Below, piece after piece: positions 1 to 64,000 of a stretch of DNA of 64,000 bases (positions within the stretch are counted from its first letter, which is position 1; each line of letters opens with the position of its first letter). The notes below the pieces were generated by a model. It was not told the origin of the DNA. It saw only the letters and a list, made by a program, of their open reading frames with translations, and ran no database searches. Both the position numbers and the translations under genes were made by a program. The stretch spans positions 4,654-68,653 of the forward strand of contig QZJN01000003.1 of assembly GCA_003599335.1 (NCBI GenBank). Reading direction: 5' to 3'. This stretch comes from Candidatus Parcubacteria bacterium. GTDB lineage: Bacteria; Patescibacteriota; Minisyncoccia; SURF-38.

Positions 1-270
1 GCAAATGGACTTGGGCGTAGGAAATTTGGCTATTGCTTCGTTTTTTCCTTCAGGAGAGTTCCGCTTCCCCGCAGGAGAGCTTCTTTTGCTCTTTTGCGTG
101 AGGAGCTAAGACTCGTGGCTCTCAAAGTTCATCATCTGAAGCCAGAGCGCGCAAAAAGGCTTTTTCGTGAAGCCGTGAGAGTTGCGCGTTTGAGCAAACA
201 ACCACCACACAGCAAGAATTGTGTGAGATTTGGCTTCAGGCCAAACGCGGAGCGTCTCGTTTCATAACGG
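1..270 (+). CDS. 3' end of an unidentified GC-rich, Arg-rich CDS (partial, enters from the left edge)
   Basis: Frame 1 is open from nt 1 to the TAA at 268-270 (..LREELRLVALKVHHLKPERAKRLFREAVRVARLSKQPPHSKNCVRFGFRPNAERLVS*). It is followed by a hairpin with T-run at 251-290. GC is clearly above the window average. Confidence 0.3.
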
Positions 271-290
271 GACGCTCTTAATTTTGACCC
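251..290 (+). terminator. Rho-independent terminator-like hairpin (AGCGTCtcg..cggGACGCT followed by TTAATTTTG)
   Basis: Inverted repeat seen directly, followed by a T-rich tract, at the end of the partial CDS. Confidence 0.4.
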
Positions 291-318
291 CCTTTTGATA
301 CAATGGTTTTAGGAGTAT

Positions 319-1188
319 ATGAATATAAAAAAACCAATTTTATTTTTTCAGGAAGTGCTGATGGTTTCTTTGAGTGTTTTTCTTGGGATTGTTGTTGCCT
401 CCCGTTTAAGAGAGAGTTTTTTGTACGAGAAAGTTTATTCGCAGGAGTTATCTGCGACGACCGTTTTTCTGTATATTATTATTGCGACAATAGTCATACT
501 CATTTTAAGTAAGGCTTTCAGAAAATTTGGCAACTTTTCCTTTCAGGCAATATTCATTCTGGCCGTTTTTGGCGGTCTTAATATATTTTTTAGCATATTT
601 TTTATTCCGATTTTGGCATTGGTTCTTGCCACCGCCTTTACTGTTTATAGAATGGTTCATCCAACGGTCATTAATCATAATTTGGTTATAATTTTGAGCG
701 TTGCCGGGGTTGGCGGTTCATTGGGTTTGTCATTATCTCCGATTGCGGTGGTTAGTCTTCTTATTATGTTATCTGTCTACGATTTCATTGCTGTTTATAA
801 GACCAAGCACATGGTTCATTTAGCCGAAGAGATGATTCGTTCACGGGCCATATTGGGTCTTATAATTCCCGAATCTTTGAGGGCCCATGGTCAACGAACT
901 CATCAAGCAAAGCCAGGCGAGGGATTTATGTTTTTGGGCGGCGGAGATGTTGTTATGCCGACCATTTTTGCTGTTTCGGTTTTGCCGGTTAGTATTTATA
1001 TTTCTTTGGTAATTTGGCTTTCTTCTTTACTCGGTTTTTTTGTAAATCATTTATTTTTTACAAATCAAACCGAGCGTAAACCCATGCCGGCTCTGCCAAT
1101 GATTGCAGTTTTTTCTATAGCTGGATATTTCACATACCAATTAATCGCTTTTTTGATCTGGGCCGCTTATAACAACGGGAGTTTTTAG
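319..1188 (+). CDS. Polytopic membrane protein of the presenilin/signal-peptide-peptidase (GxGD intramembrane aspartyl protease, A22-like) family
   Basis: AGGAG RBS 4 nt upstream of the ATG. Multiple hydrophobic helices. Three hallmark motifs appear in the canonical order: YD (LSVYDFIAV), GxGD (FLGGGDVVMP) and PAL (KPMPALPMIAV). Confidence 0.55.
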   Translation: MNIKKPILFFQEVLMVSLSVFLGIVVASRLRESFLYEKVYSQELSATTVFLYIIIATIVILILSKAFRKFGNFSFQAIFILAVFGGLNIFFSIFFIPILALVLATAFTVYRMVHPTVINHNLVIILSVAGVGGSLGLSLSPIAVVSLLIMLSVYDFIAVYKTKHMVHLAEEMIRSRAILGLIIPESLRAHGQRTHQAKPGEGFMFLGGGDVVMPTIFAVSVLPVSIYISLVIWLSSLLGFFVNHLFFTNQTERKPMPALPMIAVFSIAGYFTYQLIAFLIWAAYNNGSF

Positions 1189-1223
1189 ATATCGTTTGTT
1201 TCTGTTAAAGAAATGATTAATTT

Positions 1224-1754
1224 ATGGCTATTCAGCTTTTTATAACCAATCAAAAATCGGGGTGGACCAGGCTTTGGTCTTTGCAAAACCACAAGGGAAA
1301 AGTCAAAAAAACCTTCTCTTATAGAATGTTTATTTTGAACGAGTCCGGGTCTGTCAGAGAGTTTGAAGTTAGCCGAGATGCTTTAGTACCGACTTTTATT
1401 AAGCGTAAACAATCAAAGTACGGAATTGACGGTGAAGCTCCTCCGAATAAAATTCAAAAACCATATAACGCGCGTATTCGCACCGACGGTAAAAAAGGCT
1501 TTCGCCTCGAGCTTTACGAAAGTGGTGTTGGAAAGAAAAACAATAAGAACGTTATTTTGGGCACGGGTAAAGTTCTGCGTAAGCACATTCAAATTCATAT
1601 TGGACCCGGTTGTTCGGAGGGTTGTTTTTTGCTTACAGGTTGGACAAAAGGAAGAGAAAAGTTTAAACGCGCAATTAAACAAATGATCGTTCAAGATAAA
1701 TCAAGGGGTATAAAAAAGGCAGAAGAGTTTATCGTACGTGTAGAGAAACGATGA
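1224..1754 (+). CDS. Hypothetical basic 176-aa protein with a YkuD/L,D-transpeptidase-like (Tlde1-like) H..S-x-GC catalytic signature; no signal peptide
   Basis: Motif HIQIHIGPGCSEGCFLL resembles the L,D-transpeptidase H-x(n)-S-x-G-C-[IV]-R-[LM] active site. Lys/Arg-rich. Ends with TGA. Confidence 0.3.
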   Translation: MAIQLFITNQKSGWTRLWSLQNHKGKVKKTFSYRMFILNESGSVREFEVSRDALVPTFIKRKQSKYGIDGEAPPNKIQKPYNARIRTDGKKGFRLELYESGVGKKNNKNVILGTGKVLRKHIQIHIGPGCSEGCFLLTGWTKGREKFKRAIKQMIVQDKSRGIKKAEEFIVRVEKR

Positions 1755-1780
1755 AGTTTTTGGTACAATAGAACAACAAT

Positions 1781-3175
1781 ATGATTACAATTCAGTTTTT
1801 TGGAGGAGCTCTGGAGGTTACGGGGGCGCTTTATCTGGTAAAAACCGATAAAGCCCAATTTTTGATTGACTGCGGATTATTTCAGGTCGGTGCTTTTGCC
1901 GATAAGAGAAATTATCAACCTTTTTCATTTGACGTTTCAAAAATAGATTTTGTTTGTATCACTCATGCTCATATTGACCATTCTGGCCGGTTGCCAAAAT
2001 TAGACAAAGCCGGTTTCAGTGGAAAAATCCACACGACTAAAGGAACTGCTGATTTAATGCGTTTGATGCTTGAAGATTCCCACGGTTTGCTTGAAGAAGA
2101 GGCCAAGCATCTCAAAAAAGATCCTTTATATGATCATAAGGATGTTGAACATACATTTGAGCATTTAGAAACTCACGAATATGGGGAGTCTTTTGAGCCG
2201 GTTCGGGGAATAGAGGTGAAATTTCAAAATTCCGGACATATTTTAGGTTCAAGTATTATTGAGATTTGGATTGATACAAAAATTCACTCACCAAAGTCCA
2301 AAAAAGATAAGGAAAAGATAAAGATAGTTTTCACCGGAGATCTTGGCAATTGGCCCAATCCTCTTTTGCAAAAACCGGCTGTTATAAACGAGGCCGATTA
2401 TTTAGTCATTGAATCGGCTTATGGCGATCGTCTTCACGAAGCGACACAAAAACGCAAAGATGTTTTGGAAGACGTGATTGAAGAAGTTGTCCGTAGGAGA
2501 GGAGTTGTGATGATACCTTCTTTTGCCGTTGAGCGTACTCAAGTTTTGTTATCGGAGTTGAACGAGCTTGTTGAAAACGGACGGATTCCGAAGGTGCCGG
2601 TGTTTCTTGATAGCCCCCTTGCTATAAAAGCCACCGCTATCTATAAACAAAACAGACAATATTTTAATGAGGGAATGAATAAATTACTTGATGTGGGAGA
2701 GGAGATTTTCAGATTCCCCGGGCTTAAGATGACGGCGACAACCGAAGAATCAAAAGCGATTAACGATGTGATTGGACCAAAGATCATTATTGCCGGTTCT
2801 GGCAATTCTATGGGCGGGAGAATAATGCATCACGAGCGGCGTTATCTTTCGGATCCAAACAGCGCCATTATTATTGTCGGTTATCAGGTTGCTTCTTCGC
2901 TTGGCCGCAAGCTTCTGGAAGGAGCCGACGTTGTAAAAATTTTTGGAGAAAAAATACCAGTTAGGGCAAGAGTTGTTCATATTGAGGGATATTCGGGTCA
3001 TGCCGATCGGGAAGCGCTGTTTAAATTTGTGGAACCAGTGCGCCATGTTGTCAAAAAAGTTTTTGTTGTTCAGGGAGAAGAGCATGCCGCGCTTAATTTT
3101 GCCCAGTTTCTTAAAGATAATCTTGCCGTGGAGGCCGAGGCCCCGAGCTTTGGCGGTTCATTTGCATTGGAATAA
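1781..3175 (+). CDS. MBL-fold beta-CASP family metallo-hydrolase (RNase J / CPSF-like RNA-processing nuclease)
   Basis: HAHIDHSG (HxHxDH) metallo-beta-lactamase motif, a later D/H ligand block and a C-terminal EGYSGHADRE beta-CASP motif C. 464 aa. Confidence 0.7.
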   Translation: MITIQFFGGALEVTGALYLVKTDKAQFLIDCGLFQVGAFADKRNYQPFSFDVSKIDFVCITHAHIDHSGRLPKLDKAGFSGKIHTTKGTADLMRLMLEDSHGLLEEEAKHLKKDPLYDHKDVEHTFEHLETHEYGESFEPVRGIEVKFQNSGHILGSSIIEIWIDTKIHSPKSKKDKEKIKIVFTGDLGNWPNPLLQKPAVINEADYLVIESAYGDRLHEATQKRKDVLEDVIEEVVRRRGVVMIPSFAVERTQVLLSELNELVENGRIPKVPVFLDSPLAIKATAIYKQNRQYFNEGMNKLLDVGEEIFRFPGLKMTATTEESKAINDVIGPKIIIAGSGNSMGGRIMHHERRYLSDPNSAIIIVGYQVASSLGRKLLEGADVVKIFGEKIPVRARVVHIEGYSGHADREALFKFVEPVRHVVKKVFVVQGEEHAALNFAQFLKDNLAVEAEAPSFGGSFALE

Positions 3176-3304
3176 ATAGGTAGGTACAATAAACGATATC
3201 AAAAATAGGAAAACTAAAGGAAATCGTTTGAAATGTAATGAATAAACTTTTTGTAAAAGTTTATTGGAATATAAAACATTATAATATCTACCATAGCAAT
3301 TGAT

Positions 3305-3871
3305 ATGATGAAGGTATCGGAAAAAGCTCAATATAAAATAGCAATCTCTGGAGCTTCAGAGACTTCCCACTGTGGCCCCAATATACATGAACTTTCTGAA
3401 CAAATAGGAAGAGAAATAGTAAAACAAGGAGGTGTTGTTATAACGGGAGCAACCACAGGAGCACCTTACTGGGCGGCTAAAGGCGCCAAGGAAGAAGGCG
3501 GTTTGAGTATTGGCTTTTCTCCAGCGGCTTCAGAGAAAGAGCATCTTAAGGTCTACAGACTTCCGACTGATTATTTTGATGTCATTGTTTACACAGGCTT
3601 CAATTATTCTGGCAGAAATCTTATTTTGATGAGAGCGGCAGACGCGGTTATAGTTGCCTGTGGCCGCATGGGCACATTGAATGAATTTACAATAGCTTTT
3701 GAAGATAAAAAACCTATAGGAATTTTGGAAGGACCTTGGGCGACAGACGAAACTATAAAAGAAATGGTTGAACAGGCTCATCGGGGGCCAGGCAAAATAG
3801 TTTACGATCCTGATCCAAAAAGTTTAGTTCAAAAGGTCATAAAATTAATTGAAGAGGAACGTTCTTCTTAA
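3305..3871 (+). CDS. TIGR00725/LOG-like (SLOG, Rossmann-fold) nucleotide-binding protein
   Basis: Sequence (GGVVITGATTGAPYWAAKGAKEEGGLSIGFSP...GRMGTLNEF) is typical of the TIGR00725 / lysine-decarboxylase-like LOG superfamily. Confidence 0.5.
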   Translation: MMKVSEKAQYKIAISGASETSHCGPNIHELSEQIGREIVKQGGVVITGATTGAPYWAAKGAKEEGGLSIGFSPAASEKEHLKVYRLPTDYFDVIVYTGFNYSGRNLILMRAADAVIVACGRMGTLNEFTIAFEDKKPIGILEGPWATDETIKEMVEQAHRGPGKIVYDPDPKSLVQKVIKLIEEERSS

Positions 3872-3889
3872 AAACACGTTGTAAAATTT

Positions 3890-4159
3890 ATGCCAAAAAC
3901 AAAATCAGCCGAGGAAAAACCAATAGGCGAGATAACTCATTATTACTCTAATCTTGGGGTTGGAATTATAAAACTTAAGGCCGTTTTGAAGGTTGGGGAT
4001 AAGATTAAACTGGTCGGAGCAACCAGTAATTTTGAGCAGGAAGTTGAATCTATACAGATAGAACACAAGCAAGTCCAGACGGCTAAAAAGGGGGATGTCG
4101 TTGGTATTAAAGTTAAAGATAAAGTTCGTGAGGGCGATTTGGTTTATAAAGTAGATTGA
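3890..4159 (+). CDS. Small EF-Tu-domain-2-like beta-barrel protein (translation elongation factor-like small protein)
   Basis: 89 aa. The GDKIKLVG...KKGDVVGIKV...REGDLVYKV pattern resembles domain 2 of translational GTPases. Confidence 0.35.
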   Translation: MPKTKSAEEKPIGEITHYYSNLGVGIIKLKAVLKVGDKIKLVGATSNFEQEVESIQIEHKQVQTAKKGDVVGIKVKDKVREGDLVYKVD

Positions 4160-4162
4160 TTC

Positions 4163-4618
4163 ATGTCGCTTAACTTTTTTGACGTAGGACAACTGGATCT
4201 CTTTTGGTCCTTGTTATTGGCTCTTGTTTTGGGCTCGGTTGTTGGGCTTGAGAGAGAGCGAGTCGGCAAAGAGGCTGGCCTAAGAACCAATGCTCTTGTG
4301 AGCGTCGGATCGGCTTTATTTACTATTCTTTCTGTTCATATGGCAAGCCAGCTCCAAACGCCCGCATTTGATCCTTCACGCATCGCCTCACAGGTGGTTG
4401 TGGGAATAGGTTTTATAGGGGCTGGGCTTATAATTTTCAGAGGAGAGCGTATTGAAAATCTTACAACCGCCGCTACAGTTTGGGTTGTTGCCGCTATTGG
4501 AATGGCTGTTGGATTTGGAATGTATTTGCTTGCCATTCTTACAACATTGCTTGTTTATATATTTTTAGAAATTGCTCAGCGGTTTAAGCCAAGAGAGCAT
4601 AAATCGCAATCAGAATAA
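4163..4618 (+). CDS. MgtC/SapB family membrane protein
   Basis: About 150 aa with 4-5 TM helices and an N-terminal LALVLGSVVGLERE..GLRTNALVSVGSALF signature of the MgtC family. Confidence 0.6.
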   Translation: MSLNFFDVGQLDLFWSLLLALVLGSVVGLERERVGKEAGLRTNALVSVGSALFTILSVHMASQLQTPAFDPSRIASQVVVGIGFIGAGLIIFRGERIENLTTAATVWVVAAIGMAVGFGMYLLAILTTLLVYIFLEIAQRFKPREHKSQSE

Positions 4619-5758
4619 ATGATTAGATCAAAATCTTTTTTAGTTGCGGTCGCAACATTATTTGGGACGACAATTGGCGCTGGTATTTTTGCCTTACCTT
4701 ACGTGATTACTAAGGCCGGTTGGATCATTGGTCTTTTATATTTTACTGTTTTTGGTTTTATAATCACTGTTCTTCAGCTTATGTATGGAGAGGTAATTTT
4801 AAGGACCAAAGAAAATCATCGTCTGCCGGGTTACACAAAAAAGTACCTTGGGCCAGTCTGGGAAAAAATTGTTTTAATGGTTGAAATACTCGGTTCTTAC
4901 GGCGGCCTTCTTGTTTATCTTATTCTGGGAGGAAATTTTTTGTTTTTAGTACTCGGTCCTTTAATTGGGGGCTCTTTTGGCTTATACGTATTTTTGTTCT
5001 GGATAGTTTTTTCTCTTTGGGTTATACGCGGATTAAAACTTGTAGCCAATATTGAATTGGCTCTTGATGGTCTATTGATCCTTATTCTTTTAGGGATTGT
5101 TATTTTTGGTCTGCCTAAATTTTCCTTGGACAACTTGAATGCTCTTTCGCTTAGAGAATTTTTATTACCCTACGGGGTGATTCTTTTTGCTTTATCGGGT
5201 GCGATCGCCATACCAGAAATGAAAGACGAATTGGCGCATAAGAAACAGCTTCTTAAACACGCTATTATTTTGGGAACTGTTTTGGCGATGATTATTTCCC
5301 TTGCTTTCGGTTTGGCTGTTGCCGGAGTTTCCGGTTCAGAAACGACACCTGATGCCTTAAGCGGGCTTCGTAATTTTTTTGGAGCCGGTTTTGTTCAGTG
5401 GGTCGCTTTATTCGGATTATTGGCTATAGCAACTTCTTTTTTGGTCGCCGGTGTTTATCTGAAAGATCTTTTGCATTTTGATCTAAATTTTGATAAAAAG
5501 CTGGCAGGGCTTTTGGTTGTAATCGTACCAATGATAGCTTTTGGTTTAAACATAGGCTCTTTCGTCGGCATTATCGGTTTTTTGGGCGCGGTTACCGTAG
5601 CCTTAAGCTCAATAATAATAATTTTTATTTTCAAAACGGCAAAAAATAAAGGGGATAGGGAGCCGGAATACTCAATAAGAGTTCCTATGCCATTTATTAT
5701 TTTTCTGACAACATTATTTTTGCTTGGCTTCTTGAATCAAATTTTCTTTAATTTATGA
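4619..5758 (+). CDS. Amino-acid permease (aromatic/HAAAP-type amino-acid transporter-like), ~11 TM
   Basis: GAGIFALPYVITKAGW N-terminal motif and a polytopic hydrophobic profile typical of Trp/Tyr/Ser permeases. Confidence 0.5.
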   Translation: MIRSKSFLVAVATLFGTTIGAGIFALPYVITKAGWIIGLLYFTVFGFIITVLQLMYGEVILRTKENHRLPGYTKKYLGPVWEKIVLMVEILGSYGGLLVYLILGGNFLFLVLGPLIGGSFGLYVFLFWIVFSLWVIRGLKLVANIELALDGLLILILLGIVIFGLPKFSLDNLNALSLREFLLPYGVILFALSGAIAIPEMKDELAHKKQLLKHAIILGTVLAMIISLAFGLAVAGVSGSETTPDALSGLRNFFGAGFVQWVALFGLLAIATSFLVAGVYLKDLLHFDLNFDKKLAGLLVVIVPMIAFGLNIGSFVGIIGFLGAVTVALSSIIIIFIFKTAKNKGDREPEYSIRVPMPFIIFLTTLFLLGFLNQIFFNL

Positions 5759-7191
5759 AAACTAATTTTTTGCAAAGGTTAGAGCAGATTATTTTTTTTG
5801 TTTTGGTTTTTGCCATACCGTTTCAGCTTCGGTTTGTGCTGCATAGTTATGGGATTTCAACCCTTGAGGAATTCAATACTTTATTTTTGTATTTTACCGA
5901 CATTCTTATAGTTGCTCTCTTGATAGTTTTTTTCATGCGTTACGTTGGGGATCAACCTTTAAAGAATTTTTTACGAGAGAGGTGGCGGGTAATTCACGAA
6001 TCTGATCCTCTATACCTTTTTCTTGTTGCTTTTTTTATTTTGACGATTTTAGCTTCTTTTCCTCCCAGAAGCATAGCGGTTTCTTTGTATCATATAGCCA
6101 AAACAGCCGAGTTTCTGTTGTTTTTTGTATACATAGTTTTGGCTTTCAGGCAATACAGCTTGACTGCGATTCTTAAAGTTTTTGTTGCCTCTGCTTTTAT
6201 TCAGGGTGTTATCGGGTTTTTCCAATTCACTTTTGAAAAATCACTTTCTTTAACCTTGCTTGGCGAGGCGGTCTTAGCTCCCGATCTTCCGGAAGTTGTT
6301 AGACTTTTTGTGAAAGAACTTTTCTTATTGCGTCCGTACGGTACGTTTCCCCATCCTCATTTACTTGCAATTTTTTTGGTCCTTGGACTTTTTTTCATTT
6401 CTTATATGATTCTAAAAAAACGTTTTTTTGGAGATTACCCAAACCCTGGATTTTTGCCAAAGGATGAAGAACGTAGGGCTTTTAAAGACAGTTTTATTCG
6501 CATCGGGATGTTGGTGGTTGTTTTTATAATGTTGGTTGGTTTAGCCCTTACATTTTCAAGATCTATAATTGTTGTTGGAATAGCCTTTTTGCTCGCAGGT
6601 TTTTTTTGGCTTTATAGTTCTTCCTGGGGAGCTGTTTTAAGAGAAAGATCAAAATACCTCATGTTTGTTTTTTTGATTTTTGTTATCATTATTGCTTTTA
6701 TGTTCAGGGTTGAGCTTTTTGAAAGGTTTCAGTTGGTTGGTCAGGCTGCGTTGAGTGGTTTTGGTGTTTTGGATAAAACCGCTTTGGACTTTATAGCCGA
6801 AAGGCCTTTGTTTGGTGTTGGCGCCGGGTATTATCCTATCAGACTTGCGGAAGTGAATCCCGATCTTGGTCCTTTACAATTACAGCCTGTAAATAACATT
6901 TATCTTCTTATTGCCGCTGAAACAGGGGTTGTAAATCTTATCTTTTTCATAGCTTTTCTTGGTTATCTTATGTTTGGTCTTGTTAGGGCTTTCAGGCAGG
7001 AAACCGACTTGGTGGCTAAGTTTTGGAAGCAACAACTAATTGCTGTTTTTGCCTTTTTGTTGATAAGTTCGTTTTTTTATCACGGCTTTTGGACTCTTCA
7101 ACAGGGGAGGTTAATTTTTTGGTTTTCTTTAGGGATTTTAGTTGCAACAGCAACAGAAACTAAAAAAGATCTTATTGATTCGGCTATTTAG
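5755..7191 (+). CDS. O-antigen ligase / Wzy-like polytopic membrane protein
   Basis: 478 aa, about 12 TM, with a large periplasmic-loop region between late TM helices, characteristic of O-antigen ligase/polymerase family proteins. 4-nt overlap with the upstream gene. Confidence 0.4.
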   Translation: MKTNFLQRLEQIIFFVLVFAIPFQLRFVLHSYGISTLEEFNTLFLYFTDILIVALLIVFFMRYVGDQPLKNFLRERWRVIHESDPLYLFLVAFFILTILASFPPRSIAVSLYHIAKTAEFLLFFVYIVLAFRQYSLTAILKVFVASAFIQGVIGFFQFTFEKSLSLTLLGEAVLAPDLPEVVRLFVKELFLLRPYGTFPHPHLLAIFLVLGLFFISYMILKKRFFGDYPNPGFLPKDEERRAFKDSFIRIGMLVVVFIMLVGLALTFSRSIIVVGIAFLLAGFFWLYSSSWGAVLRERSKYLMFVFLIFVIIIAFMFRVELFERFQLVGQAALSGFGVLDKTALDFIAERPLFGVGAGYYPIRLAEVNPDLGPLQLQPVNNIYLLIAAETGVVNLIFFIAFLGYLMFGLVRAFRQETDLVAKFWKQQLIAVFAFLLISSFFYHGFWTLQQGRLIFWFSLGILVATATETKKDLIDSAI

Positions 7192-7193
7192 GC

Positions 7194-8477
7194 ATGAAAA
7201 TTTTTGCCGATTTAGAAATACACTCGAAATACGCCCGTGCGGTTTCAAAGGATATGACCACAGAAAATCTCGGGCTGTGGGGCTTATATAAGGGTATAAA
7301 CGTTATCGGTACGGGTGATTTCACCCATCCTTTGTGGTTTAAAGAGCTTAAAGAAAAATTAGAACCAGCCGAGCCTGGGTTACTTAAACTGAAAAACAGA
7401 TTTGTTCCCAAAGATCATAAGGCAGAAGAAATGCCAAGATTTTTGTTAACGGCCGAGGTGAGTTGCATATATTCTAAAGGCGGTCGCGTCCGAAAAGTTC
7501 ATCAGTTGTTGTATGCGCCTTCTTTTGAGGCGGTTGAAAAAATAAATACACGTCTTGGATGGATAGGAAATTTAAAGGCGGACGGAAGACCTATTTTAGG
7601 CCTTGATTCAAAAGAACTTTTAAAGATAATTTTAGACACACCCGGTTCTGTTTTAATCCCGGCCCACGTCTGGACTCCGTGGTTTGGTATTTTTGGCTCA
7701 ATGAGCGGCTTCAACTCGCTTGAGGAATGTTTTGAGGAATTAACAAAGAATGTTTTTGCTATTGAGACGGGGCTTTCTTCAGATCCGCCCATGAATTGGA
7801 GAATAAAATGGCTTGATGGCGTCTCAATAATTTCAAGCTCCGACGCCCACTCGCTCCCAAAAATAGGAAGAGAGGCTTGTCTTTTTGATACGGAGCTTTC
7901 TTACAGCGGAATAATGGATGCCATAAAAAGTTCTGACCCAAAGAAATTTTTATATACCTTAGAGTTTTATCCCGAAGAAGGAATGTATCATTATTCGGGT
8001 CACAGGGCTCATAATATTGTTTATTCTCCAAATCAAGAAAAAGAAAAAAAGGCCATATGCGAAGTTTGCGGCAAGCCTGTAACCAGGGGGGTAATGAGTC
8101 GGATTGAAGAGTTGGCTGATCCTGCTCGAAAAGAAGGATATGTTGATGAAAAAAGAATTCCCTACAAAAATTTAGTGCCGTTGCAAGAGATTATTGCAGA
8201 GGCGTTTGACCAGGGTGTTGGCACAAAAAAGGTGGTGAGCGCCTATAAGGAATTGATCGGAACTTTTGGTTCAGAATTTAAGGTTTTGCTTGATGCGAAT
8301 ATTAATGATTTGATTCAGGCTTCGGCTCCAGAGATTGGTGAAGGTATAAAGAGGGTTCGGGAAGGTAAGCTTCATATTGAACCGGGATACGACGGAGTCT
8401 ACGGAGAAATAAAGATATTTGAAGAAGCCGAAAGAAAAGAATTGAGTAAGAAAGAAAAACAATCAGCGCTTTTCTAA
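7194..8477 (+). CDS. Endonuclease Q (EndoQ) family PHP-domain DNA repair endonuclease with C-terminal zinc finger
   Basis: N-terminus MKIFADLEIHSKYARAVSKDMT..GTGDFTHP matches the EndoQ PHP signature (DLHIHSxYSxAxSK..GTGD). A CxxC zinc-finger region (CEVCGKPVTRGVMSRIEELAD) and a C-terminal GYDGVYGEIKIF block parallel archaeal and Bacillus EndoQ. Confidence 0.7.
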   Translation: MKIFADLEIHSKYARAVSKDMTTENLGLWGLYKGINVIGTGDFTHPLWFKELKEKLEPAEPGLLKLKNRFVPKDHKAEEMPRFLLTAEVSCIYSKGGRVRKVHQLLYAPSFEAVEKINTRLGWIGNLKADGRPILGLDSKELLKIILDTPGSVLIPAHVWTPWFGIFGSMSGFNSLEECFEELTKNVFAIETGLSSDPPMNWRIKWLDGVSIISSSDAHSLPKIGREACLFDTELSYSGIMDAIKSSDPKKFLYTLEFYPEEGMYHYSGHRAHNIVYSPNQEKEKKAICEVCGKPVTRGVMSRIEELADPARKEGYVDEKRIPYKNLVPLQEIIAEAFDQGVGTKKVVSAYKELIGTFGSEFKVLLDANINDLIQASAPEIGEGIKRVREGKLHIEPGYDGVYGEIKIFEEAERKELSKKEKQSALF

Positions 8478-8489
8478 AAGAAAAAGCCT

Positions 8490-8755
8490 GGCGCACTCCC
8501 GCTACAACGGAACATGCGCCAGGCCACAAGTGGCTTCGGTCAGGACGTTCTTCCAGGAACGTCATTTTGGGATAGGACTTTGACCCGCCGTGCGGTGCTG
8601 GGATTGCCCAGGGGCACAGCCGACCAACCGCAATTGCGTGTTGGATAAGCCACAATGGTGATGCAAACCACTCGCCGGGACCACACCACCACAAAAACAA
8701 CAAGGAGCGCATCTTATCGCTAGTTGAGTTAAGTGTCAAGTCATTCCGCAACCAC
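8490..8755. ncRNA. GC-rich (about 55-60%) non-coding island between endoQ and polX; candidate structured RNA of unknown class
   Basis: Strong GC deviation in a non-coding gap and several local stems (for example CCTGGCGCA..TGCGCCAGG at 8491-8524; GACGTTC..GAACGTC). I could not match RNase P, SRP or 6S conserved motifs by eye. Confidence 0.25.
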
Positions 8756-8793
8756 TTTTGTTTTTTAGATGGCCGAGCCTTTATAATTGTAAT

Positions 8794-10521
8794 ATGAGTA
8801 ACGACGAGATTGCCAAGGTTTTGAATGAACTTGCTGGCTTTTTAGATATGGATGAAGTTCAGTTTAAGCCGAGAGCCTTTGAAAAAGCCGCAGAAGTAAT
8901 TTCAGCCTTTGAACAAGAGATCCCCGAGCTTTATAAGGAGGGCGGCTTGAAGGGAATTATGAGGATACCGGGGGTTGGTGTTGGCATTGCCGAGCGCATT
9001 GAAGAGTTTTTAAAAACAGGACACATTAAAGATCTTGATAAACTTAAGAAAAAATATCCCGTTGATTATCAACAGTTGCGGCGCGTTGAGGGCGTTGGCC
9101 CAAAACACATCAAGAAACTTTACAGGGATTTAGGCATACGCACTTTGGAAGATTTGGAAAATGCGGCCAAAAAAGGAAAAATCAGGAAACTTGGTCATTT
9201 TGGGCAAAAATCAGAGGAAAATATTTTAAGAGGGATAGATTTTGTTAAAAGTTCCGGAGGTCGTTTTGTGTTGGGTGATATTTTGCCGCTTGTGCGTCTA
9301 ATTGAAGAAAGGCTCGGGGCTCTTAAAGAAACAAAGAAGGTTGTTGTCGCCGGTTCTATCAGGCGCTGGAAAGAGACAATCGGGGATATAGATATTTTGG
9401 TTGTCTCAAAAAAACCCAGAAAGGTAATGGATTTTTTTGTAAAAATGCCCGAAGTGATTGATGTTCATGCCCATGGAGAAACAAAAAGTTCTGTTAAACT
9501 TTCAAAAGGAATCGATGTTGATTTAAGAGTCGTTGAAGAAAAAAGTTTTGGCGCCGCGCTTAATTATTTTACTGGCTCAAAAGATCACAACGTTGCCCTA
9601 AGGCAGCTTGCCATAAAGAAGGGTTATAAGCTCAATGAGTACGGTCTTTACAAGGGGGCTAAATTTGTCGCCGGAAGAAACGAAGAAGAATTATATAAGG
9701 CGCTTGGCTTCAAACAGACTTTTATTCCTCCAGAAATGCGCGAAACGAAAGGAGAAATTGAAGCCGCATTAAAAGGAGAGTTGCCAGAGATTATTGGCTA
9801 TAAAGATTTGAGAGGAGACTTACAGACTCAAACCAACTGGACCGACGGCGCTCACTCGATTGAAGAGATGAGCTTGGCTGCCAAAAAAGCCGGACTTGAA
9901 TACATTGTAATTACCGATCATACCAAGGCTTTGGCAATGACGGGGGGTAACGATGAAAAAAGATTGCTCAAACAATGGGCCGAGATTGATGGGCTTAACA
10001 AAAAAGGGCTGGGAGTTAAAATCTTGAAAGGCGCAGAGGTAAATATTTTAAAAGACGGAAGTTTAGATATTGATGATAAAACTCTTTCTCAAGGCGATGT
10101 TATTGGCGCGGCCGTGCACACCAATTTTAATATGAGTAAAAAAGATATGACCGAGCGTATAAAAAGAGCTATGAAAAATCCAAACGTAGATATTTTGTTT
10201 CATCCAACCGGGCGACTAATTAATAAAAGAGAAGCATATGAACTTGATATGGAAGAAATTATAAAAACCGCCAAAAATAGCGGGACGATTTTGGAGATAG
10301 ATGCTTATCCCGACAGGCTTGATCTTAAGGATGATCATATACGTTCAGCCATTGAGGCCGGGGTAAAGCTTTCAATTGACTCTGATGCTCATAATAAGAA
10401 TCATTTTGGGGTCTTGGAGTTTGGTGTCGCCCAGGCAAGACGAGGTTGGGCCACCAAAAAAGATATTATCAATGCTTGGCCGGCCGAAAAGATGTTAAAA
10501 TCTTTAAAAGATGCCCGTTGA
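8794..10521 (+). CDS. polX: DNA polymerase/3'-5' exonuclease PolX (Pol beta-like domain plus C-terminal PHP domain)
   Basis: N-terminal helix-hairpin-helix and Pol-beta nucleotidyltransferase motifs (GSIRRWKETIGDIDILV). C-terminal PHP histidinol-phosphatase-like block (ITDHT..., FHPTGR..., DSDAH). Start placed at MSNDEI, which fits PolX N-termini. Confidence 0.85.
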   Translation: MSNDEIAKVLNELAGFLDMDEVQFKPRAFEKAAEVISAFEQEIPELYKEGGLKGIMRIPGVGVGIAERIEEFLKTGHIKDLDKLKKKYPVDYQQLRRVEGVGPKHIKKLYRDLGIRTLEDLENAAKKGKIRKLGHFGQKSEENILRGIDFVKSSGGRFVLGDILPLVRLIEERLGALKETKKVVVAGSIRRWKETIGDIDILVVSKKPRKVMDFFVKMPEVIDVHAHGETKSSVKLSKGIDVDLRVVEEKSFGAALNYFTGSKDHNVALRQLAIKKGYKLNEYGLYKGAKFVAGRNEEELYKALGFKQTFIPPEMRETKGEIEAALKGELPEIIGYKDLRGDLQTQTNWTDGAHSIEEMSLAAKKAGLEYIVITDHTKALAMTGGNDEKRLLKQWAEIDGLNKKGLGVKILKGAEVNILKDGSLDIDDKTLSQGDVIGAAVHTNFNMSKKDMTERIKRAMKNPNVDILFHPTGRLINKREAYELDMEEIIKTAKNSGTILEIDAYPDRLDLKDDHIRSAIEAGVKLSIDSDAHNKNHFGVLEFGVAQARRGWATKKDIINAWPAEKMLKSLKDAR

Positions 10522-10954
10522 ACGCTCAGCTGGCCTGATTTTATTTAATGAAGCCAGAGAAGGAAGACGTTATCTGGTTTTGCATTCCACGCCATCGCCC
10601 GAATACCCTGATTTTTGGGATTTTTCCAAAGGAGTTCTTGATGGAAATGAGAAGGGTGTCGAAGCTGCTCGCCGTGAAGCCCAAGAAGAAACAGGAATAA
10701 CAGACCTCGATATTATTGAGGGTTTTAAATATACTGCTCGTTATTTCAGAAAAAATCGTAATGGAAAAGGCATTATTCCAAAGTTTGTCGCTATGTTTTT
10801 GGCCAGGACCGATAAAAAAGAAGTAAAGCTTTCATGGGAGCATGATAAATTTGAATGGTTAACTTATGAAGAGGCGCTTAATAGAATTTCAAACAAAGAA
10901 ATAAAAAAATCTTTGGAAGCCGCGGAAGATTTTTTAAATAAAAATGACATTTGA
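10511..10954 (+). CDS. NUDIX hydrolase
   Basis: Nudix box G-x5-E-x7-REAQEETGI present. Confidence 0.8.
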   Translation: MPVERSAGLILFNEAREGRRYLVLHSTPSPEYPDFWDFSKGVLDGNEKGVEAARREAQEETGITDLDIIEGFKYTARYFRKNRNGKGIIPKFVAMFLARTDKKEVKLSWEHDKFEWLTYEEALNRISNKEIKKSLEAAEDFLNKNDI

Positions 10955-11390
10955 ACATTCAGCAGGAGCAATAATATTCTTTAGAAGGCGACATAGTTTT
11001 TCTGTGCAGGCAGGTCTTGACTTCTTGCTTGTGCGGTATGCCAAGCGAGGTGGTTTTCGATGGGATTATGTAAAGGGTGGGGTGGAGAAAGGAGAAACTT
11101 CTCTTGCAGCAATGCTTCGAGAGGTCCGAGAAGAAACCGGGATAAAATATCCCCGTTACATCAGGGGTTTTCACCGTGCTATTAAGTGGCATTATCAGCG
11201 GGCCGGAAAGCCTTATTTTAAAACTGTCGATTTTTATCTTGTTGAATCTCCGACACGAAAAGTTTCTTTAAGCCCGGAACATAGTGCTTACGCCTGGATG
11301 CCTTACCAGGTAACTTTACGCCGTTTGAAACACAAAAACGCAAGAGAAATTTTGCAAAAAGCCTATGAGTTTTTGACAAAACAAAAATAA
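10944..11390 (+). CDS. NUDIX hydrolase (second, tandem paralog)
   Basis: Nudix box GGVEKGETSLAAMLREVREETGI. Overlaps the previous gene by 11 nt. Confidence 0.75.
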   Translation: MTFEHSAGAIIFFRRRHSFSVQAGLDFLLVRYAKRGGFRWDYVKGGVEKGETSLAAMLREVREETGIKYPRYIRGFHRAIKWHYQRAGKPYFKTVDFYLVESPTRKVSLSPEHSAYAWMPYQVTLRRLKHKNAREILQKAYEFLTKQK

Positions 11391-11478
11391 GAAATGTTCT
11401 GACATTTCTTGAATTTCCGTCGCTTAACCATCGCAAAAAATTTTGTGTGGCCTCGCTAGGAAATATAGCCGGGCCTTC
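11388..11478 (+). repeat. Copy A of a ~90-nt repeated intergenic element (hairpin AGAAATG..CATTTCT followed by TTGAAtTTCCGTC..GGCcTCGcTAGGAAaTATA)
   Basis: Shares about 35 nt at roughly 90% identity, plus a second conserved block, with 48950-49045. Confidence 0.5.
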
Positions 11479-11484
11479 TTTATT

Positions 11485-11832
11485 TTACTTTTTTATTCGG
11501 TTTGTGAGTTCGTTAAATATCTCTGGATGATTCATTGCCAGCTCGGAAAGAATTTTTCGGTCGATTTTGATATTGGCTTTTTTCAGATCACCCATGAATT
11601 TAGAGTAGTTTAAACCCTTGGTTCTTAGGGCCGCATTAATGCGTAGTTGCCATAATCTTCTGAAGTCTCTTTTCTTTAGCTTTCTTGATACGAACTGATA
11701 AGTCCATTTTTTCAAGAGAGCTTCTTTTGCCAGCCGTTCCTTGTTTTTGAGGCCGCCACGAAAACCCTTGGTTTCTTTGAGAAACTTTCTCCGGCGTTTT
11801 AATGCATGAACCGCTCCTTTTACTCTGGCCAT
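11485..11832 (-). CDS. rplT: 50S ribosomal protein L20
   Basis: MARVKGAVHALKRRRKFLK... typical bL20 N-terminus. infC-rpmI-rplT order. Confidence 0.9.
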   Translation of the reverse strand: MARVKGAVHALKRRRKFLKETKGFRGGLKNKERLAKEALLKKWTYQFVSRKLKKRDFRRLWQLRINAALRTKGLNYSKFMGDLKKANIKIDRKILSELAMNHPEIFNELTNRIKK

Positions 11833-11838
11833 ATTATT

Positions 11839-12030
11839 TTAAGCGTAAGGAAGATGCCTTTTAATTCTTTTGGCGACTTGTGCCGATAACTCGCTGGTTT
11901 TATGAAGACTGCGGGTTTTGTTGCCAGATTGTTTTGCATTGAAATGATTTTGTCCTATCTTGCGACGGATAAATTTATTTTTTGACGTTACCTTTATTCT
12001 TTTTGAAATGGCTTTTTTTGTTTTTAACAT
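11839..12030 (-). CDS. rpmI: 50S ribosomal protein L35
   Basis: 63-aa basic protein MLKTKKAISKRIKVT... matching bL35. Confidence 0.85.
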   Translation of the reverse strand: MLKTKKAISKRIKVTSKNKFIRRKIGQNHFNAKQSGNKTRSLHKTSELSAQVAKRIKRHLPYA

Positions 12031-12031
12031 A

Positions 12032-12529
12032 CTATTTGGTTTTGGTTATAACCACATTGAATCCGTTGGGCAAAACTTTTATTTCTTCTTCTGTTTTATA
12101 ATTTTTTAACATTGTAAGGAATTCATTGAATTTTTCTCTGGCAAATCTTTTAACAGCTTTTTCTCTTCCTCTAAGGAGCATTTCAACAGTTACTTTATGA
12201 CCTTCCTCAAAAAACTTGTTTATTTGATTTATTTTAACTTCAAGATCGTGTTTTGAAGCTTTAAAGCTAATGCGCACACTTTTAACCTCGCTTTTTTTCT
12301 GAGCAGATTTGCGGGCGAGTTTAGCCTGCTGATAGAGGTATTTGCCGTAATTTACAAATCTTACAACCGGAGGTTCTGTTTTGGCGGCAACTTCCATCAA
12401 ATCAAAACCCCGCTCTGAAGCGAGGTGCATAGCCTCCTGAGTATTCATTACCCCAAGTTGCTTGCCCGTTTCGTCAATAACCCTGACTTTCGGAGATTTA
12501 ATTTGTTGGTTGATTCTGTGCTGTAAAAT
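12032..12529 (-). CDS. infC: Translation initiation factor IF-3, with probable non-canonical ATT start
   Basis: The ATG-ORF begins at the IF3 linker (MNTQEAMHLASERGFDLMEV...). The in-frame upstream sequence encodes (I)LQHRINQQIKSPKVRVIDETGKQLGV, matching the IF3 N-domain (RINxxIRxxEVRLIxExGEQLGV), and begins at an ATT codon at 12529. Confidence 0.8.
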   Translation of the reverse strand: MLQHRINQQIKSPKVRVIDETGKQLGVMNTQEAMHLASERGFDLMEVAAKTEPPVVRFVNYGKYLYQQAKLARKSAQKKSEVKSVRISFKASKHDLEVKINQINKFFEEGHKVTVEMLLRGREKAVKRFAREKFNEFLTMLKNYKTEEEIKVLPNGFNVVITKTK

Positions 12530-12649
12530 AGCTTTTCTATTATTGATGGAAAAATCCTAACAGGTTTATTGAAATTTAGCAAGTTCCTTTCAATTCCTAT
12601 GTTGTATGTTAAAATTACATTTCGTAAGTATTAATCACAAAAATAATTC

Positions 12650-13135
12650 ATGACCTCAAGAGAATTTTTTATTTATACTATTAAAGACGAATCGCCAAGA
12701 TTTGAAAGGCTATTTAAAGCTTTGCCCGACGATAAGTTGAGTTGGCGACCGCACGAGCGAAATAAAAGCGCTATGGAGCTTATGGTTTCTATGGCCAGCG
12801 AGTTTGCTACAATGCCAGATATTTTGCAAAAAGGTGTTGTTGATTTTGTCGAGCTTAAGCCGGTTGCTTTCAAGAACGGCGAAGAAGCAGCTGATTTTTT
12901 TGTAAAGATGTCCCGACAAAGCGCAGATTTGGCTTCAAAAATGACAGATGATGAATGGGAAGAAAAAGCCGAAATGTTGTTAAAAGGAAAAAGCGAATGG
13001 AAAGCGACAAAAAATATAATGGCCTGGGGCCTTATTTTAGATCTTATCCATCACAGGGGTCAGCTTTCGGTTTATATAAGACCGATGGGCGGGCGCGTTC
13101 CGTCAATTTATGGGCCTTCGGGGGATAGCAAATAG
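12650..13135 (+). CDS. DinB/YfiT-like (DinB_2) putative metal-dependent hydrolase
   Basis: About 160-aa four-helix-bundle protein with the C-terminal HHRGQLSVY motif typical of the DinB family. Confidence 0.55.
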   Translation: MTSREFFIYTIKDESPRFERLFKALPDDKLSWRPHERNKSAMELMVSMASEFATMPDILQKGVVDFVELKPVAFKNGEEAADFFVKMSRQSADLASKMTDDEWEEKAEMLLKGKSEWKATKNIMAWGLILDLIHHRGQLSVYIRPMGGRVPSIYGPSGDSK

Positions 13136-13140
13136 ATAAA

Positions 13141-13860
13141 ATGATTTATAAAGTTAGATTAAAAAATAAAGAAGAAGTGGCTGAAGGCACGATGAGTTTT
13201 CATTTTGAAAAACCCAACAAGTTCGATTTTAAGGCCGGTCAACATATAGAAATTACCCTTATAAATCCAAAAGAAACAGACAAAGAAGGCAACACAAGAT
13301 CATTTTCTTTGGTAAATGCTCCTCATCAAGGTGAGCTCATAATAGCAACCAGGATGCGTGACTCGGCTTTTAAGAGAGCCTTGAAAAATTCATCCCCAGG
13401 ATTTGAGGTTGAGATCGGAGGGCCTTATGGATCAATGACTCTTCATAAAGATTCTTCAAAGCCAGCCGTTTTTCTTGCCGGAGGTATAGGCATAACCCCT
13501 TTTATGAGCATGATAAGATACGCCGCTTATGAGAAACTGCCTCATAGGATATATCTTTTTTATTCAAATCGAAGGCCAGAAGATGCAGCTTTTCTTGATG
13601 AACTTAAGCTGATGGAAGGGCAAAACAAAAATTATAGATTTATCGGAACAATGACCGATATGCAGAAATCAAATCATGATTGGCAAGGAGAGAGGGGGTA
13701 CATAAATGAAGGAATGTTCTCCAAATACATTGGTGATTTAGATAAGCCCATATATTATATTGCCGGACCACCAGCGATGGTTAAGGCTTTGAATGAAATG
13801 TTGGTTGCTACTGGCGTGAGTGAAGATAATATTAGGTTTGAAGAATTTGCAGGGTATTGA
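13141..13860 (+). CDS. Ferredoxin-NADP reductase-like FAD/NAD(P)-binding oxidoreductase
   Basis: FAD-binding RSFSL (RxYS-type) motif, a GGIGITPF NAD-binding glycine motif and a C-terminal YIAGPPAMV block. Confidence 0.6.
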   Translation: MIYKVRLKNKEEVAEGTMSFHFEKPNKFDFKAGQHIEITLINPKETDKEGNTRSFSLVNAPHQGELIIATRMRDSAFKRALKNSSPGFEVEIGGPYGSMTLHKDSSKPAVFLAGGIGITPFMSMIRYAAYEKLPHRIYLFYSNRRPEDAAFLDELKLMEGQNKNYRFIGTMTDMQKSNHDWQGERGYINEGMFSKYIGDLDKPIYYIAGPPAMVKALNEMLVATGVSEDNIRFEEFAGY

Positions 13861-13943
13861 CACTACTAATTATTTGTGATATAGATATTTTGTATTGATA
13901 TCAAATCAAGGAGGGGGCTTTGAATTCAATCAAGGAAAGGGTA

Positions 13944-14522
13944 ATGGCTTTGAGGCAAGAGTATCGCTGCGTGCCTTTCGCGCGGTTCACCGAAATAGTT
14001 TTTGAAATCGGCCGCGATGTCGTTTCCAGGGGCGGCAGCGAGGAAGATTGGAATGTCTTGAGGGCGCTTCTTGAGGAAGCCAAGGCAGAAAGCCTCAAGG
14101 AGCGTCGGGCGGAAGAACAAAAGGTTGCGGAGCAGATCGAGAAAATCACCGCTTCCATGTTGCACCGCAAGCTCAAGCTCAATTTGCCCGACGACGTTGA
14201 CCCCGAGCACATCCAGGCCATTTTGGTTTATGGGTTTATCGCTCCCTCGAGCAGCAAGAGATTTGTGGGGAGTAGGTTTCTGCCTGGCGAGCACATCCTC
14301 AAGGATGTGTTCAACAAGCTGGGGCCGAAATTCAACGCTGTGGAGTACCGCGTAGCCTTCAGCTTTCTCGTCAATCACGGGGTTATCCGCGAGCGTTCCA
14401 GGCGCACCACGGTTTACTCCATGAGTGTCAACGAGGGGTCTTCGGAGCTGACCGACTGGGGCATTCAAATCGTTCGTTCGTGCAAGCAGTTTATGCACGA
14501 GCAACACAACCACAACAAATAG
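13944..14522 (+). CDS. GC-rich (about 57%) orphan hypothetical protein
   Basis: Coding-like ORF with a strong compositional contrast to its neighbours. RBS-like AAGGAAAGGG precedes the ATG at 13944 (the track ORF starts earlier, at TTG 13920). Strong terminator follows. The antisense ORF 13926..14513 is interpreted as a shadow ORF. Confidence 0.45.
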   Translation: MALRQEYRCVPFARFTEIVFEIGRDVVSRGGSEEDWNVLRALLEEAKAESLKERRAEEQKVAEQIEKITASMLHRKLKLNLPDDVDPEHIQAILVYGFIAPSSSKRFVGSRFLPGEHILKDVFNKLGPKFNAVEYRVAFSFLVNHGVIRERSRRTTVYSMSVNEGSSELTDWGIQIVRSCKQFMHEQHNHNK

Positions 14523-14532
14523 TTCTTGGCCC

Positions 14533-14578
14533 TGGGGCCTCGTCTAAATCGTAAGATGAGGCCCTGTTTTTTATTTTA
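14533..14578. terminator. Bidirectional rho-independent terminator between the convergent GC-rich orphan gene and pyrG
   Basis: GGGGCCTCGTC..GATGAGGCCC stem followed by TGTTTTTTATTTT. Confidence 0.6.
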
Positions 14579-16214
14579 CTATACGTTTTTTTGAGGCAGC
14601 TTTTATAAAAGAAAAATAGATCGGGTGAGGAAATAAAGGCCGCGATTTAAATTCGGGGTGAAACTGGGTGCCTAAAAAGAAAGGATGATCCGCAAGTTCA
14701 AATATTTCAACCAAAGCTCCTTTTGGCGAAAGCCCCGAGAACAAAGCCCCCTTTTTTTCAAAAGCAATGCGGTATTTATTGTTGAATTCATAACGATGGC
14801 GATGACGTTCTTTTATTGGTGTTTTTATTTTAAATTTGGCGTAAGCTTTTTGGGCCAGAGATTTATCTTTTAAATGACAAGGATAAGCGCCAAGCCTCAT
14901 CGTGCCGCCAAAATGGTTTTTGGCGAGATGCCTCAATTGTTCCGGGATTAAATCAATTACGGGGTGGGGCGTTTTTGGATTGATTTCTTTTGTGTTTGCG
15001 CCTTTTAATTTCAAGACGTTTCGGGCAAATTCAATAACAGCCATTTGCATGCCATAACATATTCCAAGATAAGGAATTTTGTTGACCCTGGCGAAATGTA
15101 CTGCCGAAATTTTTCCTTCCACACCGCGTTCCCCGAAACCACCAGGTATCAGAATGCCATCGTAATTTTTAAGTTCCTTCAGTTTTGTTTTGGATTTTTC
15201 AAATTCAGTGGAATCAATCCAGCTTAAAATGGGCTTTAGGTTTTGAGCCCAAGCAGCGTGTTTTAGGGCTTCTATCAAAGATATATATGAGTCTGAAAAT
15301 GTGAAATCGCCGCTTTTAAAATATTTGCCGACGATAGCTATTTTTACTTCTTTTTTAAAACCTTTAATTTTTGTCGTAAGACGCTTCCAGCTTTTTAAAT
15401 CTTTGGTTTGGGATTTTATTTTAAGTTTTTTAAGAATTTTTGAGCCAAGGCCATCTCGTTCGAAATTAAGAGGAATTTCGTAAATATTCGTCACGTCCGG
15501 AGCCGAGATTACATCTTCTTCGCGGACTCCGCAGAAAGTTGCGAGTTTTCTTTTGCGGGGTATATCAATTGGTTGGTTGGAGCGGCCAATTATAAAATCG
15601 GGCTGAACTCCGGCCGAATTTAACAAATGAGCGGCTGTCTGGGTTGGTTTTGTTTTCATCTCGCCGATTTTTGCAGGAACCGGCAAAAAACTTACCAAAA
15701 TAAAAACAACATCCGACGGATGTTTAAGCTTGAGCATTCTACCGGCTTCTATAAAAAGAAGATTTTGGTATTCTCCGACAGTGCCGCCGATTTCAACGAC
15801 AACAACTTTGGCTTTTGTTTTGCGCGCAGCAATGTTCAATCGTCTGATTATCTCTTCGGGAATGTGAGGCACGGCTTCAACGCATTTTCCGCCATATCCC
15901 AAGGCTCGTTCTTTTTCTATCACGGCCCTGTAAACCCTGCCGGTCGTCATATAGTTCGTTGAGAGAATATTTTGGTCTAAAAATCTTTCGTAATTTCCTA
16001 TATCTTGGTCTGTTTCATCGCCATCTTCGGTCACAAAGACCTCTCCATGTTCTGTCGGGTTCATTGTGCCGGCGTCAACGTTTAAATACGGATCTATTTT
16101 TACGGCCGTTACCGGTACACCCTTGCTTTGTAAAATTTTGGCTATAGAAGCGACCGTGGTGCCTTTGCCAACGCCAGACATTACCCCTCCAACAACAAAA
16201 ATATACTTAACCAT
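14571..16214 (-). CDS. pyrG: CTP synthase
   Basis: MVKYIFVVGGVMSGVGKG N-terminal P-loop-like signature. C-terminal glutamine amidotransferase (GICYGMQ, HPEF). Start placed at MVKYIF (16214) rather than the upstream ATG. Confidence 0.9.
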   Translation of the reverse strand: MVKYIFVVGGVMSGVGKGTTVASIAKILQSKGVPVTAVKIDPYLNVDAGTMNPTEHGEVFVTEDGDETDQDIGNYERFLDQNILSTNYMTTGRVYRAVIEKERALGYGGKCVEAVPHIPEEIIRRLNIAARKTKAKVVVVEIGGTVGEYQNLLFIEAGRMLKLKHPSDVVFILVSFLPVPAKIGEMKTKPTQTAAHLLNSAGVQPDFIIGRSNQPIDIPRKRKLATFCGVREEDVISAPDVTNIYEIPLNFERDGLGSKILKKLKIKSQTKDLKSWKRLTTKIKGFKKEVKIAIVGKYFKSGDFTFSDSYISLIEALKHAAWAQNLKPILSWIDSTEFEKSKTKLKELKNYDGILIPGGFGERGVEGKISAVHFARVNKIPYLGICYGMQMAVIEFARNVLKLKGANTKEINPKTPHPVIDLIPEQLRHLAKNHFGGTMRLGAYPCHLKDKSLAQKAYAKFKIKTPIKERHRHRYEFNNKYRIAFEKKGALFSGLSPKGALVEIFELADHPFFLGTQFHPEFKSRPLFPHPIYFSFIKAASKKRIVK

Positions 16215-16290
16215 CCTTTCTATTTTGCCAGCTTTGAGGAATTTGGGCAAAAAAGAAAAAGGCCAATTTGGGTTAGCCTTTTTCTATCTG

Positions 16291-16309
16291 GTGGAGATGG
16301 GCGGAGTTG
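16291..16309. repeat. 19-nt direct repeat of the tmRNA 3' end (att-like footprint)
   Basis: GTGGAGATGGGCGGAGTTG at 16291-16309 is identical to 16490-16508, the complement of the tmRNA T-arm/acceptor 3' end. Confidence 0.7.
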
Positions 16310-16489
16310 CCTACAACTCTCACCAACTTCCGTTGGCTCGGTCGCAGGCCCGCCTCGCGGTTTGGCTCGCCTGTCGCTCGCCAAACATCGCTCCGGCATT
16401 CAACTCGGCTCGCGAGTAAAGCAGTTTACTCGCTTCTCATCTCCACATAAATCAAAAATTACCCAGCATTTATTGGGTAATTTTTGCTT
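16310..16489 (-). mobile_element. 180-bp GC-rich remnant segment between the tmRNA 3' end and its displaced 19-nt copy; carries the hairpin GCGAGTAAA..TTTACTCGC and the core GAGTTGAATGCCGGA shared with the tRNA-Leu-associated element
   Basis: Hairpin at 16412-16433 (plus-strand coordinates). The 15-nt core at 16392-16406 is the reverse complement of 51199-51213. A tmRNA terminator hairpin lies at 16462-16490. Confidence 0.5.
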
Positions 16490-16786
16490 GTGGAGATGGG
16501 CGGAGTTGAACCGCCGTCCGGAAGAAGCTTGATGACAAAGTTTCTACGAATGTACCCCCGTACGTGGGAGAGACGCTAAAAAGTTCAGTGCCTGCTTGCG
16601 CAGGCGCGCTCAATATATAACACCGGTTTTCTGCCCATTGAGCATCAGCAGGCCGATGGGCTTACTTAAGCGTAAGCCAGTGCCAAGTTTTTGTTGGCAG
16701 TTATAAGTTTTGCACCAGATTTACAAGTTAGTGCAGCTTGATTCGCGCTTTGTCAGAACATTCATCCGTCGAAGCCCGACATCCCC
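16488..16786 (-). ncRNA. ssrA: tmRNA (SsrA), one-piece
   Basis: Minus-strand 5' GGGGAUGUCGGGCUUCGACGG, like the canonical tmRNA 5' end. The 3' end is ..GGACGGCGGUUCAACUCCGCCCAUCUCCA(CA), with a G3:U acceptor pair. The internal tag reading frame is GCC AAC AAA AAC UUG GCA CUG GCU UAC GCU UAA, giving ANKNLALAYA. smpB is immediately upstream. Confidence 0.85.
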
Positions 16787-16787
16787 T

Positions 16788-17234
16788 CTATATTTTTAAT
16801 GTTCGTTTAATCTCTCTTTGAGTTTCTCTTTTTCTGATAGCTTCTCTTTTGTCTGATTTCTTCTTGCCTTTGGCTAAAGCTAACTCAAGCTTTACCAAAC
16901 CGTGCTTATTATAAAAGCTTAAAGGGATCAAAGTCAAGCCGCCTTGGCGCATTAAACCGATGAGTTTTGCAATTTCTTTTTTGTGCATCAGTAGTTTTCT
17001 TGAGCGGGTTGGATTGTAACCTTGCGGAGGAGTCTGGATTTGAGAAGGACTTAAATGCGCGTTCACCAAAAAAAGTTCTTTTCCGTGAGGAATGATAAAA
17101 GCATGAGATATATCAACCCTGCCTTCTTTGATCGCCTTTACTTCAAAGCCGTTCAAGGCTAAACCGGCCTCGAATGTTTCAAGGATTTGATAGTCGAATC
17201 TGGCTTTCCGATTTGTCGCAAACTCTTTTTTCAC
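16788..17234 (-). CDS. smpB: SsrA-binding protein SmpB
   Basis: MKKEFATNRKARFDYQILETFEAGLALNGFEVKA.. canonical SmpB N-terminus. Confidence 0.9.
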   Translation of the reverse strand: MKKEFATNRKARFDYQILETFEAGLALNGFEVKAIKEGRVDISHAFIIPHGKELFLVNAHLSPSQIQTPPQGYNPTRSRKLLMHKKEIAKLIGLMRQGGLTLIPLSFYNKHGLVKLELALAKGKKKSDKREAIRKRETQREIKRTLKI

Positions 17235-17321
17235 AAGTTCAGTCTATCATTAAACAAACGTTTTTTATAAGCAAACCTTTAATTTTTAAGCTTTTTTCGT
17301 TAGACTATTAATACTTTAATT

Positions 17322-18935
17322 ATGGCTCAAAGCGGCACTGTAAAAGATTTAATAACCCAAGCAGTTTCGGAAGCTCTTAAAAGGCTTAAGCTTGAAGCCA
17401 AATTTGCGGTTGAATACCCATCTTTTTCAGAACATGGAGATTATTCAACCAACGTTGCCCTCATTTTGGCTTCCAAACTAAAAAAATCTCCGGTGGAAAT
17501 TGCCTATCAGATAACTGCCGATTTACCCCAACAGCTTAATATGTTTGAGAGAGTTGAGGTTACAGGTTCTGGATTCATAAACTTTTTTTTGCACCAGGAT
17601 TTTGTCCGTTCTCAAATAAAAAATATTTCCGATAAAAATTTTGGCGAACTAAAACTTGGGGATGGTCAGAAAGTTAATATTGAATTTATCTCGGCCAATC
17701 CGACAGGGCCTTTAACCGTCGGTAATTCACGCGGAGCTTTTTTTGGCGATGCTCTCGGTAATATTATGCATTTAGCAGGATATGATGTTGCTAAAGAGTA
17801 TTATGTTAACGACGCCAAAAGTTCAAACCAAATAAGGGAGCTTGGGCGTACAGCCCTTGGAAAGGGGGAGGCCTATAAATCGGATTATTTAGACAGGAAA
17901 CTGGAAGAGTTTAAGAAGAAGGGATTTAAGATAGAAACTCTTGATGAAGTTAGCCTTGGGCATTTAATTGCAAGTTCAATTCATGAAGACATTGAGGAAT
18001 TTGTAAAAGAGCAGTTAAAGATAAAATTTGATAAATGGTTTCATGAGCAAACCCTTTTTGACAAGGAAGTTTTGGATAAAATTTTAAACGATCTGAAGAA
18101 ACGAGATTTAATATACGAAAAAGACGGCGCTTTGTGGTTGAAAACAACACAATTTGGAGATTTACAAGATCAGGTTGTTGTCCGTTCGGAGGCTGGGGGG
18201 CAAGAGGGTCAGCCGACGTATTTTTTGAGCGATATCGGATATCACGCCGACAAATTTAAACGCAAATACGACATCGTTATAGACGTTTTGGGGCCGGATC
18301 ATCAGGGACATATCAAGCGAATGGAAGCCGTTGGCAAGATGCTCGGTTTTAAGGGTAAATTTATTTTACTTTTCACGCAGATTGTCCGTTTTAAAGAGGG
18401 CGGTTTGGCAATGAGACTTTCCAAGAGGTTGGGACAAACAGTAAATCTTGAGTGGCTTTTGGAGCAAGTTGGGCTTGATAGCGCGAGATATTTTTTCTTG
18501 ACTAAATCAATTGACACTCATATGGATTTTGACGTTGATTTGGCTAAAAGCAAAACTCTTCAGAACCCCGTTTTTTATATTCAGTATGCCCATGCAAGAT
18601 TGAGCAGTATTTTGCGTAAGGCCAAAGAGCAAAAATTGAACTCTAATTTCAAAAACATCGGATTGCTTAATGCCGAAGGCGAATTGCAGCTTGTAAAAAA
18701 ATTACTCCGTTTTCCCGAACTTGTCGCGACGATCAGTCAGGATTATCAGGTTCATGCTCTTACACACTATCTTTTAAGTGTTGCAACGGCCGCCAACTCT
18801 TTTTATGAGAAGGAAAGAATTATAAGCGAAGAAAAAGAATTGTCTGAAGCGAGACTATGTTTGATAGAAGCGGCAAAAAATGTTATTTTTAAAGCCTTAA
18901 AGCTGCTTGGCATGAACGCCCCGTTGAAAATGTAG
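17322..18935 (+). CDS. argS: Arginyl-tRNA synthetase
   Basis: N-terminal Arg-tRNA-synthetase add-on domain, class I core (FISANPTGPL..) and a C-terminal DALR anticodon-binding domain. Confidence 0.9.
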   Translation: MAQSGTVKDLITQAVSEALKRLKLEAKFAVEYPSFSEHGDYSTNVALILASKLKKSPVEIAYQITADLPQQLNMFERVEVTGSGFINFFLHQDFVRSQIKNISDKNFGELKLGDGQKVNIEFISANPTGPLTVGNSRGAFFGDALGNIMHLAGYDVAKEYYVNDAKSSNQIRELGRTALGKGEAYKSDYLDRKLEEFKKKGFKIETLDEVSLGHLIASSIHEDIEEFVKEQLKIKFDKWFHEQTLFDKEVLDKILNDLKKRDLIYEKDGALWLKTTQFGDLQDQVVVRSEAGGQEGQPTYFLSDIGYHADKFKRKYDIVIDVLGPDHQGHIKRMEAVGKMLGFKGKFILLFTQIVRFKEGGLAMRLSKRLGQTVNLEWLLEQVGLDSARYFFLTKSIDTHMDFDVDLAKSKTLQNPVFYIQYAHARLSSILRKAKEQKLNSNFKNIGLLNAEGELQLVKKLLRFPELVATISQDYQVHALTHYLLSVATAANSFYEKERIISEEKELSEARLCLIEAAKNVIFKALKLLGMNAPLKM

Positions 18936-18961
18936 TAAGCCCGAAGGCATCTAAGAGACTT

Positions 18962-21900
18962 ATGGAGGATGAAAACAAGAACGAATTTGTAAAGCAAGAA
19001 GAGGAGGTTTTGAAGTTTTGGCAAAAAAGAGATATTTTTGCCAAAAGTATAGCGTTGGCTAAAAATGCCAGACGCTTTGTTTTTTTTGAAGGGCCGCCTT
19101 CAGCCAACGCAAAGCCGGGGATTCATCACGTTTTGGCCCGTACCTATAAAGATTTATTTTGTCGGTTTAAGGCCATGTGCGGCTTTTTGGTGGAAAGAAA
19201 AGCCGGTTGGGATACTCATGGTTTGCCGATCGAAGTTCAGCTTGAGAAAGAGCTCGGTCTTAAAAATAAAAAAGAAATCGAACAATTCGGAGTTGATAAA
19301 TTCAACACCAAAGCCAAAGATTTGGTGTGGCGATACAAAGAAGAGTGGGAGAAGCTTACCGAAAGAATAGGTTTTTGGTTAAATCAGCAAGATCCATATA
19401 TAACTTACGATTGGCGTTACATCGAAAGCCTCTGGTGGATTATAAAACAAATTTCAAAGCGCGGTCTTTTGTACCAGGATTATAAAGTTGTTCCATATTG
19501 CACCCGTTGTGGCACGCCTTTATCTTCCCATGAAGTTGCGCAGGGATATAAAGAGGTTGAAGACGAAGCGGTTTACGTGAAGTTTAGAGTAAAAGAGGGA
19601 CAAAAGATTGGTGAATTTACTGCCAATGATAAAACTTATATCCTTGCCTGGACAACAACTCCATGGACATTGCCTGGGAACGTTGCTTTAGCTGTTGGGA
19701 AAAACATAAATTATAATCTTGTTCGCGTTGATGGGGATGATGAATTTTTGATAGCTGCCGAAGCTTTGGTCCAAAAAGTTTCTGAAGGGCGTTTATTTGA
19801 GAATACCCAGGTTTTTAAGGGTTCTGTATTGGTTGGTTTAAAATATGAACCTTTATTTAATATTTCCGCCCTTCAAAATGAAAAATCCCACAGGGTTTAT
19901 CCGGCTGATTTTGTTACTACAGAAGATGGCACCGGTGTTGTTCATACGGCCGTGATGTATGGAGAAGAAGATTTTGAGCTTGGTAAAAAAGTTGGCTTGC
20001 CGCAGCATCACACGGTTGACGAACAGGGAAAATTTACAAACGAAGTTCAGGGTTTTGAAAACCTTTACGTTAAAGACAAGGAAACCGAACAAAAAATAAT
20101 CTTTTACCTTAACGACAAGGGGTTTCTTTTTAAGACTCATAAGTATCGTCACGAATATCCATTCTGTTGGCGGTGTGATTCGCCTCTTTTGTACTACGCT
20201 TTAACATCGTGGTTTGTCGGGACTTCTAAAATAAGAAGCGAGCTTATAAAAAACAATAAAAAAATAAACTGGATTCCCGAACATATAAAAGAAGGGAGAT
20301 TTGGGACCTGGCTTAAGGAGCTTAAAGATTGGGCTTTTTCTCGAAACAGATATTGGGGTACTCCCTTGCCGGTCTGGCAGTGCCAAGTTTGCTCTCATCA
20401 AATGGTAATTGGTTCGCTTGATGAACTGACCGAGAATGCGTTTCATGTTCAGAATAATTATTTGCTTTTAAGACACGGGGGTACGGATTTAAACAAAAAA
20501 GAAATTTTAAATTCAGATCCGACCAAACAAGGAGATGAATTTGGCCTTAACGAAAACGGTCTGACGCAGATAAAAGCCATTATTCCAAAACTCAAGAAGA
20601 AGGCCGTAGATCTTATTTTTTCTTCAGATTTTCAGCGCACAAAAGAAACAGCCGAACTTATTGCGGGAGAGCTTGGGCTTAAGGTTGAGTATGATAAAAA
20701 ACTCCGAGAGATTGAGTTTGGGGTTTTTGACGATCAGCCCTATTCCAAGATGGATCATAATTTTCCTCACGGCCTTTCCCGTTTTGAAAAAAAACCCCAG
20801 GGAGGCGAAAACTACCGTAAAGTACGAACCAGAATGATGGAGTTTGTGTTGGGGTTGGAGAAAAAATATCACGGCAAGACTATACTTGTCGTTTCTCACG
20901 AAAATCCATTATGGCTGCTTGAAACAGGAATAAAAGGTTTGTCTGATGAAGGTTCCCTTAAATGGCGTAAGGAAAACTACATCAACACCGGACAATTTCA
21001 TGAATTGTATTTTCCGAATTATCCCTACAATAAGAAAGGCGAAATAGATTTGCACAGGCCTTATATTGATGGTGTTAGTTTAAAATGCAAAAAGTGCGGT
21101 AAGGAATCTCGGAGGGTTTCGGAGTTGATTGATGTTTGGTTTGATTCAGGAGCCATGCCTTATGCGCAGTGGCATTATCCCTTTGAAAATAAACAAAAAG
21201 TTGATGGTTTAAGAGCCGAGGCTTTTCCTGCAGATTTTATTTCCGAAGGCGTTGATCAAACAAGGGGATGGTTTTACTCATTGCTTGGGATTTCAACTTT
21301 GCTTGGCAGAGGTCCGTCTTATTTAAACGTCGTTTCTTTGGCTCATGTTCTTGATAAAGATGGTCAAAAAATGTCTAAATCAAAAGGAAATGTTGTTGAT
21401 CCTTGGTATGTTGTCGGAAAATACGGAGCCGATACGACAAGGTGGTATTTTTACGTTACTAATCCGGCCGGAGAACCAAAACTTTTCAACGAGAACAACC
21501 TGGCCTTGCAGCAAAGGGGATTTCTAAGGCTGCTTTGGAATTCATGGGTATTTTTTGAGACGTACGCCAGGAGGGGAGTTAAAAAACCAGAAGGAGTATT
21601 TGAGTTGAAAAAGAAAGTGAACATTCTTGATTTGTGGCTCGATTCTTATCTCAACGAAACAATTTTTGAAGTAAGATCGGCTCTTGAAGCTTATGATGCA
21701 ACTGGCGCGGCCAGGAGTCTTGAAAAATTTGTGGCCGATCTTTCAAATTGGTATATTCGTCGTTCAAGGGAAAGATTTCAGAGACCGACCGACTTAAATG
21801 ATTACGAGAACGGTCGTCAATATTTTGCCAAAGCTCTCTATATGGGAGGAATTTTGAGCGCTCCTTTTATACCCTTTCTGAGCGAATCAATATATCAGCG

Positions 21901-22540
21901 TATGAAGGTTTTTCCACAGCTTCGGTTTTTGAAATTTGCCGAGAGTGTTCACCTCAATCCTTATCCCGTTTGGCAAAAAGGAAAAACAGACAAAGAAGCT
22001 CTTAAAAATATGACGATAGTTAGGGAATTAGCCACGGCTGTTCATGCCTTGCGGGACAAGGCCAATGTCAAAGTCCGCCAACCACTAAAACAGCTTCAGC
22101 TAAAACTTAACGAAAAAGTTAAATTGTCTTCTGAGCTTTTGAAGATTTTGGCGGAAGAAATCAACGTTAAAGAAGTTGTGGTTGTTGAAGATATAAAACA
22201 ATCTCAAGATGTTGTTGTGTCTGAAGTGGTTCACGGCAAACTTGGTCTTAATATCGTTCTTGATGATTATCTTAGACAGGAAGGTTTTATCCGCGAACTA
22301 ATAAGAAATATTCAGGATATGAGAAAAACTATAGGGCTTTCTCCAGAAATTTCAGTAGCCCTTTACCTTGGGGCCGAAGACAAATTTTTTGGTTTTGCCA
22401 AGAATTATTTTGATGAACTTAAGCATAAAACCAATGCTAAAAGCATTGAATTTAAGGATATCCTTGAAGGGTCTTTTGATATCGAGAGGGATTTTCGTCT
22501 CGGGGAGCATAATATCCGGGTCGCAATAAAGAAGTTATAG
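18962..22540 (+). CDS. ileS: Isoleucyl-tRNA synthetase (type 2-like) with an inserted ~195-aa histidine-phosphatase (PGAM-like) domain
   Basis: IleRS motifs: PPSANAKPGIHHVLAR (HIGH region), GWDTHGLPIE and KMSKSKGN. Between the WAFSRNRYWGTP and DVWFDSGAMPYA core blocks (about nt 20450-21040) there is an insert with the histidine-phosphatase triad of motifs LLLRHGGTDLN (RHG), SSDFQRTKETAE and LVVSHENPL. Confidence 0.85.
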   Translation: MEDENKNEFVKQEEEVLKFWQKRDIFAKSIALAKNARRFVFFEGPPSANAKPGIHHVLARTYKDLFCRFKAMCGFLVERKAGWDTHGLPIEVQLEKELGLKNKKEIEQFGVDKFNTKAKDLVWRYKEEWEKLTERIGFWLNQQDPYITYDWRYIESLWWIIKQISKRGLLYQDYKVVPYCTRCGTPLSSHEVAQGYKEVEDEAVYVKFRVKEGQKIGEFTANDKTYILAWTTTPWTLPGNVALAVGKNINYNLVRVDGDDEFLIAAEALVQKVSEGRLFENTQVFKGSVLVGLKYEPLFNISALQNEKSHRVYPADFVTTEDGTGVVHTAVMYGEEDFELGKKVGLPQHHTVDEQGKFTNEVQGFENLYVKDKETEQKIIFYLNDKGFLFKTHKYRHEYPFCWRCDSPLLYYALTSWFVGTSKIRSELIKNNKKINWIPEHIKEGRFGTWLKELKDWAFSRNRYWGTPLPVWQCQVCSHQMVIGSLDELTENAFHVQNNYLLLRHGGTDLNKKEILNSDPTKQGDEFGLNENGLTQIKAIIPKLKKKAVDLIFSSDFQRTKETAELIAGELGLKVEYDKKLREIEFGVFDDQPYSKMDHNFPHGLSRFEKKPQGGENYRKVRTRMMEFVLGLEKKYHGKTILVVSHENPLWLLETGIKGLSDEGSLKWRKENYINTGQFHELYFPNYPYNKKGEIDLHRPYIDGVSLKCKKCGKESRRVSELIDVWFDSGAMPYAQWHYPFENKQKVDGLRAEAFPADFISEGVDQTRGWFYSLLGISTLLGRGPSYLNVVSLAHVLDKDGQKMSKSKGNVVDPWYVVGKYGADTTRWYFYVTNPAGEPKLFNENNLALQQRGFLRLLWNSWVFFETYARRGVKKPEGVFELKKKVNILDLWLDSYLNETIFEVRSALEAYDATGAARSLEKFVADLSNWYIRRSRERFQRPTDLNDYENGRQYFAKALYMGGILSAPFIPFLSESIYQRMKVFPQLRFLKFAESVHLNPYPVWQKGKTDKEALKNMTIVRELATAVHALRDKANVKVRQPLKQLQLKLNEKVKLSSELLKILAEEINVKEVVVVEDIKQSQDVVVSEVVHGKLGLNIVLDDYLRQEGFIRELIRNIQDMRKTIGLSPEISVALYLGAEDKFFGFAKNYFDELKHKTNAKSIEFKDILEGSFDIERDFRLGEHNIRVAIKKL

Positions 22541-22548
22541 ATCTTATA

Positions 22549-23262
22549 ATGTTGGTTACGCCGGCAATTATTTTAAGAAAGCTGGAAACTAAGGAACACG
22601 ATAAGTTTTTGGAATTACTTACGCCTCAATTCGGAAGAATAGACGTCGTTGCCAGGGGAACAAGAAAAATTGAATCTAAATTAAATCCGCACCTTAATTT
22701 GTTGAATATTCTTGAGGTTGGATTTGTTCAAGGTCCGGCAAATAAAGTTTTGGTTCTCGCAGACACAAAAGAAAAATTTGAAGCTTCTAAAGTTGAGCAG
22801 TACGAGGCCGCTTTTGAAATAATAAGATTGTTAGAAAAATTAACCTGGGCCGAGCTCCCAGAACCAAAAACATTCGTGTTGGCCGAGGAAGGTTTAAAAC
22901 AAATACGACTCTATCCTGATTTTTGCGGTCAGATAACAATAAAGTTCAAAATTAAACTTCTCGAAATTCTTGGTTATAAACCAGAGCTTGAAAAATGCAT
23001 CCATTGTCATAAGAGAGATTTTGTCAAAAAAACCTTTAATTACACCCAAGGAGGGCTAACCTGTAAGGATTGTCTCGGTCCTTACGAGGCGATAGATATT
23101 AAAGAGGAATCTTTTTGGAAAACAACAAACTATCTGCTTAATGATTTTGCTTGGCTTGAGCCGAAACTTAGCGCCGAGGATATAAATCAGCAAACTCGTT
23201 TCATTGATAATCTTTTTAACCATTTTGTTGACGATCGTCAAAAGAATGTAGCCTTTATATGA
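22549..23262 (+). CDS. recO: DNA repair protein RecO
   Basis: N-terminal OB-fold region (PAIILRKLETKEHDKFLELLT..GRIDVVARG) and a C-terminal C4 zinc motif (CIHC..CKDC). Confidence 0.65.
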   Translation: MLVTPAIILRKLETKEHDKFLELLTPQFGRIDVVARGTRKIESKLNPHLNLLNILEVGFVQGPANKVLVLADTKEKFEASKVEQYEAAFEIIRLLEKLTWAELPEPKTFVLAEEGLKQIRLYPDFCGQITIKFKIKLLEILGYKPELEKCIHCHKRDFVKKTFNYTQGGLTCKDCLGPYEAIDIKEESFWKTTNYLLNDFAWLEPKLSAEDINQQTRFIDNLFNHFVDDRQKNVAFI

Positions 23263-24968
23263 AATATTCCGTAAAGCACATAAGAATAATGACTTTTATT
23301 ATAACAATCCTTTTGATCGTTTTGCTTGCAATTTTGATAATGAGGGGTGTTTTTTCGAGACAACCCGTTTCTGTTTCTTTTGAAGGTCCAGGAGAAATTC
23401 TTAATGGGGAAGAAAGGGTTTTCAAAATTACTTATAAAAATAATTCAGGCCAAGAAATATCCAATGCGGAGTTGAATTTGACCGTGCCGCCAAACACCCT
23501 TCGCGACGGCAACCCCGTAGGTCCTTTAATCAGAGAAGTTATAGGCACAATGAAGCGTAAGGAAACTAAGGTTTTTACTTTTAACCTGGCCTTTTTTGAA
23601 AAACCCTCCGAAACTTTAAAACTGGGGGCAAAAGCGATTTATCAGCCCGAAGGAACAAGCGTTTTATTTGAAGTTGTTTCTGAAAAAGAGATAAAAATAA
23701 CAGGCCATGTCGTTGAGCTTTCTTTTGGTCCCGCAACGACAAACGCCTCGGGAACTTTTAACACTTCTTTGGTTATAACCAACAAAGCTCAACATCCGAT
23801 CAAGGATGTAAATTTAAAGATTACCTATCCTGATAATTTTTTGTTGGTTTCTGCCAATCCAAGACTGGCTTTTGGTCAAAAAAACATCTGGCAATTTGGG
23901 GAGCTTCAGGTTGCTTCAAGCACAACGGTTGAATTGACCGGTCGTATACTCGGGGCGCAGAGTCTTTCCCAACCATTTCAAGCTAATTTAATCAAAACCC
24001 TGCCATCCGGAGAGTTTGTTTTGGGCGAAACCTCAAGTATTAACCAGATTGTAAGTTCCGGTCTTATTATTTTTCAGAAGGTTAACAACGATAGGCCTTT
24101 AAGTGTCGGCTGGGGAGATGTGCTTGATTATGATTTATCTTATCGTAATGCTACAACAAACGATGTTGCCGATGTTATTATCGAATTTGCTTTTGATCCG
24201 AAATTGGTTGATTTAGCCAAATCAAATTTTAACGGTGGTATTATCGATCCGTCTTCAGGGACGGTTAGGTTTGATAAATTTAATTTAAGATCCTTGGAAA
24301 GGCTTACGGCCGGTCAGGAAGGAGTTTTAAGATTTAGCGTTGCCATTGTAAATTTACCGCCTCAAGGCGCTCTGATAAGAGAGAATTTTAATTTCAAAAG
24401 TTCGGCGGTTATCAGTGGTACAAAAACAACAAATGGAGGAGAAACTCCATTGGGCCAGGATATTTTAGATATGAAGCTTGAGACGAAAGTCCTTTTAGCG
24501 AGCAAGGTTTACTACCAAAGCAATTATTTTCAAAATATTGGCCCTCTGCCCCCACGGGTTGGCAACAAAACGACTTACACTGTTGTTTTGGAAGTTAGCA
24601 ATTTTTCAAACAACGTTTCAAAAAGTTCCGTGGAAGCATTTTTGGGACCGAATATAAGTTGGGAAGGCATCGTAGCTCCAAAAAATGCTACAATAAGATA
24701 TGATGCCACAATGCGCAAAGTTATTTGGGACTTGGGAACATTGCGCGCAGGAACAGGATTTAATCAGCCTTTAAAAACAGTCGCCTTTCAGATAGGCCTT
24801 ACTCCGACATTTGATCAGGTTGCCCAAAATGCTCTTTTAATAGGTCAGGCTAAATTTTCAGGCGTTGATGTATTTGCTTCAAGCTCTTTGAGTGTTTCTG
24901 TGGAGCCGGTTTATTCAAATTTGCCTCACGATCCTCTTAATTCAAACAAGGGCTCTGTTTTGCCATAA
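23259..24968 (+). CDS. Membrane-anchored large beta-rich surface protein (DUF11-like repeated domains)
   Basis: N-terminal TM helix, then about 530 aa rich in T/N/S/V beta-strand patterns resembling the conserved-repeat-domain (DUF11) surface proteins. Confidence 0.35.
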   Translation: MKYSVKHIRIMTFIITILLIVLLAILIMRGVFSRQPVSVSFEGPGEILNGEERVFKITYKNNSGQEISNAELNLTVPPNTLRDGNPVGPLIREVIGTMKRKETKVFTFNLAFFEKPSETLKLGAKAIYQPEGTSVLFEVVSEKEIKITGHVVELSFGPATTNASGTFNTSLVITNKAQHPIKDVNLKITYPDNFLLVSANPRLAFGQKNIWQFGELQVASSTTVELTGRILGAQSLSQPFQANLIKTLPSGEFVLGETSSINQIVSSGLIIFQKVNNDRPLSVGWGDVLDYDLSYRNATTNDVADVIIEFAFDPKLVDLAKSNFNGGIIDPSSGTVRFDKFNLRSLERLTAGQEGVLRFSVAIVNLPPQGALIRENFNFKSSAVISGTKTTNGGETPLGQDILDMKLETKVLLASKVYYQSNYFQNIGPLPPRVGNKTTYTVVLEVSNFSNNVSKSSVEAFLGPNISWEGIVAPKNATIRYDATMRKVIWDLGTLRAGTGFNQPLKTVAFQIGLTPTFDQVAQNALLIGQAKFSGVDVFASSSLSVSVEPVYSNLPHDPLNSNKGSVLP

Positions 24969-24971
24969 AAA

Positions 24972-26294
24972 ATGAAAGAAAAATCTCAAAACAATTTAAT
25001 GGATAAAGTTATTTCGCTTTGTAAACGAAGGGGTTTTATATTTCCCGGTTCTGAAATTTACGGAGGGCTTGCCAACTCCTGGGACTATGGACCATTGGGC
25101 GTTGAACTAAAAAACAACATCAAACAAATGTGGTGGGAGCGCTTTGTGCATCAAAGAGGCGACATTGTTGGCATTGACGCCGCTTTAATAATGAATCCTA
25201 AAGTGTGGGAAGCGAGTGGGCATTTAAAGGAATTTTCTGATCCTTTGGTCGAGTGTAAGGTTTGTCATGAGCGTTTTCGTGCCGACCAGAAAGATATTAT
25301 TGTAGAGCACGAAGAATTTCACGAAAAGCGCAAAGAATCTGCGGGATGGACCGAACCAAAACAATTCAATCTTATGTTTAAAACTTTTATTGGTCCGCTT
25401 CAGGATGAAAAATCAACTGCATATTTTCGTCCCGAAACCGCTCAAGCAATGTTTGTTAATTTTAAAAACGTTGTTGATACAACAAGACAAAACCTGCCAT
25501 TCGGTATTGCTCAAATTGGTAAGGCTTTTCGTAACGAAATTACTACTGGGAATTTTATTTTTCGTACTAAAGAATTCGAGCAGATGGAAATTGAGTATTT
25601 TATTGAAGAAAAAGACTGGCAAAATATTTTTGAAATGTGGCGTAAGGAAATGCTTTTTTGGATCAAAGATCTTGGGGTTAATTTAAAGAAGGTTCATGAA
25701 AGAGAAGTTCCAGACGGGGAACGGGCGCATTATTCCAAGAGAACCGTTGATTTTGATTACGAGTTTCCTTTTGGCAAAGAAGAGCTTTACGGTTTGGCTT
25801 ATCGGACAGATTTTGATTTAAGAAACCACGAGAAGGCTTCCGGTGTAAATCTTAAATATAAAGATGCAAAGACCGGCAAAGAGTTCTGGCCTCATGTCAT
25901 TGAACCAACGTGGGGTGTGGACAGGTCTTTATTAATTGTTTTGCTTGAGGCGTATCACGAAGAAGGAGATAGAGTCGTGCTTAAGCTTCCTTTAAGACTC
26001 GCTCCTTACAAAGTTGCAGTTTTTCCTTTGCTTGCAAACAAAGATAAGCTTGTAGAAAAAGCTAAAGAAATTTATAAAGATTTACAAAAAAATTTCTCGG
26101 TTGCCTGGGACGATCGGGGGAATATCGGTAAAAGGTATTATTCTCAAGATGAAATAGGAACTCCCTGGTGCATAACGGTTGATTTTGAGAGTCTTGAAAA
26201 CGATACAGTTACCGTCAGGGATAGAGATACCGCAAAACAGGAACGCATAAAGGTCGCTGGACTGACAACTTATTTTGAGGATAAGTTAAAATAA
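24972..26294 (+). CDS. glyQS: Glycyl-tRNA synthetase (alpha2 dimeric type)
   Basis: MKEKSQNNLMDKVISLCKRRGFIFPGSEIYGGLANSWDYGPLG.. canonical GlyRS N-terminus with class II motifs. Confidence 0.9.
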   Translation: MKEKSQNNLMDKVISLCKRRGFIFPGSEIYGGLANSWDYGPLGVELKNNIKQMWWERFVHQRGDIVGIDAALIMNPKVWEASGHLKEFSDPLVECKVCHERFRADQKDIIVEHEEFHEKRKESAGWTEPKQFNLMFKTFIGPLQDEKSTAYFRPETAQAMFVNFKNVVDTTRQNLPFGIAQIGKAFRNEITTGNFIFRTKEFEQMEIEYFIEEKDWQNIFEMWRKEMLFWIKDLGVNLKKVHEREVPDGERAHYSKRTVDFDYEFPFGKEELYGLAYRTDFDLRNHEKASGVNLKYKDAKTGKEFWPHVIEPTWGVDRSLLIVLLEAYHEEGDRVVLKLPLRLAPYKVAVFPLLANKDKLVEKAKEIYKDLQKNFSVAWDDRGNIGKRYYSQDEIGTPWCITVDFESLENDTVTVRDRDTAKQERIKVAGLTTYFEDKLK

Positions 26295-26299
26295 AATTA

Positions 26300-26395
26300 A
26301 TATTAATTTTCAATTTACAATTTCCAATCAATTTTCAATGACACAATTTATTAAACCATTTGAAAACTGAAAATTAGAAATTGAAAATTTTTTAA
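26300..26395. repeat. Empty copy of an imperfect inverted-repeat element built from TTGAAAAT/ATTTTCAA units (about 35-nt arms, 22-nt spacer)
   Basis: Left arm ATTTTCAATTTACAATTTCCAATCAATTTTCAATG and right arm CATTTGAAAACTGAAAATTAGAAATTGAAAAT are near reverse complements. Same family as the arms flanking 47745..48113. Confidence 0.5.
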
Positions 26396-26398
26396 AAT

Positions 26399-27682
26399 AT
26401 GGCTTCATATCAGAAATTAACCCTCCCAAATAATCTTCGCTCGGTTACGGTTCAGTTGCCGGAGTCTCAAACCAGTACAGTTTTGGTTTTGGTCCGGGCT
26501 GGATCAAATTATGAAACAAAAAAACAAAACGGCGTGAGTCATTTTCTTGAACACATGCTTTTTAAAGGTACCCAAAAAAGGCCTTCCAAAAAGGTAATCG
26601 CCGAACTTTTGGACAGCGTCGGGGCTTCTTTCAATGCGTTTACTTCAAAAGAATACACCGGATATTACGTAAAAGTTGCTTCCGGCAAAATCGATCTTGC
26701 GCTTGATGTTGTTTCGGATATCTATATAAATTCTTTGCTTGATGCCAGGGAAGTTGAAAAAGAAAGGAGGGTTATTTTGGAGGAGCTTAAAATGAGGGAG
26801 GATTTGCCAATGATAAAGACGCACGAGGCTTTTGAGGAATTGCTTTATGGCAGTCAGCCGGCCGGTTTGCCCATAGGAGGCACAAAAGAAAGCGTAAGCT
26901 CTATAACTCAACAAGAAATCGCAAAATATTATCATCTTCATTATGTTGCGCCAGCAACGACTGTTTGTCTTGTTGCGCCCCAGGATCACAAAGATAGTCT
27001 TGAAAAAATAAAAAATTATTTTGCTCAAATACGGGATCAGGGTTTGGCTCCGGGAGCCCCCAAAACAATCGATGATCAAAAAAAACCTCAGCTTTTAGTA
27101 AAAACAAAATCAACCGATCAGACTCATCTTGCCCTTGGATTCAAGGCTTTTCCCATTGAGCATCCTGATAGATTTTGTCTGGAATTGATTTCTCTTATTT
27201 TGGGAGGAGGGATGAGTTCAAGATTATTTCAGAAGGTAAGAGAAGAGGAAGGCCTTGCCTATTATGTTCAATCCGACATGAATCTTGATACAGATTGCGG
27301 TTATTTTGCCGTTAAGGCCGGTGTTGCTAACGAAAAAGTTGGCTACGCGGTTGAATCAATAATAAATGAAATTAGCGATTTAAAAAAAGGCAATATTGAA
27401 GAAAAGGAGCTTCAAAAAGTTAAAGATCAATTTAAAGGACAAACAGCCTTGTCGTTGGAGTCTTCTTCTGACTGGGCCTCTTTTTACGGTGGACAAGAAA
27501 TTTTAGTGAATAAGGTTTTGACTCCTCAAGAAATGTTTAATCATATAAACAAAGTTTCTCCGGCTGATATCGCGAGGGTTGCTAAAAGTGTTTTTGTTGA
27601 AGAAAAATTAAATCTTGCCATTGTGGGGCCGGTCGGTAAACGGCAGGAGAAGGGTTTTATGAAGCTTTTAGCCATTGATTAG
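26399..27682 (+). CDS. M16 family (pitrilysin/insulinase-like) zinc peptidase
   Basis: Inverted zinc motif HFLEHMLFKG (HxxEH) near the N-terminus; 427 aa. Confidence 0.8.
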   Translation: MASYQKLTLPNNLRSVTVQLPESQTSTVLVLVRAGSNYETKKQNGVSHFLEHMLFKGTQKRPSKKVIAELLDSVGASFNAFTSKEYTGYYVKVASGKIDLALDVVSDIYINSLLDAREVEKERRVILEELKMREDLPMIKTHEAFEELLYGSQPAGLPIGGTKESVSSITQQEIAKYYHLHYVAPATTVCLVAPQDHKDSLEKIKNYFAQIRDQGLAPGAPKTIDDQKKPQLLVKTKSTDQTHLALGFKAFPIEHPDRFCLELISLILGGGMSSRLFQKVREEEGLAYYVQSDMNLDTDCGYFAVKAGVANEKVGYAVESIINEISDLKKGNIEEKELQKVKDQFKGQTALSLESSSDWASFYGGQEILVNKVLTPQEMFNHINKVSPADIARVAKSVFVEEKLNLAIVGPVGKRQEKGFMKLLAID

Positions 27683-27728
27683 TTATCCGGCTGGTGCTAC
27701 TTTGAACTTATAAAATCATAATTTTTTC

Positions 27729-28772
27729 ATGGTTGTCCGCCAGACAATAAATATCAATGAACCTTGGGAGAAAATTCTTCTTGCGGTTGTCGTTTTAATT
27801 TTACTTTGGTTTTTAAGAGATATAATCGCGATGCTGATTTTATCTTTGACTGTTGCCGCAGCGATTAATCCCTTGGTAAGTTTTTTGACCAGCAAGAGGT
27901 GGCCTCGTCTGGGAGCCGTTATTTTTATTTATTTGGCCCTATTGGTTGTTATTGGTGTTACGTTGTTTTTCTTGATTCCTTCAATAATAAACCAGACCCA
28001 GGGTATTGTTGAAAAACTTCCGGAGTTTTACGACAGATTTTTGGGCTTGTTCCGTTCTGTTGAGAATTTATTGGAGCGTTCAAGAGTTTCGGTTGCGCCG
28101 GAACAATTTGTGAGCCAATTTAATGAAATAATCGGTAGGTGGTTATCGGGAATTTTGCTTTCTGCATTCGGTTTTTTTGGAGCTCTTTCCTCTCTTATTA
28201 TTATTTTAGTTGTGTCTTTTTATCTAGTTGTCAGAGAAGAAGGAATCGAAGATTTTTTGCGCACTATCACTCCACTTAGGCACGAAGAATATGTTTTGGA
28301 TTTATGGCGCAGGGTTCATAGAAAAATAGGTCGCTGGTTCCAGGGTCAGCTTTTACTCGGAGTTATAGTCGGCAGCCTTACTTATTTTGGTTTGAGGATT
28401 TTCAATATGCCTTTTGCTTTGGCGCTTGCTGTTATCGCCGGGGTTCTTGAGCTTGTTCCTTTTTTGGGGCCGATTCTCGCGGCGATACCGGCGGTCATTT
28501 TGGGTTTTTTGCAATCACCGACGCTGGGTTTTATGATTTTGCTTTTATATTTATTTATTCAGCAGTTAGAAAATCACGCCATAGTTCCGGCTTTAACCAG
28601 AAAGCTAGTCGGGCTTAGCCCGGTCATTGTAATTTTGGCCCTTATTACCGGCGGATCTTTGGGAGGCATTATTGGTGTGTTAATAGCAATACCAATTACC
28701 GTCACGATCGTTGAGATCTTGGATGATTTCGCCGCTTCAAAGAGAAACGATCGTAAGTCTCAAGAAGTATAA
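27729..28772 (+). CDS. AI-2E family transporter (PerM/UPF0118)
   Basis: About 350-aa protein with 7-8 TM helices and the typical AI-2E architecture. Confidence 0.55.
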   Translation: MVVRQTININEPWEKILLAVVVLILLWFLRDIIAMLILSLTVAAAINPLVSFLTSKRWPRLGAVIFIYLALLVVIGVTLFFLIPSIINQTQGIVEKLPEFYDRFLGLFRSVENLLERSRVSVAPEQFVSQFNEIIGRWLSGILLSAFGFFGALSSLIIILVVSFYLVVREEGIEDFLRTITPLRHEEYVLDLWRRVHRKIGRWFQGQLLLGVIVGSLTYFGLRIFNMPFALALAVIAGVLELVPFLGPILAAIPAVILGFLQSPTLGFMILLLYLFIQQLENHAIVPALTRKLVGLSPVIVILALITGGSLGGIIGVLIAIPITVTIVEILDDFAASKRNDRKSQEV

Positions 28773-29152
28773 TGTTTTCTCAAAAGACAGCCAAAGTTGC
28801 AATATGTCTCCTTGCAATAGGAGCTCTTTTTTTGTTGTCTTTTTGGCTGGCGGCCAACAGACCCAATATAATCATTAAATATCACCTTGATAAATTTATC
28901 CATTTTTTTGCGGGTGGTTTTGTTGGGTTATTGCTTTCTCAGCTTTTTAGAAGTTGGGGAATTTTCGGTATCGTAATATTTAGCGTTTTTGTGGGATTGG
29001 GATGGGAGGCTTTTGAATACTTTGGGCATTTATATTTTGATTGGCCCAAGGCTGATTTAAGCCAATACAATTATTTGCTCGATACCACAGTTGATGAAAT
29101 AGCCGTTGCTCTTGGGGCTTATATTTTCTTGAGCTTAACAAGGCCGGAATGA
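28772..29152 (+). CDS. Small integral membrane protein, hypothetical
   Basis: 126 aa, 4 predicted TM helices. Confidence 0.35.
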   Translation: MFSQKTAKVAICLLAIGALFLLSFWLAANRPNIIIKYHLDKFIHFFAGGFVGLLLSQLFRSWGIFGIVIFSVFVGLGWEAFEYFGHLYFDWPKADLSQYNYLLDTTVDEIAVALGAYIFLSLTRPE

Positions 29153-29164
29153 TAAGCTAAAAAA

Positions 29165-29866
29165 ATGGGAACTCTTTATATTGTTGCAACCCCAATAGGG
29201 AATCTGGAGGATATGACTTTCAGAGCTGTTCGGATTTTAATGGAGGTTGATTTTGTTTTGGCTGAAGACACCAGGGTGGCCAAAAAATTACTTGATCATT
29301 TTAACGTTAAAAAACCAATCGTTTCCTATTGGCAGCACAATCAACTGAAAAGATTACCCGAAATAATCGAAGCTTTGCGTTCCAGGAAAAAAATTGCCCT
29401 GACAACAGATGCGGGCACGCCGGCGATTTCTGACCCAGGTGCTTTTTTGGTTGATGGAATTTACAAAGCCTTGGGTAATCAGGTTAAGATTGAGGCTGTT
29501 CCTGGTCCGAGCGCGGTTACCACAGCTTTGAGCATTGCGGGTTTCCCCGCAGAAAAGTTTTTATTTTTGGGTTTCCCGCCTTCAAAACGAAAGAGAAATA
29601 AATTTTTTTCGGAAGTGGCTAAATATCCAGAAACTGTGGTATTTTACGAATCACCCCATCGGTTGATAAAGTCCCTCAATGATTTGGCAAAAGTCTTAGT
29701 CAAATCTCAAGACAGATCCGTGGTTGTTTGCAAGGAGTTAACCAAACAATTTGAATATATTTTTAGAGGTGTGACTGCAGACGTTTTAAAGCAATTGCAG
29801 GAAGTAAAGGTAAAAGGGGAGTTTGTGGTAGTTGTAGGTCCAAAAAATACTAATAAACGGCATTAA
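29165..29866 (+). CDS. rsmI: 16S rRNA (cytidine1402-2'-O)-methyltransferase RsmI (tetrapyrrole-methylase fold)
   Basis: MGTLYIVATPIGNLEDMTFRAVRILMEVDFVLAEDTR canonical RsmI N-terminus. Confidence 0.8.
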   Translation: MGTLYIVATPIGNLEDMTFRAVRILMEVDFVLAEDTRVAKKLLDHFNVKKPIVSYWQHNQLKRLPEIIEALRSRKKIALTTDAGTPAISDPGAFLVDGIYKALGNQVKIEAVPGPSAVTTALSIAGFPAEKFLFLGFPPSKRKRNKFFSEVAKYPETVVFYESPHRLIKSLNDLAKVLVKSQDRSVVVCKELTKQFEYIFRGVTADVLKQLQEVKVKGEFVVVVGPKNTNKRH

Positions 29867-29885
29867 AAATTATTTTTGGTGATTT

Positions 29886-30755
29886 GTGGTTCCAAATCTC
29901 TCGCTAGTTGTTGGGGTTAAAGATCATTTTGAGGTGGTTAAACTGTTAAGTTCAGTTGATAGTAATATTGAGGTTATTTTAGTCTTAAATCAATCCTCGG
30001 ATGCTATTAAAAAAGCGTTGAGTAACTTAAAGTCAACTAAGTTTTCTTTACGTACTGTTGAGATACAAAAATCAAGTCTTGGAATGATAAAAAACATAGG
30101 CATTAAGGAAGCCTCAAATGATAATGTGCTTCTTCTTGATGCCGACTGCATATTTGCAAAGGGTACAATCGGTAAGGTAATTGATTGTTTAAAAACGCAC
30201 GATATCGGTAAGGTAAACATGATTATCGAATCCAATAGTTGGTTGAGTAAGATTTTGGCTTTCAATAGAGTTCCTATACGACCAAATGCAACTTTTACGC
30301 CAGGGTTGTTTTTTAGAAAATCAATAGTTAATAAAATTGGTGGCTATTACTATAAGGAGGACTTGCCTTGGAGGGAGGACTATGAATTTGGTCAAAGAAT
30401 TAATAAAAACAAAATCTCTGTGTATTATTTAGATAACGCAATAGTTTATCATCCTCCTTATCGTTTATTCTACGATTTAAAAACGGCAATTCGCTGTGGT
30501 GGAGGCCAACAAATTGGTTGTTCTCGTGGATATATAGAACCAACTTTGAAATGGGGCGGTGGACCAAGTTTTATTAGTTCAATGCTTTATGATTTTTATA
30601 GAATTCCACATGTTTTAACTCACTTGCTTTTTGGGGATATTAAGAGATTTGGGTTTGTGGCAGCGTTATATAAATTAATTTGGAAGTTCGTTTTTTCTAT
30701 CGGTTACTATTTACAAATGTTTTTTAACTTTCTTGAAATTGATAAAAATGAATAG
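29886..30755 (+). CDS. Glycosyltransferase family 2-like protein
   Basis: GT-A fold features with a DADC (DxD) motif. Very AT-rich gene (about 30% GC). Confidence 0.5.
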   Translation: MVPNLSLVVGVKDHFEVVKLLSSVDSNIEVILVLNQSSDAIKKALSNLKSTKFSLRTVEIQKSSLGMIKNIGIKEASNDNVLLLDADCIFAKGTIGKVIDCLKTHDIGKVNMIIESNSWLSKILAFNRVPIRPNATFTPGLFFRKSIVNKIGGYYYKEDLPWREDYEFGQRINKNKISVYYLDNAIVYHPPYRLFYDLKTAIRCGGGQQIGCSRGYIEPTLKWGGGPSFISSMLYDFYRIPHVLTHLLFGDIKRFGFVAALYKLIWKFVFSIGYYLQMFFNFLEIDKNE

Positions 30756-31557
30756 AAATAATCTTATATATAGAAGTTTTGCTAAATTGATAACAGATCT
30801 AATACTTAAGCGTTTGAAAAAGGAAGTTATTGCTGTTGGAATTTTTGGATCTCTAGCGCACGGCTCCTATTCAATGTATTCCGATTTAGATATTATAGTT
30901 GTTACACGAAGGGTAGCATTCAGGAATATCTTTTTTGTTTTAAAAAGCGAACAAAAAGAAACTAAAAATCAACTATCGTTTAAAGATTTGAGGGTTGGGA
31001 TATTTTTTAAGTCAAAGAAAGAGATTTATGACTATATCAAAAATCCTATAAAACTCGGTTGGATGACAGAAGTTTCGATATTTTTGAATGTTGTAGCCGT
31101 TTATGATCCGACTCACTTTTTTAATTCTTGTAGGAAAAAATATTTGATTCTGAAAAGAAATGTTAGAAAAAACTTTTATGTTTTAGCTAAAAAATGGCTT
31201 TTCATTGTTTATGAGTTTCTTGAAAAGCTTAATAATCCCCTCAATACGAAATCTCAGAGAATCATATATGGTAAAGAATTTTGTTTTGCTGTAAGTAGTA
31301 TAGTTAAAGCATTTGAGGGAGGATTTTATATAAATAGCTATAATTTTTTGGAAGAAATAAAATCATCTCGGTATATTTCGCGCGTTTTATATAAAAATAT
31401 AACAAAGTTGTTTTACTCGACCGATTATAAGTTTGTTAGAAAAGCCTCGTTTGTAATTTGGGACGAGATTTTTATGCTTGCTAAAAAGCTCGGTATTAAT
31501 ATTGATAGAGTTAACCCTTCCAGACTAACAACAGAGTTAATTTTTAAAAACCAATGA
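30733..31557 (+). CDS. Pol-beta-superfamily nucleotidyltransferase, KNTase-like (minimal NTase N-domain plus helical C-domain)
   Basis: GSLAHGSYSMYSDLDIIVV (GS-x9-DxD) nucleotidyltransferase motif, followed by a helical domain of about 150 aa. Very AT-rich. Confidence 0.45.
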   Translation: MKLIKMNRNNLIYRSFAKLITDLILKRLKKEVIAVGIFGSLAHGSYSMYSDLDIIVVTRRVAFRNIFFVLKSEQKETKNQLSFKDLRVGIFFKSKKEIYDYIKNPIKLGWMTEVSIFLNVVAVYDPTHFFNSCRKKYLILKRNVRKNFYVLAKKWLFIVYEFLEKLNNPLNTKSQRIIYGKEFCFAVSSIVKAFEGGFYINSYNFLEEIKSSRYISRVLYKNITKLFYSTDYKFVRKASFVIWDEIFMLAKKLGINIDRVNPSRLTTELIFKNQ

Positions 31558-32522
31558 ACAAGTTTTTTATTATTTCTTTCATGAGCACCAATTTTAGTAG
31601 ATTAAAGCGTCATTGGTATAAACATGACAGACTTCATAAACGCGGTATTCTAGGTACTGATCAGAAACATCCACCTTTTTTGGGAGGAAAGGTAGTTATT
31701 TTGGATTGGGTCAAGAAAAAAATAATTTGGGATCTAAATGTTGATATTCCAACGGGTATAGATTTTTCAGAAAATAATAATCTTTTATTTATAAATAGTT
31801 TAAAAAACGAGATTTTGGGAGTAAGTGGCTCTAAGAAAGTTCAATTCAAGTTAACAAATTCAAAGTTTAACTCACTACATAGTATACTTTACCGCAACAA
31901 CACTTTTTTAGTTACTAGTTCTGGTTTGGATTTAATTTTAGAGATCGACGTTTATGGAAATAGTCTTTTTGAATGGTGGGCCACAGATAACGGATTTGGA
32001 TTTGATCAATTTAGAAAAAGGCGTAAGATTAATAAATTACTTGACCACTCGCGTAAAAGTTATCCAACGCTCTTTCAAGCCACCCATATTAATTCGGCAA
32101 CTAATGATGGAAATAATTTTATACTTGCAACTTTATTTCACCAGGGTTTTCTTTTGAGAATTAATAAAAAAACAGGAAAACACAAGGTTGTATTAAGAGA
32201 ATTATCTAAACCACACGGTATACACAAAATTGACAGAAATAGATATATACTTTCAGACACTGGTGGTAATAGAGTTATTTTTTTGAATAAAAATTTTAGT
32301 ATCGTTCATGAGTTAAAAAAAGACTTTTGTTGGGTTCAAGATGCTATTCTTACTATCGACGACAGTGTTTTGGTCGCCGACGCAGATAATAATAGGCTGG
32401 TAAGAGTTAATACTTCTAAAATTAAGAGTCGAATTGTGGATATCTTTAAATTTAGTAAAGAATGGCGCATTTTCCAGGTAAAAGAAATTTCAAGAGATTT
32501 TTTAAGGAACTTTATTAAATAG
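31554..32522 (+). CDS. Hypothetical protein with NHL/six-bladed beta-propeller-like repeats
   Basis: Repeated D-x-x-(L/V)-x-V-x-D-x-x-N-N-R-(L/V) patterns (DDSVLVADADNNRLVRV; RYILSDTGGNRVIFLN). Confidence 0.3.
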   Translation: MNKFFIISFMSTNFSRLKRHWYKHDRLHKRGILGTDQKHPPFLGGKVVILDWVKKKIIWDLNVDIPTGIDFSENNNLLFINSLKNEILGVSGSKKVQFKLTNSKFNSLHSILYRNNTFLVTSSGLDLILEIDVYGNSLFEWWATDNGFGFDQFRKRRKINKLLDHSRKSYPTLFQATHINSATNDGNNFILATLFHQGFLLRINKKTGKHKVVLRELSKPHGIHKIDRNRYILSDTGGNRVIFLNKNFSIVHELKKDFCWVQDAILTIDDSVLVADADNNRLVRVNTSKIKSRIVDIFKFSKEWRIFQVKEISRDFLRNFIK

Positions 32523-32544
32523 TTATTTAGTGCTTATAGACTCA

Positions 32545-34038
32545 ATGAAAAAGTTTTACTTAACAACATCTATCGTGTATGCAAATAATAAGCCGCATAT
32601 TGGTTTTGCGTTAGAGTTAGTCCAAGCCGATGCTATTACTCGATTTCATCGTCAGCAAGGGGAAGATGTCAGATTTTTAACTGGCACCGATGAGCATGGA
32701 ATGAAAATTTTGAGAGCGGCAAAAAATAAAAATAAAACACCTCAGAAGTTTGTTGGGGAGATTGTAGAAATGGTTAAAGATTTAGCTACAAAACTTAACA
32801 TTTCTTATGATGATTTTATAAGGACTTCAGACGAGAAGCGCCATTGGCCTTCGGTTGTTAAAATTTGGCAGAAACTCCTGATAAGCAATGATTTATATAA
32901 AAAAAGCTATCAAGGATTGTATTGTGTTGGGCATGAATCTTTTCTCAAAGAATCCGATTTAAAGGATGGTTTGTGTCCGGATCATCAGACAAAGCCAGAA
33001 GTCCTTGAAGAAGAAAACTATTTTTTTAGACTTTCAAAATATACGGATAAAGTTAAAGATCTGATTATGAAAGGAGAATTGAAGATTATTCCGGAATTTC
33101 GTAAAAACGAGATTTTAAGTTTTCTTGAGAAGGGATTAGAGGATATTAGTTTCTCTCGTTCTTCAAAAAAGCTATCGTGGGGTGTTCCGGTCCCCGGAGA
33201 TGATTCGCAAACAATTTATGTCTGGGTTGATGCTTTGATTAATTATATTTCTGCTCTTGGATATGCTGAAAATTCTGAAAGTTTTAAAAAATACTGGCCG
33301 GCTGATGTTCAGATAATAGGAAAAGACATTTTAAGATTTCACGCAGCCATTTGGCCGGCAATGCTTTTATCTGCCGATATACCCGTACCAAAAACTTTGG
33401 TCGTCCACGGATTCATAAACATCGGCGGAGCTAAGATGTCAAAAACGATCGGCAACATAATTGATCCTTTGGAGTTGGTAGAAAAATACGGAGTAGATGC
33501 TTTGAGATACTATCTTTTGAGGGAAATCCCAGCTCAAGAAGATGGGGAATTTACTATTGAAAAATTTGAAGGGCGTTATCAGGCCGATTTGGCTAACGGG
33601 CTTGGCAATTTGGTTGCAAGGGTTGTGAGTATTGCCGATAAACATAAAAATGTAATATTGCGTAACGGCAACTTTGACGAAGTCGACAGAAGGGTTGCCG
33701 GGATTTGGGAGGAATACAAGAAATACCTCAATGAATTTAGATATAATTTGGCGCTTGAGCAAATTTGGAGACTCATTAAATTCTGCGATGAATACATCGA
33801 GGTGCAGCGTTTGTGGGAGTTGCCCGAGAAATCAAAAGAAGAGTTTGGTAGGGTGATCACAGAGCTATTGTTGTATCTTGCCCACATCGCTTTATTAATT
33901 GATCCGTTTTTGCCCTCAACTAGCGAAAAAATTCTAAAACAACTGGGTATTAAAAAAGAATCAACCAAACCTTGGCTTGCACAGCTCAACGTTAAGAAAG
34001 GAAAGGCTTTATTCCCGAAACTGAATGTTAAAGCTTAA
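32545..34038 (+). CDS. metG: Methionyl-tRNA synthetase
   Basis: YANNKPHIGFALE (HIGH-type) and GGAKMSKTIGN (KMSKS) motifs, plus an anticodon-binding helical domain. Start placed at MKKFYL. Confidence 0.85.
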   Translation: MKKFYLTTSIVYANNKPHIGFALELVQADAITRFHRQQGEDVRFLTGTDEHGMKILRAAKNKNKTPQKFVGEIVEMVKDLATKLNISYDDFIRTSDEKRHWPSVVKIWQKLLISNDLYKKSYQGLYCVGHESFLKESDLKDGLCPDHQTKPEVLEEENYFFRLSKYTDKVKDLIMKGELKIIPEFRKNEILSFLEKGLEDISFSRSSKKLSWGVPVPGDDSQTIYVWVDALINYISALGYAENSESFKKYWPADVQIIGKDILRFHAAIWPAMLLSADIPVPKTLVVHGFINIGGAKMSKTIGNIIDPLELVEKYGVDALRYYLLREIPAQEDGEFTIEKFEGRYQADLANGLGNLVARVVSIADKHKNVILRNGNFDEVDRRVAGIWEEYKKYLNEFRYNLALEQIWRLIKFCDEYIEVQRLWELPEKSKEEFGRVITELLLYLAHIALLIDPFLPSTSEKILKQLGIKKESTKPWLAQLNVKKGKALFPKLNVKA

Positions 34039-34795
34039 ACTTATTGATTCTCATACTCATATTCAATTTCCTCAATATGATAACGACAGAGAGGAAATTA
34101 TTAACCGCGCCTTAAAACAAGGCATAGGGCTTATAAACATCGGGACTGATTTGGAAACAAGTCAAAAAGCAATCGAGCTTGCACAAAAATACGAATCTTT
34201 GTGGGCGACCGTTGGGCTTCACCCAAACGATTCTCCTCAAGAACCGTGGCTTGAAAAAGAGTATGGAGAACTTGTTAAGAACCCAAAAGTCGCGGCGGTA
34301 GGGGAAACGGGATTGGATTTTTTCAGAACAAAAGATAAAAAAGATCAGCTTGTGCAGTATGAAAAATTTGAAGCCCAGGTTTTTTTGGCCAATAAATTTA
34401 AAAAACCACTCACTTTTCATATTCGCGACGCTTATGAAGAAGCAGCTGATTTTTTAGGCAAACATAAAGCCGAAAATGGCGGAGCGATTCATTGTTTTAC
34501 AGGCTCATGGGAGCAGGCCAAACACTTTTTGGATATGGGTTTTTTTATTTCTTTTTCTGGCATAGTAACATTTTCGAAGGAGCTTGCCGGAGTTGCAATT
34601 AAGATTCCGCTTGAGCAGCTGCTTGTTGAAACAGACGCTCCGTATTTAGCTCCCGAGCCTCATCGGGGTAAAAGAAATGAACCGGCCTGGGTTGAGCTTG
34701 TCGCTAAAAAGGTTGCCGAAATTAAAGGTTTGTCGTTAAATGAGGTGTGTCAGAAAACGCTTCAAAATACGTTTAAACTTTTTAAGCTGGAATGA
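34025..34795 (+). CDS. tatD: TatD family metal-dependent deoxyribonuclease
   Basis: LIDSHTHIQF N-terminal motif, GETGLDF and VETDAPYL blocks. Confidence 0.8.
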   Translation: MLKLKLIDSHTHIQFPQYDNDREEIINRALKQGIGLINIGTDLETSQKAIELAQKYESLWATVGLHPNDSPQEPWLEKEYGELVKNPKVAAVGETGLDFFRTKDKKDQLVQYEKFEAQVFLANKFKKPLTFHIRDAYEEAADFLGKHKAENGGAIHCFTGSWEQAKHFLDMGFFISFSGIVTFSKELAGVAIKIPLEQLLVETDAPYLAPEPHRGKRNEPAWVELVAKKVAEIKGLSLNEVCQKTLQNTFKLFKLE

Positions 34796-43000: not shown

Positions 43001-46000
43001 ATGTTTTCGGAAGCTAGAAATACAAATTCTTTAATTTTTCTTTCATTTTTAGTCGGTGTATTTTTATTTGCCGGTTCGCAAGCTTATGCCGCAACTTCGG
43101 CAACCTCCGTACCTGATATTGCAACATCTTTGGAATCTTATGGAGGAAGGGTTTATAGCCAAACAACGAACAGTAGTACAATTTCAGGTTATTTTGACTA
43201 CAGTCCTTCAACCGACAGTCGTAATATTCCAAATCCTCCCCCAAATTCGGTTTTGGTTGAGGTTGGCTATGGTTCGGATGAACATGATTATCATATGGAA
43301 GTTCAGTTTGGTAAATTTGTCGCCGATCCTGTTACTGGCGCTTGGACAGTTCAATACACAACAAGTCAAATAAGATCAGCCGGTGGCGAAAGAAATGGTT
43401 ACTGGGTTAAGTTAGAGCCAAAAGATTTTACAGGCAATGTCGTTCAAAATGCCTATCTTACGCGTTGGCGATGGAATTCCAGCGGTACTAGCGGCGGTCG
43501 CCCGGGGGATGATAGTAGCCCCGGGGGTGTTTGCGCGCATGCCATGTATCAGAGATACGATCCGACAACCTTTCAGCTTATCGGAAGCAAAATAGAGGGA
43601 GGAAATTGTTCCAAGCGAGGGTATCAGTTAAACAGTAGCTGGATTAGGGGTTTTGTTACGGCGCCTCCTGGCGAATTTATCGTAAGCATTAAAAACTTTA
43701 TTTTTGGAGACGACGCAAAAATGCGAGGCGGCATTGCAGATTGGCGCAAACTCGTTAATTCAACTCTGAACGCAAGATATGTTTCGGATAACCTTCCTAC
43801 AAATTTATCTGTAAATACTCCTTATAGCGGAACGATGACAATCAGAAATTCCGGCAATATTGTTTGGGAATCTGACAATATAATTTCAAAAAGCGGAGAT
43901 TGTTCAACTTTTGATCAGACCGCGCCCGATCCAAATACAGAGTGTCATGAATACTATACAGTTGCCTCGACAGATTTTAAATTAAAACGTTTAGACAGTT
44001 CTCCAATCACCATAACAAGCCCAATGGAATATAGGCGGGTTGTTGACAGGAAATATCAGTGGGTATTGATTCCTTTTGCCTGCGATCCTCCTCCGCCTCC
44101 GGATCCTTGCGATTCAAACCCAAGCGATCCGTTGTGTGATATTTATCAAATTTACTTTAATTCCGAAAGGAGATTTACGCAGAAAGATGGTTTGTTTTCA
44201 ATCCCAAAGGCTCACGCCCAGTCGTGCGATGAGTGGAGCGTTCAGGTTTCCGATACACCGATTTTTAATGTCACAAACGTGGCTCCAAATGATCAGGTTG
44301 ACTTCCCAATTTCGTTTACAACAACAGCTTCGGCCGGAACATATAACTTGCAGTTTCGTATGGTCAGGTCAACAACCAATACCGAATTTGGAGATATAAT
44401 TACGGTTCCTGTTACGGTAACCGCCCCGACGGGCACCATTACTGTAAATTCCGTTAACCAACAGACTTTAAACGCAGCCCCATCGGATTGGACAATCACA
44501 GGGCCTTCAACATTTACCGATTCGGGTTTAGGCCAAAAAACTTATACTACCGCCATAGGTGATGGACAATATACTTTTTCTCCTGTTCCTGGGAGTGGAG
44601 GGCCTTTGTATACTTTGGATTCGGTTAAAGCTATTTCAGGAAATTATGCCAAAATTAAAAGAGAAGGTTTTTCCTTTGGATTTTTGAAAGATTGGGTTGG
44701 TTCTCTTGCTCGGGCGTTTGATACGTCGGGGTCTTCTTGCGGGAGCAACTCTTGCTGGCTGGCAAGCGGAAATTCTGTTACGTTTCAGGTTGCTTGGATT
44801 CCTGAAGCAACGCTTGATCTTTCTCCAGCCTCGCTTAATTTGACCGGCACAATTTATACGCCAAATCCAACAGGTATTGTTTCCGTGCAAAATAATGGAG
44901 CACCGGGTTCAACCTTAAATTGGTCAATTTCCGGGGCAAGCCAAGGATGGCTTTCGGGTTCTCCGGCATCGGGAAACGGCGTTGCCGCTGGTTCTTCCCA
45001 AAATTCAACGATTACGGCAAGCATCAGTGGTTTGTCAGCGGGAACTTACAACGGAAATACGGTTACGTTTGCCGGCACCTCTCAGCCTGGTAATACTGCA
45101 GTGATGAGTGGTCCAAAATCTCTCACCGTCAATCTCACTGTCAACAATCCCGCTCCTTCTATTACTTCGCTTAATCCGAGCAACGCAATTGCAGGCTCTG
45201 GCGGATTTACCCTAACTGTTAACGGTAATAATTTTGTGAATGGTTCGGTTGTGAGGTGGAACGGTTCTAATCGAACAACCACATTTGTTAATCAAAACCA
45301 ATTAACTGCGATTATCAATGCCGCTGACATTGCTTCTCCTGGAACATTCCCTGTAACGGTTTTTAATGCCGCTCCCGGAGGAGGAACTTCAAATTCGGTC
45401 AACCTTACCGTTAGCCAAGTGACCGCCGACATCGACGCCAACGGTTCAGACGGACCTATAACGATTCCTTACAACAGCGCAGCAACAATTACCTGGGCAT
45501 CTTCAAATGCGACAAGTTGTTCCGTTGCGCCAACCGGCTGGACAGGAACATCAGGTTCACAATCAACGGGCAACTTAACCTCTGGTCAAACTTATACCCT
45601 CACCTGCACCAACGGTTCGGTAAATGTTCAAGATATTGTGACTGTCAATGTGCAGCCAAATTCTCAGCCATCTCCTGGAACGGCAACTCATACATCTCCG
45701 GGATCTCAACCAGGAGGATGGTGCTCAAACGATAATAATTGGATTATAAATTGGACTTTTTCAGATACCGATGGCGATACCCAAAATACCTATCAGATCC
45801 AGATAGACAATTCCGGTAATACTTTTCCAAGCCCAGAAATTGATCAGACTCCTCCTCCGGTAAACACCTCAAATTCTTATACAGCCCAAGGGTTAACTTA
45901 TAACGCCACGACTTATTGGTATCGAGTTCGCGTGCAAGATAGTGTTGGTCAGTGGTCGGGTTGGAGCAATGTCGGCAGTTTTACCACAAACAACAACGCT

Positions 46001-46345
46001 TATCCTTTTTCTGATTTTTCTTGGTCTCCTGTAAATCCGGGGGCAGATGTTGTTGTTCAATTTACCGACCAGAGCGTATGTTATGATCAAAATAATAATA
46101 CAATCGCTTGCACGAGCTGGTTGTGGAATTTTGGAGATGGTTTTACTTCGCCAGATCAAAACCCAAGGCATATTTATTCCGCCTCAAGCAGTCCTCCCAG
46201 CAATCCTTTGCCTCCGGCGAATTATAATGTGAGTTTGACATCCACAGGCGGTTCGCCAACCTCATTTAGTTGCCAGGCGACAAAGACGATAAATGTCGGC
46301 ACCTATGTGCCTTTGCCAAGCTGGCGAGAAGTCGCACCGCTGTAA
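43001..46345 (+). CDS. Giant secreted multi-domain surface protein, 1114 aa (CARDB/BACON-like beta domains, IPT/TIG, FN3-like and C-terminal PKD domain)
   Basis: Signal peptide. IPT/TIG block (PAPSITSLNPS..GGFTLTVNGNNF). FN3-like WYRVRVQDSVGQWSGWSN. PKD signature WLWNFGDGFTSPDQNPRHIY..NYNVSLT. Higher GC than the core genome. Confidence 0.6.
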   Translation: MFSEARNTNSLIFLSFLVGVFLFAGSQAYAATSATSVPDIATSLESYGGRVYSQTTNSSTISGYFDYSPSTDSRNIPNPPPNSVLVEVGYGSDEHDYHMEVQFGKFVADPVTGAWTVQYTTSQIRSAGGERNGYWVKLEPKDFTGNVVQNAYLTRWRWNSSGTSGGRPGDDSSPGGVCAHAMYQRYDPTTFQLIGSKIEGGNCSKRGYQLNSSWIRGFVTAPPGEFIVSIKNFIFGDDAKMRGGIADWRKLVNSTLNARYVSDNLPTNLSVNTPYSGTMTIRNSGNIVWESDNIISKSGDCSTFDQTAPDPNTECHEYYTVASTDFKLKRLDSSPITITSPMEYRRVVDRKYQWVLIPFACDPPPPPDPCDSNPSDPLCDIYQIYFNSERRFTQKDGLFSIPKAHAQSCDEWSVQVSDTPIFNVTNVAPNDQVDFPISFTTTASAGTYNLQFRMVRSTTNTEFGDIITVPVTVTAPTGTITVNSVNQQTLNAAPSDWTITGPSTFTDSGLGQKTYTTAIGDGQYTFSPVPGSGGPLYTLDSVKAISGNYAKIKREGFSFGFLKDWVGSLARAFDTSGSSCGSNSCWLASGNSVTFQVAWIPEATLDLSPASLNLTGTIYTPNPTGIVSVQNNGAPGSTLNWSISGASQGWLSGSPASGNGVAAGSSQNSTITASISGLSAGTYNGNTVTFAGTSQPGNTAVMSGPKSLTVNLTVNNPAPSITSLNPSNAIAGSGGFTLTVNGNNFVNGSVVRWNGSNRTTTFVNQNQLTAIINAADIASPGTFPVTVFNAAPGGGTSNSVNLTVSQVTADIDANGSDGPITIPYNSAATITWASSNATSCSVAPTGWTGTSGSQSTGNLTSGQTYTLTCTNGSVNVQDIVTVNVQPNSQPSPGTATHTSPGSQPGGWCSNDNNWIINWTFSDTDGDTQNTYQIQIDNSGNTFPSPEIDQTPPPVNTSNSYTAQGLTYNATTYWYRVRVQDSVGQWSGWSNVGSFTTNNNAYPFSDFSWSPVNPGADVVVQFTDQSVCYDQNNNTIACTSWLWNFGDGFTSPDQNPRHIYSASSSPPSNPLPPANYNVSLTSTGGSPTSFSCQATKTINVGTYVPLPSWREVAPL

Positions 46346-46385
46346 GATTGTATTTTGTAGTTAGTATCTGGTATTTAGTATCTAA

Positions 46386-46429
46386 AATCAAAATCCTCCG
46401 TAAAGACGGAGGATTTTGATTTTTTAATA
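46386..46429 (+). terminator. Strong rho-independent terminator (18-bp stem AAAATCAAAATCCTCCGT..ACGGAGGATTTTGATTTT followed by TT)
   Basis: Perfect long inverted repeat after the giant gene. Confidence 0.7.
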
Positions 46430-46454
46430 GGTTGATTGCTATACTTATCAAGCG

Positions 46455-47702
46455 ATGAATTACGAAAATCTCAAAAAAGTTGATAAAGAATCCTATAAAA
46501 TTTTTGTTGCTGAACAGGCTCGCCAGCAAGATTACATTAATCTTATTCCTTCCGAAAATTATACTTCTGAAGCCGTTTTAGAGGCTTTAGCTTCGGTATT
46601 TGTAAATAAATATTCAGAAGGTTATCCAAAAGCGAGATATTACCCAGGCAATGAAAATGTTGATCAAATTGAGCTTTTGGGGCAAGAGCGGGCGAGGAAG
46701 CTTTTTAAATTGGGTAAAGAATGGTTTGTAAATGTTCAGCCGTATTCTGGCTCACCGGCAAATCTGGCGGTTTACATTGGGCTTTTAGGAAAGGACGATA
46801 CCGCTCTTGGGATGGAGCTTGCAGCGGGTGGACATTTGACTCACGGGCATAAGGTTTCGGCTTCTGGAAAATTATTTAATTTTATACAATATGGCGTTTC
46901 GTGGGATGGCGTGATTGATTATAAAAAACTTGAGGAGCTTGCAAAAGAAAAAAAACCCAAACTTATTGTTGCCGGCACAACCGCATACCCAAGAACTCTT
47001 GATTTTAAGAGATTCAAACAAATTGCAAATTCCGTGAAAGCTTTATTGATGGTTGATATGGCTCACATTGCCGGGCTTGTGGCCGCCGGAGTCCATCCTT
47101 CGCCGTTTCCTTATGCCGATATTGTTACAACAACAACCCATAAAACGTTGAGGGGTCCAAGAGGCGCAATTATTTTTGCAAAAAACAAAGAGTTGGCCGA
47201 AAAGATAGACAGGGCTGTTTTCCCCGGTATTCAGGGTGGGCCTCACGATAATCAGACTCTTGCTATTGCCGCTGCCCTTAAAGAAGCCGCTTCAGAGAAG
47301 TTTCAAAAGTATGCTTCTAATATAGTCAGAAATGCGAAAATTTTGAGTATTGAGCTTTCTAAGCACGGTTTTGAGCTTGTGAGCGGGGGAACGGATAATC
47401 ACTTGATGCTTATTGATTTAAAAAATAAAGGAATTTCCGGTAGGCAAGCCGAAGAATGGCTCTATCAGGCCGGAATTATTGTAAATAGAAATGCGGTGCC
47501 TTTTGATCCGAGAAAACCAATAGACCCATCGGGTATTCGGTTGGGGACTCCGGCGGTAACGACAAGGGGAATGGGCAAGTCGGAAATGAAAAAAATTGCA
47601 ACTTGGATAAAAGAAGTTATTTTTAATCCGAAATCAGTAAATAAGGTTAGAAAAGAAACGTTATCTTTAACTAAAAAGTTTCCACTTTCATACAGGTTTT
47701 AA
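46455..47702 (+). CDS. glyA: Serine hydroxymethyltransferase
   Basis: Canonical SHMT blocks: YSEGYP, GGHLTHGH, TTTHKTLRGPRG (PLP lysine). Confidence 0.9.
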   Translation: MNYENLKKVDKESYKIFVAEQARQQDYINLIPSENYTSEAVLEALASVFVNKYSEGYPKARYYPGNENVDQIELLGQERARKLFKLGKEWFVNVQPYSGSPANLAVYIGLLGKDDTALGMELAAGGHLTHGHKVSASGKLFNFIQYGVSWDGVIDYKKLEELAKEKKPKLIVAGTTAYPRTLDFKRFKQIANSVKALLMVDMAHIAGLVAAGVHPSPFPYADIVTTTTHKTLRGPRGAIIFAKNKELAEKIDRAVFPGIQGGPHDNQTLAIAAALKEAASEKFQKYASNIVRNAKILSIELSKHGFELVSGGTDNHLMLIDLKNKGISGRQAEEWLYQAGIIVNRNAVPFDPRKPIDPSGIRLGTPAVTTRGMGKSEMKKIATWIKEVIFNPKSVNKVRKETLSLTKKFPLSYRF

Positions 47703-47704
47703 AG

Positions 47705-47748
47705 AATTTTCAATTTCCAATTTCAAATTTTCAATCAATTTTCAATGG
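47705..47748. repeat. Left inverted-repeat arm (AATTTTCAATTTCCAATTTCAAATTTTCAATCAATTTTCAATGG) of the IVS-like cassette
   Basis: Reverse-complementary in composition and units to 48095-48131. Confidence 0.5.
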
Positions 47749-48113
47749 ATCAAATCCAGAAAACAAAATACGATTTGGAGGATCGAACGGCTAAATTTGG
47801 GGAAGAGGTTATTAAGTTTTGTAAAGCTATCCATCAAAATACAATTACAAAACCACTAATTTCTCAGCTTGTTAGGTCTGCTACTAGCATCGGAGCAAAT
47901 TATATGGAAGCAAATGGAGCAAGTTCTCGAAAAGATTTTAGAAACAAGATTTTTATTTGTAAGAAAGAATCTTAAGAAACTAAGCACTGGCTAAGGATGC
48001 TTTTAGAGGCTATGCCGAATAAAAAAGATGAGATACAAGGTTTATGGCGAGAGGTGCAAGAGCTAACTTTAATTTTTCAAAAGATTATCACGTCATTGAA
48101 AATTGAAAATTAA
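47745..48113 (+). pseudogene. Four-helix-bundle protein gene (TIGR02436, 23S rRNA intervening-sequence protein family) interrupted by an in-frame TAA at 47973-47975
   Basis: ORF 47745..47975 (..SIGANYMEANGASSRKDFRNKIFICKKES*) continues in the same frame after the TAA as ETKHWLRMLLEAMPNKKDEIQGLWREVQELTLIFQKIITSLKIEN*. Together these reconstitute the canonical ~122-aa family, including KExxETxxWL. Confidence 0.6.
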
Positions 48114-48131
48114 TAATTGAAAATTTTGAAT
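48095..48131. repeat. Right inverted-repeat arm (CATTGAAAATTGAAAATTAATAATTGAAAATTTTGAATTT) of the IVS-like cassette
   Basis: Pairs with 47705-47748. Confidence 0.5.
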
Positions 48132-48133
48132 TT

Positions 48134-48952
48134 ATGATTATTTCCGGCCGCGAAATGGCCCACAAAGTTTTAAAGAAATTAACCTTAACTTGGCCGCGAG
48201 TTAAAAAGCAGCCCTCTTTAGGTATTATTTTGGTTGGGGAAAATCCAGCATCTTTATCTTTTATTCGAGAAAAAGAAAGGGCTGCCGAAACCGTGGGTAT
48301 TGATTATCGTATTTATGAATTTCCATATTCTGTTTCTACAAATAATCTAAAAAAGAAATTTAAAAGTCTCCTTAAAAAACATACCGCTTGGATTATTCAG
48401 TTGCCTTTGCCAAGGCACATACTTTCTCAAGAGATTTTAGATTTAATCCCATCAGAAAAGGATGCGGATGTGCTTTCGGCTCATTCTTGGTTGCATTTTT
48501 TAGCAGGTTCCAAGATTTTACCGCCGGCAGTTGGAGCCGTTGAGGAAATTTTTAGGCAGTATAAAGTAAAGCCCAAAGGCAAAACTGCAATTGTTGTTGG
48601 GTTTGGCCCTTTGGTTGGCCAGCCAGTTGCTTTTTGGTTGGCGCAACAGAAAGCAAGGGTTAATGTTATTAACGAGGGCCAAAAAAAACCAGAAAATTTT
48701 TTAAAGAAAGCGGATATAATTGTAAGCGGAGTTGGTAAGGCTCATCTCATAAGAGGGGATCATATAAAAAAAGGAGCTGTGGTAATTGATTTTGGTTTTG
48801 CCAAGAAAGACGGCAGGTTTGTCGGGGATGTTGATTTTGTTTCGGTTGCCAAAAGGGCTCGCATTGTGACGCCGGTTCCCGGAGGAGCAGGTCCTTTAAC
48901 CGTGGCGATGCTTATGAAGAATATTTTTGTATTAACAATGAATCAAAAGTAA
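48134..48952 (+). CDS. folD: Bifunctional methylenetetrahydrofolate dehydrogenase/cyclohydrolase
   Basis: FolD N-terminal catalytic and C-terminal NAD(P)-binding blocks (GVGKAHL.., VTPVPGGAGPLTVAML). Confidence 0.9.
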   Translation: MIISGREMAHKVLKKLTLTWPRVKKQPSLGIILVGENPASLSFIREKERAAETVGIDYRIYEFPYSVSTNNLKKKFKSLLKKHTAWIIQLPLPRHILSQEILDLIPSEKDADVLSAHSWLHFLAGSKILPPAVGAVEEIFRQYKVKPKGKTAIVVGFGPLVGQPVAFWLAQQKARVNVINEGQKKPENFLKKADIIVSGVGKAHLIRGDHIKKGAVVIDFGFAKKDGRFVGDVDFVSVAKRARIVTPVPGGAGPLTVAMLMKNIFVLTMNQK

Positions 48953-49045
48953 GAAATGCATACATTTCTTGAAATTCCGTCACTCGCCCCAGATATCCGC
49001 TTAAGGCTGATGTCTGTTGGCTCGTTAGGAATTATAAAAGGTTAT
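48950..49045 (+). repeat. Copy B of the ~90-nt repeated intergenic element
   Basis: TAAGAAATGCATACATTTCTTGAAATTCCGTCACT...TGGCTCGTTAGGAATTATA matches 11388-11478. Confidence 0.5.
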
Positions 49046-49084
49046 GAAGAGAAGAAAAGCTAAAACAATAGTTTATATTCAACT

Positions 49085-49624
49085 ATGATAATTTCAGATT
49101 CGGCTTTAACTTTAAAAATCCATTTTTTGGCGGGGAATTTTATTTGGCTTGATTGGATAATTGTTTTTTTTGGGGGTTATTTTGAATATTTACTATTAGC
49201 TTTCTTGTTGGGTTTATTGCTTTTGAGCAAAAATAGCAGGATTCAATATTGGAGAATGATTGCGGTCGGTTTGATTGCGGCTTTATTTTCAAGATTTGCG
49301 GTTGCTGAAACGATAAGGGCTTTGTATCCTCGTGCGAGACCTTTTGAGATTTTTGAATTTCAGCCTCTCATACTTCACGAGACAACGTCGGGATTTCCTT
49401 CGGGTCACGCCAGTTTCTATTTTGCTTTGGCGACTATAATTTTTCTTTATGATCGTAAGCTTGGTGGTTGGTTTTTTGTCGGAGCAACTTTAATTTCTTT
49501 TGCCAGGGTTGCGGCCGGGATTCATTTTTTGGGCGATATATTACTTGGATTTTCGGTTGGAGTTTTAAGCGCAGTTTTTATTTATAAACTCGCTTGTAAA
49601 AGATTTCCAAATTTGGCAAAATAA
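49085..49624 (+). CDS. PAP2 family membrane phosphatase (undecaprenyl-diphosphatase-like)
   Basis: PAP2 motifs: YPRARP, PSGHAS, and SFARVAAGIHFLGD (SRxxxxxHxxxD). Confidence 0.7.
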   Translation: MIISDSALTLKIHFLAGNFIWLDWIIVFFGGYFEYLLLAFLLGLLLLSKNSRIQYWRMIAVGLIAALFSRFAVAETIRALYPRARPFEIFEFQPLILHETTSGFPSGHASFYFALATIIFLYDRKLGGWFFVGATLISFARVAAGIHFLGDILLGFSVGVLSAVFIYKLACKRFPNLAK

Positions 49625-49747
49625 ACTTTGCGTTTTTGGGCAGGTGGGCGATAAGCGAATAAATGCAGCTTATCGCTAGAGCCAAAAGGCGATTGGGCCG
49701 ACACCTGCCACAGTTTTTTGATCGAGGCTTTGCCGAGAAGTACATGC

Positions 49748-49830
49748 GGGCAGGTGGCGGAATGGCAGACGCGCTGGACTCAAAATCCAGTGAGAGTAAT
49801 CTCGTGAGGGTTCAACTCCCTCCCTGCCCA
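49748..49830 (+). tRNA. tRNA-Leu (anticodon CAA), class II with long variable arm; CCA not encoded
   Basis: GGGCAGG acceptor stem pairing with CCTGCCC then A. D-arm GUGGCGGAAUGGCAGACGCG resembles Leu tRNAs. Anticodon stem-loop CTGGA-CTCAAAA-TCCAG. Long variable arm. T-arm GAGGG-TTCAACT-CCCTC. Confidence 0.8.
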
Positions 49831-49831
49831 C
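49813..49831 (+). repeat. tRNA-Leu 3'-terminal 19 nt (CAACTCCCTCCCTGCCCAC), directly repeated at 51269-51287 (att-like)
   Basis: Exact 19-nt identity between the two positions. Confidence 0.7.
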
Positions 49832-49952
49832 TGGTTGGAGAGTTTTTGTATTGAGAGTAATAAAACATCGCAGAAGCGATGTTTTCTGTTTATAAATGAG
49901 GTTCCAACCTTGAAAAAAGGGTTCTACTCTTTAGTTGTCATAAAAACAAACA

Positions 49953-49990
49953 CGTCCCGCCAGGAAAATCCTAACGGGACGTTTTTTGTT
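49953..49990. terminator. Bidirectional hairpin terminator (ACGTCCCG..CGGGACGT followed by TTTTTT)
   Basis: Perfect 8-bp stem with a T-run. Confidence 0.55.
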
Positions 49991-50822
49991 AATGAAAGAA
50001 CGATTGGGTTTTTGGCACCAGTTTCAACACGCGGATGGAGAGGATCTCGTAATTGAGTACTCCCCACAAAGCGCCGGCAAGTCCGCCGATCAATGCGTTG
50101 CCAAAGTAAAACCCGATGGCCGCGCCAATCGCACCATCCACGCCGCACAGCAAACGGATTTCCGAGTGGATGAGACGGAACCATGTGGCAGAAAATATTG
50201 CCACTGCGTGAATGAAACCGATCAACCCTGACGCGATCACGTTTCTCTTTTGCCACAGGAATCGCGGCAAGTGATAAAAGACGGCCCGCGGCACCAAATA
50301 CAGGAAGAATTTGGGGAGTATCCAGAAATAGACTCTGAATGGGCTGAGGTTAAATAATCCTCCAGCCCTAAATGTCTCTTTGAGTGTATGAACATTCCCA
50401 TGCGGAGTTATGAACAAGGCAAAAAAGAGAGGAAACCCCAACGTGATCAGTGGAAACAAGAATACTATCGGATTAGGGTTTCCCCATAGCATTATTGTTA
50501 AGAGAGAAGCGAAGGGAAATCCAACAATCGTTAGCAGGTCGCCTGCAAGATTGAGGTATGCTTTTCCCCAAGCTCTCCAGAATACCGCGTCCGGCCGCAA
50601 AGTGCGCATCTCATTCCATAATTTGGGAAATGAGTTGCGCATTTTATTCCACGCTTTGGGAACTGCCGCGATCACTTTGTTGAATTCATATGCCAGGTAT
50701 CCGATGGCAAAGCCGGCAATCATGCCGACCCACCAGAACATGGGTGTCATCTGCAGCGCAACGAGCGCGCCGATGAACCCGCCGATGAAACAAGACAGAA
50801 ACACTTTGGCCGTGTGGCTCAT
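49989..50822 (-). CDS. GC-rich polytopic membrane protein, hypothetical (cargo of the tRNA-Leu-associated element)
   Basis: 277 aa, about 8 TM helices, GC well above neighbours. No recognisable family. Confidence 0.4.
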   Translation of the reverse strand: MSHTAKVFLSCFIGGFIGALVALQMTPMFWWVGMIAGFAIGYLAYEFNKVIAAVPKAWNKMRNSFPKLWNEMRTLRPDAVFWRAWGKAYLNLAGDLLTIVGFPFASLLTIMLWGNPNPIVFLFPLITLGFPLFFALFITPHGNVHTLKETFRAGGLFNLSPFRVYFWILPKFFLYLVPRAVFYHLPRFLWQKRNVIASGLIGFIHAVAIFSATWFRLIHSEIRLLCGVDGAIGAAIGFYFGNALIGGLAGALWGVLNYEILSIRVLKLVPKTQSFFH

Positions 50823-51167
50823 AGAGCCCTCCTTTATAAAGTTTGGGTGTCTTTGGGAAATTGAAAAGAGCGAATGTTGGAATTAATATATAACTAAACA
50901 ATATATTTGTCAAGTCAGGTTAGCATAGTGCTACGTAACATAAAGCACGCACCCTTATGAAGGTGTTCAATTTTTTGTACTCTGAAGGTGAAAATTTTTA
51001 GTAGGGAATTACTGGTCCTGACCAGTCATTTTTGCTTTGAGGTTCTCCAACATAGATGAACTTTTGCGGCGGTTCAGCTTCTTTTGGATCTTTGAGCATC
51101 GGGATTACAAATCCAGGATTTTGGATGAAAAAGGTTCGAACGTCATTGAGAGTGGCCCACAACTAAA

Positions 51168-51213
51168 AAATACGAGTAAATTTATTTACTCGTATTTGGA
51201 GTTGAATGCCGGA
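51168..51213 (+). repeat. Conserved module: 14-bp perfect palindromic hairpin AAATACGAGTAAAT/ATTTACTCGTATTT followed by GGAGTTGAATGCCGGA
   Basis: Homologous to the module at 16392-16433 on the opposite strand: same CGAGTAAA..TTTACTCG hairpin core and identical 15-nt GAGTTGAATGCCGGA. Confidence 0.55.
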
Positions 51214-51362
51214 ATCATGCCTTGGCAGATGAGGCGGGGTCGCGAGTTCACAAAGTGAAACTCGTGACCAACTCCCTCCCTGCCCACAATCTAAATTATT
51301 GTTTATCCAAGGGGCCTGAGCCGCTTTTTTGTCATTTTTTTACGTGTTAAGATTGTTATTGT

Positions 51363-52262
51363 ATGGATGAATTTGTCAGTTCCTCGGCAGCTCCAGAGGA
51401 GCACAGACACGATCAGGCTCGTGAAAGAAAGGCGATGCTCAAACAAGAGTATATTTTTTATATTGAGACAAATAAAATAAAGCCAAATCCAGAGCAGCCA
51501 AGGCAGGAATTTGATCAGGAGGCCCTTGAAGGTTTGGCAGTTTCAATAGAAGAACATGGTCTTTTGCAACCCATAGTTGTGTATCGGGTGGAAAAGCCAA
51601 CCGAAGCCGGTCAGGATGTTGAGTACTATCTGATTGCCGGGGAGCGTCGTTTGAGAGCGGCGCAAATGGTTAGGCTGCCTCACGTGCCAGCGATCATTAA
51701 AGAAAAACCTTCGCAACAAACAAGTCTTGAACTGGCTTTGGTTGAAAATATTCAACGGACTAATTTAAATCCAATTGAGACGGCCAGGGCCTATGAGAGG
51801 CTTGTGAAAAATTTTGGCCTGACTCAGCGTGCCGTTGCCGAGAAGCTTGGCAAAAGCCAAGAGTCTGTTTCCAACACCCTAAGGCTTTTAACCTTGCCCG
51901 AACAGATTCAGGAAGCAATTTCCAAAGGAGAAATTTCCGAAGGTCATGCGAGAGCCATGTTGGCTTTGGGTATGGCTGAACGGCAAATTAAACTTTTTGA
52001 AGAAATTTTAGCCAATCATTTGTCGGTTAGGGAAGCCGAAGAAAGAGTAAGACAAATTAAAGCCCAGAGCCTTCGTTCTCCAAAAAGCCTTGTTGGTTTG
52101 AACCCTCACTTCCGGGATTTGATTGAAAGATTGGAAGAGGTTCTCGGCACCAAAGTGACCTTAAGTCCCAAGGGTGAAGGGGGAAAGCTGACTATAGATT
52201 TTTTTTCTACAGAAGAATTAGACGGTATTCTCAAAAAATTTGTAAATAGAGAAGATATCTGA
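51363..52262 (+). CDS. parB: ParB/Spo0J-family chromosome partitioning protein
   Basis: ParB-box LIAGERRLRAAQM (GERRxRA) and an HTH region. TGA stop. Confidence 0.8.
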   Translation: MDEFVSSSAAPEEHRHDQARERKAMLKQEYIFYIETNKIKPNPEQPRQEFDQEALEGLAVSIEEHGLLQPIVVYRVEKPTEAGQDVEYYLIAGERRLRAAQMVRLPHVPAIIKEKPSQQTSLELALVENIQRTNLNPIETARAYERLVKNFGLTQRAVAEKLGKSQESVSNTLRLLTLPEQIQEAISKGEISEGHARAMLALGMAERQIKLFEEILANHLSVREAEERVRQIKAQSLRSPKSLVGLNPHFRDLIERLEEVLGTKVTLSPKGEGGKLTIDFFSTEELDGILKKFVNREDI

Positions 52263-53951
52263 TTAATCCAGAGGCAGGCTTGTTATTTCAACAACCCCTT
52301 TTGTTTTTTTGAGCTGAGATGTAATTGATTTGAGCGATTGTTTGTTTTGTGTAAAGAAATCAATAAGGATGAAAATATCTTCTTTTGTGCGCTGGGTATT
52401 CAAAGAATCTATATTGGTTTTATTTCGGGAAAATATGTTGCCGATATCTTTTACCATGCCGGTTCTGTCCGAAACCTTGAGTTTTAACTGAAACTTTTTT
52501 GAAGCGTTTGGTTTTGGAGATTTGGCAAGACCCAAAGCTTGTTTTATGCGCCTTTTAGCTTCGGAGGTTTTGACGAATTTAAGCCAGTCGCGAGAAGGCT
52601 TTTTGTTTTTTTGAATAAGAATATCAACAACATCTCCGTTCTGAAGTTGTTCGTTTAAAGCAACCAGCTTATCGTTGATTTTTGCTCCAACACACTGATC
52701 GCCAAGCTCGGAATGAATTCTGTAGGCAAAATCAACCGTAGTGGCTCCTTCGGGCAGGTCTATGACATCTCCTTTTGGCGTAAATACAAAGATTCTGTCT
52801 TTAAAAAAATCAATCCTTAAACTTTCGAGAAATGCTCTTGATCCATGGTTTTCTTTTTGCCAATCTCGTAATTGTTCAACCCAAGCGAGTTTTTTGAAGT
52901 GGGGAGATTTTGGTAAGTCTTTTTTCCCAGCTTCGTCTCTGGCCCAGTGAGCTGCGACTCCTGTTTCGCTTTCTTTATGCATCTGGATTGTTCTTATCTG
53001 AAATTCTGTGATTATTCCGTCGATACAGAAAACTGTCGTATGAAGACTTTGATAACCATTGGGTTTTGGTGTGGCTATAAAATCTTTTATGCGTCCGGGC
53101 AGCGGTTTCCAGAGTTTGTGTATTACTCCAAGCGCCCCGTAGCAGTCGGTAACAGCCGGGACTATTATTCTAAAAGCAACCAAATCATAAATTTTTGAGA
53201 AATCCATATCGTATTTTTGGAGTTTTTTGTAAAGACTCCAGTGGTGTTTGGCTCTAAAATCGAGCTGCAAGATATTTATGTTTTCTTTTTTAAGTTCTTT
53301 GGCCAAAATTGGTTCTACTTTTTTCAAATATTCAATTCTATCTTCGTACTTATGGCCTATTTGTTTGAGGAGCCATTTATACTCGTTTGGATGTAAAACC
53401 GGGAAACACAGATCTTCAAGTTCGCTTTTTATGTTCCCCATGCCGAGGCGACTCGCAAGAGGAGTGTAGATTTCCATTGTTTTTTGGCATATACGGCGCT
53501 GATCTGCTGGTTTGTGGTATTTGATTGTGCGTATGTTATGAAGTCTGTCAGCTATTTTTATAAGCACAACCCTAATATCTTCGGCCATTGCCAAAAGCAG
53601 TTTTCTAAAATTTTCAATATTGCTTTTCCCTGCTTGATAAGGCAGTTTCGATATTTTAGTTGCACCTTTTACTAAAAAGACAATTTCTTCGCCAAATTCT
53701 TTCTGCAAGTCAGCCTCTTTGACTTGAGTGTCTTCCAAAACATCATGCAGTAAAGCCGCAGCTATGGTTGTTGAATCCAGTTTCAATTGAGCGAGAATTT
53801 TAGCGACTTCAACGAGATGAGTAATATATGGCTCTCCGGAAAGTCTTTTTTGATCTTCGTGAGCTTTACTGGCAAGTTCAAAAGCTTGTCGTATAAGCTT
53901 TACGTCTTTTTCCAAAAGATAAGATATTTCTTTTGATAAAACTTCCCACAT
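52263..53951 (-). CDS. rel: Bifunctional (p)ppGpp synthetase/hydrolase (RelA/SpoT family), compact 562-aa form
   Basis: N-terminal HD hydrolase domain (HDVLEDT), RelA_SpoT synthetase domain, TGS and a C-terminal ACT-like region. Confidence 0.85.
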   Translation of the reverse strand: MWEVLSKEISYLLEKDVKLIRQAFELASKAHEDQKRLSGEPYITHLVEVAKILAQLKLDSTTIAAALLHDVLEDTQVKEADLQKEFGEEIVFLVKGATKISKLPYQAGKSNIENFRKLLLAMAEDIRVVLIKIADRLHNIRTIKYHKPADQRRICQKTMEIYTPLASRLGMGNIKSELEDLCFPVLHPNEYKWLLKQIGHKYEDRIEYLKKVEPILAKELKKENINILQLDFRAKHHWSLYKKLQKYDMDFSKIYDLVAFRIIVPAVTDCYGALGVIHKLWKPLPGRIKDFIATPKPNGYQSLHTTVFCIDGIITEFQIRTIQMHKESETGVAAHWARDEAGKKDLPKSPHFKKLAWVEQLRDWQKENHGSRAFLESLRIDFFKDRIFVFTPKGDVIDLPEGATTVDFAYRIHSELGDQCVGAKINDKLVALNEQLQNGDVVDILIQKNKKPSRDWLKFVKTSEAKRRIKQALGLAKSPKPNASKKFQLKLKVSDRTGMVKDIGNIFSRNKTNIDSLNTQRTKEDIFILIDFFTQNKQSLKSITSQLKKTKGVVEITSLPLD

Positions 53952-53998
53952 GGTATTGGGAAGTAGTTTACTATAGGGTTGAGATTCAGTGCAATAAT

Positions 53999-56092
53999 TT
54001 ATTCCTCGGGTTCTTTAACCCAGGAACATTTTGAGCATTTCACCTGTCCTTTTGGCGTTTCTACAACAGCTTCGTTGCAAGCCGGACATTTTTGACCGTT
54101 GGGTTTTTGCCATGTCGCAAAATCGCATTTTGGGTAATTTGAGCAGCCATAAAATAGTTTTCCGCGTTTTGTTTTGCGCTCAATAACTTCTCCTTCAGAA
54201 CATTTTGGGCATTTTATATTCAGACTCTTGCGAAGACTTTTTGTGTTTTTGCATTCCGGATACCCAGAGCAAGCCAAAAATTTTCCAAAACGCCCAAGTT
54301 TAAATACCATTGGTTTTCCGCATTTTTCGCAAACTTCTTCGGAAGCCTGAGTTATCAACTCTCTTTTTGAAATCTGACTTTCTTTTGTTTGGATTGCTTC
54401 ATGAAACGACGGATAAAATTCTTGCAGGGGTTTTGTCCATTGGAGTTGACCCTGGGCTATTTTGTCTAATTCGTCCTCCATGCGTGCCGTAAAGTTAGTA
54501 TCTACTATTGTCGGGAAATGTTCGGTGAGAAGATCTGTAACCAAAAAACCAACATCCGTGGGGGATAATCTTTTGTTCTGATCTTTTTCAACATAGCCCC
54601 GGTATTGAATTGTTGAGATTGTTGGTGCGTAAGTTGAAGGGCGGCCTATGCCTAATTTTTCAAGCATTTTTACCAAAGTCCCTTCGGAGTAGCGGGCTGG
54701 CGGCTGGGTGAAGTGTTGTTCGGGTTCAAGCTTGATAAGATTGAGTTTTTGATTTTCTTCGAGCGGCGGGATTATTTCTCCAACGAGTCTTTGAGGGTAT
54801 AGCTTCAAGAAACCATCAAAGGTTATCCTTGAACCGTTTGCCCGAAAAACATATTTTCTTTTTGCTCCCATTCCTTCAATGTCAACGCTTGTTTGTAATA
54901 TATTTGCTTCTTTCATTTGAGAAGCTGTGGCGCGGCGCCAGATGAGATCATATAACTTGTATTGCCTTGAATCGAGAAACTTTTTGATTTTTTGGGGCTC
55001 GTGAGCCACGTTTGTTGGGCGTATGGCTTCGTGAGCTTCTTGGGCCGATTTTGAACTGGTTTTAAAAACTTTTTGCCCCGTATGATAATTTTCTCCGTAC
55101 TCTTCTTTGATGAATTTTTCTGCACTGCCAAGAAATTCCCTCGATAAATTAAGCGAGTCGGTTCGCATATAGGTTATCAAGCCTTCGGGGCCTTCTGTCC
55201 CAAGATCAATTCCTTCATAAAGCTGTTGGGCAAGTTTCATCGTCTGAGCGGCTGAAAATTTTAATTTGCTTGCAGCTTCAGCCACCATCGAGCTTGTGGT
55301 AAAAGGAGGCAGAGGAGAGCGTTTTGTTTCCTGCTTTTTTATTTTTGAGATTGTGAATGTTCCTTTTTCAAGATCAGAAATTATGGCATCAACATCTTTT
55401 TTAGAGGCAATGCCGGGTTCTGGGATTGCCTCGCCGTCTACCTTTAAAAGAAAAGCCTTGAATTCATCTTCTTTTTTCTTGGATGAGCTTTGATTAAATA
55501 AGCCTTCAAGGGTCCAGTATTCTTGAGCTTTGAAAGCTTGTCTTTCTCTCTCTCTTTCAACTATTAATCGCAGAGCAACCGATTGTACTCTTCCTGCGGA
55601 AAGTCCTCTGTAAATCTTTTTCCATAAAAGAGGTGAAAGTTCGTATCCGACAAGCCGGTCAAGAATTCTGCGAGCCTGTTGGGCATTAACGAGGTTCTCG
55701 TCTATTGAGCGGGGATTTTTGAGAGCTTCTTCTATGGCGTTTTTTGTTATTTCGTGAAAAACAATTCTTTTGGCTTTTTTCGGATCAAGCTCAAGCGCCG
55801 TCATCAAATGCCAGGAGATCGATTCTCCTTCTCTGTCTTCGTCAGTTGCGAGGATTACTTCACTAGATTTTTTGGATAATTTTTTAAGCTCGCTAACTCT
55901 TTTTTTGGCTTTTGGTATATCGACGTATGTCGGTTCAAAATTATTTTGGACATCTACGCCTATTTTTGATTTTGGAAGGTCTCTGACGTGTCCAAAAGAC
56001 GATTCGACTCGGTAGTTGTTACCGAGGAATTTTGAAATCGTTTTTGCCTTTGTCGGCGATTCTACAATTACAAGTTTATCTTTTGCCGCCAT
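53999..56092 (-). CDS. topA: DNA topoisomerase I
   Basis: TOPRIM N-terminus MAAKDKLVIVESPTKAKTISKFLG, catalytic Tyr region and C-terminal Cys4 zinc ribbons. Confidence 0.9.
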   Translation of the reverse strand: MAAKDKLVIVESPTKAKTISKFLGNNYRVESSFGHVRDLPKSKIGVDVQNNFEPTYVDIPKAKKRVSELKKLSKKSSEVILATDEDREGESISWHLMTALELDPKKAKRIVFHEITKNAIEEALKNPRSIDENLVNAQQARRILDRLVGYELSPLLWKKIYRGLSAGRVQSVALRLIVERERERQAFKAQEYWTLEGLFNQSSSKKKEDEFKAFLLKVDGEAIPEPGIASKKDVDAIISDLEKGTFTISKIKKQETKRSPLPPFTTSSMVAEAASKLKFSAAQTMKLAQQLYEGIDLGTEGPEGLITYMRTDSLNLSREFLGSAEKFIKEEYGENYHTGQKVFKTSSKSAQEAHEAIRPTNVAHEPQKIKKFLDSRQYKLYDLIWRRATASQMKEANILQTSVDIEGMGAKRKYVFRANGSRITFDGFLKLYPQRLVGEIIPPLEENQKLNLIKLEPEQHFTQPPARYSEGTLVKMLEKLGIGRPSTYAPTISTIQYRGYVEKDQNKRLSPTDVGFLVTDLLTEHFPTIVDTNFTARMEDELDKIAQGQLQWTKPLQEFYPSFHEAIQTKESQISKRELITQASEEVCEKCGKPMVFKLGRFGKFLACSGYPECKNTKSLRKSLNIKCPKCSEGEVIERKTKRGKLFYGCSNYPKCDFATWQKPNGQKCPACNEAVVETPKGQVKCSKCSWVKEPEE

Positions 56093-56108
56093 CTATTTTT
56101 ATATAAAA

Positions 56109-56987
56109 TTAATTTTTGATACTTAATCTATACAAGCCCTTATTATTCACAATTACGCCTTTAATTTCAAGTGCCGATAAGATTGCGAGCAAATTTGCTA
56201 TAGGCTGGTTGAGTTTTTCGGCTAAGTCTTGAGCACCTAGATTTTCTTGTTTCAGAATTTCTGTTATAATTTTTTCTTCGTGTGAAAGCTCGTATAAATC
56301 TTTATTTTTATGTTCAAACCTTGTTTTGAACTGCGGAAATTCCTCCAGGATATCTTCTGTCTTTGAAACAAGCTTTGCCCCTTGTTGGATTAGTTTATTT
56401 GGTCCTTGGGAATTTAAATTATAGATTGGTCCTGGAATTGCAAAGACATCGCGATTTTGGTTTAAGGCATGTTCGGCTGTAAGCAAAGCCCCGCTTTTTT
56501 CTTTAGCTTCAATCACAAGAACTCCCAAAGATAATCCGCTGACAATCCGATTGCGGAGGGGAAAATGATGAGGCATTGCCGGGACGCCTTCTTCGTGCTC
56601 GCTCAAAACAGCCCCGCCATTTTCTACTATCTGTTTGGCTAATTTATAATTTTCGCTAGGATAGAAGCTTTTTTCGTCCATCCCCGAGCCGATAACGCCA
56701 ATGGTTTTCCCTTTTACAAAAAGAGCTCCTTTATGGGCCTGTTCGTCTATTCCGCGGGCCATTCCGGAAACTATTACTAAGCCAGTCTGAGCAAGGTCTG
56801 CAGCAAATTTATAAGCCGCTTCTTTGCCATATTCAGATGCTCGGCGCGTACCGACAATGGCAATCGAGGGTTTGGTTAAAATGTCGGCATTTCCCCAAAG
56901 AAAAAAATGTTTAGGGGCATTATGTATTTCTTTGAGCTGGGATGGATATGATGGGTCGTTGAGGTGGATTTTTTTAAAATCAGACAT
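56109..56987 (-). CDS. dprA: DNA processing protein DprA (Smf)
   Basis: Rossmann-like DprA core (IAIVGTRRASEYGKEAAYKFAADLAQTGLVIVSGMARGID) and a C-terminal winged-helix. Confidence 0.85.
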   Translation of the reverse strand: MSDFKKIHLNDPSYPSQLKEIHNAPKHFFLWGNADILTKPSIAIVGTRRASEYGKEAAYKFAADLAQTGLVIVSGMARGIDEQAHKGALFVKGKTIGVIGSGMDEKSFYPSENYKLAKQIVENGGAVLSEHEEGVPAMPHHFPLRNRIVSGLSLGVLVIEAKEKSGALLTAEHALNQNRDVFAIPGPIYNLNSQGPNKLIQQGAKLVSKTEDILEEFPQFKTRFEHKNKDLYELSHEEKIITEILKQENLGAQDLAEKLNQPIANLLAILSALEIKGVIVNNKGLYRLSIKN

Positions 56988-57063
56988 TGATACCTATATA
57001 TATGAGTCGAAACCTTTTTGTCCAGCACATTGTTGGGGATAAGAGGATTTTGTACAGGGGTTG

Positions 57064-59046
57064 TTATAGGTCGGGTGGCGTTATTTTTCCTTGAGAAATT
57101 TCTTCGATTGTATGCGCAAGCATTTGATAGTAAAGATTTAATCCGACCCCATTAATGGTTCCGGATTGTTCGCGTCCCAAAAGATTTCCGGCTCCTCGGA
57201 TCTCAAGATCTTTTTTTGCTATTTGATATCCCGCACCAAGATATTGGTAGTCTCTTAGAGCATCAAGGCGTTCCTTGGCTTTTGGTGCCATTTTTTCTGG
57301 ATGGAAAAAATAAGCGTAGGCTTGAATGTTGGTTCGTCCTATGCGCCCCCTCAACTGATGGGCTTGGCCAAGTCCAAGGCGAGTTGCGTCGTCAACTATC
57401 AGGGTGTTTACGCTTGATAAATCAAGTCCGTTTTCAATTATTGTTGTTGCAAGTAAAAGATCAATTTTTTTATTTCTGAAGCTATGCATTATTTCTCTCA
57501 GTTGTTTTTCCGGCAATCTCCCATGGATGGTGCCTATTTTTAGAGAAGGAGTAAGTTTTTGTATAAATCTTTCTACGTTGGAGATTGTCTCGATTCTGTT
57601 GTGCAGCCAGTAAATTTGGCCGTGGCGGGAAATTTCCAGTTCAATAGCTTTCTTTGCGACGTTCTTGTCAAACTTTTCTATTTTTGTTTCTATGGCTTTT
57701 CTGTTTATTGGAGGAGTTTCAATTAAACTTACGCTTTTAAGCCCGCTGAGAATCATGGAAAGTGTTCTTGGGATCGGGGTTGCCGAAAGGCTTAAAACAT
57801 CAACAGAGGATTTTATTTGTTTTAATTTTTCTTTTTGTTTGACTCCGAAACGTTGCTCTTCGTCAATAATTAAAAGACCAAGATTTTTAAAACCAACGTC
57901 TTTCGATAAAAGTCGATGTGTTCCTATTACTATATCAACCCCTCCGTTTTTCATCTTTTGAGAAATCAATTTTTGATGGGATTTTTTTTCAAGTCTTGAA
58001 ATTAAACCGATGTTTACGGGAACATTTTTCATTCTTGAAGATAGGGTTGAAAAATGTTGGTCGGCCAAAATCGTTGTTGGAGCCAAAATTGCAACCTGTT
58101 TATTTTCGCTGACAATCAATGCAGCTGCGCGTAGGGCAACTTCTGTTTTGCCAAAACCAACGTCGCCACAAACAAGTCTGTCCATGGGTTTGTTTTGAGA
58201 GAGGTCTTTTTTTATATCTTCGATTGCCTGGAGTTGATCTTTTGTTTCCTCAAATTTAAAAGTGCTGATTAATTCTTTTTCTACATCTTCATTTATTGTA
58301 TGAGCCGGTCTTGTTGTTAGTTCTCTTCTTGCATAAAGCTCAAGAAGTTCTTTTGCCAACTTAAGAACGTCTTCTTTTGCCTTGCGCTTGGTGTTTTCCC
58401 AAAGCGCAGAACCAAGTCGATGAAGTGTTGGGGAGGTAAAACCAATATAATGAGCAATCTTTTTTATTTGTCTTGTCGGAACGAGCAATCTGTCTGGAGT
58501 TGCTCCTGTGCGTGGGGGAGCGTATTCGATTGACAGATATTGCTGTTCTTTTACCTTTACTAATCCTCTGTATATGCCGATGCCATGATCTGTGTGAACC
58601 AAGTAATCGCCAGGTTTACTGGAAATTAAAAGATTTTTTTCTTTGGTCAGGCGTCTTTTGATGAAGGCAGATCTTTCTTTTTCGTTTACGGGGGATTTTA
58701 GCGGTAAGATTTGTTCTATGATATTTCCAAAAAAATCTATCTTAAAAGGTAAGGTTTTGTTTAGAGGGTAGATTTCGACCAAACTTCCCTTTTGTGAGTA
58801 CTGCCCCGGGTTTTTGGTTTCATATGCTCTTTCATAACCAAGCTCGTCAAGGATTCTAAGAAGTTCCGAGGGCGATATTTTTTGCTGTGTTTTTATTAAG
58901 AAGGCGTTATTTTTCCAGAAACCATCTTCCTGCAAGGCTCTTTTTATGGAATTTGAGTTTGTTTCAAACCAAAAAACATCCCTTTCTAATAATGAGGGGT
59001 CTAGACCAATGATTAGGAGTTCTTTTAGCGTTTCGGTTAGGGGCAT
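57064..59046 (-). CDS. mfd: Transcription-repair coupling factor (Mfd)-like SF2 helicase, short form lacking the N-terminal UvrB-homology domains
   Basis: CarD/RNAP-interacting-like domain (KPGDYLVHTDHGIGIY), Walker A GDVGFGKTEV, DEEQRF (DExx box) and the TRG motif LRGRIGRTNIQAYAYF. Only 660 aa versus about 1150 typical. Confidence 0.75.
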   Translation of the reverse strand: MPLTETLKELLIIGLDPSLLERDVFWFETNSNSIKRALQEDGFWKNNAFLIKTQQKISPSELLRILDELGYERAYETKNPGQYSQKGSLVEIYPLNKTLPFKIDFFGNIIEQILPLKSPVNEKERSAFIKRRLTKEKNLLISSKPGDYLVHTDHGIGIYRGLVKVKEQQYLSIEYAPPRTGATPDRLLVPTRQIKKIAHYIGFTSPTLHRLGSALWENTKRKAKEDVLKLAKELLELYARRELTTRPAHTINEDVEKELISTFKFEETKDQLQAIEDIKKDLSQNKPMDRLVCGDVGFGKTEVALRAAALIVSENKQVAILAPTTILADQHFSTLSSRMKNVPVNIGLISRLEKKSHQKLISQKMKNGGVDIVIGTHRLLSKDVGFKNLGLLIIDEEQRFGVKQKEKLKQIKSSVDVLSLSATPIPRTLSMILSGLKSVSLIETPPINRKAIETKIEKFDKNVAKKAIELEISRHGQIYWLHNRIETISNVERFIQKLTPSLKIGTIHGRLPEKQLREIMHSFRNKKIDLLLATTIIENGLDLSSVNTLIVDDATRLGLGQAHQLRGRIGRTNIQAYAYFFHPEKMAPKAKERLDALRDYQYLGAGYQIAKKDLEIRGAGNLLGREQSGTINGVGLNLYYQMLAHTIEEISQGKITPPDL

Positions 59047-59137
59047 GGGTGGTCGGGTTTTGGACTTGACAATTTATATTTATCTGCTATAATATAAGTA
59101 TTGTAAATTACATATTTTTTGTGTTGTTTATAATAAT

Positions 59138-59246
59138 CTATTCGTGAGTAGCTTTCTCTGCAAGGAATCCCTCCTTTACTTTGCAAAGAGGCCTAAGTTT
59201 TGGGATTAGCTCCTTGTGGGCATTTGTTCCAAAGACTCACGAATAG
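59138..59246. repeat. 109-nt element with perfect 12-bp terminal inverted repeats (CTATTCGTGAGT / ACTCACGAATAG) and internal imperfect stems; candidate small structured RNA or MITE-like element
   Basis: Terminal IR and internal complementary blocks (CTCTGCAA..TTGCAAAGAG; GGAATCCC..GGGATTAG). Located between the pth 3' end and the mfd 5' end. Confidence 0.35.
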
Positions 59247-59292
59247 GTTAATGTAAACAATCCCGGCTAAAACCGCATAGAAATATGCGGCT

Positions 59293-59820
59293 TTAATTTA
59301 CTTTTAAAGTTTTATCGAGTTCTTCGATTATTTTTTCAAAAGTTTCTTTAAGAAGATTTTTTTCTTGCATATTAAATTTTTCCAAAACAAAAGATTCTGT
59401 TGAGGAAGGCTTGCCGTAAGAAGGCTGTATTCCTATACGCACACGATGGAAACTTTTTGATTTAATTGAGTTGATTATTGACTGAACGCCTTTATGACCG
59501 GCCGAGCCTCTGCCAATGATAATTTTGAAAGTCCCTATTTTAAGATCAACATCGTCATGAAAAACCCAAAGGCTTTGAGCCGGTATCTTAAAATGTTTTT
59601 TAAGCGCCAAAATTGCCTTGCCAGATTCGTTCATAAAAGTTTTAGGTTTGGCTATTACAATATTCTCGTAGCGGGCTATATCGGAAAAAAGATGAGATTC
59701 ATTTTTAAGATCGGAGATGCCAAGATGTTCTTTAATTTCGTCCAAACAAACCTGACCGACATTGTGGCGGGTCGCACGATAGTTTCTGCCAGGATTACCA
59801 AGTCCTACTAGTACATACAT
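59293..59820 (-). CDS. pth: Peptidyl-tRNA hydrolase
   Basis: MYVLVGLGNPGRNYRATRHNVGQ canonical Pth N-terminus. Start placed at MYVL. Confidence 0.85.
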   Translation of the reverse strand: MYVLVGLGNPGRNYRATRHNVGQVCLDEIKEHLGISDLKNESHLFSDIARYENIVIAKPKTFMNESGKAILALKKHFKIPAQSLWVFHDDVDLKIGTFKIIIGRGSAGHKGVQSIINSIKSKSFHRVRIGIQPSYGKPSSTESFVLEKFNMQEKNLLKETFEKIIEELDKTLKVN

Positions 59821-59905
59821 AAGTTCCGGTTTATTGATTAATATTGTCAAAACTGTTAAAGTATAATAGCCTCTTTCATTTTATCAATTTTAGCTTTCTT
59901 TAGGA

Positions 59906-60463
59906 ATGCTTACTCCTTGGGAGAAGTTTATGGGCGCTTTTTGGGAGACGATCAAGATTGTGGTCGTTGCTTTGATTATCATCATTCCTATGCGTGCTTA
60001 CGTTGTGCAGCCTTTTTTTGTAAGCGGCGCATCTATGGAACCAACTTTTAACAACGGCGATTATCTTATTGTTGATGAGATTTCTTATCGTTTTAGAGAG
60101 CCGTCCAGAGATGAGGTTGTTGTTTTCCGTTTTCCTCAAGACCCAGATCAGTTTTACATAAAAAGGATAATAGGTCTTCCTAATGAAATGGTGGAAATAC
60201 GTGATGGAGATGTATACATATATAATGAAGAGCATCCCGAAGGTTTTGTTGCCGACCAGAATTTCTTTCAGAAGGTCGGTTTTACATTCGGAAATCTAAA
60301 TGTAAAGCTTGGGAGCGAGGAATACTTTGTGCTTGGTGACAATCGCGGCGCGAGCTCCGATTCGAGAAGGTGGGGGCCGCTTAAAAGAGATCTTATTGTC
60401 GGGAGGGTCTGGCTTAGGGCCCTGCCCGTTTCAAAAGCAGAGGTGTTTTCGATTCCTCAATAG
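59906..60463 (+). CDS. lepB: Signal peptidase I (S26 family)
   Basis: Catalytic Ser block SGASMEPT, Lys block YIKRIIGLPNE and the GDNRGASSDSR box. Confidence 0.8.
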   Translation: MLTPWEKFMGAFWETIKIVVVALIIIIPMRAYVVQPFFVSGASMEPTFNNGDYLIVDEISYRFREPSRDEVVVFRFPQDPDQFYIKRIIGLPNEMVEIRDGDVYIYNEEHPEGFVADQNFFQKVGFTFGNLNVKLGSEEYFVLGDNRGASSDSRRWGPLKRDLIVGRVWLRALPVSKAEVFSIPQ

Positions 60464-60489
60464 AATTTATTTATAACAATTGATTTTTT

Positions 60490-61818
60490 ATGGACAAAAG
60501 CAAAATTATTCAAGCGCCAAAGGGGACATTTGATATTTTACCAACGGAACAAAAGTACTGGGAAAAAGTCCGGAGAGTTGTGGCCTTGGTTGGGGCACAG
60601 TACGGTTTCGAAAGAATTGATACTCCAATTTTTGAAGGGACAGATCTTTTTGAACGCAGCGTTGGTCAGGAAACCGATATTGTCGAAAAACAAATGTATA
60701 CTTTCAAAACAAAGGGAAAGGATTCTTTAACTTTAAGACCAGAAGGCACGGCCTCGGTTGTCAGGTCCTATATAGAAAATGGATTAAACTCATGGCCTCA
60801 ACCGGTAAGGCTTTATTACGTGGGGCCCATGTTTAGGTATGAGCAGCCTCAATCCGAAAGATATCGTCAGTTTCATCAATTCGGTTTCGAACTTATCGGA
60901 GACTCTCACCCCATTTATGATGCTTGGCTTATAAATATCGCCCTTGTCGCCTTGAGAGAGCTTGGTTTGCACAAAACAGTTGTCGCCATAAATAGCATAG
61001 GAGACGCCAAGTGTCGTCCGGTTTATAGAAAGGCTTTAGTGGCTTACTACAAAAATAAAGTCGGTCAGTTATGCGAAGATTGTAAACGAAGATACAAAAC
61101 CAATCCTTTAAGATTGCTTGATTGTAAAGAACATCATTGTTCGGAGGTGGCTGCCAAGGCTCCAAATCTGGTAGATCATTTGTGTGAAGAATGCAGAAAT
61201 CATTTTAAATCCGTGCTTGAATATCTCGATGAACAGAAAATATCTTATATGTTGAACCCGCATCTTGTGAGGGGTTTGGATTATTATACCAAGACTGTTT
61301 TTCAGCTTTATGCCGAGGAATCTTTAGAAATTCTTTCTGGTAATTCCAATTCTCATAAGAATCCTCTTGAGCTTGGAGGCGGCGGGCGTTATGACATGTT
61401 GGCTCAACAACTTGGAGGTAAAAATACTCCAGCCTTAGGCTTTGCGATGGGTATAGAGCGCATAATTTCTCTGATGCGTAAAAATAACATCAAGGTTTCC
61501 GAACTTAAAAAACCTGAGGTTTTTTTGGTTCAACTCGGAGAGTTGGGAAGGAAAAAAAGCCTTACTTTATTCGAGAAGTTAAGAGAAGGCGGGATTGATG
61601 TTGTTGAAAGTTTTGGCAGGGACAACATTAAAAGTCAGCTTAGGGCGGCTGACAAAATAAAAGTCAGATACGCCGTTATAGTCGGACAAAAAGAGGCTTT
61701 GGAAGAAGCCGCTATTATTCGCGAAATGACATCTGGCACTCAGGAAACAATTCCCTTCGATAAAATAGTCAACGAATTGAAAAAAAGATTGCGTCAGGCT
61801 CCGCCCGTTTCGTCATAA
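60490..61818 (+). CDS. hisS: Histidyl-tRNA synthetase
   Basis: Class II motifs (FRYEQPQSERYRQFHQFGFELIG; GGGRYD) and a C-terminal anticodon-binding domain. Confidence 0.9.
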   Translation: MDKSKIIQAPKGTFDILPTEQKYWEKVRRVVALVGAQYGFERIDTPIFEGTDLFERSVGQETDIVEKQMYTFKTKGKDSLTLRPEGTASVVRSYIENGLNSWPQPVRLYYVGPMFRYEQPQSERYRQFHQFGFELIGDSHPIYDAWLINIALVALRELGLHKTVVAINSIGDAKCRPVYRKALVAYYKNKVGQLCEDCKRRYKTNPLRLLDCKEHHCSEVAAKAPNLVDHLCEECRNHFKSVLEYLDEQKISYMLNPHLVRGLDYYTKTVFQLYAEESLEILSGNSNSHKNPLELGGGGRYDMLAQQLGGKNTPALGFAMGIERIISLMRKNNIKVSELKKPEVFLVQLGELGRKKSLTLFEKLREGGIDVVESFGRDNIKSQLRAADKIKVRYAVIVGQKEALEEAAIIREMTSGTQETIPFDKIVNELKKRLRQAPPVSS

Positions 61819-61830
61819 TCCGCCAATCTC

Positions 61831-62175
61831 ATGAGAAGTTGCATTTTTTGCAAAATAGTTAATAATGAGATACCAAGCGAGGCTATTTTTAACGATGAGC
61901 TTGTTAGGGTGATAAAGGACATTAATCCAAAAGCGCCCGTGCATTGGTTGGTGGTTACAAAAAAACATATTCCTTCCATAAAAGAAAGCACGAAATCAGA
62001 AGAAATTTTATTTGGGCATATAATTTCGGTTGCTAGGGATATTGCCAAAAAAGAAAAGCTTTTGGGTTACAAACTTGTTTTCAATGTTGGTAAAGAAGGG
62101 GGGCAGGTGATAGATCATCTCCATTTACATGTTTTAGGGGGTTGGTCTCAAACAACTAATCAAGTAAACGTATAA
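61831..62175 (+). CDS. HIT family (HINT-like) histidine triad protein
   Basis: HLHLHVLGG histidine-triad motif. Confidence 0.8.
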   Translation: MRSCIFCKIVNNEIPSEAIFNDELVRVIKDINPKAPVHWLVVTKKHIPSIKESTKSEEILFGHIISVARDIAKKEKLLGYKLVFNVGKEGGQVIDHLHLHVLGGWSQTTNQVNV

Positions 62176-62184
62176 ATTTAATCA

Positions 62185-62421
62185 ATGGCCATACAAGTTA
62201 CACGCAAAGAACACGAGAGTTTTCTTTCAATGCTAAGACGATTTAATCGTCGTGTTAAAGCTTCCAAGCATCTTTTGGAAGCGCGTTCAAGGAGATTCCA
62301 TTTATCCAAACCAACTAAACGTCAGCAGCGTCTTTCCGCCATTCATAAAGCGCAGATGAAAAAACAATACGAGAAATTAAAAAAACTCGGTAAGTTGCCT
62401 CAACCAAAAAAGAGGAGATAG
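62185..62421 (+). CDS. rpsU: 30S ribosomal protein S21
   Basis: Small basic protein MAIQVTRKEHESFLSMLRRFNRRV.. matching the bS21 pattern. Followed by yqeY as in many bacteria. Confidence 0.75.
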   Translation: MAIQVTRKEHESFLSMLRRFNRRVKASKHLLEARSRRFHLSKPTKRQQRLSAIHKAQMKKQYEKLKKLGKLPQPKKRR

Positions 62422-62432
62422 AAAATTATCGT

Positions 62433-62927
62433 ATGGGTCTTCAAGAAAAAATAAACGAAGATTTAAAAGAGGCTCAACGCTCGAAAGATGAGTTGCGCAC
62501 AACAACATTACGAATGTTGATTGGGGCATTTCACAATAAGGAAATAGAAAAAAGAACAAAAGCTTCCAGGGGTTCCAATAAAACTGCCGTTGAGTTGGAA
62601 AAAGAAAGCAGGCTCAACGAAGAAGAAATGATAAAAGTTGTTCAATCCGAGCTTAAGAAAAGAAAAGAAGCGATTGAGAGTTTTGAAAAAGGAGGGAGAG
62701 AGGATTTGGTTGCAAAAGAAAAAAAGGAGATGTCTGTCCTTGAAAAATACGTACCAGAACAGATTTCGGAAGAAAAGTTGAAAGCCGTAGTTTTGGAGGA
62801 GATAAAAGGAAGCGGGGCAAAATCGATTAAGGAGATGGGCGCGGTTATCAAAAGAGTTTCGGAAAGGGTTGGGGCGTCTGCCGAAGGCTCAAGGATTGCC
62901 GCTTTGGTCAAAAGTCTTCTTCAATGA
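62433..62927 (+). CDS. yqeY: GatB/YqeY domain-containing protein
   Basis: YqeY-like N-terminal and GatB C-terminal-like helical domain. Conserved rpsU-yqeY synteny. Confidence 0.7.
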   Translation: MGLQEKINEDLKEAQRSKDELRTTTLRMLIGAFHNKEIEKRTKASRGSNKTAVELEKESRLNEEEMIKVVQSELKKRKEAIESFEKGGREDLVAKEKKEMSVLEKYVPEQISEEKLKAVVLEEIKGSGAKSIKEMGAVIKRVSERVGASAEGSRIAALVKSLLQ

Positions 62928-63421
62928 CAAAGCTTGAGGTTGAGGTTCGTTATCTTTATGGCGGGCCGATAAAGTCAGCCAAGTTTTTTAACTCGGTGGC
63001 CGAAGCTTTAATTAAGGCCGAAGGGTTAAAAAGAATTAAGGTAAAGGGGATAGGGAGACTCTTAGTGAGTCTTGTTTTTGTTTCAAAAGAGCAATCCAGG
63101 ATTATCAATAAAGTTTGGAGGCATAAAAATAAGCCAGCAAAAGTGTTGTCTTTCAGTTTTTTTGAGAAAGCAATGAGAGGGATTAGCAGGATCAAGGAAT
63201 TTCACCTCGGTGAAATTTTCATAGCCATTCCAAAGACAAAAAAATCAAGCCTCTTTAAAAGCAAAGAGCTTGAACGCGAATTGACGCACTATTTTGTGCA
63301 CGCTATGCTACATTTATTGGGTTATGATCATGAGGGCACTGGTCGTTCGTTTGAGCGTGATGGTGTCACGATGGATAAATTAGAAAGAAAAATTTTGGGT
63401 AAATTTTTTAAAGAAAAATAA
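62924..63421 (+). CDS. ybeY: rRNA maturation endoribonuclease YbeY
   Basis: HAMLHLLGYDHE (H-x3-H-x5-H zinc motif). Confidence 0.85.
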   Translation: MTKLEVEVRYLYGGPIKSAKFFNSVAEALIKAEGLKRIKVKGIGRLLVSLVFVSKEQSRIINKVWRHKNKPAKVLSFSFFEKAMRGISRIKEFHLGEIFIAIPKTKKSSLFKSKELERELTHYFVHAMLHLLGYDHEGTGRSFERDGVTMDKLERKILGKFFKEK

Positions 63422-63432
63422 GTTTTATAAAA

Positions 63433-64000
63433 ATGGGAAAAGGTTCGTTGGTGGCCGGCGTTGATGTTGGCTCAAATAGCGTTAAAGCGGTTGTTGCTCG
63501 CAGGACTCCTCAAGGTCTTGAGGTGGTTGGCAGTTCCATTGTTTATTCTTCTGGAATGCGTCGGGGAATTGTCATTGATATCGAGGGTGTTGTTAAGAGC
63601 GTTCGACAAGCCTTGAGTGATCTTGAACGTTCGTGTCAGGTTAAGCTACAGAGAGTTAATATCTCAGTCAACGGAACGCATCTTGCTTTGAGACCAACGA
63701 GAGGAGTTGTTGCCGTTGCTTTAGCCGATGGGGAAATCACAAATGATGATGTTGTCCGTGTTATCGGAGCCGCCAAAACAATTTCTTTGCCTCCTAACCG
63801 AGAAGTTTTGCAAGTTGTGCCCAAAGAGTTTGTAATTGATGGTGAAGGAGGAATAAAAGAACCGGTTGGGATGCACGGCGTGAGGCTCGAGGTCAGCGCT
63901 TTTATAATTGATGGTTCAACCTCTTTCATAAAAAATTTAAGAAAATCCGTTGAAGCTGCAAATCTTTCTGTGAAAAGTTTGGTGGTTGCTCCGCTGGCTG
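63433..64000 (+). CDS. ftsA: Cell division protein FtsA (N-terminal part, runs off the right edge)
   Basis: MGKGSLVAGVDVGSNSVKAVVA.. actin-like ATPase N-terminus typical of FtsA. No stop before the window end, so absent from the ORF track. Confidence 0.8.
   Translation, partial: MGKGSLVAGVDVGSNSVKAVVARRTPQGLEVVGSSIVYSSGMRRGIVIDIEGVVKSVRQALSDLERSCQVKLQRVNISVNGTHLALRPTRGVVAVALADGEITNDDVVRVIGAAKTISLPPNREVLQVVPKEFVIDGEGGIKEPVGMHGVRLEVSAFIIDGSTSFIKNLRKSVEAANLSVKSLVVAPLA

Follow-up and report, generated by a model that had tools for sequence, protein, structure and literature searches.

A probable small non-coding insertion element of Patescibacteria, with two copies in a Parcubacteria contig

The 64-kb stretch of DNA analysed here (the window) carries exactly two copies, A at 11385-11468 and B at 48947-49037, of what is probably a small, non-coding and non-autonomous insertion element specific to Patescibacteria (Parcubacteria). 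It is probably a mobile element first and foremost, and regulatory side-effects, which are possible, would be secondary.

Two copies at gene 3' ends

Copy A lies at the stop codon of NUDIX-2, between that gene and the convergent rplT operon, and copy B at the stop codon of folD; a covariance-model scan of the whole 64 kb with filters off returned no third copy. A sequence-only reading of this DNA had described an element of ~90 nt at two gene 3' ends, and both copies are indeed where it placed them, each starting at a TAA stop codon, that of the NUDIX ORF (10944-11390) and that of folD (48134-48952). Its right limits of 11478 and 49045 reach ~10 nt too far, the copies ending with ATAG at 11468 and ATAA at 49037; the five-nucleotide loop that it gave the first hairpin is 6 nt long in A (4 nt with a predicted extra T-A pair) and 4 nt in B.

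Two blocks of conservation define the pair. Block 1, CATTTCTTGAAWTTCCGTCRCT, matches the window exactly at two plus-strand places, 11403-11424 and 48963-48984, and none is expected from 100 shuffles even when up to three mismatches are allowed. Block 2, GCTCGYTAGGAAWTATA, at 11451-11467 and 49020-49036, is not significant when taken alone; its spacing from block 1 corresponds in the two copies. The differences between A and B, overlooked in the earlier reading, are compensatory: the W of block 1 pairs with the W of block 2, and the R with the Y, meaning that the tail of block 1 and block 2 form the two arms of one long hairpin (P2), which follows a shorter one (P1). The parts of each copy are as follows, with fold energies predicted.

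11385..11468, plus strand (orientation of the upstream gene): copy A, whole element, in the order left junction AAATAA, P1, GAA, P2, right junction ATAG; covariance model R1, 86.7 bits, E ~1e-14, the model strand being the window minus strand
11388..11390, plus strand: TAA stop of NUDIX-2 (ORF 10944-11390), which is also the left-junction TAA of copy A (..AAAAA-TAA-G..)
11389..11410, plus strand: P1 hairpin of copy A, AAGAAATGT-TCTG-ACATTTCTT, -6.7 kcal/mol on either strand; relic SEC-C codons, the frame 11386-11412 reading NKKCSDIS* with a relic TGA at 11410-11412
11413..11464, minus strand: P2 of copy A, a long imperfect hairpin, -15.3 kcal/mol on the minus strand versus -14.2 on the plus; basal helix ATTTCC (11413-18) with GGAAAT (11459-64), a 2-bp GC helix (11422-23 with 11455-56), then conserved internal loops and a variable tip
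11465..11468, plus strand: right junction of copy A, ATAG, a degenerate form of the family's ATAA
48947..49037, plus strand: copy B, whole element, between folD and a PAP2 gene; covariance model R1, 64.5 bits, E ~1e-10
48950..48952, plus strand: TAA stop of folD (48134-48952), which is also the left-junction TAA of copy B
48951..48970, plus strand: P1 hairpin of copy B, AAGAAATG-CATA-CATTTCTT, -5.4 kcal/mol
48973..49033, minus strand: P2 of copy B, -20.8 kcal/mol on the minus strand and -22.7 on the plus; basal helix AATTCC (48973-78) with GGAATT (49028-33), tip long and divergent
49034..49037, plus strand: right junction of copy B, ATAA inside TATAAAA

The right junction of copy A is 17 nt from the stop codon of the convergent rplT (11485-11832, minus strand), while copy B is followed by a 14-codon ORF (49044-49088) and then by the PAP2 gene (49085-49624). 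In copy B the 2-bp helix of P2 has changed from G-C to A-T, a compensatory double change, and the loop region of P1 is 2 nt short of the family consensus (a two-column alignment gap), so that the relic KKCHG frame is broken. We rejected the idea of a small protein: the 35-codon ORF of copy B (48956-49063) is not matched in A, where ATG TTC TGA stops at once.

A covarying family and its link to secA ends

Scans of genomes and metagenomes brought together at least 135 distinct copies in Patescibacteria/Parcubacteria. The genome scan gave 55 loci, ~35 of them in Patescibacteria MAGs, and the metagenome scan at least 120, with groundwater sets such as the Hainich, Rifle and NC_groundwater samples among the sources; one Azambacteria MAG holds seven copies, six found by pattern matching and the seventh by the covariance model. 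The search for further copies that the earlier reading proposed thus yields ~135 in other Patescibacteria, and in the window itself A and B only. That reading had also named the scenario that would undo it, a chance or purely local duplication without wider meaning; two copies in a 64-kb window would agree with this, but more than 100 copies in other genomes, with compensatory changes among them, leave it next to no credibility.

The unit is ~80-95 nt long and non-coding, without a conserved ORF. Read in the direction of the upstream gene, its layout is ..AAAW-ATAA-G, P1, a GAA linker, P2 and ATAA(AAA). P1 is the short hairpin. P2, long and imperfect, is built from a 6-bp base, a 3x2 loop, a GC/GC step and a 2x2 loop and closes with a tip that varies between 18 and 48 nt; its internal loops are invariant. 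The foot of the palindrome reads YAGCGAG. Covariation, the other check that had been suggested, proved strong: over 103 copies, pairing holds in 93.1% of cells, and in 24 of 30 pairs both partners vary (470 cells), a level reached by none of 500 shuffles and compared with ~40% in slid controls. P1 and P2 are each backed by it.

In the literature covered, searches for an earlier description of the element returned nothing relevant. Rfam 15 has no match to it: at the gathering threshold the whole window gives tmRNA and tRNA only, at E<=10 the two window copies give noise only, and at E<=1 nothing covers the element in a near-consensus locus (L027), a tandem one (L014) or a divergent one (L034).

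The origin of P1 is legible in its codons. P1 consists of the last 6-8 codons of the SEC-C zinc motif of SecA (K-K/R-C-H/C-G-x-stop), its family consensus AAG AAA TGC CAC GGC ATT TCT TGA translating as KKCHGIS*. Indeed, secA is the sole recurrent neighbour (17 loci) in an all-against-all BLAST of 610 neighbouring ORFs, although ~87% of the collected copies stand at other sites. At secA the flank encodes ..AYGQRDPLVEYK..GRNDPCPCGSGKKYK, after which P1 supplies RCHGA*, RCCGA* or KCHGIS*; the insertion point is between ...GSGKK and YKKC(H/C)Gx*, with the native end displaced to the 3' side of the element. The element thus splits the codons of the zinc motif but brings its own replacement C-terminus, so that SecA remains intact; Pfam assigns SecA and SEC-C to the product, ending at the final residue. 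A second, displaced YKKC(H/C)Gx* remnant directly follows the element in 14 of 18 secA-linked copies, compared with 10 of 117 others.

The native secA end in L183 reads ..CAG AAG TAC AAA AAG TGC TGC GGG AAA TAA, whereas L182 has ~80 nt inserted before TAT AAA AAG TGC TGC GGG AAA TAA; the displaced remnant in L182 is identical over 21 of 21 nt to the native end of the relative, and both junctions carry TATAA. The SecA proteins P0192 and P0202 are 90% identical and have their synteny in common, and P0122 and P0124 have native ends with the element absent. A SecA C-terminus of the form YKRC[CH]GA predicted the presence of the element correctly in both of two tests; such termini occur in only 6 of 118 SecA relatives, scattered through the ranking.

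Both window loci likewise have empty counterparts: the folD-PAP2 gap is only 2 nt in L056, and the NUDIX-rplT gap only 6-7 nt in L184-L186. Empty sites in close relatives, at secA and at both window loci, mark the repeat as an insertion element. A filled and an empty site can differ by gain or by loss, and the direction was assumed here, insertion being chosen as the more parsimonious. The earlier reading had taken its two conserved blocks as a sign of function, and a conserved, repeated, functional-looking module is indeed present. The element is not conserved at orthologous positions, the nearest relatives having empty sites there, and the three roles that the reading named, a terminator/processing module, a small RNA and a promoter-bearing repeat, would at most be secondary in the explanation favoured here.

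Filled and empty sites together delimit the inserted block as TATAAG-P1-GAA-P2..GGAAT. It has entered as a block at A-rich ..AAAWATAA.. sites, very often at or beside a TAA stop codon; of 103 evaluable copies, 33 have a junction TAA that also ends the upstream ORF. The element keeps one orientation towards the gene upstream of it: in 97 of 118 copies the P1-side neighbour is directed into it, the median gap being -2. The junction profile has AAA-W-A-T|AAG at the left end and ATAAAAA at the right, and tandem copies, which are direct, have the ATAA junction in common. Most copies carry ATAA or TATAA at both junctions, a pattern in which a duplication and a specific target with a matching element end look the same; read on the better-folding strand, the element has ..TTTTTATA as its left flank and ..CTTATA as its own end, which fits specific 3' insertion and a 4-5 bp duplication equally well.

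Strand preference and possible RNA or promoter roles

In 120 of 135 collected copies the fold of P2 is more stable on the antisense strand (relative to the upstream gene), the consensus reaching -18.1 kcal/mol on the window minus strand versus -5.6 on the other, although a few conserved positions account for much of this difference and copy B is an exception, folding slightly better on the plus strand. G.U pairs in P2 number 152 on the antisense and 100 on the sense strand; in P1 the trend is opposite, with 32 antisense and 53 sense.

This asymmetry would suit a functional structured RNA made from the window minus strand, with P2 followed by P1 as an intrinsic terminator with a U-rich tail and with spread of the repeat as a secondary matter, a reading that we consider unlikely. 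Such an RNA would serve as a 3'-end or terminator module, or else as a short antisense RNA acting in cis on the facing gene at its 3' end. Read on the minus strand, the 2x2 loop turns into a tandem G.A between G-C pairs, and tetraloops of CUUG (36 copies) or UUUA (48 copies) form the tips. In most copies AUAUUU or AUUUUU comes after P1 there, the 8 nt holding 4.4 U on average. Copy A, 17 nt past the rplT stop, is oriented to end the infC-rpmI-rplT operon, a position at which relatives carry a GC-rich hairpin instead, and the loop nucleotides are very strongly kept across distant lineages. Against this, a co-oriented upstream gene on that strand is present in only 37 of 123 copies, and in the dominant context (65 of 135 copies) both neighbours lie on the strand opposite to the better-folding one, so that there is usually nothing to terminate. 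Nor is there a conserved upstream promoter: conservation ends at UUAUA, which is too near the base of P2 to be the -10 box of a P2-containing RNA. The A-rich insertion target and the KKYK codons account for the U-rich tail; the P1 hairpins of A and B are weak (-5 to -7 kcal/mol, two G-C pairs) and were negative in a terminator scan; and the empty sites in close relatives mean that an RNA is not needed at those loci.

As for termination on the plus strand, the sense strand of NUDIX and folD, neither hairpin has a U-tract after it on that strand, so neither is a canonical terminator for these genes. A Rho-independent terminator for the upstream gene was therefore rejected: GAAWUUCC follows P1 and AUAAAAA follows P2, and the scanner was silent at both copies. 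P1 with a U-rich tail is terminator-like only on the opposite strand, where ~30% of copies have a co-oriented upstream gene; P1 is GC-rich in many family members and weak in the window copies (-6.7 and -5.4 kcal/mol).

The right junction raises a further alternative, that the repeat is kept as a promoter carrier whose terminal TATAA(A/T) is the -10 box of the downstream gene, including leaderless starts. In 86 of 123 copies a co-directional gene does lie beyond the TATAA end, with 77 nt as the median distance, and several copies have an ATG 5-8 nt after TATAAA; in copy B the ATG at 49044, 5 nt after TATAAA, opens the 14-codon ORF that overlaps the PAP2 start. Most of the TATAAA-N7-ATG cases, however, are the displaced secA remnant, TAT AAA AAG TGY CAT GG.., and a -35 element at a workable distance is lacking. 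In copy A the gene ahead is convergent and the box has decayed to TATAG, a promoter scan was negative at both copies, and a -10 box needs no 80-nt covarying structure. We regard this explanation as highly improbable.

Comparison with known elements and mode of movement

Several identities were tried and set aside. There is no relationship to tRNA or tmRNA. The reading of A and B as att repeats flanking a 37.5-kb prophage or island was rejected because the interval holds tmRNA, CTP synthase and SHMT, which are core genes; the element also occurs singly at unrelated loci elsewhere. BLAST of the element against phages and plasmids gave nothing, and a phage or plasmid origin had in its favour one short, dubious match to a viral contig, unconfirmed by the covariance model. 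The VR/TR of a diversity-generating retroelement is contradicted by copies that are not adenine-specific variants and have no reverse transcriptase nearby; a retron is ruled out on anatomy, TIGR or CRISPR by the lack of arrays of short units, a hairpin ribozyme by its loops, and a K-turn by the absence of a 3-nt bulge beside the G.A pairs.

Among repeats, REP/REPIN sequences (RAYT) and BIMEs are short, extragenic, multicopy imperfect palindromes at gene 3' ends, whose hairpins are presumably recognised by an enzyme acting in trans and may stabilise or terminate transcripts. The element resembles them as a short, extragenic, multicopy imperfect palindrome at gene 3' ends, with presumed recognition in trans as a hairpin and effects on transcripts that may likewise be stabilising or terminating. 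A REP, however, is a palindrome of 20-40 nt with GTAG at its 5' foot, arranged in inverted doublets by the hundreds per genome in one species or genus, whereas the element is longer, has two different hairpins and no GTAG head (its foot is YAGCGAG), stands singly or in direct tandem, is low in copy number at ~1 per 10-30 kb (two in 64 kb) and is conserved across a superphylum-level group.

Classical MITEs (Correia/NEMIS, ERIC, RUP and Rickettsia palindromic elements) are small, non-autonomous and AT-rich and can bring promoter or terminator signals, and Rickettsia palindromic elements insert into coding sequence and leave the protein functional, a parallel to the element at secA. The element, too, is small, non-autonomous and AT-rich, with a long stem-loop and a short, duplicated-looking target, and like a MITE it is non-coding, multicopy and variably present among relatives. 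Its extremities, in contrast, are not mutual inverted repeats, the left end of the block (TATAAGCGC / TAAGAAATG) not being the reverse complement of the right (..CTAGGAAWT), and its insertion is orientation-specific. The inverted repeat P2 is internal and P1, though part of the inserted block, lies outside that palindrome, so the terminal inverted repeats of a classical MITE are lacking.

The secA insertions recall the integrative elements that enter the 3' ends of tRNA, tmRNA or glmS genes and carry a replacement for the displaced end: here as well the insert brings a functional copy of the last codons, and the native end persists beyond it as a displaced direct repeat. In our case, however, the 'cargo' is ~60 nt of hairpin, there is no integrase, and the great majority of copies are away from secA.

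Integron attC sites bear an R'' box, RYYYAAC, and an R' box, GTTRRRY, with conserved AAC/GTT; their bottom strands, antisense to the ORF, fold better, and they occur in promoterless cassette arrays near intI. The copies could by analogy be folded single-strand recombination sites (of the attC or the CTX-phage/Xer attP type) left by a tyrosine-recombinase system, isolated ones of which would be 'single attC sites lacking an integrase'. Position at an ORF 3' end with the stop codon overlapped, fixed orientation, a hairpin that is imperfect, its basal helix conserved, its spacers unpaired and its tip variable (18-48 nt), and better folding of the strand antisense to the ORF all agree with this. 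The R''/R' boxes are nonetheless absent: the corresponding positions read ..TTCCGTC.., a 5' arm without AAC, and GCTAGGA in most copies, with GTTAGGA in few. There are no cassette arrays, the neighbours being core genes such as secA, folD and rplT, along with NUDIX, and filled sites keep the hairpin intact and internal with the junctions outside it, whereas a crossover in the folded site would part the arms between the ends. We give such a site very little chance.

Insertion sequences of the IS200/IS605 family lack terminal inverted repeats, have subterminal hairpins, fold in a strand-specific manner and insert in one orientation, always 3' of a specific tetra- or pentanucleotide and with no true duplication (PMC5027513). 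The element shares much with their miniature derivatives (PATEs): it too lacks terminal inverted repeats, has a hairpin near each end (P2 and P1), folds strand-specifically, has no coding capacity and inserts in one orientation beside a short specific sequence, which reads as 3' of TTATA on the better-folding strand, where the element ends CTTATA and where tandem copies abut exactly. It departs from them in that its two hairpins are dissimilar to each other, in that it carries a captured gene end (the secA codons) and in that no TnpA (Y1 HUH) gene or full-length parent was found in the 2-14 kb around copies; more generally, neither a mobilising enzyme nor an autonomous parent was found within that distance, the neighbours being unrelated housekeeping genes. 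Its hairpins lie 0-5 nt from the junctions, unlike the 19 and 10 nt of IS608 (PMC5027513). The better-folding strand is, moreover, antisense to the neighbouring genes: if genes are mostly co-oriented with replication, lagging-strand targeting would put the active strand of an IS200/IS605-type element on the sense strand (reasoning from PMC5027513), and the opposite is seen.

The insertion element that we favour would move as a single strand in folded form, which an enzyme would recognise in trans, and for this 'peel-and-paste' by an HUH/Y1-type enzyme, as in IS200/IS605, with insertion 3' of TTATA on the antisense strand, would be the best fit. As side-effects, P1 and its U-rich flank may form an intrinsic terminator that serves the opposite strand (that of the rplT operon at copy A), and the terminal TATAAA as a putative -10 box for the downstream gene. 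Several points weigh against the insertion-element reading: neither a mobilising enzyme nor an autonomous parent was found in the 2-14 kb around copies; the ends fit no known type, being without terminal inverted repeats and with hairpin-junction distances unlike those of IS608; the strand evidence is moderate only, and the replication-strand argument runs the other way; the direction of change between filled and empty sites is assumed; and the loop nucleotides are kept across very divergent lineages to an extent beyond most selfish repeats, as would fit a selected RNA. More tentatively, and with somewhat less than even confidence, we see in it a possible undescribed class confined to Patescibacteria, hairpin-guided and orientation-specific, with the universally conserved KKYK codons of the SecA zinc finger as its home target and, as a safeguard against harm, a replacement SecA end in its terminal hairpin, moving as a single strand via a trans-acting enzyme, some copies having been co-opted as strand-specific terminators or antisense RNAs.

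Bacteria of the candidate phyla radiation (CPR) have very small genomes, in which repeats and mobile DNA are usually said to be scarce. An element conserved across Parcubacteria yet variable among close relatives indicates that an active small mobile element persists in such streamlined genomes, and the covariance model combined with phylogenetic profiling offers a route to the mobilising enzyme. The element accounts for odd SecA C-termini, …YKRCHGA or …KKCHGIS rather than …KKCCYPKYG, and for short 'orphan' KKCHG remnants 3' of secA. Its replacement-end strategy extends the 'self-healing insertion' of tRNA-targeting islands to an 80-nt element in a protein-coding gene, and its variable presence makes it a marker for strain-level variation in CPR populations.

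An element of two hairpins and its family

Two copies lie in the window, each beginning, as the sequence-only reading had stated, at a stop codon:

about 11385-11468, copy A, starting at the TAA stop of the second NUDIX hydrolase gene (10944-11390)
about 48947-49037, copy B, starting at the TAA stop of the FolD gene (48134-48952)

Beyond copy A is the convergent rplT-rpmI-infC operon, and beyond copy B a PAP2 phosphatase gene. The 22-nt block 1, the first of two conserved stretches picked out by that reading, occurs exactly twice in the window, where shuffles lead us to expect none even with three mismatches, and block 2 follows at a matching distance in both copies. A covariance-model scan of the whole window, filters off, returned copies A and B only (86.6 and 64.5 bits), confirming a ~90-nt element at two gene 3′ ends.

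Both blocks are real, but what had been taken for a conserved 3′ tail and a second block are the two arms of one hairpin. Where the copies differ, the changes compensate each other: in copy A, GAA-T-TTCC is paired to GGAA-A-T, and in copy B, GAA-A-TTCC to GGAA-T-T; a second change sets GTC-G-C opposite G-C-TAGG in A, and in B GTC-A-C opposite G-T-TAGG. The tail of block 1 and block 2 therefore form one long hairpin, P2, around a divergent middle; a short hairpin, P1, lies at the stop codon.

Scanning one genome per species for the exact pattern gave 55 loci, about 35 of them Patescibacteria MAGs with a complete, near-identical unit of about 87 nt (Azambacteria, Yanofsky-, Portnoy-, Taylor-, Lipton- and Magasanikbacteria, and unnamed Parcubacteria); Azambacteria had six pattern matches, to which the covariance model added a seventh copy. 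The remaining matches were chance occurrences in coding DNA of other phyla. A looser pattern ignoring P1 gave at least 120 loci in metagenomes, and at least 135 distinct copies were extracted in all from Patescibacteria MAGs and metagenomes. Typical copies, one tandem pair included, also occur on contigs labelled 'uncultured Gammaproteobacteria bacterium' (L012, L014), which are probably mis-binned or mislabelled Patescibacteria. Several copies directly abut tRNA genes (L010:6046-6120; L012:4536-4600; L034:5650-5760); at L010, TATAAT at the element end lies 5 nt ahead of the first tRNA base.

Across 103 copies aligned to the covariance model, standard pairs fill 93.1% of cells, against 77% in shuffles and about 40% with slid partners; both sides change in 24 of 30 pairs (470 cells), and none of 500 shuffles matches any measure. 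Although the former alignment is fitted to the model, an independent MAFFT alignment of 30 copies agrees. The P2 basal helix alternates between AUUUCC/GGAAAU, AAUUCC/GGAAUU, AAUUGG/CCAAUU and AAUUGC/GCAAUU, its tip varies from 18 to 48 nt yet is always a hairpin, and P1 ranges from 4 to 13 bp; internal-loop nucleotides are near-invariant (YA-GC-GA-G ... C-GA-GC-GAM, window minus strand). The structure is under selection, and a family of this size with such covariation refutes a chance local duplication, the outcome that would have undone the original claim.

The folding energy of the consensus is -18.1 kcal/mol on the window minus strand and -5.6 on the plus strand, and P2 alone is more stable on the minus strand in 120 of 135 copies (means -23.3 vs -19.8). 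On that strand the 2x2 loop becomes tandem G.A and the tips CUUG or UUUA; G.U pairs number 152 vs 100 in P2 and run the opposite way in P1 (32 vs 53). The window copies do not discriminate strands (minus vs plus, -15.3 vs -14.2 kcal/mol for copy A, -20.8 vs -22.7 for copy B). Together these values suggest, with moderate strength, that the minus strand is the one that folds. Loop conservation and a strand-specific fold would also suit a primary function in RNA, as terminator module or cis-antisense RNA; we consider this improbable, because gene context usually leaves nothing to terminate, no promoter is conserved and orthologous sites are empty.

Filled and empty insertion sites

In a subset of copies (18/136), the conserved P1-side flank encodes, on the window plus strand, a SecA C-terminus (…AYGQRDPLVEYK…GRNDPCPCGSGKKYK); Pfam identifies full-length SecA with the SEC-C domain reaching the last residue, and no gene other than secA recurs among the 610 ORFs that flank the copies. 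There P1 itself provides the last codons of the SEC-C zinc motif, in three types:

AAG CGC TGT CAC GGC GCT TGA, encoding KRCHGA*
AAG CGC TGT TGT GGC GCT TGA, encoding KRCCGA*
AAG AAA TGC CAC GGC ATT TCT TGA, encoding KKCHGIS*, the type found, decayed, in the window

The relic frame of copy A reads NKKCSDIS*; it lies past the NUDIX stop and so does not contribute to a translated protein.

Directly after the element, 14 of the 18 secA-linked copies continue TAT AAA AAG TGY (CAY/TGY) GGN … stop, encoding YKKC(H/C)Gx*; just 10 of 117 other copies carry this displaced remnant, several being tandem copies or degenerate secA ends. One remnant, KKCCYPKYG*, is identical to the commonest native ending of Patescibacteria SecA. 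The ending …YKRC[CH]GA occurs in 6 of 118 full-length SecA relatives, scattered down the ranking. As predicted, the element was present at the secA stop for two proteins with this ending (scores of 58.9 and 54.1 bits) and absent for three native-ending SecA (82%, 77% and 58% identity to the query). The cleanest pair, P0192 and P0202, are SecA proteins 90% identical and in the same synteny:

empty site: GGA CAG AAG TAC AAA AAG TGC TGC GGG AAA TAA
filled site, element in brackets: GGG CAG AAA [TAT AAG CGC TGT TGC GGC GCA TGA AATTCC…GGAAT] TAT AAA AAG TGC TGC GGG AAA TAA

Displaced remnant and native end of the relative are identical at 21/21 nt, with TATAA at both junctions. Such remnants also account for most of the 'TATAAA-N7-ATG' cases, so that the earlier suggestion of a promoter-bearing repeat has lost most of its support.

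Both window sites have empty counterparts. In the nearest FolD relative (61% identity) the gene order is SHMT-folD-PAP2, with folD and PAP2 2 nt apart; three relatives (L20 74-78% identical) share PolX-NUDIX-NUDIX facing rplT-rpmI-infC, with stop codons 6-7 nt apart and no model match, against 94 nt in the window. The element is a discrete block of about 80-95 nt, gained or lost as a unit, which at secA replaces the last codons it displaces.

Relatives lacking copy A (L185:1190-1230; L186:410-450) carry a GC-rich hairpin with A- and T-run flanks in the last NUDIX-2 codons, resembling a bidirectional terminator between convergent NUDIX and rplT; it is lost in the window, which has the element instead. 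At another locus (L182:3985-4210), another insert lies downstream of the secA element, GC-rich, some 190 nt long and with no Rfam match. It is followed by a second secA-end-like remnant (AAATACAACAAGCGTTGCGGGAAATAA, KYNKRCGK*), which suggests that this hotspot has also received a different element, in nested insertions.

Other repeats and genes in the window

47701-48127, region between SHMT and folD with a truncated '23S rRNA-intervening-sequence protein' gene
47745-47975, its ORF (four-helix-bundle family, PF05635), stop at 47973
47701-47747 (plus) and 48096-48127 (minus), inverted AATTTYC heptad arrays bracketing this ORF
26294-26391, inverted pair of AATTTYC arrays between two genes, no ORF
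36357-36386 and 35530-35545, single AATTTYC arrays
39519-39733 and 39774-39988, 215-nt direct repeat, 90% identity, inside a 601-codon ORF (39326-41131)
16488-16786, minus, ordinary tmRNA gene, tag peptide ANKNLALAYA
49748-49831, plus, ordinary tRNA-Leu(CAA) gene
49044-49088, 14-codon ORF (MKRRKAKTIVYIQL*)

The PF05635 gene and its arrays look like a second, unrelated inserted cassette, of which the other arrays may be empty or relic forms (15 AATTTYC array matches in the window, 2.4 expected). The direct repeat gives its protein a repeated domain. The 14-codon ORF opens 5 nt past the TATAAA ending copy B, and its TGA overlaps the PAP2 ATG (49085) as ATGA; it could reflect translational coupling or be a relic.

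Target, orientation and possible movement

In the junction profile of 112 copies the left side is AAA-W-A-T|AAG(P1) and the right side (P2)|ATAAAAA. The target implied is A-rich, roughly AAAWATAAAAA, and ATAA/TATAA recurs at either end; tandem copies have a junction in common. Of 118 P1-side genes, 97 are directed into the element (median gap -2 nt); across the other junction, 86 of 123 genes are co-directional (median gap 77 nt). The target is specific and the orientation fixed. The upstream ORF has its stop at the junction TAA, as in both window copies, in 33 of the 103 copies that could be evaluated, and inside P1, as at secA, in 23. Lys-rich C-termini and a TAA stop would supply a strand-specific A-rich target ending in TAA, which by itself could account for the bias in orientation and, in genomes whose genes leave hardly any space between them, for the preference for gene ends.

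We regard a mobile element as the probable identity. It would be non-autonomous and moved by an enzyme recognising a folded single strand, a route suggested by five features. Terminal inverted repeats are absent, and a hairpin lies close to either end; the strands are asymmetric; insertion takes place next to a fixed pentanucleotide, with which the element itself also finishes; and tandem copies abut exactly, head to tail. All five resemble the 'peel-and-paste' transposition of IS200/IS605 (PMC5027513). However, hairpin-to-junction distances differ from those of IS608, and the better-folding strand is antisense to neighbouring genes where lagging-strand targeting predicts sense; no TnpA gene was seen near the copies. 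A specifically HUH mechanism is accordingly only a tentative proposal. Reading the element as an attC-like or Xer-like recombination site fails: the defining AAC/GTT triplets are missing, there are no arrays and the junctions lie outside the hairpin.

Insertion may have side-effects. P1 with its U-rich flank on the opposite strand looks like a possible intrinsic terminator; copy A sits where relatives carry the GC-rich hairpin between NUDIX and rplT. The terminal TATAAA might act as a -10 box.

Rfam gave no match, consensus copies included, and the literature searched held no description, so as far as searched the element is without prior description. It resembles MITE, REP and PATE in being a small non-autonomous bacterial repeat, but for every named family open to testing it fails on the features that define that family. 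With copies A and B, the window samples a structured insertion element that is widespread in Patescibacteria and specific to them. Its unusual feature is a terminal hairpin that holds a captured secA C-terminus, and the finding is more interesting than a two-copy repeat.

Follow-up and report, generated by a model that had tools for sequence, protein, structure and literature searches.

The question raised by this locus is why the 3' end of a tmRNA gene stands twice, at an offset of 199 nt, in the window, as we call the whole 64-kb stretch of DNA analysed here. The first-pass annotation had taken the two copies for an att-like signature and the segment between them for a decayed, one-off remnant. 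The idea of a remnant did not hold up: the segment represents a conserved family at its usual, complete size, this family is found at eight loci and shows compensatory changes, and the 19-nt repeat is best read as the two edges of an insertion of about 200 bp that belongs to this ORF-less family. Mobile DNA docks mainly at tRNA and tmRNA genes, whose known occupants are kilobase-sized islands with an integrase of their own. To our knowledge, no occupant of these sites smaller than a geneless module of about 100 nt has been described; such a structurally constrained module at tmRNA and tRNA-Leu genes across Parcubacteria-like and WWE3-like lineages would be the smallest one known. CPR genomes are also poor in recognisable mobile elements.

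The tmRNA gene and a second site at tRNA-Leu

The host gene is a bona fide tmRNA gene, as the full-length match to Rfam RF00023 (122.9 bits, E=1.6e-47, gathering score 47), the tag frame and the adjoining smpB demonstrate; ARAGORN calls it at 16490-16786 with the tag ANKNLALAYA. The sequence GTGGAGATGGGCGGAGTTG occurs exactly twice in the window, at 16291-16309 and 16490-16508, and no further match with up to three mismatches was found in the 64 kb, where shuffles give an expectation of 0.00. The copy at 16490-16508 is the 3' end of the minus-strand tmRNA and runs from C56 of the T-loop through the 3' strand of the acceptor to A73 and C74. The exact 19-nt repeat with one copy inside ssrA, its offset and the GC-rich segment of 180 nt between the copies are as the first-pass annotation described them, and the module that occupies part of this segment has a GC content of 0.63 compared to 0.405 in the window.

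Several further features of the segment were recognised (Table 1). The 9-bp hairpin reported in it is real (GCGAGTAAA/TTTACTCGC, 16412-16433) and has a near-identical counterpart 5' of the tRNA-Leu module, while the antisense box GTGGAGATG is able to close a 9-bp stem with either copy of the repeat and has related boxes in L130 and L005, two of the relatives discussed below. The terminator-like hairpin that follows the tmRNA belongs to a duplicated unit, which we call U, and its diverged counterpart lies 3' of the distal repeat. The insert carries no integrase, and no credible ORF was recognised in the module; the ORFs that overlap the 180-nt segment are short mechanical ones only (59, 47 and 56 aa). 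Folded with its flanks, the module reaches -83.5 kcal/mol (z=-8.0).

The 15-nt core GAGTTGAATGCCGGA at 16392-16406 had been noticed to recur at a tRNA-Leu site, and it truly links the two places. Its second copy, at 51199-51213, lies 1.37 kb beyond tRNA-Leu(CAA), shortly before a distal copy of the last 19 nt of this gene, whose recurrence at 51269-51287 has a chance expectation of 0.01. The ORF for a 277-aa membrane protein between the tRNA-Leu and its module may be cargo, or a second, nested insertion. The family of this protein is restricted to Patescibacteria and is found elsewhere in mobile-element or defence-like neighbourhoods, which speaks for an insertion element. The contigs of its relatives, which were fetched to find a full element with a recombinase, contained no tRNA and no module. 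The two modules of the window are diverged and old and do not reflect a recent burst, which is a point against an insertion element. The candidate third copy of the tRNA-Leu end is weak, as 9 of 500 shuffles score as high. A likeness of the tmRNA element to a hairpin upstream of tRNA-Leu (49641-49716) was considered and rejected as weak or accidental (10-mer with E=3.6, poor pairwise alignment).

Table 1. Coordinates of the features at the tmRNA and tRNA-Leu loci of the window
Feature	Position	Strand	Basis or remark
smpB	16788..17234	(-)	translation; 100% match to SmpB of Candidatus Parcubacteria, PF01668; directly upstream of ssrA
ssrA (tmRNA), intact one-piece gene	16488..16786	(-)	ARAGORN 16490-16786; Rfam RF00023
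Proximal repeat, tmRNA nt C56 to C74 (CAACTCCGCCCATCTCCAC), then ...CACAAG	16490..16508	(-)
Terminator-like hairpin just after tmRNA	16453..16486	(-)	terminator scan; local alignment of both trailers
GTGGAGATG, antisense copy of tmRNA acceptor 3' strand	16438..16446	(-)
9-bp hairpin GCGAGTAAA-CTGC-TTTACTCGC	16412..16433	(-)	5 nt upstream of module
Conserved module	16310..16406	(-)	covariance-model match 106.6 bits
End of tmRNA-locus module abutting distal repeat, GTTGTAGG
Distal repeat, CAACTCCGCCCATCTCCAC (16291-16309) plus CA, so that CCA is encoded in this copy	16289..16309	(-)
Second terminator-like hairpin, after distal repeat; diverged duplicate of first trailer	16254..16285	(-)	terminator scan, trailer alignment
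tRNA-Leu(CAA)	49748..49831	(+)	3' 19 nt 49813-49831 (CAACTCCCTCCCTGCCCAC) are the proximal repeat
277-aa membrane ORF between tRNA-Leu and its module	49989..50822	(-)
Tentative third, decayed copy of tRNA-Leu end and flank (GCCCACAACTAAA vs GCCCACAATCTAAA)	51155..51167	(+)
Hairpin ACGAGTAAA..TTTACTCGT 5' of tRNA-Leu module	51168..51197	(+)	homologous to 16412-16433; scores as minus-strand terminator
Second module copy (GGAGTTGAATGCCGGA ... GAGGCGGGG ... GTCGCGAG/CTCGTGAC)	51198..51268	(+)	covariance-model match 96.3 bits; alignment; fold z=-7.6
Distal repeat of tRNA-Leu 3' end, exact 19 nt	51269..51287	(+)

Architecture and structure of the module family

One architecture is common to eight distinct loci, at least six of which lie outside the window, on Parcubacteria- and WWE3-like metagenome contigs, and all of which are at tmRNA genes (the window, L005, L147, L130 and L128) or at tRNA-Leu genes with the anticodon CAA or CAG (the window, L139 and L140). 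The t(m)RNA is followed by its trailer or terminator and by a GC-rich module of about 90-110 nt, after which the 3' portion of the gene, starting at T-loop nt 56, stands a second time, usually with some of the trailer. Expressed in units, nt 1-55 of the t(m)RNA come first; U (the rest of the gene from nt 56, with the trailer and terminator), a short linker, the module and a second unit, U', follow in this order. The gene stays intact and keeps its terminator because U precedes the module and the second 3' copy lies beyond it. The module starts roughly 40-130 nt from the 3' end of the t(m)RNA in seven of the eight loci, and a large integrase-bearing element was found at none of the eight. The distal copy begins at C56, directly after GGTT, in every locus (at T55 in L130), and gene-end repeats of 19-24 nt or more are present in the other members. 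Duplication past the gene end into the trailer was observed in most loci (26-76 nt), and the length of the duplication varies among the loci from 19 to 76 nt. The 19-mer first reported is exact, but the duplicated unit is larger than 19 nt and usually runs into the trailer or terminator.

On the tRNA-sense strand the consensus structure of the module is a three-way junction, which is closed by pairing with the distal repeat. The 5' strand of the closing helix P1, GAGTTG(AA) in the tmRNA-locus module, is antisense to the T-loop, and the first 6 nt of the distal repeat form its 3' strand. The P2 arm consists of GCC..GGC with a variable hairpin and is followed by the conserved element GAGGCGGG, and the P3 arm is formed by GCCTGCGAC../..GTTGTAGGC. 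In general terms the 5' arm, (G)GGAGTTGAA, is antisense at each locus to both the T-loop and the 3' strand of the T-stem, pairs with the start of U' as P1 and varies with the local T-arm, since it reads TTCAACTCTCCC in L140, TTTCAACACC in L130 and GTTCAACTCCG in L128. That the arm mirrors the T-arm of each host suggests that the target is recognised by base pairing and that the substrate is a folded single strand. The same mirroring also limits the att-like interpretation of the repeat: a duplicated 3' segment does bracket the insert, as that interpretation has it, but a plain attL/attR pair does not predict an antisense 5' arm. Mechanisms based on pairing and folded single strands have been described for integron attC sites, CTX phage and IS200/IS605, and we know of none for integration into a T-loop.

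The segment is under structural constraint. Compensatory changes were observed in 11 of 22 pairs compared to 4.8+/-1.6 in shuffles, a value that none of 500 shuffles reached, and 93.9% of the cells are paired compared to 80.5% in shuffles and 35-44% in slid controls; the sample behind this covariation comprises only 6-8 sequences, which weighs against the insertion-element reading. The fold, with the wobble pairs described below, suits the function of an RNA as well as that of a DNA element.

Mobile insertion, structured RNA or island remnant

The module is most likely a small mobile insertion of a type for which we found no counterpart among described families. In the form to which we give a probability of about 0.45, it is a non-autonomous, site-specific insertion element of CPR tRNA-Leu and tmRNA genes, which docks at the T-loop (nt 55/56) and is moved in trans. 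In such a process a single strand would fold, so that the P1 helix reproduces the sequence of the target T-arm duplex, and the folded strand would be the substrate of a recombinase or transposase encoded elsewhere and would be joined to the T-loop. The unit U could be borne by the element, as an integrase-style attP with a gene-restoring arm, or it could be made in situ as a long target duplication. Excision would leave an empty ssrA site in which ...GGCGGTT is joined to CAACTCCGCCCATCTCCACCAGATAG, and the tRNA-Leu copy suggests that the insert may carry, or be followed by, a one-gene cargo. The covariance model together with the target rule offers a handle for finding the missing enzyme in genomes of the candidate phyla radiation (CPR).

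The distribution of the module speaks for an insertion element and against a structured RNA. Uninterrupted sites in relatives, which the first-pass annotation had proposed to look for at tmRNA genes, do exist at both genes. In L001 a stretch of 160 bp without the module separates ssrA from infC, and the tmRNAs of L001 and L132 have the same TTCAACT loop, with the module absent. The tRNA-Leu(CAA) of L155 is likewise free of the module, as was also found in a covariance-model search with the filters off, and L155 is the sister of L141 (EF-P 85% identical, tRNA differing at 2 of 87 nt). Besides this patchy distribution with empty sites in close relatives, the similarity of the modules is incongruent with that of the hosts: the modules of L005 and L130 are 83.5% identical, their tmRNAs 59.3% and their SmpB proteins 60%. 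Other observations count against the insertion element. An excised circle, an autonomous relative or an empty allele within a population was not found, and the left end of the element has no conserved terminus except the P1 arm. The near-identical strains compared for module polymorphism had too few differences to be informative.

The search for coding partners and for further copies gave negative results. Pfam detected no recombinase, integrase, transposase, resolvase, reverse transcriptase or Cas/TnpB among the 50 ORFs of the window, so the proposed look for an integrase elsewhere came back empty there. None of these enzymes was seen among the ORFs listed beside the modules of L141 and L142 either, whose products, judged by eye, resemble those of common cellular genes, dnaB and efp among them. 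In IMG/VR four pattern scans returned nothing or chance matches, the covariance model detected no module in the retrieved contigs, and blastn with the module found no match in INPHARED phages and PLSDB plasmids. The missing enzyme genes and these empty database searches both weigh against an insertion element. A contig scan with the loose pattern GAGTTGAATGCCGN{17,46}GAGGCG yielded, among the matches listed, only chance occurrences in GC-rich coding DNA.

A related proposal, which we put forward tentatively, is that of an undescribed class of ORF-less insertion modules: the module would find its target, the T-loop, by pairing its own 5' arm with it and would form, with the displaced gene end, a three-way junction as a single-stranded recombination substrate, the 3' part and terminator being duplicated or supplied. 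If true, this would be a nucleic-acid-guided and gene-sparing integration system in the candidate phyla radiation, for which an enzyme would have to be sought; alternatively, the module may be a regulatory RNA tailed with a tRNA 3' end.

One could argue that the module is simply a structured RNA, which we regard as unlikely. The module and the distal 3' segment of the t(m)RNA would then be transcribed, by read-through of the trailer or from an unrecognised promoter, into an RNA that ends in a copy of the acceptor 3' strand, to which CCA is added in the sequence of several loci, and that begins with an arm antisense to the T-loop. Such an RNA might undergo tRNA-like 3' processing or CCA addition, it might base-pair with the neighbouring pre-t(m)RNA at the T-arm or at the 5' strand of the acceptor, or it might serve as a decoy. 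The GC-rich three-way junction with its compensatory changes would be expected of such an RNA, and so would a G.U pair that is kept in five of six sequences. The folding is specific to the strand co-oriented with the t(m)RNA, as all six of the members compared form their more stable fold on the sense strand. In L130 the P1 helix is held by three wobble pairs, though the distal copy no longer equals the tmRNA, and both copies in the window have an alternative fold with an acceptor-like closing stem. In the tmRNA locus of the window and in L128 the trailer has diverged next to a distal copy that stays identical to the gene; the exact match could reflect selection on an RNA, or gene conversion, and not a recent insertion. 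However, the distal copy has decayed in L005, L130 and L128, which counts against an RNA.

The transcription signals are divided in a similar way. The terminator 3' of the distal repeat in the window fits an RNA gene, as does the fact that L139 and L140 have no canonical or strong terminator between the tRNA and the module. On the other hand, no sigma-70-like promoter with 8 of 12 positions or better precedes the module at any of the eight loci, a result to be read with the reservation that CPR promoters may differ from the consensus used, and in most tmRNA loci (the window and three relatives, with L147 and L128 judged by eye) a terminator separates the tmRNA from the module. A terminator ahead of the module and the lack of a sigma-70-like promoter favour a role at the DNA level. 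Rfam does not argue for an RNA either: a search of 16150-16900 against Rfam 15 with E up to 10 gave noise on the module and weak tmRNA_permuted matches from the real T-arm, and the modules of L147, L005 and L149 likewise matched no family. If the module is an RNA nevertheless, trans-translation and tRNA-Leu would have a new conserved non-coding RNA associated with them.

The view of the first-pass annotation, that the segment is an inert remnant of a tyrosine-integrase island with the module as its surviving, now functionless attR-proximal arm, appears improbable to us. It does have support, as tmRNA and tRNA-Leu are classic integration targets of tyrosine-integrase islands. Direct repeats of a t(m)RNA 3' segment, here starting in the T-loop, were reportedly recognised by Williams in 2002 as a signature of integrase elements. 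The ssrA-infC interval is variable among relatives (extra genes in L128 and L132, about 4 kb in the window), and the tRNA-Leu sites of the window and L141 give some hint of nested or tandem events. However, the same small size in seven of the eight loci and the lack of an integrase in all of them stand against it: islands decaying independently would not all be reduced to the same 100 nt or so, nor would they keep three helices by compensatory change and a 5' arm matched to the local T-arm.

A guide RNA, with the module as scaffold, the distal repeat as a 19-24-nt 3' guide to the t(m)RNA gene after GGTT and the effector encoded elsewhere, is highly improbable. The scaffold is structured and stands 5' of the guide, the match is sharply bounded at C56 on its 5' side with a variable 3' boundary, and a T-rich GGTT precedes the target. 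Yet no TnpB, IscB or Cas12 effector is encoded in the window or among the listed neighbours at the other loci, the supposed guide has its first 6-10 nt tied up in P1, the match runs into the trailer for up to 65-76 nt that a guide does not need, and no promoter was found. A chance repeat or an assembly artefact, for which nothing speaks except that the contig is metagenome-assembled, can be dismissed, since chance predicts 0 copies and the same architecture occurs at two places of the window and recurs in assemblies made independently from other samples.

Comparison with known systems

The small insertion element that we favour shares traits with several known systems. Like integrase islands, prophages and CIMEs, it targets tmRNA and tRNA-Leu genes, is bordered by repeats of the gene 3' segment from the T-loop, keeps the gene intact by a replacement 3' end and has a patchy distribution, with sites that sometimes show signs of reuse; CIMEs, too, are elements without a recombinase of their own. 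Unlike integrase islands, the module elements are of about 150-250 bp and geneless, the duplication often takes in the trailer or terminator, and the distal repeat is abutted by a conserved three-way-junction module, whose 5' arm is the antisense of the T-loop and changes along with that loop. No integrase-bearing relative of the module element was found.

The resemblance to integron cassettes is also considerable. A cassette has one ORF or none and terminates in a structured site of 60-140 nt, the attC, in which structure is conserved over sequence, one strand folds, the outer helix mimics the duplex target site, the terminal loop is variable and the recombinase lies outside the unit. We nevertheless reject an integron attC: the GTT/AAC polarity is reversed with respect to R''/R' (5'-GTTGAAT...CAAC-3' in the module, 5'-RYYYAAC...GTTRRRY-3' in attC), a three-way junction stands in place of the bulged hairpin, a T-loop takes the place of attI as the target, the repeats are long, and there is no IntI and no cassette array. 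IS200/IS605 elements and their miniatures (PATEs, REPINs) similarly offer single-strand mobilisation, hairpin ends, non-autonomous copies moved in trans and a cleavage or target site chosen by pairing with a short guide near the hairpin. They insert 3' of a target of 4-5 nt, their guides are of 4-5 nt and their end hairpins are characteristic, whereas the module pairs over 6-12 nt and with the T-arm; these elements were rejected, as no TnpA or TnpB is present and a long direct duplication stands here where they make none.

Guide RNAs with a tRNA-matching 3' guide exist in the homing crRNA of type V-K CRISPR-transposons, with which the omega-RNA of TnpB and the crRNAs of Cas12 may be compared. 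As in the module loci, a structured scaffold precedes a stretch of about 17-24 nt that matches the 3' part of a nearby tRNA gene exactly, with GGTT before the target; unlike in those systems, there is no transposon, Cas12k or TnpB here, the scaffold itself pairs with the seed of the guide, and the match goes on past the gene end into the trailer. The 3'ETS RNAs, such as 3'ETS-leuZ of E. coli, show that a functional RNA is possible from a tRNA-Leu trailer. Unlike the module, they are short, bound by Hfq and located before the terminator, and have neither a duplicated tRNA end nor a three-way junction.

Other candidates were rejected more readily. A MITE does not fit, as the only inverted repeat is the 6-12-bp P1, which varies with the target, and the 64 kb hold two diverged copies; a fixed-length target duplication is incompatible with lengths of 19 to 76 nt. 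The module, at about 100 nt, is too small for a group I intron (at least about 200), ends in C, U or A before CAAC, where such an intron would end in G, and has no Rfam intron match, and group II and archaeal-type introns are excluded by size and splice-site rules. A hammerhead or other small ribozyme finds neither an Rfam match nor a conserved core, and a retron ncRNA, similar in the topology of its closing stem, would need a reverse transcriptase, which was not found. A permuted or second tmRNA was rejected as well: the weak matches to RF04321 stem from the true T-arm and the complementary 5' strand. Duplicated gene ends of this kind can mislead the annotation of tRNAs, tmRNAs and islands in metagenome-assembled CPR genomes.

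Duplicated gene ends at two loci of the window

The 3' end of the tmRNA gene of this Candidatus Parcubacteria MAG is duplicated, as the first-pass annotation had noticed: the 19-mer GTGGAGATGGGCGGAGTTG (CAACTCCGCCCATCTCCAC when read on the minus strand) is present in exactly two copies in the window, with an offset of 199 nt and a gap of 180 nt, and no further match is found there at up to three mismatches, with none expected by chance. At 16490-16508 the 19-mer forms the 3' terminus of a complete tmRNA gene, which covers the whole Rfam model RF00023 at 122.9 bits; this copy comprises C56 of the T-loop, the 3' strands of the T-stem and of the acceptor, A73 and C74; pyrG lies downstream of the gene. 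The module, an ORF-less segment preceding the distal copy, is indeed GC-rich (0.63 versus 0.405 in the window), and the 9-bp hairpin and the recurrence of the 15-nt core GAGTTGAATGCCGGA near a tRNA-Leu gene are likewise borne out (Table).

This recurrence is not incidental and marks another locus of this type within the window. The last 19 nt of tRNA-Leu(CAA), CAACTCCCTCCCTGCCCAC, are found again exactly further along, and just upstream of this distal copy the sequence shows homology with the tmRNA segment. Homologous hairpins (ACGAGTAAA..TTTACTCGT versus GCGAGTAAA..TTTACTCGC) are present at the two loci, which share the order of a hairpin, a spacer of 5-6 bases, GAGTTGAATGCCGGA, a variable hairpin, GAGGCGGG, a second hairpin with a GTGAC end, and CAAC with the remaining t(m)RNA end; at both, the repeat spans C56, directly after GGTT, to C74. 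A single minus-strand ORF of 277 aa separates tRNA-Leu from its module; it has its own promoter-like and terminator-like sites and gave no match in a Pfam search. A search of 50 window ORFs turned up no integrase or transposase, no reverse transcriptase and nothing Cas- or TnpB-like.

Several smaller features surround the two genes. ssrA may be transcribed from a near-consensus sigma-70-like promoter (TTGACT-18-TATAAT, 11/12) that sits inside smpB, in its 3' part, some 120 nt ahead of where the mature tmRNA begins. The sequence GCCCACAACTAAA at 51155-51167 (+) is similar to the distal tRNA-Leu end and its flank (GCCCACAATCTAAA) and is perhaps a further copy in decay, which would imply nested insertions there; 9 of 500 shuffles score equally high. 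Just ahead of tRNA-Leu stands a hairpin (z=-3.9) that opens with 10 nt identical to the tRNA 5' end (GGGCAGGTGG), closes on CACCTGCC and has a T-run behind it, probably serving as terminator for PAP2; the 10-nt match may be due to chance (E=3.6).

Positions of window features and characteristics of the family members
Feature or member	Position (strand)	Target or description	Duplication	T-arm stretch matched by 5' arm	Antisense acceptor copy
Window tmRNA (ssrA)	16490-16786 (-)	ARAGORN, tag ANKNLALAYA	19 exact nt, then diverged yet recognisably related terminator	TTCAACTC, 8 nt	GTGGAGATG, 16438-16446
Distal copy of 19-mer	16291-16309
9-bp hairpin	16412-16433
Terminator-like hairpins flanking tmRNA element	16453-16486 (before), 16254-16285 (after)
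smpB	16788-17234	directly upstream of ssrA
Promoter-like site	16908-16937 (-)
PAP2 gene	49085-49624
Hairpin upstream of tRNA-Leu	49641-49716 (+)
Window tRNA-Leu(CAA)	49748-49831		19 nt, plus possible third decayed copy at 51155-51167 (weak)	TTCAACTCC, 9 nt
Core near tRNA-Leu	51199-51213
Distal tRNA-Leu end	51269-51287
L139 (= L141, L144, identical)		tRNA-Leu(CAA)	65/67 nt	TTCAACTCCCA, 11 nt
L140 (= L142, L149, identical)		tRNA-Leu(CAG)	30 nt	TTCAACTCTCCC, 12 nt
L147		a tmRNA	26 nt	TTCAACTCCC, 10 nt
L128		tmRNA	about 55 nt, diverged	GTTCAACTCCG, 11 nt
L130		tmRNA	about 76 nt; distal copy without about 23 nt of tmRNA part; downstream box 34/35 identical	TTTCAACACC, 10 nt, including the gene's unusual extra T and A-for-T change	GTGGAATG
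L005		tmRNA			TTTAGGGTGGAC

Members outside the window and empty sites

Contigs of relatives were gathered through SmpB, and one of them, L005, carries a clear module homologue beyond ssrA and the ssrA terminator. A specific metagenome pattern scan yielded the true members L139, L140 and L147 together with four chance matches. The covariance model built on six distinct members re-found all six at 94-108 bits and also gave two divergent modules directly after tmRNA genes, on contigs L130 (56.6 bits) and L128 (11.9 bits), the latter accepted after inspection by eye. Of seven distinct SmpB-reached ssrA loci with at least 150 nt of downstream sequence, the module is present in four (window, L005, L130, L128) and absent from three (L001, L131, L132) in a covariance-model search with filters off. 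The relatives of EF-P place L139/L141 near candidate division WWE3, and therefore the family is not confined to Parcubacteria. The neighbours of the module are housekeeping-like, namely dnaB and efp on L141 and sugar-isomerase-like and RNase J-like genes on L142 (named by eye from ORF translations).

In L001, a 70%-identical relative, infC follows ssrA after 160 bp with nothing else between, which is an uninterrupted site of the kind that the first-pass annotation had proposed to seek in other genomes. On L155, the sister of L141 with the same synteny, an 85% identical EF-P and a tRNA-Leu(CAA) differing at 2 of 87 nt, the covariance-model search found no module after the tRNA gene. One of these only two differences lies in the T-loop, TTCGACT at the empty site (L155, tRNA 2706-2792) versus TTCAACT at the occupied one (L141, 2359-2445), and it may mean that the element prefers certain targets or that its insertion replaced the gene's 3' part. 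The tmRNA loops of L001 and L132 are TTCAACT, yet both lack the module, which is absent also after the TTCGATT loop of L131. The empty site of L155 lacks the trailer repeats of L141, a hint of nested events.

The 277-aa ORF, a putative cargo, belongs to a family confined to Patescibacteria. Its homologues adjoin a CBASS-like pair (CD-NTase C-terminal domain and Cap15; L150, 806-2130) and, on L153 (335-5358), a replication-relaxation protein, an Abi-like Hypoth_Ymh protein and a serine-recombinase-like gene; no tRNA or module is found near these relatives in their contigs.

The ssrA-infC interval is a variable hot spot: it spans about 4 kb in the window (12032-16490) versus 160 bp in L001, contains the module, pyrG, an ORF without Pfam match (13920-14522), an FAD/NAD oxidoreductase and a DinB-family gene, and holds extra genes in L128 and L132 too. 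On L130 (3001-3992) the tmRNA is inverted relative to smpB, giving a convergent pair with the module in between. Small GIY-YIG nuclease-domain ORFs (79-87 aa) adjoin ssrA on L005 (811-1074) and L132 (3955-4194), one before and one after the gene. The end of L004 (3083-3130), AGCTGAATCGTGCCGCGCGGAGCGCGGCACTCCAC, directly after the tmRNA (...CTCCACCA), bears a faint likeness to the start of a module variant, on a contig too short for a firm assignment.

Fold of the module and its host-matched arm

The members share a layout of t(m)RNA nucleotides 1-55, U, a linker, the module and U', where U runs from C56 through the gene 3' end into the trailer, often including the terminator, and U' is its second copy. 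In local alignments the duplication mostly exceeds the gene part, and on L130 a 34/35-nt box (GTGGAATGAGAAAACCAAT.TATTGGTTT) is duplicated on either side of the module. These longer duplications imply that the 19-nt repeat is the best-preserved part of a larger one.

The RNAalifold consensus of the module is a three-way junction. Helix P1 pairs (G)GGAGUU with AACUCC(C), a 3' strand supplied by the start of U'; P2 consists of GCC..GGC, two covarying pairs and a variable hairpin; P3 (GUCGCG../..CGUGAC) is stacked directly on P1. Standard pairs occupy 93.9% of the alignment cells versus 80.5+/-1.9% in column shuffles, and both-sided changes occur in 11 of 22 pairs versus 4.8+/-1.6; none of 500 shuffles was as high in either respect, and sliding the partner by 1-3 columns gives 35-44% pairing. 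With six sequences only, these counts are suggestive rather than conclusive support for a structural constraint, though they all agree. One P3 pair is G.U in 5/6 members, P1 of L130 is kept via three wobble pairs (GGUGUUGA with UCAAUGCU), and the sense strand is stabler than its complement in all six members tested (e.g., -57.1 versus -45.0, -60.3 versus -48.6 and -52.0 versus -35.3 kcal/mol). The wobble pairs and the strand stability thus identify the strand that runs in the direction of the t(m)RNA as the folding one, which could be RNA or single-stranded DNA. With flanks included, the window tmRNA element reaches -83.5 kcal/mol (z=-8.0), and the tRNA-Leu copy has z=-7.6.

The conserved GAGTTGAA of the 5' arm is the exact antisense of the T-loop TTCAACTC, and the bases upstream of it track the T-stem of each particular host gene (Table). 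Further upstream, the acceptor 3' strand recurs in antisense in three tmRNA-linked members, followed by a hairpin, an arrangement that is not general; in the window this copy permits a predicted closing stem of 9 bp. A sign of mobility, beside the empty sites and the putative cargo, is that similarity of modules does not follow that of hosts: those of L005 and L130 are 83.5% identical, while their tmRNAs, the least similar pair, share 59.3% and their SmpB proteins 60%. At the base of P2 the window tmRNA module matches the L140 tRNA-Leu(CAG) module exactly and is nearer to it than to the window's own tRNA-Leu copy.

Insertion, structured RNA or remnant

Chance or artefact is excluded; the observation of the first-pass annotation is confirmed and its interpretation supported in part. 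Insertion at the DNA level is favoured by the direct repeat of the gene 3' part, by the kind of gene targeted, by the existence of empty sites and by the lack of a promoter, as no sigma-70-like promoter lies between t(m)RNA and module in any of eight loci even at a relaxed 8/12; to that extent the att-like reading is right. We propose, at a probability of about 0.45, that the element is a non-autonomous insertion whose folded sense strand would be acted on by an enzyme supplied in trans. In this fold P1 reproduces the T-arm duplex of the target, stacked on the conserved P3, and the single strand itself would be recognised. The logic would be analogous to that of integron attC sites, CTX-phage attP and IS200/IS605 ends; membership in each of these families fails on a tested feature. 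What the data show are the repeats, the layout, the fold, the covariation with the T-arm, the patchy distribution and the empty sites, whereas movement, the single-strand substrate and the trans-acting enzyme are inferred. U may be brought in by the element or copied from the target. Two facts favour copying, or spread within populations: U and U' share trailer sequence, and the L130 tmRNA is correct and non-hybrid, though a closely related module sits in a host whose acceptor stem is very different. Set against them is the lack of the L141 trailer repeats at the empty site of L155.

A structured RNA, trailer-derived or independent, with a tRNA-identical 3' tail would account for the wobble pairs and the kept distal copy, but it fits the terminators, the absent promoter and the patchiness poorly, and we regard it as unlikely. 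No Rfam family matches the module, nor do phage and plasmid records, and none of the IMG/VR contigs retrieved by pattern scans carries it. An inert remnant of classical islands is less probable still, since it leaves the structural constraint unexplained; the uniform small size over independent loci, the compensatory changes and the arm mirroring the host T-arm argue that the segment is not debris. A guide RNA with a 3' guide matching the gene after GGTT is an intriguing but very improbable option: the putative seed is tied up in pairing, the match runs longer than a guide would, and an effector gene is lacking.

The feature is best filed as a miniature, ORF-less, structure-bearing integrative element targeting t(m)RNA genes. 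There is an appreciable, though less than even, chance that it represents a new mode of T-loop integration guided by base pairing, or else a new non-coding RNA.

Elsewhere in the window, a 601-aa protein (39326-41131, +) has unusually strong eukaryote-type immunoglobulin matches (Ig_3 1.7e-33, I-set 5e-33) and is adjoined by a 1114-aa Ig-like protein (43001-46345).

Follow-up and report, generated by a model that had tools for sequence, protein, structure and literature searches.

Both genes of tRNA type in one stretch of Patescibacteria DNA are followed by the same short module and, behind it, by a copy of the gene's own 3′ end, which raises the question of what this module is and how it came to stand there twice. 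The window analysed here is the whole stretch of 64,000 nt, taken from a Candidatus Parcubacteria MAG. Only two tRNA-type genes, those of tmRNA (ssrA) and tRNA-Leu(CAA), are recognized in it by ARAGORN and Rfam. Each carries on its 3′ side a co-oriented module consisting, in the same order, of a perfect hairpin, the 15-mer GAGTTGAATGCCGGA, a GAGGCGGG block, and an exact 19-nt copy of the gene 3′ end, CAACTCCGCCCATCTCCAC for tmRNA and CAACTCCCTCCCTGCCCAC for tRNA-Leu (Table 1). There is no third exact copy of the 15-mer in the window, and the hairpin pattern CGAGTAAA-N4-TTTACTCG is found only at these two sites, with 0 matches expected (100 shuffles). The repeats begin at both sites at the identical T-loop position, TT|C56, and the segment between them has a length of 199 nt for ssrA and 1456 nt for Leu. 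The original prediction, made from sequence alone, had claimed that the two modules are homologous, with a shared hairpin and an identical core located 55–82 nt inside the distal repeat, and that their order and orientation relative to the host RNA gene are the same. The homology held, as the exact 15-mer and the hairpin each occur exactly twice; 82 nt separate the 15-mer from the distal copy at ssrA, compared with 55 nt at Leu, and order and orientation agree at both sites in every detail.

The arrangement of both sites is that of an insertion into the gene. In the Islander description of tRNA-gene islands of the tyrosine-integrase type, the gene is regenerated and a 3′ fragment broken at the T-loop is displaced (PMC4383910); at both window sites the target gene is likewise regenerated by element sequence, and the displaced 3′ fragment stands as a direct repeat at the far end. 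Empty attB sites are present in related genomes. In two syntenic relatives, L134 and L135, the order PAP2, tRNA-Leu(CAA), ParB is found with only 167 and 257 bp between the genes (ParB 71% identical), and their tRNA-Leu sites contain neither the module nor the 277-aa open reading frame (ORF) of the window's insert. The tmRNA gene of another relative, L060, has the same 3′ end and no module. The tRNA-Leu of L135 is identical to that of the window at 83 of 84 positions, and its 3′ trailer shows homology to the sequence that flanks the distal copy in the window; because of this match, the distal copy is taken as the displaced native end and the proximal copy as the one that came with the element. 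The insertion geometry and its empty site are thus shown by comparison with relatives. No further displaced copies marking a larger island beyond the module were found within the loci examined. Neither an excised form nor polymorphism within one population was observed, all samples carrying the L047 copy being occupied (3/3).

Table 1. Parts of the two modules and their neighbourhood, numbered from the first nucleotide of the window.
Site	Feature	Positions	Strand	Basis or score
ssrA	tmRNA (ssrA) gene	16490-16786	-	ARAGORN; Rfam RF00023, 122.9 bits
ssrA	Proximal, element-supplied copy: last 19 nt of tmRNA from T-loop C56	16490-16508	-	repeat mapping
ssrA	Intrinsic terminator in the insert, directly 3′ of the regenerated tmRNA end	16453-16486	-	
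ssrA	P0 5′ strand UGGAGAUG, pairing with the acceptor-strand part of the distal copy, CAUCUCCA	16438-16445	-	MFE fold
ssrA	Hairpin hp1, GCGAGUAAA-CUGC-UUUACUCGC; the hairpin of the original prediction	16412-16433	-	
ssrA	Hairpin pattern CGAGTAAA-N4-TTTACTCG	16413-16432		
ssrA	Guide and junction, GAGUUGAA-U-GCCGGA	16392-16406	-	
ssrA	15-mer GAGTTGAATGCCGGA	16392-16406	-	exact match
ssrA	P2 arm: GCC/GGC closing stem, GGA/GA internal loop, variable hairpin	16352-16397	-	RNAalifold; pair counts
ssrA	GAGGCGGG block	16349-16356	-	
ssrA	P3 arm with the family-wide invariant G.U; stops right before the distal copy	16310-16350	-	RNAalifold; pair counts
ssrA	Distal copy of the tmRNA 3′ end, C56 to C74, then encoded CCA	16291-16309	-	
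ssrA	Second terminator, 3′ of the distal tmRNA copy	16254-16285	-	
ssrA	Segment between repeats, 199 nt	16310-16508		
ssrA	Covariance-model match, whole module	16289-16414	-	106.5 bits, E 1.3e-25
Leu	tRNA-Leu(CAA) gene	49748-49831	+	ARAGORN; Rfam
Leu	Proximal, element-supplied tRNA-Leu copy from C56	49813-49831	+	repeat mapping
Leu	Terminator carried by the insert	49862-49885	+	
Leu	Own terminator of the ORF	49952-49982		
Leu	ORF read as cargo: 277 aa, multi-pass membrane protein, Patescibacteria-wide hypothetical family	49989-50822	-	
Leu	Own promoter of the ORF	50885-50913		
Leu	Hairpin hp1, AUACGAGUAAAU-UUA-UUUACUCGUAU	51168-51197	+	
Leu	Hairpin pattern CGAGTAAA-N4-TTTACTCG	51173-51192		
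Leu	Guide and junction, GGAGUUGAA-U-GCCGGA	51198-51213	+	
Leu	15-mer GAGTTGAATGCCGGA	51199-51213	+	exact match
Leu	P2 arm	51208-51235	+	
Leu	GAGGCGGG block	51231-51238	+	
Leu	P3 arm, GGUCGCGAGUUCAC-AAA-GUGAAACUCGUGACC, with the conserved G.U	51238-51268	+	
Leu	Distal copy, the displaced native tRNA-Leu 3′ end; 3′ flank homologous to the L135 tRNA trailer	51269-51287	+	
Leu	Segment between repeats, 1456 nt	49813-51268		
Leu	Covariance-model match, whole module	51191-51289	+	82.8 bits, E 2.1e-19

Further copies were sought with the pattern 15-mer-N-GAGGCGGG (23 exact nt) and afterwards with a covariance model, R1. The pattern scan gave nine further distinct copies, in metagenomes and in one Patescibacteria genome. 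The GTDB species genomes contain one genuine match (L002, a Patescibacteria MAG), with the module behind tRNA-Gly, and the metagenomes contain eight distinct ones, at tRNA-Cys, Leu-CAG, Leu-CAA, Lys-UUU, Trp, Pro, and tmRNA; the model added one divergent copy, at tRNA-Lys(CUU) in L046. The targets are overall Leu-CAA (two), Leu-CAG, Gly, Cys, Lys-UUU, Trp, Pro, tmRNA (two), and Lys-CUU, i.e., eight tRNA species and tmRNA. Each copy lies 26–110 nt behind a co-oriented tRNA or tmRNA gene, with a single exception at 1.4 kb, and all nine copies found by pattern, as well as the two in the window, end in a copy of the gene 3′ end starting at T-loop C56. Scores with the model range from 51 to 120 bits. 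The few pattern matches not located beside a tRNA lie in coding sequence of unrelated bacteria and failed the model. A family with a common anatomy is thereby shown. It has to be kept in mind that all copies but one were found via the 23-nt exact pattern, so the invariance of this block is partly built in and the true diversity is unsampled. The divergent copy (L046 2150-2365, -), which has a different guide and a 4-nt duplication (CACA) only, retains the P2/GGGG/P3 core, in which the closing pair of P2 is flipped in a compensatory manner, and raises the possibility that the family is much broader than a scan for the exact pattern could show.

The elements are 0.13–0.25 kb long and without ORF, 10 of 11 inserts falling in this range (130–250 nt); the Leu copy with its additional gene reaches 1.46 kb. 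The 277-aa protein encoded there has no Pfam domain and about 70 homologues, which are ordinary Patescibacteria genes, and neither tRNA nor module is near the four homologue loci examined. A role of this gene as a mobility or marker gene was rejected on these two grounds, absence of a Pfam domain and homologues unlinked to tRNAs, and the gene, standing in the variable spacer, is best taken for cargo. Two different tRNA genes (Lys-UUU and Pro) harbour modules with 84% identity, whose guides differ to match, whereas the two tmRNA copies are only 53% identical, which indicates that targets were switched repeatedly. One tRNA-Leu(CAA) gene carries a tandem double insertion (L048 1016-1467, the same as L052 6690-7121), in which a 94-nt unit made up of 3′ end, spacer, and guide occurs twice (99% identity), once with a normal module behind it and once with a 127-nt segment that is unrelated and unstructured, and a third 3′-end copy comes after these. 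This segment, "B," was considered as an alternative module type and rejected, since no significant structure was detected in it (z -0.6).

The copies share one fold. Hairpin hp1 comes first and is followed by helix P1, which closes a three-way junction with arms P2 and P3. P1 is formed by the guide (N3-4+GGAGUUGAA) paired with C56–C65 of the 3′-end copy; P2 is closed by a GCC/GGC stem and contains a GGA/GA internal loop and a variable hairpin, and P3 stands on the base GUCGC/GUGAC and varies in its upper part. A further helix, P0, is seen in several copies (ssrA, and analogously L002, L051, and L056), where nucleotides 5′ of hp1 pair with the acceptor-strand portion of the 3′-end copy. For the ssrA-site module, the MFE fold has -80.5 kcal/mol (z -7.4). 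RNAalifold on eight copies gave 27 pairs, 15 with compensatory changes. When ten copies were aligned to model R1, 95.4% of cells were paired and 16 of the 27 pairs showed compensatory double changes; the covariation score was 0.499, compared with 0.19 in shuffles (reached in 0/500) and at most 0.09 in slid controls. The fold with its covariation is accordingly shown. The sequence of the hairpins varies while their pairing co-varies, and G.U wobbles occur on the tRNA-sense strand only; one G.U pair of P3 is invariant in 10/10 copies. As these wobbles make sense only in the tRNA-sense strand, the folded molecule is either the top DNA strand or an RNA co-transcribed with the tRNA, and co-varying pairing with strand-specific wobbles indicates a folded single strand, not duplex repeats bound by protein. 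Which of the two nucleic acids folds is debatable. GNRA loops (GGAA twice, GUGA, GUAA) and tandem G.A motifs point to RNA; GCGAAGC mini-hairpins, found in copies as well, favour a role at the DNA level, as does the position of most modules downstream of an intrinsic terminator and without a recognisable promoter. On balance the evidence leans, if only slightly, to RNA over single-stranded DNA. A conserved small ORF, suggested by the resemblance of the core to GGAG-N4-AUG, was rejected, because stops follow after 3–8 codons in L048, L054, and the window's Leu copy.

In the guide, the conserved GAGTTGAA is the reverse complement of TTCAACTC, a T-loop sequence, and the three or four bases 5′ of GGAGUUG co-vary with the T-stem of each target; the match of guide and T-stem reads GGGAGAGUUG/CAACUCUCCC in L047, GCGGGAGUUG/CAAUUCCCGC in L046, GGGGGAGUUG/CGACUCCCCC in L002, and UUGGAGUUG/CGACUCCAA in L051. 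At ssrA, GAGUUG pairs with C56–C61 of the 3′-end copy within P1, and AA is complementary to T54–T55 of the target. The targeted T-loops (n=10) are TTCAACTCC, TTCGACTCC, TTCAATTCC, or TTCAACTCT, and 10/10 pair with the guide, some by wobble; the four untargeted tRNAs in the same loci have G59 (TTCGAGNNN or another T-loop), which would clash with it. In the divergent L046 copy the guide, CAUGUGCA, is complementary to the very 3′ end of tRNA-Lys(CUU). Guides of both classes cover 2 nt upstream of the junction, with AA opposite TT, or CA opposite TG in the divergent one; their length is 9–12 nt, 2 nt on the 5′ side and 7–10 nt on the 3′ side of the insertion point. Where proximal and distal copies differ (L053 and L056), the guide fits the proximal, element-borne copy better, and in the divergent copy it pairs well only with the proximal junction. 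The match of guide and target is shown. Since the guide changes with the target, both in the bases that co-vary with the T-stem and in the divergent copy, the conservation of GAGTTGAA reflects a conserved target and not catalysis. Comparison also shows that the guide is retargetable, given the divergent guide and the matching guide differences of the Lys and Pro modules. That base pairing of the guide selects the insertion site is an inference, and it is not settled which pairing is functional.

No enzyme could be assigned to the family. Pfam searches found no recombinase, transposase, or reverse transcriptase among the 45 ORFs of the window or among the 28 ORFs within 4 kb of seven other copies, and no protein family recurs beside the modules. 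Retention of att sites in the absence of mobility genes, the mark of a non-autonomous element, is thus met. No cognate autonomous element with the same ends was found among 11 loci, viral contigs, plasmids, and phages (whole genomes were outside the model search). In 2.9 million viral contigs, three pattern scans gave only chance matches in coding sequence, none of which passed the model, and blastn against PLSDB and INPHARED gave no match; a phage or plasmid origin was rejected for want of any copy in these three collections. Rfam searches, run over the whole window with the gathering threshold and over either kind of site with E<=10, yielded nothing beyond tmRNA, tRNA, and noise.

With these data the remaining parts of the original prediction can be judged. 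It had proposed a family of small elements tied to duplicated 3′ ends of stable-RNA genes, and it had considered non-autonomous, tRNA-targeting elements or arm-type recombinase binding sites. The family held, with further copies, all behind tRNA or tmRNA genes, and so did its non-autonomous, tRNA-targeting character; arm-type sites are unsupported, given varying hairpin sequence, co-varying pairing, and wobbles on the tRNA-sense strand only. Its statement that 3′ ends are captured or duplicated can be sharpened, the distal copy being the displaced native 3′ end and the proximal copy being supplied by the element. The idea was to fall if the motif proved a generic repeat away from tRNA and tmRNA genes or if only two chance copies without conservation existed. 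Neither is the case: every genuine copy adjoins a tRNA or tmRNA 3′ end, and the module is conserved in other genomes. Among the checks it suggested, the pattern search with tabulation of tRNAs gave the nine more distinct copies, each with a tRNA or tmRNA 3′-end copy, the look for a co-occurring recombinase gave none in the window ORFs or beside the seven other copies, and folding gave the co-varying three-way junction. The module had not been recognised as a described element; no published description of such elements was found in the full-text literature searched, and within that literature the family is probably undescribed.

Several known systems share single traits with the modules. Tyrosine-integrase islands and prophages (Islander) have in common with them insertion at the T-loop, a replacement 3′ end, a displaced native fragment at the far end, and empty relatives. 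However, the modules measure 0.13–0.25 kb (1.46 kb with cargo) and not several kb or more, they have no integrase or other mobility gene and mostly no ORF at all, and the end by the displaced fragment is a co-varying three-way junction with a guide in place of duplex arm sites. Integron attC and the attP(+) of CTX phage (XerCD, IMEX) are folded single-strand recombination sites, defined by the secondary structure of one strand, in which sequence is variable and pairing as well as certain unpaired or wobble positions are conserved. Strand-specific structure, small size, a recombinase that need not be encoded, and possible tandem stacking are similar in the modules. In contrast to attC, the core boxes are reversed (5′-GAGTTG...CAACTC-3′, not RYYYAAC...GTTRRRY), the target is a tRNA T-loop and not attI or dif, and GNRA loops and tandem G.A motifs are more RNA-like. 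No integron integrase IntI was found near the modules (Pfam), and no link to IntI or Xer is shown; with reversed box polarity and without IntI, identity with attC is not met.

Group I introns, which are abundant in tRNA genes of Patescibacteria, and IStrons resemble the modules in a guide that lies 5′ of the core and pairs with both sides of the junction, in stable-RNA hosts, and in insertion harmless to the host gene. The modules, however, have no group I core and no Rfam match, and the host gene is uninterrupted owing to the spare 3′ exon. Group I identity is not met, with no RF00028 match even at E<=10 and a core of about 100 nt with two arms; the splice site does not conform either, as U55 faces A, no more than 2 nt of the 5′ side are paired, and the last nucleotide is C in 8/10. 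The nearest paper in the literature searched describes group I introns in anticodon loops and did not detect group II introns in Patescibacteria (PMC13011429). IS200/IS605 elements (IS608) and their PATE derivatives are single-strand-specific, with subterminal hairpins and, beside a hairpin, short DNA guides that pair with the site of cleavage or the target, and protein-less derivatives are mobilised in trans. A strand-specific hairpin with an adjacent guide that pairs with the target, and the lack of a protein, are common to both; on the other hand, the guide of the modules has 9–12 nt and not 4, hp1 and P3 are unrelated, and a 19-nt target copy is carried. An IS200/IS605 PATE or a TnpB right-end RNA is not supported, without TnpA/TnpB or a match to Rfam IS605-orfB. 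The same holds for an IS110-family bridge or seek RNA, as there is a single contiguous guide, helical in the fold, in place of bipartite guides for target and donor in two internal loops, and no adjacent gene where a DEDD recombinase is expected, and for the known small self-cleaving ribozymes (hammerhead, twister, pistol, hatchet, HDV-like, and others), for which Rfam 15 gave no match at E<=10 and the CUGANGA...GAAA core is missing.

The reading that we favour, by a modest margin, is that of miniature, protein-less, non-autonomous, guide-programmed insertion elements homing to position 55/56 of tRNA and tmRNA genes in Patescibacteria; with the same reserve, the window modules would be the structured right-hand parts of two members of one such family. 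The order of an element would be its own 3′-end copy from C56, usually a terminator, a permissive spacer, hp1, the guide of 9–12 nt, and the core, i.e., P2, GGGG, and P3 ending in GUGAC, in a three-way junction. It is proposed that insertion between T55 and C56 would push the native 3′ end downstream, where it would be left as the distal copy, and that the element's own 3′ end and terminator would keep the host gene alive. Pairing of the guide would be with the target, spanning the junction, and in the free form with the element's own copy; the latter would close the fold, which would be confined to the tRNA-sense strand, whether RNA or single-stranded DNA. The conserved module would then be the folded site at which strand exchange occurs, by an enzyme supplied in trans; this might be an RNA-guided enzyme, or else a recombinase, from the host or a helper, that acts on the folded site. 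With the enzyme unidentified, the case for mobility is purely comparative, and that the elements are still mobile is inferred. A fold made as RNA is also awkward for this proposal, because most copies lie behind an intrinsic terminator without a recognisable promoter. In a bolder version, which we hold to be rather the less probable, the module would be a self-contained, programmable guide device, RNA or folded single-stranded DNA, that recognises its site in tRNA T-loops through 9–12 nt of pairing and catalyses strand exchange itself or recruits a general host enzyme; its catalysis is inferred. If true, it would represent a protein-less, guide-directed mobile element whose host gene is kept alive via a spare 3′ end.

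Among the alternatives, an intron-like ribozyme of the T-loop remains possible. Its guide would pair with the exon junction (UU|C56), and it would splice the tRNA to the distal 3′ exon and reverse-splice into new tRNAs; such catalysis is inferred, the carried 3′ exon would make splicing dispensable in established insertions, and fixation in the genome would need a reverse transcriptase or recombination. This is supported by the guide 5′ of the core that spans the junction (compare P1/P10 of group I), by a "3′ exon" at the 3′ end, by the invariant G.U, GNRA loops, and tandem G.A typical of RNA, and by the absence of an encoded protein; frequent switching of targets would also be easier if a mis-inserted copy can be spliced out. 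Against it stand the lack of any Rfam ribozyme or intron match at E<=10, a two-armed core of about 100 nt that is far below the size of the group I core, the absence of a U.G at the 5′ junction and of a conserved terminal G, and terminators between tRNA and module in most copies. Moreover, no reverse transcriptase was found, and group II introns are undetected in Patescibacteria (PMC13011429).

It is less likely that the module serves the host as a structured RNA, located in the tRNA or tmRNA trailer as a small RNA whose 3′ end is tRNA-like, a processing signal, or a spare donor of 3′ fragments, and spread among tRNA loci via duplication and homologous recombination following natural transformation. 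A fold kept by purifying selection across copies 52–84% identical, the mimicry of an acceptor/T-arm stack by P0 and P1 that ends in the discriminator base with or without CCA, CCA encoded in the distal copy only (three copies), the presence of DprA and RecO, and an identical copy in three samples would all fit. However, the distribution is patchy over at least nine target genes, with empty sites in close relatives and a tandem double copy, the divergent copy has a retargeted guide, the module is preceded by terminators, and simple duplication leaves the complementarity of guide and junction unexplained. Deletion relics of integrase islands or prophages, in which the module would be an attP arm with integrase and excisionase sites, would account for the regenerated gene and displaced T-loop fragment, which are exactly the geometry of tyrosine-integrase islands (PMC4383910), and for the 1.2 kb of foreign-looking DNA in the Leu copy. 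This is nevertheless very unlikely: 10/11 inserts have 130–250 nt and the same ordered architecture where random deletions would vary in size, no integrase is present in any locus examined, pairing is kept despite sequence change with strand-specific wobbles, unlike in duplex arm sites, and neither the 2.9 million viral contigs nor PLSDB and INPHARED gave a match. Chance similarity or a generic repeat, for which only the short length of the exact blocks could be cited, is all but excluded by the 0 hairpin matches expected, model scores of 51–120 bits, and the perfect association with tRNA 3′ ends.

If we return to the favoured reading of guide-programmed insertion elements, its meaning lies in the comparison with integration into tRNA genes as it is usually understood, namely as the work of integrase-encoding islands and phages. 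The elements described here show that geometry at 1/100 of the size and with no protein gene, and their landing site is apparently set by a short, retargetable guide within a conserved fold. Should the guide direct insertion, this would be a new minimal form of site-specific integration, RNA-guided, ssDNA-guided, or ribozyme-based, each potentially reprogrammable, and a type of mobile element would be added to the Patescibacteria, whose reduced genomes are thought to be poor in them. In practice, displaced tRNA fragments and modules can mislead the annotation of tRNAs and genomic islands, and covariance model R1 offers a handle for surveys of the family.

Some further observations concern the surroundings of the modules. 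The tRNA-Leu(CAA) gene with its native trailer lies on the opposite strand relative to PAP2/ParB when the window (49625-49831) is compared with L134 (9851-9934) and L135 (5757-5840). This difference in arrangement indicates that the locus was inverted in one lineage, and because of the inversion the history of the Leu site is more complex than a single insertion. Partial copies of the tRNA-Leu 5′ end are present in the window, direct at 49637-49647 and inverted near 49700-49712. In L135, which has no module, an interrupted partial second copy of the tRNA-Leu 5′ half is located at 5882-5926, with 40 nt between it and the intact gene; a different rearrangement or element that acted on the 5′ side may have left it as a scar. 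A rule of replication strand (lagging-strand template) was considered as well and is unsupported, the window copies being on opposite strands under a uniformly positive GC skew, and two copies are too few to judge it.

In three elements (window 16289-16291 versus 16487-16489, L002, and L051), CCA is encoded in the displaced native copy and not in the element-supplied 3′ end; since only the displaced copy encodes it, insertion makes a CCA-encoding gene dependent on the CCA-adding enzyme. Around ssrA, the tmRNA trailer of a relative with 70% identical SmpB (L063 3083-3130) resembles the element-borne trailer of the window (CAAAAATTAYCCA), and a GC-rich perfect hairpin that follows it just before the contig end is possibly the start of another element. 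In L060 (3450-4367) infC directly follows ssrA. In the window these two genes are separated (12032-16250) by pyrG and three opposite-strand genes: a DinB-family gene, a FAD/NAD oxidoreductase gene, and a GC-rich 200-aa ORF (13920-14522) without Pfam hits. The window also contains genes of DprA (56109-56987, -) and RecO (22549-23262, +), consistent with uptake and recombination of single-stranded DNA as a possible route by which small elements spread. Its region 38000-42000, with about 50% G+C compared with 39% in the genome, an Ig-domain protein gene (39326-41131), and several ORFs without Pfam hits, is likely foreign DNA unrelated to the modules. Lastly, genes of an AbiEii toxin (L053 8280-9544) and of a HerA/TraG-like ATPase (L055 5516-7144) lie just beyond the displaced fragment in these two loci, whose tRNA sites may also have served for other DNA of mobile or defence type.

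What the first reader, a model, noticed from the sequence alone, without database searches (positions are those of the whole stretch)
20450..21040. Isoleucyl-tRNA synthetase carries an embedded histidine-phosphatase (PGAM-like) domain
Between two conserved IleRS core blocks (WAFSRNRYWGTP ... DVWFDSGAMPYA) about 195 aa are inserted. They contain all three histidine-phosphatase branch-1 signatures in order: LLLRHGGTDLN (catalytic RHG), SSDFQRTKETAE (SPLxRAxQTA-like) and LVVSHENPL (second catalytic His). The reading frame is continuous, so this is a fusion or domain insertion and not a neighbouring gene. I do not know of a phosphatase domain inside an aaRS. It could act on a nucleotide or phospho-intermediate, or it may be catalytically dead, since the proton-donor region is not obvious.
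Basis: partly seen in the sequence, partly recalled or inferred. Interest (0 to 1): 0.75.

Follow-up and report, generated by a model that had tools for sequence, protein, structure and literature searches.

The report
Active phosphatase domain nested inside IleRS
The isoleucyl-tRNA synthetase of this tiny-genome (Patescibacteria) bacterium really does carry a complete, apparently active phosphatase enzyme spliced into one of its surface loops, and across this whole bacterial group the same phosphatase is always either inside the synthetase or encoded right in front of it, a partnership whose purpose nobody has described.

Summary
Confirmed. One uninterrupted ORF (18962-22540, 1192 aa) is a type-2 IleRS (TIGR00392 861 bits, above cutoff). 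It holds a complete branch-1 histidine phosphatase (PF00300, E 1e-34) at aa ~493-692 (nt 20438-21037). The insert sits at the tip of the CP3 zinc-knuckle hairpin, between C474xxC477 and C709xxC712.

The domain is not dead. AlphaFold models the insert at pLDDT 91-97.

It is not an assembly artefact. All 119 best database homologues (46-61% identical, many independent Patescibacteria assemblies) share the architecture.

Main new result: the closest free-standing homologues (~190 aa) lie immediately upstream of an insert-less ileS, usually overlapping its start. Of the 80 best metagenomic loci for this subfamily, 79 lie at ileS, embedded or free, never both. Rare variants insert the domain at two other IleRS loops, carry two copies, sit in ValRS, or fuse to the ArgRS C-terminus.

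Most likely it is a dedicated accessory phosphomonoesterase of IleRS. The substrate is unknown. No publication found.

The parts
18962..22540 (+). ileS: type-2 isoleucyl-tRNA synthetase, 1192 aa, with embedded phosphatase
   Evidence: One ORF. TIGR00392 861.5 bits against a cutoff of 621.4. AF2 full-length model pLDDT 87.8, pTM 0.79. Best PDB matches are PmIleRS2 8c8v and Tt IleRS 1ile. Identical to NCBI RJQ14542.1.
19118..19129 (+). Class I signature motif in non-canonical form G53-I-H55-H56 (GXHH)
   Evidence: Read directly from the sequence. H55 and H56 are invariant in 40 homologues. The motif is described for mupirocin hyper-resistant IleRS2 in PMC10485003.
20381..20392 (+). First CxxC (C474-C477) of the CP3 zinc knuckle, 16 aa before the insert
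   Evidence: Assignment to CP3 rests on PMC7191050.
20438..21037 (+). Inserted histidine phosphatase domain, aa ~493-692 (Pfam match aa 501-665 = nt 20462-20956)
   Evidence: PF00300 E 1e-34. Boundaries set against insert-less IleRS. AF2 pLDDT 91-97. Foldseek finds PhoE, PspA, GpgP and CobC at TM 0.70-0.78 normalised to the target.
20471..20476 (+). R504-H505: phosphate-binding Arg and nucleophilic His of the RHG motif
   Evidence: Invariant in 116/116 (R) and 115/116 (H) ungapped embedded copies and 65/65 free copies. Invariant in A4.
20636..20638 (+). R559, the second catalytic Arg (SSDFQR559TKETA)
   Evidence: Invariant.
20708..20710 (+). E583, the probable proton donor (LRE583IEFG)
   Evidence: Glu or Asp in all but one ungapped copy. 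Its position matches the L-x-E-x-x-x-G motif of branch-1 enzymes; that correspondence is inferred from the alignment.
20897..20899 (+). H646, the second catalytic His (VVSH646EN)
   Evidence: Invariant in embedded copies, 70/72 in free copies. Invariant in A4.
21086..21097 (+). Second CxxC (C709-C712) of the CP3 zinc knuckle, after the insert
   Evidence: C709 and C712 invariant.
21368..21382 (+). KMSKS loop (aa 803-807) of IleRS
   Evidence: Invariant in 40 homologues.
17322..18935 (+). argS, the conserved upstream neighbour. In relatives the free-standing phosphatase gene lies between argS and ileS.
   Evidence: Pfam ArgRS domains. Synteny.
22549..23262 (+). recO, the conserved downstream neighbour
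   Evidence: Pfam RecO_N and RecO_C. Same position in L007 and L084-L086.

Best explanation
The gene encodes the housekeeping type-2 IleRS of a Parcubacteria/Patescibacteria bacterium. A whole ~190-aa branch-1 histidine phosphatase has been inserted at the tip of the CP3 zinc-knuckle hairpin.

Shown: both enzymes keep their catalytic residues, and the insert is a compact, confidently folded domain joined by very short linkers.

Shown: this is the cis form of a Patescibacteria-wide partnership. In other lineages the same phosphatase is a separate gene whose stop overlaps the ileS start, which suggests translational coupling and 1:1 co-production.

Inferred: the phosphatase is a dedicated accessory subunit or domain of IleRS. 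It would work by the usual two-step phospho-histidine mechanism: H505 attacks, R504/R559/H646 hold the phosphate, and E583 protonates the leaving group.

Most speculative step: the substrate is something presented at or by the synthetase rather than a free metabolite. My preferred candidates are a phosphorylated 2'/3' end of tRNA-Ile that blocks charging, or an inhibitory phospho-serine on the synthetase itself. The second follows the model of HipA/HipT kinases, which inactivate class I synthetases by phosphorylating the Ser of the KMSKS-type loop. Either way the module would keep aminoacylation running.
For: Architecture and integrity.

Catalytic competence: R504, H505, R559, E583 (E/D) and H646 are invariant or nearly so in ~125 embedded and ~72 free domain instances and in 40 full-length proteins. 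The fold is confirmed.

Dedicated link to ileS:
- All eight distinct free-standing homologues examined individually are directly upstream of ileS, including one whose upstream neighbour is not argS and whose IleRS is a divergent type.
- Of the 80 best metagenomic loci, 47-49 are embedded, 27 are free and abut ileS, 3 are separated from ileS only by inserted genes, and 1 is cut by the contig end.
- Stop and start overlap by 4-25 nt in 17 of 27, and the gap is at most 32 nt in the rest.
- Embedded and free forms never co-occur (0/80).

Repeated internalisation:
- Three different IleRS loops are used (~aa 492, ~745, ~875).
- Some IleRS carry two copies.
- One ValRS carries 3-4 copies.
- One ArgRS carries a C-terminal fusion.
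- An IleRS backbone tree interleaves the two states, with ~9 Fitch changes.

All three IleRS sites flank the second half of the Rossmann fold, which carries KMSKS.

Precedent for inhibitory phosphorylation of class I synthetases at the KMSKS-type serine: PMC6581861.
Against: - No evidence bears directly on the substrate. The nearest characterised relatives are all small-molecule phosphatases (PspA, PhoE, CobC, GpgP, a riboflavin-pathway HFP) at only 21-25% identity.
- I could not measure where the phosphatase active site points relative to the IleRS active site, the KMSKS loop or the tRNA, because the tools return no coordinates.
- Conserved operon position does not prove a shared function. 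From my own knowledge, ribF-ileS-lspA is conserved in Proteobacteria without a known link.
- The ArgRS fusion shows that mere adjacency can produce fusions.
- No PADLOC defence model matches.
- I did not look for kinase or tRNA-phosphorylating toxins in these genomes.
Confidence: 0.45

Rival explanations
1. Hitch-hiker. The phosphatase is an ordinary housekeeping small-molecule phosphatase (sugar-phosphate, phosphoglycerate, nucleotide or cofactor intermediate). Its gene happens to sit in the argS-ileS operon of reduced genomes. Local duplication and deletion events moved it into permissive IleRS loops, where it is tolerated and co-expressed but chemically unrelated to aminoacylation.
For: - Closest characterised relatives by sequence and fold are metabolite phosphatases.
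- The ArgRS C-terminal fusion looks like simple stop-codon loss between neighbours.
- The CP3 loop is permissive: a Saprospiraceae IleRS carries an unrelated DUF559 domain at the same place.
- The ~875 insertion site coincides with the only internal low-confidence loop of the model, aa 875-883.
Against: - The link to ileS holds in 79 of 80 loci across 37-48% identity. It survives a change of upstream neighbour and of IleRS type.
- Stop/start overlap suggests stoichiometric co-production.
- Neutral drift does not predict repeated in-frame insertions at three sites, duplicated copies and acquisition by ValRS.
Confidence: 0.3
2. Metabolic sensor. The domain binds, and slowly turns over, a phosphometabolite such as a glycolytic intermediate. 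Through the rigid CP3 connection it tunes IleRS activity, coupling translation to energy status in organisms with few regulators.
For: - Linkers are very short and the domain is confidently packed.
- Conserved catalytic residues are also ligand-binding residues.
- CP3 leads directly into the strand that carries DVWFDSG of the active site.
Against: - I know of no precedent for it.
- Free-standing forms would need to dock on IleRS to regulate it.
- Multi-copy and multi-site variants fit poorly with a precise allosteric path.
Confidence: 0.1
3. Selfish or mobile insertion: an intein-like or homing-element remnant that parasitises a conserved gene.
For: The same loop carries an endonuclease-like DUF559 in a Bacteroidota IleRS. 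Multiple insertion sites exist.
Against: - No Hint/intein or endonuclease domain is present in the window protein.
- Junctions lack intein splice residues (seen directly in the sequence).
- The domain equals a whole cellular gene that otherwise lies next door.
- Catalytic residues are under strong purifying selection.
Confidence: 0.03
4. Catalytically dead structural or tRNA-binding module.
For: None beyond the general fact that inserted domains often degenerate.
Against: The whole catalytic set is invariant in embedded copies over 35-60% identity.
Confidence: 0.03
5. Assembly chimera or frameshift artefact.
For: None.
Against: - Continuous ORF and uniform GC content.
- Identical junctions in all 119 best database homologues and in five species-representative genome contigs.
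Confidence: 0.005

Closest known systems
Type-2 isoleucyl-tRNA synthetase (IleRS2), e.g. Priestia megaterium IleRS2 (PDB 8c8v) and Thermus thermophilus IleRS (1ile)
   Same: - Full set of IleRS domains and motifs.
- Best structural matches (TM 0.81-0.88 normalised to the target).
- CP3 carries a CxxC...CxxC zinc knuckle, as in Tt IleRS.
- Non-canonical GXHH motif, as in hyper-resistant IleRS2.
   Different: No solved or described IleRS has a ~200-aa enzymatic domain in CP3. Solved chains are 813-1061 aa against 1192 here. Two recent surveys of IleRS evolution do not mention it.
Small branch-1 histidine phosphatases: PhoE (1h2e/1ebb), PspA phosphoserine phosphatase (4ij5/4ij6), CobC alpha-ribazole phosphatase (6e4b), GpgP Rv2419c (4qih)
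   Same: Same fold, size (~190-210 aa), small cap and catalytic R-H-R-E-H set.
   Different: - Only 21-25% identical.
- Scores below every NCBIfam equivalog cutoff.
- Those enzymes are free-standing and act on metabolites. This subfamily is tied to ileS.
Bifunctional RNase H / acid phosphatase (NCBIfam NF005567, PRK07238)
   Same: A branch-1 histidine phosphatase fused to a nucleic-acid enzyme. It is the second-best NCBIfam hit to the insert (86-91 bits).
   Different: - Terminal fusion, not a nested insertion.
- Different partner enzyme.
- Score far below the cutoff of 326.
IleRS with an N-acetyltransferase domain (NCBIfam NF040702, ileS_w_GNAT)
   Same: A precedent, in a curated library, of an IleRS carrying an extra enzymatic domain.
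   Different: Different domain (GNAT). The window protein scores 265 against a cutoff of 1999. I did not examine where the GNAT sits.
Saprospiraceae IleRS with DUF559 in CP3 (locus L008)
   Same: Insertion of a foreign domain at the same CP3 hairpin.
   Different: An endonuclease-like domain from a different phylum. I found no associated free-standing partner gene.

Membership tests
Isoleucyl-tRNA synthetase (TIGR00392 ileS) | Whole-protein HMM score above the curated cutoff | tested here: met
   861.5 bits against 621.4, in two stretches flanking the insert.
Isoleucyl-tRNA synthetase (TIGR00392 ileS) | Class I signature motifs (HIGH-type and KMSKS) and CP1 editing motifs | tested here: met
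   G53IHH56 (non-canonical GXHH), KMSKS 803-807, TTTPWTLP 231-238. All are invariant in 40 homologues.
IleRS type 2 (IleRS2) | Type-2 C-terminal organisation and closest structural similarity to IleRS2. G/AXHH is tolerated only in IleRS2. | tested here: met
   PF19302 DUF5915 C-terminal domain. Best PDB hits are PmIleRS2 8c8v, 8c8w, 8c9d and 8c8u. GXHH per PMC10485003.
Histidine phosphatase superfamily, branch 1 (PF00300) | HMM score above the gathering cutoff | tested here: met
   120.2 bits against 21.7, E 1.1e-34.
Histidine phosphatase superfamily, branch 1 (PF00300) | Catalytic core: RHG His nucleophile, two Arg, second His, acidic proton donor | tested here: met
   R504, H505, R559, H646 and E583 are present and conserved.
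Histidine phosphatase superfamily, branch 1 (PF00300) | Alpha/beta fold of the superfamily | tested here: met
   AF2 pLDDT above 90. Foldseek probability 1.0 to PhoE, PspA, GpgP and CobC.
Histidine phosphatase superfamily, branch 1 (PF00300) | Phosphatase activity | not testable with these tools
   Needs an enzyme assay.
Cofactor-dependent phosphoglycerate mutase (dPGM) | Equivalog HMM score above cutoff | tested here: not met
   dPGM_arch 82 bits against 225. pgm_1 16 against 81.7. GpmB 44-48 against 261.
Alpha-ribazole phosphatase CobC (TIGR03162) | Equivalog HMM score above cutoff | tested here: not met
   90-94 bits against 162.9.
Phosphoserine phosphatase PspA (NF045917) / phosphoserine phosphatase 1 (NF009994) | Equivalog HMM score above cutoff | tested here: not met
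   58-61 bits against 350. 64-68 against 277.
Phosphohistidine phosphatase SixA (TIGR00249) | Equivalog HMM score above cutoff | tested here: not met
   16 bits against 74.5.
Intein / homing element | Hint or endonuclease domain and splice-junction residues | tested here: not met
   No such Pfam hit. Junctions read ...ENAFHVQNNY / ...YFPNYPYNKKGEIDLHRP.
Known anti-phage defence proteins (PADLOC-DB) | Match to any PADLOC model | tested here: not met
   No hits for the insert or for two free-standing homologues.

The most novel reading that the evidence does not exclude
Patescibacteria equip their class Ia synthetases, chiefly IleRS, with a built-in repair phosphatase. It would reverse an inhibitory phosphorylation of the synthetase's KMSKS-loop serine or of the tRNA 3' end, imposed by kinase or pyrophosphokinase toxins. 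This would be a previously unrecognised self-protection layer of the translation apparatus. An arms race would explain why the module keeps being re-inserted, duplicated and spread to ValRS and ArgRS.
Probability: 0.15. Interest if true: 0.9.

Novelty: new variant of a known kind. Interest (0 to 1): 0.74.

Why it matters
Aminoacyl-tRNA synthetases are among the best-studied enzymes. Known add-on domains edit, bind tRNA or scaffold complexes. I know of none that is a phosphatase, and eight literature searches found none.

Here an apparently active phosphatase is bound to IleRS, in cis or as a translationally coupled neighbour, across a large bacterial radiation with minimal genomes, where few genes are dispensable. 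That implies some step of isoleucyl-tRNA formation, or of its protection or regulation, involves a phosphomonoester not yet recognised.

The question is directly testable: recombinant fusion protein, H505A mutant, candidate substrates. A cultured species with the two-gene form now exists (Minisyncoccus archaeiphilus, locus L039).

There is also a practical point for annotation. NCBI labels many of these proteins only 'class I tRNA ligase family protein'.

Tried and rejected
- Literature. Eight full-text searches ran (a ninth was rejected for syntax). They paired IleRS or aaRS with histidine phosphatase, phosphoglycerate mutase, Patescibacteria or CPR. None describes this architecture. Two recent IleRS evolution papers do not mention it.\n- Substrate assignment by homology. 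Every NCBIfam equivalog is below cutoff. PDB sequence and fold neighbours are generic metabolite phosphatases at 21-25% identity. No substrate can be inferred.\n- Defence-system membership. No PADLOC hit. PHROGs gives only an unannotated family, phrog_12933.\n- Paralogue in the window. phmmer of the insert against all window ORFs finds only ileS itself.\n- Domain phylogeny to count insertion events. An NJ tree on 194 columns is too noisy: 77 pure clades and 28 Fitch changes, and some fragments are misclassified as free. I do not rely on it. It was repeated with closer sequences.\n- Geometry. I wanted the distance and orientation of the phosphatase active site relative to the IleRS active site, the KMSKS loop and the tRNA path. 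The structure tools return no coordinates, and the papers read do not describe CP3-tRNA contacts.\n- Considered and rejected: intein, frameshift or chimera, and a dead domain (see rival explanations).
Full report

The window has one uninterrupted ORF at 18962..22540 (+) of 1192 aa. Pfam finds tRNA-synt_1, Anticodon_1 and DUF5915, which together make the IleRS architecture. It also finds His_Phos_1 at aa 501-665 with E 1.1e-34, 120 bits against a gathering cutoff of 21.7. NCBIfam's ileS equivalog scores 861.5 bits (cutoff 621.4), as two stretches that flank the insert. GC content is flat (0.39-0.42) across both junctions. The protein is in NCBI as RJQ14542.1, 'isoleucine--tRNA ligase [Candidatus Parcubacteria bacterium]', on a 120-kb contig.

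2. WHERE THE INSERT SITS

Insert-less IleRS run directly from '...C-x-x-C-...-GS-x-x-EL' to 'P-Y-N-x-x-G-E-L-D-L-H-R-P-Y-I-D-...-C-x-x-C-...-DVWFDSG'.
- In the window protein about 200 residues (aa ~493-692, nt 20438-21037) are interposed between C474xxC477 and C709xxC712. That is the tip of a zinc-knuckle hairpin.
- The literature calls this segment the CP3 subdomain. Its topology differs among Candida, Thermus and Staphylococcus IleRS, and it carries a zinc motif in Thermus (PMC7191050).
- The inserted segment corresponds end to end to a complete free-standing protein (alignment A1).
- A Saprospiraceae IleRS (L008) carries an unrelated DUF559 domain at the same point, so the hairpin tip tolerates insertions.

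3. BOTH ENZYMES LOOK FUNCTIONAL

IleRS:
- In 40 full-length homologues (47-62% identical) the IleRS signature residues are invariant: H55 and H56 of a non-canonical G-I-H-H motif, KMSKS 803-807, the TTTPWTLP editing motif, and three of the four zinc cysteines; the fourth, C477, is conserved in at least 90%.

Phosphatase:
- In the same 40 proteins the residues N498, R504, H505, R559, G615, E616, R624 and H646 are invariant.
- In a larger set of ~125 embedded and ~72 free-standing domain instances, R504, H505, R559 and H646 are invariant apart from fragments and single exceptions. Position 583 is always Glu or Asp except once.
- E583 lies in LRE583IEFG, the L-x-E-x-x-x-G position of the branch-1 proton donor.

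Structure:
- AlphaFold2 models the segment aa 440-759 at pLDDT above 90 over the insert. The full-length protein has mean pLDDT 87.8 and pTM 0.79, and the insert is its most confident part at 91-97.
- Foldseek puts the insert with small branch-1 phosphatases (PhoE, PspA, GpgP, CobC) at TM 0.70-0.78 normalised to the target and 21-25% identity.
- Foldseek puts the whole protein with IleRS2 structures: P. megaterium 8c8v, T. thermophilus 1ile.
- The domain has the short cap and lacks the C-terminal tail typical of mutases. This is an inference from its length and from failing all dPGM equivalog cutoffs.

4. IT IS WIDESPREAD, NOT A ONE-OFF

- All 119 best database homologues of the full-length protein (90%-identity clusters, 46-61% identical, 1064-1373 aa) carry PF00133 + PF00300.
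- Sources name them Parcubacteria, Wolfebacteria, Jorgensenbacteria, Yanofskybacteria, Azambacteria, Spechtbacterales, Minisyncoccia and Paceibacterota. Fragments are named Nealsonbacteria and Magasanikbacteria.
- Each of the 119 has one domain copy.
- Among species-representative genomes, five contigs show the single-ORF fusion (L001, L002, L003, L005, L006).
- A search of 1.84 billion representatives with the insert alone gave about 85 IleRS-embedded and about 58 free-standing proteins among the best 150.

5. THE KEY NEW FINDING: A FIXED PARTNERSHIP WITH ileS

Free-standing homologues examined one by one:
- The closest free-standing homologues are ~186-198 aa and 32-48% identical to the insert. 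In every case examined they are encoded directly upstream of an insert-less ileS.
- This holds for four species genomes: L007, L021, L027, and L039, which is the cultured Minisyncoccus archaeiphilus PMX.108.
- It also holds for four database proteins: P0064, P0122, P0063, P0080.
- The usual order is argS-phosphatase-ileS-recO. The window has the same synteny, argS-ileS(+insert)-recO.
- In L087 the upstream neighbours differ (ABC transporter/FtsX) and the IleRS is a divergent type (36% identity). The phosphatase still abuts ileS.

Less selected test, using a scan of metagenome contigs with a domain alignment:
- The 80 best loci (37-48% identity) split as follows: 47 embedded, 2 more probably embedded but cut by the contig end, 27 free and immediately upstream of ileS, 3 free with 1-3 kb of other genes wedged in before ileS, and 1 cut after the phosphatase.
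- So 79 of 80 lie at ileS.
- The phosphatase stop overlaps the ileS start by 4-25 nt in 17 of 27 cases. It lies 4-32 nt upstream in the other 10.
- No locus has both a free and an embedded copy.

6. REPEATED, VARIED FUSIONS

- P0169 has the domain after DVWFDSG...YPFEN, at about aa 745 in window numbering.
- P0163, P0215 and P0266 have two domains, using the CP3 site, the ~745 site and a ~875 site just before the anticodon-binding domain.
- The ~875 site coincides with the only internal pLDDT<50 loop of the model, aa 875-883.
- P0179 is a ValRS with 3-4 domains.
- P0147 is an ArgRS with the domain fused to its C-terminus. This is consistent with stop-codon loss between neighbours.
- P0184 and P0262 are tandem phosphatases.
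- On an NJ tree of the IleRS N-terminal half, the 'free upstream' and 'embedded' states interleave, with about 9 parsimony changes. The tree is not bootstrapped, so I claim only 'more than one' transition.
- The different insertion sites are the firmer evidence for independent events.

7. HOW IT MOST LIKELY WORKS

Shown:
- An IleRS that should be fully active, joined to a phosphatase that should be fully active.
- The two are held together either covalently by very short linkers or by translationally coupled expression.

Inferred:
- The phosphatase is a dedicated accessory of IleRS and uses the standard phospho-histidine mechanism.

Substrate unknown:
- Homology points only to generic phosphomonoesterases.
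- Ile chemistry involves no phosphate. The module also appears in ValRS and ArgRS. All three IleRS insertion sites flank the Rossmann half that bears KMSKS.
- For these reasons I favour a macromolecular substrate handled at the synthetase. One candidate is a phosphorylated tRNA 3' end. The other is an inhibitory phospho-serine of the kind HipA/HipT kinases place on the KMSKS-type loop of GltX and TrpS (PMC6581861). This step is speculative.

Main rival:
- The phosphatase is an unrelated housekeeping enzyme. Operon adjacency made fusion easy, and permissive loops made fusion harmless.

Rejected:
- A dead domain, an intein-like element and an assembly artefact are all rejected by the data.

8. 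COMPARISON WITH WHAT IS KNOWN, AND NOVELTY

- The protein is a member of IleRS2 and of histidine-phosphatase branch 1.
- It fails the curated cutoffs of dPGM, CobC, PspA and SixA and matches no PADLOC model.
- NCBIfam lists an IleRS with a GNAT domain (NF040702), so extra enzymatic domains in IleRS are not unheard of.
- I found no description of a phosphatase in or next to any synthetase. Two recent IleRS evolution studies omit it.
- The sequences have been public since at least the Wolfebacteria GW2011 genome but are annotated as plain IleRS or 'class I tRNA ligase family protein'.
- I rate it a new variant of a known kind: a new, widespread architecture and gene partnership of unknown function.

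9. LIMITS

- There is no biochemical evidence.
- There is no 3D geometry of the two active sites relative to each other.
- I did not run a genome-wide co-occurrence analysis.
- Trees lack support values.
- Taxon labels are those given by the sources. One 'Nanoarchaeota' and several 'Pacearchaeota' labels are probably binning errors; I did not check them.

Noticed in passing
window 19118-19129 (aa 53-56 of IleRS): The class I HIGH motif is the swapped form G-I-H-H. PMC10485003 shows that G/AXHH occurs only in IleRS2 and confers mupirocin hyper-resistance. At least 82 of 119 insert-bearing homologues also have GXHH; a regular expression found no motif in 35 others. Some relatives with the free-standing phosphatase have canonical HYGH.
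   Followed up: partly
L008:4480-8142 (Saprospiraceae MAG JBGAJY010000117.1): A Bacteroidota IleRS carries a DUF559 (PF04480, E 8e-33) endonuclease-like domain at the same CP3 hairpin. That loop therefore accepts foreign domains in unrelated phyla.
   Followed up: partly
P0163, P0215, P0266, P0169 (database proteins): These IleRS variants have the phosphatase at two other loops (~aa 745 and ~875 in window numbering) or have two phosphatase domains in one chain of up to 1419 aa.
   Followed up: partly
P0179, P0147, P0184, P0262 (database proteins): P0179 is a ValRS with 3-4 His_Phos_1 domains. P0147 is an ArgRS with a C-terminal His_Phos_1 fusion. P0184 and P0262 are tandem two-domain phosphatases of ~410 aa.
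   Followed up: partly
L081/L082: 9716-10567: bAvd (PF22296) and a reverse transcriptase (RVT_1) lie 1-2 kb downstream of ileS on a 195-kb contig. This looks like a diversity-generating retroelement.
   Followed up: no
L132: 5149-7783; L140: 4642-5382: In three loci other genes are wedged between the phosphatase gene and ileS. L132 has two Cys-rich ORFs that look like radical-SAM/SPASM proteins; I read this from the sequence by eye and ran no HMM. L140 and L166 have a 246-aa protein of unknown function.
   Followed up: no
window 14571-17234 and 22549-26294: The surroundings are a housekeeping translation cluster: pyrG (-), tmRNA (16490-16786, -) abutting smpB (16788-17234, -), argS, ileS, recO, a DUF11 surface-type protein, and a class II synthetase (24972-26294).
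   Followed up: partly
P0003; P0122, P0123, P0125 (database proteins): Some fusion or free-standing copies are labelled 'Nanoarchaeota archaeon' or 'Pacearchaeota archaeon' by their sources, yet one member of the same 90% cluster is labelled Pacebacteria/Paceibacterota. The cause is probably binning or label error rather than archaeal occurrence.
   Followed up: no
P0342 (1373 aa): An insert-bearing IleRS with a further ~210-aa N-terminal extension that has no Pfam match. It may be a mis-called start or another add-on.
   Followed up: partly
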